Source: Synechococcus sp. (GTDB taxonomy: Bacteria; Cyanobacteriota; Cyanobacteriia; Thermostichales; PCC-7336). Taken from it: 11,227 bases of DNA. Positions 1 to 11,227 of the stretch are shown piece after piece. The stretch's first letter is position 1. Each line of letters opens with the position of its first letter. The stretch lies in assembly GCA_051439425.1 (NCBI GenBank), contig JBFRWD010000079.1, positions 1-11,227 of the forward strand, read 5' to 3'. The translations under genes were made by a program, and so were the position numbers. The notes below the pieces were generated by a model that made no database searches, was not told the DNA's origin, and saw only the letters and a program-made list of their open reading frames with translations.

Positions 1-89
1 GTGGTTTCTTGTCTGAGAGTGCTGCCTCCCCTCCTATTCGTCAATCCCTGACCCTTTCCAACAGCCAGAACCCCATCACTGCAAGGGCT

Positions 90-896
90 TTAGTCGACAC
101 TATAAGATCTTTTGTCAGTCAACCAGCGTACGCGCTCGCTCAATTGCACCTGATCGGGACTAAATCCCGCCTGTGTTAAATGGGATAAGTGAGTGCTGTC
201 TCGATATCGAGCATCCAGTTGCACGGCACGCGCGTAGGCATCACTGGCAGCGCCAGGCTGCTGCTGACTGTGAAGGGCGATCGCCAACGCCACCCAAGGA
301 TGCGGATTATCCGGTTCCAGATCGGTTGCCCGCTGGGCATGGTTCACAGCCAGATCGAACTGTTCCAGGCGCTGATACGTCAGACTGAGATTGTACTGGG
401 CAACTTCGTTGTCGGGTTGCAGCTCTATTGCTTGGAGATGTGTCAATTTGGCGTCGTTGAGCTGACCGTTGACCAGATACACAATGCCCAGAGCATTCAG
501 AGCAGGCAAGAAGTGTTCGTCATCAGTAAGCGCTGCTTGCAAAGCCTCGATGGCCGCATCGGGTTGTCCGGCCAAGTGCAATGTCCACCCCAAAATGACG
601 AATCCATCTAAATTATTGGGGTCGAGTGTGACCCCTTGTCGAAATGCAGCGATCGCTTCATCAAGCTGCCCTTGGCTACGCAGTTCCAATCCCAGTTGAC
701 GATATCGAACAGCAGCAGCGACCTCAGCAGATGTAGGGGCAGTCACTTCCACGGCGCTTAAAGAACGTTGCGGAATTTCACTATTGTCTCGGGGGTCGGA
801 ATCAGAAGCTTGCTCGGGAAGCCTGGTACAAGCCATGCTCAAGCTAACTACGCTAACGCTCGCACCAACCCAAAGCCATCGGAGAAAGCCAGTCAT
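90..896 (-). CDS. Tetratricopeptide-repeat (TPR) protein with N-terminal signal/possible lipoprotein segment (268 aa)
   Basis: About five TPR-like repeats (e.g. GQLDEAIAAFRQGVTLDPNN, AQYNLSLTYQRLEQFDLAVNHAQRATDLEPDNP). Start placed at ATG 896 (MTGFLRWLWVGASVSVVSLSMAC), which overlaps the upstream TGA stop (TGATG). The hydrophobic N-terminus ends in Cys. Confidence 0.88.
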   Translation of the reverse strand: MTGFLRWLWVGASVSVVSLSMACTRLPEQASDSDPRDNSEIPQRSLSAVEVTAPTSAEVAAAVRYRQLGLELRSQGQLDEAIAAFRQGVTLDPNNLDGFVILGWTLHLAGQPDAAIEALQAALTDDEHFLPALNALGIVYLVNGQLNDAKLTHLQAIELQPDNEVAQYNLSLTYQRLEQFDLAVNHAQRATDLEPDNPHPWVALAIALHSQQQPGAASDAYARAVQLDARYRDSTHLSHLTQAGFSPDQVQLSERVRWLTDKRSYSVD

Positions 897-1312
897 CAGT
901 CCCCCATGGCATGCACGATCAATTCTCGGCTGTGAGGACGATCTCGATGTTCCCACAGGTAAATGCCCTGCCAAGTACCCAGCATCAAACGTCCGTTCGA
1001 GATCGGAATGTGTTCGGATGTGCTCGTCAGAACAGTGCGGATATGAGCGGGCATGTCGTCCGGCCCCTCCATCCCATGCCGATAGCGATTATCTTCCGGC
1101 ACCAACTCAGCTAAGAATGTTGCTAAATCTTTGAGCACGTCGGGGTCGGCATTTTCTTGAATCACCAGACTGGCGGAGGTGTGCTGCAAAAACAACGTAC
1201 AGAGGCCCGATTGAATCCCCGATTGCTGCACGATGCGATTGATATCACTCGTGACGCGGCTAAACGATTTACCAATCGTTTGCACGCGCAATATGTCTCG
1301 ATGCTGCTTCAT
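896..1312 (-). CDS. yjbQ: YjbQ/UPF0047 family protein (secondary thiamine-phosphate synthase-like), 138 aa
   Basis: Family motifs HTSASLVIQENADPDV, YRHGMEGPDDMPAHIR and LGTWQGIYLWEHR. Start placed at ATG 1312 (MKQHRDIL) to match typical family length. Confidence 0.92.
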   Translation of the reverse strand: MKQHRDILRVQTIGKSFSRVTSDINRIVQQSGIQSGLCTLFLQHTSASLVIQENADPDVLKDLATFLAELVPEDNRYRHGMEGPDDMPAHIRTVLTSTSEHIPISNGRLMLGTWQGIYLWEHRDRPHSRELIVHAMGD

Positions 1313-1444
1313 TCCGATAGACGCCAAATAGGCGCGATCGTACGGTGTCGCCGCAGCCAACTTACCAAAAACTAGCCGACCTGCCAGCCTTCCAAACATT
1401 TCGGCTAGATTTTGCCCGCGATCGCATAGCTGCTGGCTTATCTA

Positions 1445-2273
1445 GGGCGTGTCATCAGTTAAGCCAGATGACGGAAGCTGCTAAATATATTGCTCCAAGG
1501 AAGCGACGAGAGGTTTTGTCGCAGCGAGTAGCAATGGCTCGGTACTGCTTAAGCTTGGCAAAAAAGTTCTCGATCGAATGACGAGCTTTATAGAGATGCT
1601 TGTCATTAGAGTGGGGAGATTTGCGACTGGACTTGGGTGGAATCACCGCAACACATCCCTTTGCTTTCAATCGCTGACGGACACGTTCATTGGAATCGTA
1701 GGCGTTGTCCCCAAGCACCGCCTCCACCTCATCATCCAGTTTCTCTAGCAAGACATCAGAGCCCTGCAAATCATGCTATTACCCAGCGGTGAGGTGAAAA
1801 CCTGTCAGGTTTCCCAAGGCATCGCAAGTGGCATGAATCTTGGTGCTCAACCCTCCTTGACTTCGTCCGATCGCTTGCTCGATTCCATCTTTTTTGGGGC
1901 TCCAGCACTCTGTTGATGGGCGCGCACAATGGTGGCATCAATCATGGCGTATTCGTTATCTGCATCTTCGGCCAACACCTTAACTATCTTTTCCCACACA
2001 CCGCTGCGATTCCAACGGCTAAAGCGAGTGTGGACCAATCAAAAATCTCTAAAGCGTTCCGGTCAGTCCTGCCAGGGTATCCCTGCCCGATAGCGGTAAA
2101 AGACTGCATCCACAAACAGCCGATTGTCCTTGGCTGTGCCACCCACATGCCCTTCGCGTCCAGGGAGAAAGTCCGTTATCCGTCCCCATTGAGCGTCCCG
2201 CAGCCCGTAGCGACGCATCTCACACCTCGTTTAGGGCTCTTTATGACACATTTGTTTGACTGATGACACGCCC
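1445..2273 (-). mobile_element. IS5-family insertion sequence (IS427-like, two-ORF frameshift type), 829 bp, probably non-autonomous
   Basis: Terminal inverted repeats GGGCGTGTCATCAGT (1445-1459) and ACTGATGACACGCCC (2259-2273). Flanking TA at 1443-1444 and 2274-2275 within a CTAG context. IS5-type transposase remnants inside. The exact boundary depends on whether the target duplication is TA or CTAG. Confidence 0.93.
1455..2218 (-). pseudogene. IS5-family transposase pseudogene (orfA/orfB joined by -1 frameshift, four premature stops)
   Basis: Manual translation from ATG 2218: MRRYGLRDAQWGRITDFLPGREGHVGGTAKDNRLFVDAVFYRYRAGIPWQD*PERFRDF*LVHTRFSRW...IDATIVRAHQQSAGAPKK. Then A_AAA_AAG at 1895-1889 and the -1 frame DGIEQAIGRSQGGLSTKIHATCDALGNLTGFHLTAG**HDLQGSD...GDNAYDS...RHSIENFFAKLKQYRAIATR...IWLN*. 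Stops at 2063-2065, 2039-2041, 1779-1781 and 1776-1778. Confidence 0.92.
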
Positions 2274-2320
2274 TAGGAACAGTGTCTTAGCTAGAACGGT
2301 TCCTAGCCTAGAACAACACG

Positions 2321-2563
2321 CTAAGTCGGAACCATCTCGCCGGGTCTCAGTTGGGCCCACTTATTGCGATGCTCCACAAAGCTATCGCAGCCAACCACGT
2401 CCCACTCCATCTCCTGCCCGTTATTACGGATATTGACATTAATTTGTGGGCGAACGGCGACAAACGTAGGAGAGTCGGTCAGATGAGGCTGTAGATGTTG
2501 AGCCTCCACTGCGTGATAGGTCTCGCAGCGATCGACAAAGTCGCAATGTATGCAGATGCACAT
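2321..2563 (-). CDS. ycf34: Ycf34 family small Cys-rich (Fe-S) protein
   Basis: Characteristic MCICIHCDFVDRCETYHAVEAQH...EWDVVGCDSFVE...W pattern, 80 aa. Confidence 0.92.
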   Translation of the reverse strand: MCICIHCDFVDRCETYHAVEAQHLQPHLTDSPTFVAVRPQINVNIRNNGQEMEWDVVGCDSFVEHRNKWAQLRPGEMVPT

Positions 2564-2806
2564 AGAAATTTAGCCTTTTTGGTAGCGAGTATGACTGTTT
2601 AGGTCTATGGTAGTTGGGGCTCAAAACCGATCTTGAACCATCCTGGCTCAATTCCTCTTGTTTGAGCGATAGTCGCTGTTTCCTGCCATTCCAGGGCGTC
2701 TAGGCTACGAAACAAATCATAAAGAAACGTTTTAATATTTGCTGCTTGAACCCGAAAACCTCCTTAAAGAAGACCGAGCTTACGCAAAAAAGTGGTAGAG
2801 GGGTGA

Positions 2807-2835
2807 TTGCTTTTTTAGAGCAGAATCGCTATACT
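2807..2835 (+). promoter_or_regulatory. Predicted sigma70-type promoter for the DUF3155-like gene
   Basis: TTGCTT (2807-2812), 17-bp spacer, TATACT (2830-2835). Predicted transcription start near 2842. Confidence 0.6.
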
Positions 2836-2925
2836 TCAGGCGGCTTATGTATCCAACGTGACATAACGTAACGGGATCGCCACATCCTTTTTTTTATTCG
2901 TTACTTACTCCCTGGGAGGCTTTCT

Positions 2926-3231
2926 TTGGCTAGAAGACGGAAGCGCAAGAGTCGTCGCAGACAAGAAGGACGCAAAATTTTGGAACTGATCCCTCAGTTC
3001 AATCTGGATAGTGGTAGTGAAAAACCTGTTACTGCTGCCAGAGGCTACATTTCAGCGCAAGGAATTACTCCTCCTGCACTATTGCTAGTTCGTCGTAACG
3101 AGCACACTGTGGATCGCTTTTTCTGGGCAGAGAAAGGTTTGTTTGGCGCACAGTATGTTGAAGAGAACCACTTTTTGTTCCCCAGCCTGCGCTCTCTAAT
3201 CTCTGATGAGCCGGTAGTCGCTGGCCGCTAG
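2926..3231 (+). CDS. Conserved cyanobacterial protein, DUF3155-like (101 aa, basic N-terminus)
   Basis: MARRRKRKSRRRQEGRKILE...KPVTAAR...RRNEHTVDRFFWAEKGLFGAQYVEENHFLFPSLR resembles the DUF3155 family as recalled. TTG start preceded by GGAGG (2915-2919). Confidence 0.85.
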   Translation: MARRRKRKSRRRQEGRKILELIPQFNLDSGSEKPVTAARGYISAQGITPPALLLVRRNEHTVDRFFWAEKGLFGAQYVEENHFLFPSLRSLISDEPVVAGR

Positions 3232-3323
3232 AGGTTTCGCGTTTACGGCGCATCATTAGCGCACTTAAGTATCAGATCAAGATCCTGTACAGGTTCAACG
3301 TCACGATTGACTCATGTTTTTAG

Positions 3324-3361
3324 AAAAAGCCAGCTCGTTCACCCGAGCTGGCTTTTGTTTT
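3324..3361. terminator. Bidirectional intrinsic terminator between convergent genes
   Basis: AAAAGCCAGCTCG-TTCACC-CGAGCTGGCTTTT is a perfect 13-bp inverted repeat (3325-3356) with an A-tract before and a T-tract after. Confidence 0.88.
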
Positions 3362-3379
3362 AGATTTGATGTCCACGTC

Positions 3380-4036
3380 TTAGGGTGAAACAGTAATATC
3401 CACAATTTTGGCTTCCGAGCGATTGATGCGTTGGATTTCGTGACCGAGGCGATCGAACGACACAGAGTATATCGTCAAGGCATGACGCATACGAGCTCCC
3501 TTTAACCCCGTTATCTTAATCGTGAACACACGATTTCTATTCAAATATTGCGGAGCTAGTTGCCGATCGTCTGGTTTTAATGGGGAGCGATCGGTCTTCT
3601 GGGGTATGACAGACGGCGGTGCTGAAATCGCTACTTGAGAGGTTCCTGGATCTGTCAGCCGAACCGAAGGGTGATGTGCATTTTCAGGCGAGTTTGCAAA
3701 TGACTTAGAGCACTCCTTGCGGTTTTTTTGGGTAACTGGGGAGCGATTGGCTGAGGAATCAAGAGAAGGTGCAGGTGTAGTAGAAGCGACGGGGCTCGAG
3801 GCCTTGGACTTGCGTTTCGCAGAACGGGTAGAGGCTTTAAGAGGCCTCTTAACAGATACCGGCTGGGTTGTGGTTAGCAGCTCCATCACCTGTCGAGCTT
3901 GAGATTTAGTAATGGTGCTGGAAGCAGAATTAGCGTGAATCCCCACCTGTTTGCAGGCATCGAGAATCGGGTTGCAATTGTCCAGTCCAAGATCTTTTCT
4001 TAGGCTGTAGATCCTCACCTTCTTCATCACCATCAC
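3380..4036 (-). CDS. Two-domain protein: IF2 N-terminal-like domain, low-complexity linker, C-terminal CpcD/allophycocyanin-linker-like domain
   Basis: N-terminal KKVRIYSLRKDLGLDN..ILDACKQVGIHANSASSTITKSQARQV resembles the cyanobacterial IF2 N-terminus (KVRIYELSKELNLDN...CxxLxI..KSHSSTI). C-terminal RVFTIKITGL...RMRHALTIYSVSFDRLGHEIQRINRSEAKIVDIT resembles the CpcD domain. The start could be 4036, 4033 or 4027. Confidence 0.75.
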   Translation of the reverse strand: MMVMKKVRIYSLRKDLGLDNCNPILDACKQVGIHANSASSTITKSQARQVMELLTTTQPVSVKRPLKASTRSAKRKSKASSPVASTTPAPSLDSSANRSPVTQKNRKECSKSFANSPENAHHPSVRLTDPGTSQVAISAPPSVIPQKTDRSPLKPDDRQLAPQYLNRNRVFTIKITGLKGARMRHALTIYSVSFDRLGHEIQRINRSEAKIVDITVSP

Positions 4037-4307
4037 CTAGATGTGGAGTTAAAGGGACAGATAAAAGTGCCCTTGCAGATTATTATTACTCCGTCAAAAA
4101 AGAAGGCGCTGCCTCTGTTTACTAAACGTTGAGATTGGTGGGATCGCTATTCATCAGTCGATTGACTGATTGCCTCTGAGGAAATGAGTGATGACTGTAG
4201 ACTCGTTTCGATTGCCAGTTGACAGATTATCGTCGCTACTAGCTAACACTAGATGTGGAAATATGTGCTCGCTGAAGTGCTTGCAATCTGAGGTATAACC
4301 GGATTGA

Positions 4308-4336
4308 TTGACGTAACCCAATCGCAACTCTAAGAT
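4308..4336 (+). promoter_or_regulatory. Predicted sigma70-type promoter for the ABC transporter operon
   Basis: TTGACG (4308-4313), 17-bp spacer, TAAGAT (4331-4336), 75 bp upstream of ATG 4412. Confidence 0.6.
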
Positions 4337-4411
4337 TGAGCGCGAACTTTAGGCTTGAATGCTATTGGCAATAGAACGCTGACGCTGTGACAACCATGAG
4401 GGACGAGAGTA

Positions 4412-5452
4412 ATGGTGGCTGAAATGCGATGGTCGAACCGTTTTGCCGTGGGCGCACTCGCAGCAGTCTGCACTCTGGGACTGGCGGCTTGCGGACCATC
4501 CACCAGTAATTCTGATAGCTCCCAAGGCACTCGTGCTGATAGAGATGTTAAATCGGTGGCGGTCACGCAAATTGTCGAGCATCCTGCCTTGGATGCTGCT
4601 CGAGATGGTATTCGGGACGAACTTGCTGAGGCTGGATACGTAGACGGTGAAACATTAAGGTGGGAGTGGGAAAGCGCTCAGGGAAACCCAGCCACAGCCA
4701 CTCAGATTGCCAGCAAATTTGTAGGGGATGGGCCAGATGCCATTGTGGCGATCGCCACTCCATCCGCCCAGGCCGCAGTTGCGGCCTCCGATTCGATTCC
4801 GGTCATCTTTTCGGCGGTCACCGATCCAGTGGGTGCAGAGCTAGTGGATAGTTTGCAGTATCCCGGTGGTCTGGCAACTGGCGTGACTGATTTGTCTCCG
4901 ATTGGCGATCATCTGGATTTGATCGTGGAGATTTTGCCGGATATAGAGTCAATCGGCGTAATATATAACGCTGGTGAAGATAACTCGGTCAGTTTAATGA
5001 AGCTGATTTTGGCCGAGGCTCCCGAGCGAAATTTGGAAATTGTAGAAGCTACAGCAACTCGCTCCAGTGAAGTGAGCGGCGCAGCTCAAAGTCTGGTGGG
5101 AAAAGTGGATGCTATCTACGTACCGACAGACAATACTGTTGCTTCTGCCCTGGAATCAGTGATTGCTGTCGGTCAAGACAATCAACTTCCCGTATTTGCC
5201 GGCGATACCGATTCTGTAGGGCGAGGGGCGATCGCCTCTCTCGGATTTGATTATTACGATGTCGGTCGCCAGACAGGTGCCCTCGTCGTGCAGGTTTTAG
5301 AAGGAGCCGATCCAGGTATGCTACCCGTTCAACGGGTTGAGCAATTGAATCTAGTGCTGAATCTCGATGCTGCCGCCGCAATGGGCGTAGAGATTCCAGC
5401 AGAGGTGGTCGATCGGGCTAACGACATCACGGACGGCACTGTACCTCAATAG
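4412..5452 (+). CDS. ABC transporter substrate-binding lipoprotein (ABC_sub_bind/COG2984 type; characterised members bind aromatic amino acids)
   Basis: Lipobox LAAC. Motifs QIVEHPALD, AQGN, IATPSAQA, PVIFSAVTDP, YNAGEDNS and YVPTDNT. Alternative start at 4424. Confidence 0.9.
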   Translation: MVAEMRWSNRFAVGALAAVCTLGLAACGPSTSNSDSSQGTRADRDVKSVAVTQIVEHPALDAARDGIRDELAEAGYVDGETLRWEWESAQGNPATATQIASKFVGDGPDAIVAIATPSAQAAVAASDSIPVIFSAVTDPVGAELVDSLQYPGGLATGVTDLSPIGDHLDLIVEILPDIESIGVIYNAGEDNSVSLMKLILAEAPERNLEIVEATATRSSEVSGAAQSLVGKVDAIYVPTDNTVASALESVIAVGQDNQLPVFAGDTDSVGRGAIASLGFDYYDVGRQTGALVVQVLEGADPGMLPVQRVEQLNLVLNLDAAAAMGVEIPAEVVDRANDITDGTVPQ

Positions 5453-5496
5453 GACATCTCTTGAGATATTTGTGTGGTGTTGGGCTCGGCCAATGG

Positions 5497-5532
5497 TTGA
5501 GTGGGACAACAACCTTGAGTAGGACAACAACC
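5497..5532 (+). repeat. 18-bp tandem duplication in the binding protein-permease intergenic region
   Basis: TTGAGTGGGACAACAACC (5497-5514) and TTGAGTAGGACAACAACC (5515-5532), one mismatch. A degenerate third copy may follow. Confidence 0.85.
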
Positions 5533-5550
5533 TCGATCTAGGGCAGCACA

Positions 5551-6474
5551 TTGAATTGGATCGCATTTATTGGGGCGCTGGAAACGGGTCTCATCTATGG
5601 ATTAGTCGCCTTGGGGATCTATCTCTCCTTTCGGGTGTTGGACTTTCCCGACCTGACGGTGGACGGAAGCTTTGCGCTAGGGGGCGCGGTTGCAGCGGTG
5701 GCCATTGTGCAGGGGATGAATCCTTACGAAGCTACGGCGATCGCTGCTGTTGCTGGAGGCTGTGCGGGTTTAGTTACCGCGTTATTAAACGTGCAGCTTG
5801 GCATTTTGAATCTGCTGGCCAGCATTCTGACCATGATTGCCTTGTACTCGATTAACTTGCGGGTGATGGGACGGCCGAACGTTCCCCTCCTCAATCAGAA
5901 CACCATCTTTACCCCCTTCGAGCACCTGAGTTGGCTACCCGATCGCTGGGTGGAGCCGATAGTGTTAGCTGTTGTAGCGATTGCAGCCAAGGGCTTTATT
6001 GACTGGTTTTTGGCCTCCGAAATTGGTTTGGCTATGCGGGCCACCGGAGCCAACACCACAATGGCCAGGGCTCAGGGGATCTCGACTCGGGGCATGATTG
6101 TGTTGGGCATGTCCCTCAGCAACGCTTTAGTGGGGTTGGGAGGGGCGCTGTTTGCCCAAACGTCATCCTTTGCTGATGTGTCGGTGGGCGGAGGAACGAT
6201 TGTGTTTGGATTGGCTGCCGTGATTGTGGGGGAATCGCTGTTGTCGGGGCGATCGGTCTGGGTGGCTACGACAGGTAGCTTGCTGGGTTCAATTGTGTAC
6301 CGGCTGGTGGTGGCACTGGCCCTGAATGTGGATGGATTGGGGTTGCGATCGCAGGATCTCAATCTGATTACAGCAGTACTCGTCACAGTAGCCTTAGTGC
6401 TGCCGAATGCCCGCAATCCGTTGAAGCGGTTACTGCAGTGGGGGGCATCTGTGAGTGGGAGAGTCAATCAATGA
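5551..6474 (+). CDS. ABC transporter permease (BPD_transp_2/COG4120 type)
   Basis: Multi-TM protein with the motifs SFRVLDFPDLTVDGSF, LLASILTMIALYSINLRVMG and GLAMRATGAN. TTG start. Confidence 0.92.
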   Translation: MNWIAFIGALETGLIYGLVALGIYLSFRVLDFPDLTVDGSFALGGAVAAVAIVQGMNPYEATAIAAVAGGCAGLVTALLNVQLGILNLLASILTMIALYSINLRVMGRPNVPLLNQNTIFTPFEHLSWLPDRWVEPIVLAVVAIAAKGFIDWFLASEIGLAMRATGANTTMARAQGISTRGMIVLGMSLSNALVGLGGALFAQTSSFADVSVGGGTIVFGLAAVIVGESLLSGRSVWVATTGSLLGSIVYRLVVALALNVDGLGLRSQDLNLITAVLVTVALVLPNARNPLKRLLQWGASVSGRVNQ

Positions 6475-7265
6475 TTTCCGTCGAGCAGATAGAGGTGACC
6501 TTCAATCCCAACACCGCGATGGAAACCAAAGCACTGCGGGGAATAAATCTAACGATTCCATCTAGACAGTTTGTGACGGTAATTGGCAGCAATGGGGCAG
6601 GAAAATCCACGCTGCTCAAGGCGATTAGTGGGGATGTGAATTGCGATCGCGGTTCGGTCTCGATCGACAGTCGGATCGTGACTCGTTGGTCTGCTCCCCG
6701 GCGTGCCAAGTTAGTGGCTCGCGTCTTTCAAGATCCGCTGGCGGGCTCGTGTGCCGACCTGACCATTGCTGAAAACATGGCCCTGGCTTACCGCCGGGGA
6801 CGATGGAGATCGCTGGCCTCTGGGGTTCCCCCCGGGATGATGGCGGAATTTCGCCGCCACGTTACCCGTCTCAATTTGGGCTTGGAGAATCGACTGGGCG
6901 ATCGGATGGGATTATTGTCGGGAGGGCAGCGGCAGGCGGTGAGTTTGTTGATGGCGACGCTGGCGCCGCGCAAAATTCTGTTGCTGGACGAGCATACGGC
7001 AGCCCTCGATCCCAAGACAGCAGCTTACGTGACTAACCTGACGCGCGAGATTGTGGCAGAGCAGCAGTTGACGACATTGATGGTGACCCACAGCATGCGG
7101 CAAGCGTTGGATTTAGGCGATCGCACGTTGATGCTGCACGAAGGCCAGATTGTGTTTGATGTTGCGGGAGAGGAGCGATCGCGATTAGACGTGCCCGATC
7201 TCCTGCGTATGTTTGAAGAGGTACGGGGGGAAGAACTGGTGAATGACTCTTTACTGTTGAGCTAA
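6471..7265 (+). CDS. ABC transporter ATP-binding protein (COG1101 type), 264 aa
   Basis: Walker A GSNGAGKS, Q-loop VFQDP, signature LSGGQ, Walker B LLLDEHTAALDP, H-loop VTH. ATG 6471 overlaps the permease stop (ATGA). Confidence 0.94.
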   Translation: MISVEQIEVTFNPNTAMETKALRGINLTIPSRQFVTVIGSNGAGKSTLLKAISGDVNCDRGSVSIDSRIVTRWSAPRRAKLVARVFQDPLAGSCADLTIAENMALAYRRGRWRSLASGVPPGMMAEFRRHVTRLNLGLENRLGDRMGLLSGGQRQAVSLLMATLAPRKILLLDEHTAALDPKTAAYVTNLTREIVAEQQLTTLMVTHSMRQALDLGDRTLMLHEGQIVFDVAGEERSRLDVPDLLRMFEEVRGEELVNDSLLLS

Positions 7266-7587
7266 TGCACATCAACAGCTCCGAAGTCACTGCCATGGTG
7301 TCTCGGGTTGAGATACACCAAACGATTTCTTCGGCTTTCAATGGTACCTGTCTCGATATAGCGATCGGCAATCCGCTATGGAGACTTCCCTAACTACTTT
7401 TCCTTGAAAATCAAGTATTTTCGCGCTCTCAACCCTCCAGACCTTACAGCGGATTGCTATAAATCTCAGGCTCTGAAAAAGGGGATTGTAATGGGAAATC
7501 ACGCTCAGTTAGCAGGCAAGCCAGAATAGGGGAGTAACTCAGTTCGAAATCGACCCCGATCCAAGACCCATTTAGTCGAGGGTAGCA

Positions 7588-10565
7588 ATGGTTTCGCCAG
7601 CAAAAAATCGCCAAGTTTACGAGGCAGCCACTCAATCTATTGGCCATGAATTACTAGCGGCAACGCGATCGCCAACAGGGTTAGTCGCCCAACTGCAAGA
7701 ACAATTGCGCTGGGACGATCGCTTGCTGGGCTGGATGATGGACAATCCCCATCTGCGGGTGCAGTTGTTTCGGCTGATTGATTGCCTCCCCTCTCTGAGC
7801 GATCCGGCGGACATCGCCCGCCACTTGCAGGAATATTTAGTGAATCCGGCAGTAGAGCTTCCACCCGCTCTGAAATCGCTGCTTGAATTCCCCCAGCCCA
7901 ATTCCATTCCCGGTCGTCTGGCAGCAACCACCTTTACAACCGCAGTAAGCGCGCTAGCGCGGAAATACATTGCCGGAGACACCATCGAGCAAACGCTGCA
8001 GACGATCGCGCGACTGCGAAAAAACAACCTGGGATTCACCCTCGATCTGTTAGGGGAAGCTGTGGTGTCGGAAACCGAAGCGCAACAGTATCTAGAGCAC
8101 TACTTGGAGACAATGGCAGCGCTGAGTCGGGCTGCAGCATCATGGGCAGAGGTGCCGGACGTGGATCGAGCCGATGGTCAACAACTGGCTCGTGTCCAAG
8201 TATCGGTCAAGCTGACAGCGTTTTATTCCCAGTTCAATCCCTTGGACGTAGAGGGGAGTCGGAACGGGGTGGGAGATCGCATTCGCACCTTACTCAGGCG
8301 GGCGCGAGAGCTCGGGGTCGCGGTGCATTTCGATATGGAGCAGTACGCCTACAAATCCCTGACCATCTCGATCTTGCAAGAGTTGCTGATGGAGGAGGAA
8401 TTTCGAGATCGGGACGACATCGGAGTAACCCTGCAGGCGTACTTACGAGATAGCAAAACAGATTTGCGGAGCTGGATTACATGGGCTAAGCAGAGAGGCA
8501 CACCGGTAACCGTGCGCTTGGTGAAAGGGGCCTATTGGGATTCGGAAACTATCCATGCCATCCAGAATCACTGGTCACAGCCGGTGTTCAACAGTAAGGA
8601 GCTAACGGACTCCAATTTCGAGTGGCTGACTCAGGAGCTGCTAGAACACCACGAATATCTGTACGCAGCGATTGGCAGCCACAATGTCAGATCGCAAGCC
8701 AAGGCAATCGCGATCGCCCGCGAACGACAAATCCCGTCTCGACACATCGAACTGCAGGTGCTGTACGGTATGGCGGATCCACTAGCCAAAGCACTGGTTG
8801 GGCAAGGAATGCGAGTCAGAATTTACGCCCCCAGCGGCGAACTTATTCCTGGCATGTCCTACTTAATTCGACGATTGCTGGAGAATACAGCCAATACGTC
8901 TTTCCTCAGGCAACGGGTGGGCAAGGTTGCTGACGATGTTTTATTGGCCGAGCCTGACGAGCACCAAACGGAGCAAGCGCTAGCAGAGTACGAGCCGCAG
9001 TTCGAACAGGCTCCTCTGACAGACTTCAGTCAAGTTGACGCTCGCGACCGTGCTCTTGAGGCAATACAAACTGTTAGGCAGAAGTTGGGTCAAACGTATC
9101 GCCCGTTGATTGATGGAGACTGGATCGATACCGATCGCCAAATCCTGTCGCTCAACCCCTCCATGCCATCCGAAGTGGTGGGACAGGTCAACCTATGCGG
9201 CCTGCCAGAACTGCAACGAGCGATCGCAGCGGCAACAGCAGCTCTGCCAGTTTGGAGGGCAACAGCCGTTAGCGAGCGATCGGCCCTCCTGAGACGGATC
9301 GCAGATCGTATGCAAGCTCGACAGGCCGAGCTTGCCGCGTGGATTGTGCTGGAAGTAGGCAAACCCCTGAAGCAAGCTGATGCGGATGTCGCCGAGGCGA
9401 TTGATTTCTGCCGCTATTACGCCTTCGAAATGGAACGGCTGGAGGTGGGAGAACGCTACGATCTACCCGGCGAAACCAACCGCTATCGCTATCGCTCTCG
9501 CGGCATTACCGCCGTCATCTCCCCGTGGAATTTCCCTCTCGCTATTCCCACCGGCATGACGGTAGCCTCGCTAGTCACGGGCAACTGCACAATTCTGAAA
9601 CCCTCTCAGCAGTCTTGCGTCATTGCCGCCAAGTTTGCGGAGATTGTGGCAGAGGCTGGCGTACCGTCTGGGGTATTCCAGTTTGTGCCGGGCTCGGGCT
9701 CGGAAGTGGGCGCTCGTTAGTTCGCAGTCCGAACGTGCATACGATTGTGTTCACTGGATCGCAGCAAGTGGGGTGCGAGATTTATGCAGAGGCGGCGGTG
9801 CTGCAACCGGGACAAAACCATCTCAAGCGAACCATTGCGGAGATGGGAGGCAAGAATGCCATCATTGTGGATTCCAGTGCAGATATAGACAAAGCCGTGC
9901 AAGGGATTGTGCTGTCTGCGTTTGGGTATAGCGGTCAAAAATGTTCCGCTTGTTCGCGAGTTATTGTCTTACAGCCCGTTTACGACGAGTTCGTTCGGAG
10001 GTTGCTCGATGCAACGCGCTCCCTGTCGGTGGGTCAAGCAGATTGGCCGGGGACGGTTGTTGGCCCCGTCATTGAGGAGGCATCTCAGCAGCGAATTCGA
10101 GAGGCGATCTCCGCCGCTAAGGCGGAAGCTACGTTGGCTCTACAATTACCGGCCCCCGATGACGGCTATTTTGTTGGGCCGAGCATATTTGTTGATGTAG
10201 CCTCTAATTCCGATCTCGCGCAACAGGAAATCTTCGGGCCGGTGCTGGCAGTCTTGCGCGCAGAAACGTTTGATGAAGCGATCTCCATTGCCAATTCGAC
10301 CCCTTACGCATTGACAGGCGGTCTGTACTCGCGAACACCATCTCACATCGTGCAAGCACGACAAGACTTTGAGGTGGGCAACCTATACATTAATCGGTCC
10401 ATTACTGGGGCGATTGTGGGGCGGCAACCGTTTGGCGGCTTCAAGTTGTCTGGAGTGGGCTCGAAGGCTGGCGGATTGGACTATTTGCTACAATTCCTGG
10501 AACCCCAAACCGTGACGGAGAACGTCCAACGACAGGGCTTTGCCCCAATCGAGCCAATCCAATAG
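7588..10565 (+). pseudogene. putA: Bifunctional proline dehydrogenase / P5C (glutamate semialdehyde) dehydrogenase, frameshifted at ~9717 (pseudogene or sequencing error)
   Basis: PRODH motifs (DLLGE, SVKLT, FDME, RLVKGAYWD, SHN, YLIRRLLENTANTSF) and the first half of the ALDH domain (ISPWNFPLAI) lie in 7588-9720. FTGS, EMGGKN, GQKCSAC, EIFGP and QPFGG lie in the -1 frame to 10565. Adding one base gives a ~992-aa protein. Confidence 0.93.
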
Positions 10566-10669
10566 TCGTAGGTAATTGAACCAGGACATCGTGAAGGAAT
10601 GCGAAGAGTTTCCAGCTAGACGCCGCTTGGGTTGCTTGATATAACGGATGTAAAGCCAAGGCAAACATT

Positions 10670-10921
10670 ATGTTGCAAGACTACAGGCTAATTCGCAATT
10701 ACCAGGCCATGACGGATGCCATGGTCGACATGTGGCAACGTGGATATCGCTCCGACGACCTGCGACTCATTATTGATGGCTATATTTTGGCCCTCAGAAC
10801 CCAAGGAACCTTCGAGCCATTCGAAATCCGTCGTTTGGAAGATGAGACCATTCGTTTTTTGCACGACTCAGCCAATTTCGAACCTCCCGTACCACAGCCT
10901 GAAATTCTTCCGAGATACTAG
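10670..10921 (+). CDS. Small conserved cyanobacterial hypothetical protein (DUF6761-like), 83 aa
   Basis: MLQD...IR.YQ..TDA.V.MW.RGYR.DDLR...DGY..ALR...EP..I.RLE.E..R.L.D..NF pattern recalled from cyanobacterial homologues. The family name is tentative. Confidence 0.75.
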   Translation: MLQDYRLIRNYQAMTDAMVDMWQRGYRSDDLRLIIDGYILALRTQGTFEPFEIRRLEDETIRFLHDSANFEPPVPQPEILPRY

Positions 10922-11033
10922 CTTGCTAGCGCTCGGTATTTGGGTGATTGATATTGAAGCACTGGCAGTCATCCGACCGTGAATTACTTGTCGCTCTAAG
11001 CATTTGCTCTGGCATCGGCGATATCGGTTGTAC

Positions 11034-11227
11034 TTACAGCAGGCTGCCGGAAATCATGCCTGCGAGCAGAACAAACCCAACAGTGACATTCTGACGAAAG
11101 ATCTTAGGAAATATGCTGCGAGGAGGCTGCGGTTCGTGCAGCTTTTTTGTTTGCCAGGCCCACATGAGGCAAGCGACCAGCAGAGCCAGATAGTACGTCA
11201 GGCTAAGCTTGAGCAGCAAGCCGGTAC
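11034..11227 (-). CDS. ubiA: UbiA-family prenyltransferase (4-hydroxybenzoate solanesyltransferase-like), 3' end only, runs off the window
   Basis: The frame is open to the window edge. The hydrophobic C-terminus W.WQ...IFRQNVTVGFVLLAGMISG matches the cyanobacterial UbiA ending as recalled. Confidence 0.75.
   Translation of the reverse strand, partial: TGLLLKLSLTYYLALLVACLMWAWQTKKLHEPQPPRSIFPKIFRQNVTVGFVLLAGMISGSLL

Follow-up and report, generated by a model that had tools for sequence, protein, structure and literature searches.

Cyanobacteria are known to use the CpcD plug to hang one enzyme, FNR, on the antenna. In this long form of the enzyme (FNR-L or FNR3D, encoded by petH), a Pfam01383 domain is followed by a flexible, positively charged hinge and then by the cargo, an FAD/NADPH enzyme. 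The same domain stands alone in the rod-capping linker CpcD (L_R 8.9-10), a protein of about 70-90 aa. In the structural account of PMC10322944, the CpcD domain of FNR lies at the rod's distal end, on CpcC2's Pfam00427 domain, like free CpcD, and every Pfam01383 domain characterised there or among our PDB matches sits inside a phycobiliprotein ring. The second system of relevance is bacterial translation initiation factor IF2, in which an N-terminal module (IF2N or N1) precedes a disordered region rich in P, S, A and K. For the E. coli factor, N1 (residues 1-50) together with the strands that follow has been described to bind the KH2 and AR1 domains of NusA (PMC12297416).

Here we have analysed a window of 11,227 nucleotides, positions 1 to 11,227 of contig JBFRWD010000079.1 of a Synechococcus sp. 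assembly (GCA_051439425.1), which encodes a protein of 215 aa that brings an IF2N-type head and a CpcD tail together. Like FNR-L, it combines a Pfam01383 domain, a flexible basic segment and a cargo domain, but the order is reversed, with the cargo N-terminal and the anchor C-terminal, and the cargo is a module of about 54 aa instead of an enzyme. Its tail shares with the rod-capping linker the domain family, the fold and the expected docking site, whereas some 160 aa are added upstream of it. The head is homologous to the IF2 module and is likewise followed by disordered sequence; unlike IF2, the protein has neither the GTPase nor the C-terminal domains, and its heads are more basic and form a separate clade. 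Databases name the protein automatically as 'phycobilisome linker polypeptide', and a literature search, with subscription journals outside its scope, found no published description of it, in agreement with the original prediction that no protein of this architecture had been characterised.

The reading frame had been predicted correctly, as 3380..4036 on the minus strand, where an ORF of 218 aa opens with a GTG at 4036. The start has to be revised. Since M(K/R)KVRIY forms the N-terminus of 8/8 homologues and a conserved Shine-Dalgarno sequence is in place, the true start is almost certainly the ATG at 4027 (Table 1). In an alignment of four species, the GGTGA of the Shine-Dalgarno sequence is invariant, and the upstream region as a whole has a mean column identity of 75%, with 51 of 143 columns invariant and conserved blocks GCGATCCC, TAGTAAACA, TAATAATA(A/G)T and ACTCCACATCTAGGTGA. 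Synonymous sites in the gene (pS 0.53-0.91) are far more diverged than this region, which from its conservation probably holds the promoter. A consensus promoter scan detected none there, and the upstream regions of the four species do not match consensus patterns for NtcA (GTA-N8-TAC) or HLR1 (direct TTACA repeats). A search of the window with Rfam likewise had 0 matches, and the 12 sequencing runs listed for window positions 3300-4150, one of which may be the source sample, are all DNA or guessed to be DNA.

Table 1. Features of the fusion gene and its flanks in the window (charges are net charges)
Feature	Position	Strand	Basis
CDS of the 215-aa IF2N-tether-CpcD protein	3380..4027 (ATG 4027 to stop 3380-3382)	-	ORF, homologue starts, Shine-Dalgarno
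IF2_N-like head, aa 1-54, beta-alpha-alpha-beta-alpha, charge +4	3866..4027	-	profile and fold matches
Disordered tether, aa 55-160 (106 aa), rich in S/P/A/K/R, charge +11	3548..3865	-	AlphaFold2 model
CpcD (Pfam01383) domain, aa 161-215, beta-beta-alpha-beta, charge +6	3383..3547	-	Pfam and fold
Shine-Dalgarno sequence AGGTGA, located 5 nt upstream of the ATG at 4027	4033..4038	-	direct sequence reading
Conserved 5' region, probably promoter and leader	4028..4147	-	four-species alignment
GC-rich hairpin, 13-bp stem, flanked by A and T runs	3325..3356	both	bidirectional, intrinsic-terminator-like; common to the convergent DUF3155 gene

The gene had also been described as a standalone unit with its own terminator, outside any cpc/apc operon, and this holds. 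Its neighbours are a DUF3155 gene, ycf34 and an ABC transporter gene, with no cpc/apc genes among them, and the hairpin lies 24 nt beyond the stop codon. The terminator scan called the hairpin on the plus strand; on the minus strand, direct reading finds the stem followed by TTTTTCT. In 4/4 genomes of the genus, the same ABC substrate-binding gene adjoins in divergent orientation. An apparent linkage to nusA, which lies 2.7 kb from the gene in the genome G001, is not conserved in G000, G002 or G003 and is therefore treated as coincidence.

The C-terminal block, in which a CpcD-like domain had been recognised, is placed in this family by Pfam: over aa 165-212 (bases 3392-3535), PF01383 scores 32.3 bits with E 1.3e-7, where the cut-off is 27 and the margin thus only about 5 bits, and the profile search of the genome found the same stretch of contig C79 at 34.9 bits. 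Ten of the 11 family members match CpcD at E ≤0.01, the orthologue of Synechococcus sp. PCC 7336 being borderline (25.2-27.1 bits). Against the PDB, the family profile finds solved phycobilisomes, matching the CpcD domains of their CpcC, CpcD and FNR chains (E 2.3e-6 to 0.02). In the AlphaFold2 model, the tail has strands at 167-173, 184-190 and 207-214 and a helix at 191-203 (pLDDT 76-93), and the best Foldseek match of the model is the CpcD domain of FNR in the CpcL-PBS (8hfq_m), followed by CpcD chains; the probability is 1.00 to 8hfq_m, 8tro_d and 7sc8_BN, with E 3e-3 to 8e-2 for the whole-chain query. The VIA structure search gave Z 5-6.1 to CpcD domains (rmsd 2.0-3.4 over 48-54 residues), against Z 4.5 or less for the best matches outside the antenna. 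For the tail, the leading matches of both structure searches are CpcD domains within phycobilisomes solved by cryo-EM. The protein belongs to neither described CpcD-containing class, scoring 21 bits against a cut-off of 80 for the rod-capping CpcD equivalog NF058509 and 10.3 bits against 600, over the CpcD part only, for the three-domain FNR NF045929; PF00427 (PBS_linker_poly) has no match in it at E ≤10.

Within the domain, the tail keeps the rod-type lead-in N-x-x-(K/R)-x-F, reading YLNGNRVF where the genome's own rod linkers read YDNTGKRF. The GGK of the last strand, present in the CpcD domains of the genome's rod linkers, small linker and orphan proteins (see below), is replaced by S-E-A-K in most members of the fusion family, so the docking surface could have changed. 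In a tree of 36 CpcD domains, from which the 134-aa fusion of G002 and the truncated P0007 were excluded, the fusion tails form a clade of their own (support 100/99), with sister group and donor left undecided. Purifying selection acts on the tail (pN 0.15-0.33 vs pS 0.66-0.91).

For the N-terminal head, the likeness to IF2_N that had been predicted stands at the level of family profile and fold, and the Pfam score of the window's own sequence is sub-threshold. Over aa 1-49, PF04760 scores 16.5 bits (E 0.007) where the cut-off is 25.3, so that a scan with the two domain profiles places CpcD above and IF2_N below its Pfam cut-off. However, 10 of the 11 members of the family have an IF2_N match at E ≤0.01, one relative (P0006) lies above the cut-off with 27.0 bits, and a profile of nine family sequences matches residues 1-63 of Thermus thermophilus IF2 (residues 2-62 of 4kjz_A) at E 1.4e-7. 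The head is modelled with pLDDT 92-95, and Foldseek superimposes it on IF2 structures 4b47, 4b44 and 4kjz with an rmsd of 1.4-2.1 Å over 50-53 residues at 36-38% identity; the VIA search gave Z 8.5 to IF2 4b3x. By these profile and fold comparisons, the head is a homologue of IF2's extreme N-terminal domain, and in the model of the protein alone both end domains match the families first proposed. The absence of a GTPase domain, from which it had been concluded that the gene is not infB, is borne out by Pfam and NCBIfam, which match no GTPase or C-terminal IF2 domain in the 215 aa, and a separate infB (a frame of 1132 aa on contig C8) is present in the same genome.

In the model, the head fold is probably of the MerR-like winged-helix type. 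Its middling neighbours in the VIA search include DNA-binding winged helices, with pSK1 Par (8csh_A) at Z 7.5 (rmsd 2.0 over 50 residues), RacA (5i41_B) at Z 5.5 and MerR, GlnR, TnrA and TorI at Z 3.9-4.5; Z values of this middling order are common. The Pfam search of the protein returned no HTH match, and basic residues that would obviously read DNA are not seen in the sequence of the putative recognition helix.

The head departs from that of cyanobacterial IF2 in ways that may bear on its function. It is under purifying selection (pN 0.15-0.34 vs pS 0.53-0.82), and residues C18, P20, K41, Q43, R45 and Q46 are invariant and specific to the family; C25 is a second invariant cysteine. The family-specific conserved surface, formed by C18, P20, T40-K41 and Q43-V47, differs from its counterpart in the IF2 heads of cyanobacteria. 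Those heads are near neutral, whereas the charge of the fusion heads is +4 to +7, so the fusion head need not share the partners of IF2. The difference includes the conserved surface of alpha3 (TKSQARQV), and analogies with NusA or the ribosome may thus not transfer. The ribosome had been the contact named in the original prediction, but the experimentally shown partner that we found for the extreme N-terminal IF2 module is E. coli NusA, as described in PMC12297416. The NusA of the window's genome carries an acidic tail. Complex prediction for the head (residues 1-62) and this NusA, from an alignment of 17 rows and run without controls, scored 0.00 and 0.00 against a mark of 0.32, a result that bears on binding in neither direction. 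A tree of all 11 fusion heads together with 25 from IF2 groups the former in a clade of their own (support 98/97), outside the genus's own IF2; its alignment has 53 columns only and leaves the donor of the head undecided.

Between head and tail, the basic, disordered linker that had been predicted is modelled with pLDDT of about 46-53 and no secondary structure. Across the 11 family members it ranges from 25 to 119 aa in length and from 0 to +17 in charge, with at least +9 in 9 of them. The two members that diverge most have tethers of 25 and 42 aa with charges of 0 and +2, so a long basic tether is not essential. It evolves fast (pN 0.47-0.84, from an alignment that is unreliable there), with no purifying selection seen. 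HMMER alignments to IF2 fragments do not stop at the head but take in P/S/A/K-rich sequence as well (profile positions 3 to about 140).

The fusion is a family in its own right. Among 1.84 billion representative proteins, 7 of the 8 matches at E ≤1e-10 have this architecture, and the family comprises at least 11 distinct clusters at 90% identity. Homologues with the same order of domains are present in 4/4 genomes of the window's genus, including that of Synechococcus sp. PCC 7336, and in none of 37 other relatives and none of 400 phylum-wide genomes. As the family's range is a single genus-level clade, its function is not a matter of general phycobilisome biology. A metagenome scan added 2 further short contigs only, and the ESM Atlas returned IF2_N clusters only (score 0.82 vs the lead level of 0.9). 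A phage origin was rejected, as 98 pattern matches in viral contigs included 0 confirmed relatives. Frames of 156-356 aa in the sister family, at first taken for further standalone IF2_N proteins, proved to be N-termini of IF2 cut by contig ends, runs of N or frame breaks. All 37 invariant columns of the family alignment fall inside the two end domains, which are kept even as the orthologues are saturated at synonymous sites. By this pattern of sequence change, with both end domains and not the tether under purifying selection, the gene is real and maintained by selection.

With moderate confidence, we read the product as a three-part phycobilisome accessory protein, docked by its CpcD domain and displaying an IF2N-type head in the manner of an FNR-L in reverse order. 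By analogy with the behaviour of every characterised Pfam01383 domain, docking to the phycobilisome is most likely. The tail would sit as a plug in the central cavity of a phycobiliprotein hexamer of the rod, next to the rod linker's Pfam00427 domain, and a flexible tether, variable in length and in most members strongly basic, would hold the head at the periphery of the antenna. There it would most likely serve as a binding module for an acidic partner, with nucleic acid or a component of transcription or translation such as NusA as candidates. Which of these, or of other candidates, is the partner is a matter of speculation. A stronger form of the idea would have the antenna physically coupled to the gene-expression machinery, with head and tether capturing NusA-RNA polymerase, a ribosomal subunit or nascent RNA or DNA at the thylakoid surface, or acting after release from degrading antennae, so that transcription or translation would be coupled to where the antenna is or what state it is in; this we regard as very unlikely.

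The alternative that survives best, and which we still consider rather unlikely, is that the protein is a structural variant internal to the antenna, a rod-capping or terminating linker whose head and tether would recruit no cargo from outside and would instead limit rod length, bridge neighbouring phycobilisomes or contact the acidic thylakoid surface or a photosystem. Phycobiliprotein surfaces and thylakoid lipids are acidic, and they would be faced by a protein that is basic throughout (head +4, tether +11, tail +6). The CpcD domain is of the rod type, the tether varies in length as freely as a spacer would, and the automatic database name is that of a linker. However, a mere bulky cap would not need a head that is conserved like the anchor and homologous to a translation module, and this head is unrelated to known linker domains, with PF00427 unmatched in the protein. 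Capping, moreover, is already provided, since at least one genome of the genus has an ordinary small CpcD, a 70-aa frame adjoining a rod linker. A loss of the canonical small cpcD from the window's genome was considered but is not a safe conclusion, as that assembly is in fragments and a CpcD in a 70-aa frame occurs in the related complete genome.

We find it highly doubtful that the protein is not of the antenna at all, that is, that it is a small basic binder of nucleic acid or ribosomes built from a 5' fragment of infB, with a CpcD-like fold put to a new use. Such an origin would account for the run of the IF2 alignments beyond the head, and the net charge of about +21, the winged helices among the structural neighbours of the head, the location outside a cpc/apc operon and the altered GGK motif would all suit it. 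Yet the Pfam01383 domains characterised in PMC10322944 are all inside the phycobiliprotein ring, the tail is under strong purifying selection with its rod-type signature kept, and its structural matches are weaker outside the antenna than within. The head tree, in placing the family outside the genus's IF2, lends no support to a recent infB fragment. That the gene is a young, functionless chimera or an annotation artefact, as its narrow range (4/4 genomes of one genus and none elsewhere) and the undecided donors in the head and tail trees might suggest, is improbable in the extreme and by the selection data close to refuted, given at least 11 clusters, both domains kept with pN 0.15-0.34 despite synonymous saturation, conserved position, Shine-Dalgarno sequence and 5' region, and a terminator.

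If the protein is the reversed counterpart of FNR-L that we favour, the CpcD plug has been reused for a very different module, one from the apparatus of translation and transcription coupling, and this in a deep-branching lineage whose FNR has lost the plug. In 6/6 genomes examined of the order, FNR lacks the CpcD domain, the PetH profile covering about 96-411 only in frames of 308-326 aa. We know of no phycobilisome component for which a physical link between antenna and gene expression has been described; a head that recruited nucleic acid, ribosomes or NusA would provide the first. If it does not, the family would still bring the classes of cargo anchored by CpcD to three, and would offer a natural and independent test of the binding partners of the N-terminal module of IF2. 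An orthologue (WP_156820110.1) is present in a strain in culture, Synechococcus sp. PCC 7336, which opens the question to direct testing.

The fusion is not the only protein of the order with the layout of cargo, low-complexity linker and C-terminal CpcD domain. The same arrangement is found in beta-barrel proteins that we refer to as orphans (a 152-aa protein of the genome G000, on contig C85, and P0167 of Synechococcus sp. JA-3-3Ab), for which no characterisation was found. Their N-terminal domain is a small beta-barrel and not IF2N, with middling PilZ-like and phage-neck-like matches (Z ≤7.8), and they occur across the order, whereas the IF2N fusion occurs in one genus. The orphan is the closest in-genome match to the fusion tail, at 43.6 bits vs ≤27.5 for the rod linkers, and these proteins, too, are automatically named phycobilisome linker polypeptide.

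The pairing of an IF2_N-like head with a C-terminal CpcD (Pfam01383) tail, put forward in the original prediction, is genuine, selected and rare: it was borne out by Pfam and profile matches, by the folds of the two domains and by selection on both ends. No description of this architecture was found in the literature searched, in keeping with the claim that no characterised protein has it. All eight homologues retrieved by a word-indexed search begin with M(K/R)KVRIY, and an AGGTGA kept in four species lies 5 nt upstream of the ATG at 4027; the protein is therefore taken to start at this ATG rather than at the GTG that opens the frame.

Features of the fusion gene and its product, with related loci in the same genome (G000)
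Feature	Position	Strand	Description
Open frame	3380-4036	-	218 aa counted from GTG
Fusion protein CDS	4027-3383, stop 3380-3382	-	215 aa; start from homologue N-termini and AGGTGA
Hairpin	3325-3356		13 bp, GC-rich, T runs on both strands; between the fusion gene and the convergent DUF3155 gene
Head	residues 1-54		beta-alpha-alpha-beta-alpha; AlphaFold2 pLDDT 92-95
Tether	residues 55-160		featureless; AlphaFold2 pLDDT about 46-53
Tail	residues 165-215		beta-beta-alpha-beta; AlphaFold2 pLDDT 76-93
Orphan cargo-linker-CpcD protein	G000:C85:12956-13411 (stretch L004:1492-1947)	-	152 aa
PetH locus without CpcD domain	G000:C178:54341-55249	+	likewise the PetH loci of G001-G004 and G016

In the Pfam scan, only the CpcD half of the prediction stood directly for the window protein itself: CpcD (PF01383, aa 165-212) passed its cut-off of 27 with 32.3 bits, whereas IF2_N (PF04760, aa 1-49) reached only 16.5 bits, below its cut-off of 25.3. 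The IF2_N assignment is nevertheless rescued by the family, since IF2_N was matched at E ≤0.01 in 10 of 11 members (as was CpcD), since the library protein P0006 scored 27.0 bits, above the cut-off, and since a nine-sequence family profile searched against all PDB sequences matched residues 1-63 of Thermus thermophilus IF2 (E 1.4e-7). In solved phycobilisomes, the same profile also matched CpcD domains, namely those of CpcC, CpcD and FNR (E 2.3e-6 to 0.02). Against the NCBIfam equivalogs CpcD, PetH and RNase E, the fusion protein fell far below every cut-off. An AlphaFold2 model of the protein alone, built from an 11-row alignment, likewise agreed with the proposed domains at both ends. The top Foldseek matches were CpcD domains in antenna cryo-EM maps, led by that of FNR in CpcL-PBS (8hfq_m), and the IF2 head superposed on the model's head with an rmsd of 1.4-2.1 Å at 36-38% identity; no row reached E ≤1e-3 because the whole chain served as query. 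A second structure search, independent of Foldseek, gave Z 8.5 for IF2 and 5-6.1 for CpcD domains.

The gene is under selection and is no chance chimera. On the four orthologous coding sequences obtainable as DNA (G000 and the other three genomes of the genus, G001-G003), pN was low in the head (0.15-0.34) and the tail (0.15-0.33) against a pS of 0.53-0.91 (synonymous sites saturated or nearly so), and was high (0.47-0.84) in the linker, where the alignment is unreliable; both ends are thus under purifying selection. The two end domains contain every one of the 37 invariant columns in the first alignment. Across the 11 members the tether varies from 25 to 119 aa and from 0 to +17 in net charge (≥+9 in nine of them); the charge is +4 to +7 for heads and +4 to +8 for tails. 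Two head cysteines, C18 and C25 (aa 18-25, window 3953-3976, minus strand), are invariant in all 11 members, possibly for a redox- or metal-related function; C25 is common to most cyanobacterial IF2 heads and C18 is family-specific.

An exhaustive HMMER search of 1.84 billion representative proteins returned 384 matches at E ≤1e-3 and only eight at E ≤1e-10, seven of which have the two-domain layout (P0002, P0004, P0006, P0007, which is truncated, P0009, P0010 and P0011). The eighth, P0012 (571 aa), has four IF2_N repeats in tandem (Pfam 129.7 bits, four stretches) and lacks a GTPase domain, which shows that IF2_N also serves as a module in other settings. Other matches inspected by sequence were four IF2 N-termini and the CpcD proteins P0026 and P0131. 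Homologues sharing the layout do exist among cyanobacteria and were seen only in the window's genus: among species-representative genomes they occur in 4/4 of the genus and in none of 3 from other genera of the family, 23 of the sister family and 11 of other families. Of 400 more genomes drawn from the whole phylum (eight candidates scored in each), none had the layout; the sole extra match there was an IF2 with a frame of 1046 aa. Scanning the genome collection brought up the same two loci once more, whereas the viral collection gave no relative and the metagenome collection two short contigs. By source names, one orthologue belongs to Synechococcus sp. PCC 7336; NCBI names the family 'phycobilisome linker polypeptide'. 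In a tree with 25 sampled IF2 heads, the fusion heads form their own clade (98/97 support), not nested in the genus's own IF2. The fusion tails form a clade (100/99) among rod-type CpcD domains in a tree that omits the 134-aa G002 fusion and the truncated P0007. Since the heads stand apart from the sampled IF2 and no sister group of the tails is settled, no donors are named. The nearest same-genome tail by HMM score is that of the orphan on contig C85 (43.6 bits versus ≤27.5 for rod linkers).

To our knowledge, Pfam01383 domains of known role all occupy the central cavity of phycobiliprotein rings. The fusion tail retains the rod-type lead-in YLNGNRVF (versus YDNTGKRF) and most of the signature, with GGK of the last strand replaced by SEAK in most members. 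From this family behaviour and the retained signature, the protein is most likely an antenna-docked tether, whose tail would dock in the phycobilisome and whose head would be displayed outside the rod. According to a cryo-EM study of CpcL-PBS, the FNR CpcD domain rests on the Pfam00427 domain of CpcC2 where the rod ends distally, free CpcD is bound likewise, and the remainder of FNR, on a flexible hinge, is invisible in the map (PMC10322944). The fusion protein is best seen as a new version of this design, in which CpcD anchors a cargo, as known from FNR-L, the three-domain PetH. Docked cargo also fits the context, because PetH lacks a CpcD domain in all six genomes examined in the order (profile positions ~96-411 only, frames of 308-326 aa) and because another cargo-linker-CpcD protein, the C85 orphan, is present. 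In this orphan, an A/S/T-rich linker joins a beta-barrel of about 78 aa at the N-terminus to a CpcD domain; the protein is about 40% identical to relatives in Thermostichus and Synechococcus sp. JA-3-3Ab and has relatives across the order auto-named phycobilisome linker polypeptide. Its model (mean pLDDT 67) shows a small beta-barrel together with a CpcD domain; the barrel's similarity to PilZ domains and phage neck proteins is middling (Z ≤7.8), and no c-di-GMP motif was seen in it.

That the putative antenna-docked tether might bridge the phycobilisome and ribosomes or nucleic acid is an attractive but still hypothetical idea. Domain I of E. coli IF2 was shown to bind NusA in pull-downs, by photo-cross-linking in cells and by single-molecule tracking, and in an AlphaFold 3 model the contacts lie on the N1 module (residues 1-50) and the next two strands, facing NusA KH2/AR1 (PMC12297416); a 2026 preprint summarises IF2-NusA binding and finds the lengths of IF2 extensions and NusA tails to be only weakly correlated (10.64898/2026.02.08.704698). 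The genome's own NusA has 444 aa and an acidic tail. The head fold also resembles DNA-binding winged helices (pSK1 Par, Z 7.5, rmsd 2.0 over 50 residues; RacA, Z 5.5; MerR-type, Z about 4-4.5) and the PheRS B5 domain (Z 3.9), values that the search tool itself notes as middling. However, cyanobacterial IF2 heads lack the family's invariant C18, P20, K41, Q43, R45 and Q46, so that IF2 partners may not transfer to the fusion head. As to position, nusA and the fusion gene share a contig in G001, about 2.7 kb apart (G001:C17:203667-208201); they are about 1.4 Mb apart in G002 and on different contigs in G000 and G003.

The neighbours of the fusion gene are ycf34, DUF3155, a broken IS5-type transposase, an ABC transporter (PF04392 binding protein, permease and ATPase) and putA; no antenna gene is among those in the window, which upholds the placement of the gene outside any cpc/apc operon. 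The IS4/IS5-type transposase (DUF4096 plus DDE; 1455-2218, minus strand) lies in three frame fragments between a UPF0047 gene and ycf34, and was not seen in the stretch examined of the syntenic G003 locus, which shares ycf34 and DUF3155. The putA gene (proline dehydrogenase/P5C dehydrogenase; 7588-10565, plus strand) is broken into two frames that overlap (7588-9720 and 9525-10565), its aldehyde-dehydrogenase domain being interrupted at about profile position 190-198 by a frameshift or through an error in the assembly. In all four genomes of the genus the fusion gene divergently adjoins the same ABC binding-protein gene, and the 136 nt upstream of its start show 75% mean column identity (51/143 columns invariant, four species aligned). 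Within this divergent intergenic region, a motif GGTTATACC(N)CA (4281-4300), conserved in all four species, adjoins the promoter predicted for the ABC transporter operon (4308-4336) and may be a site for a shared regulator.
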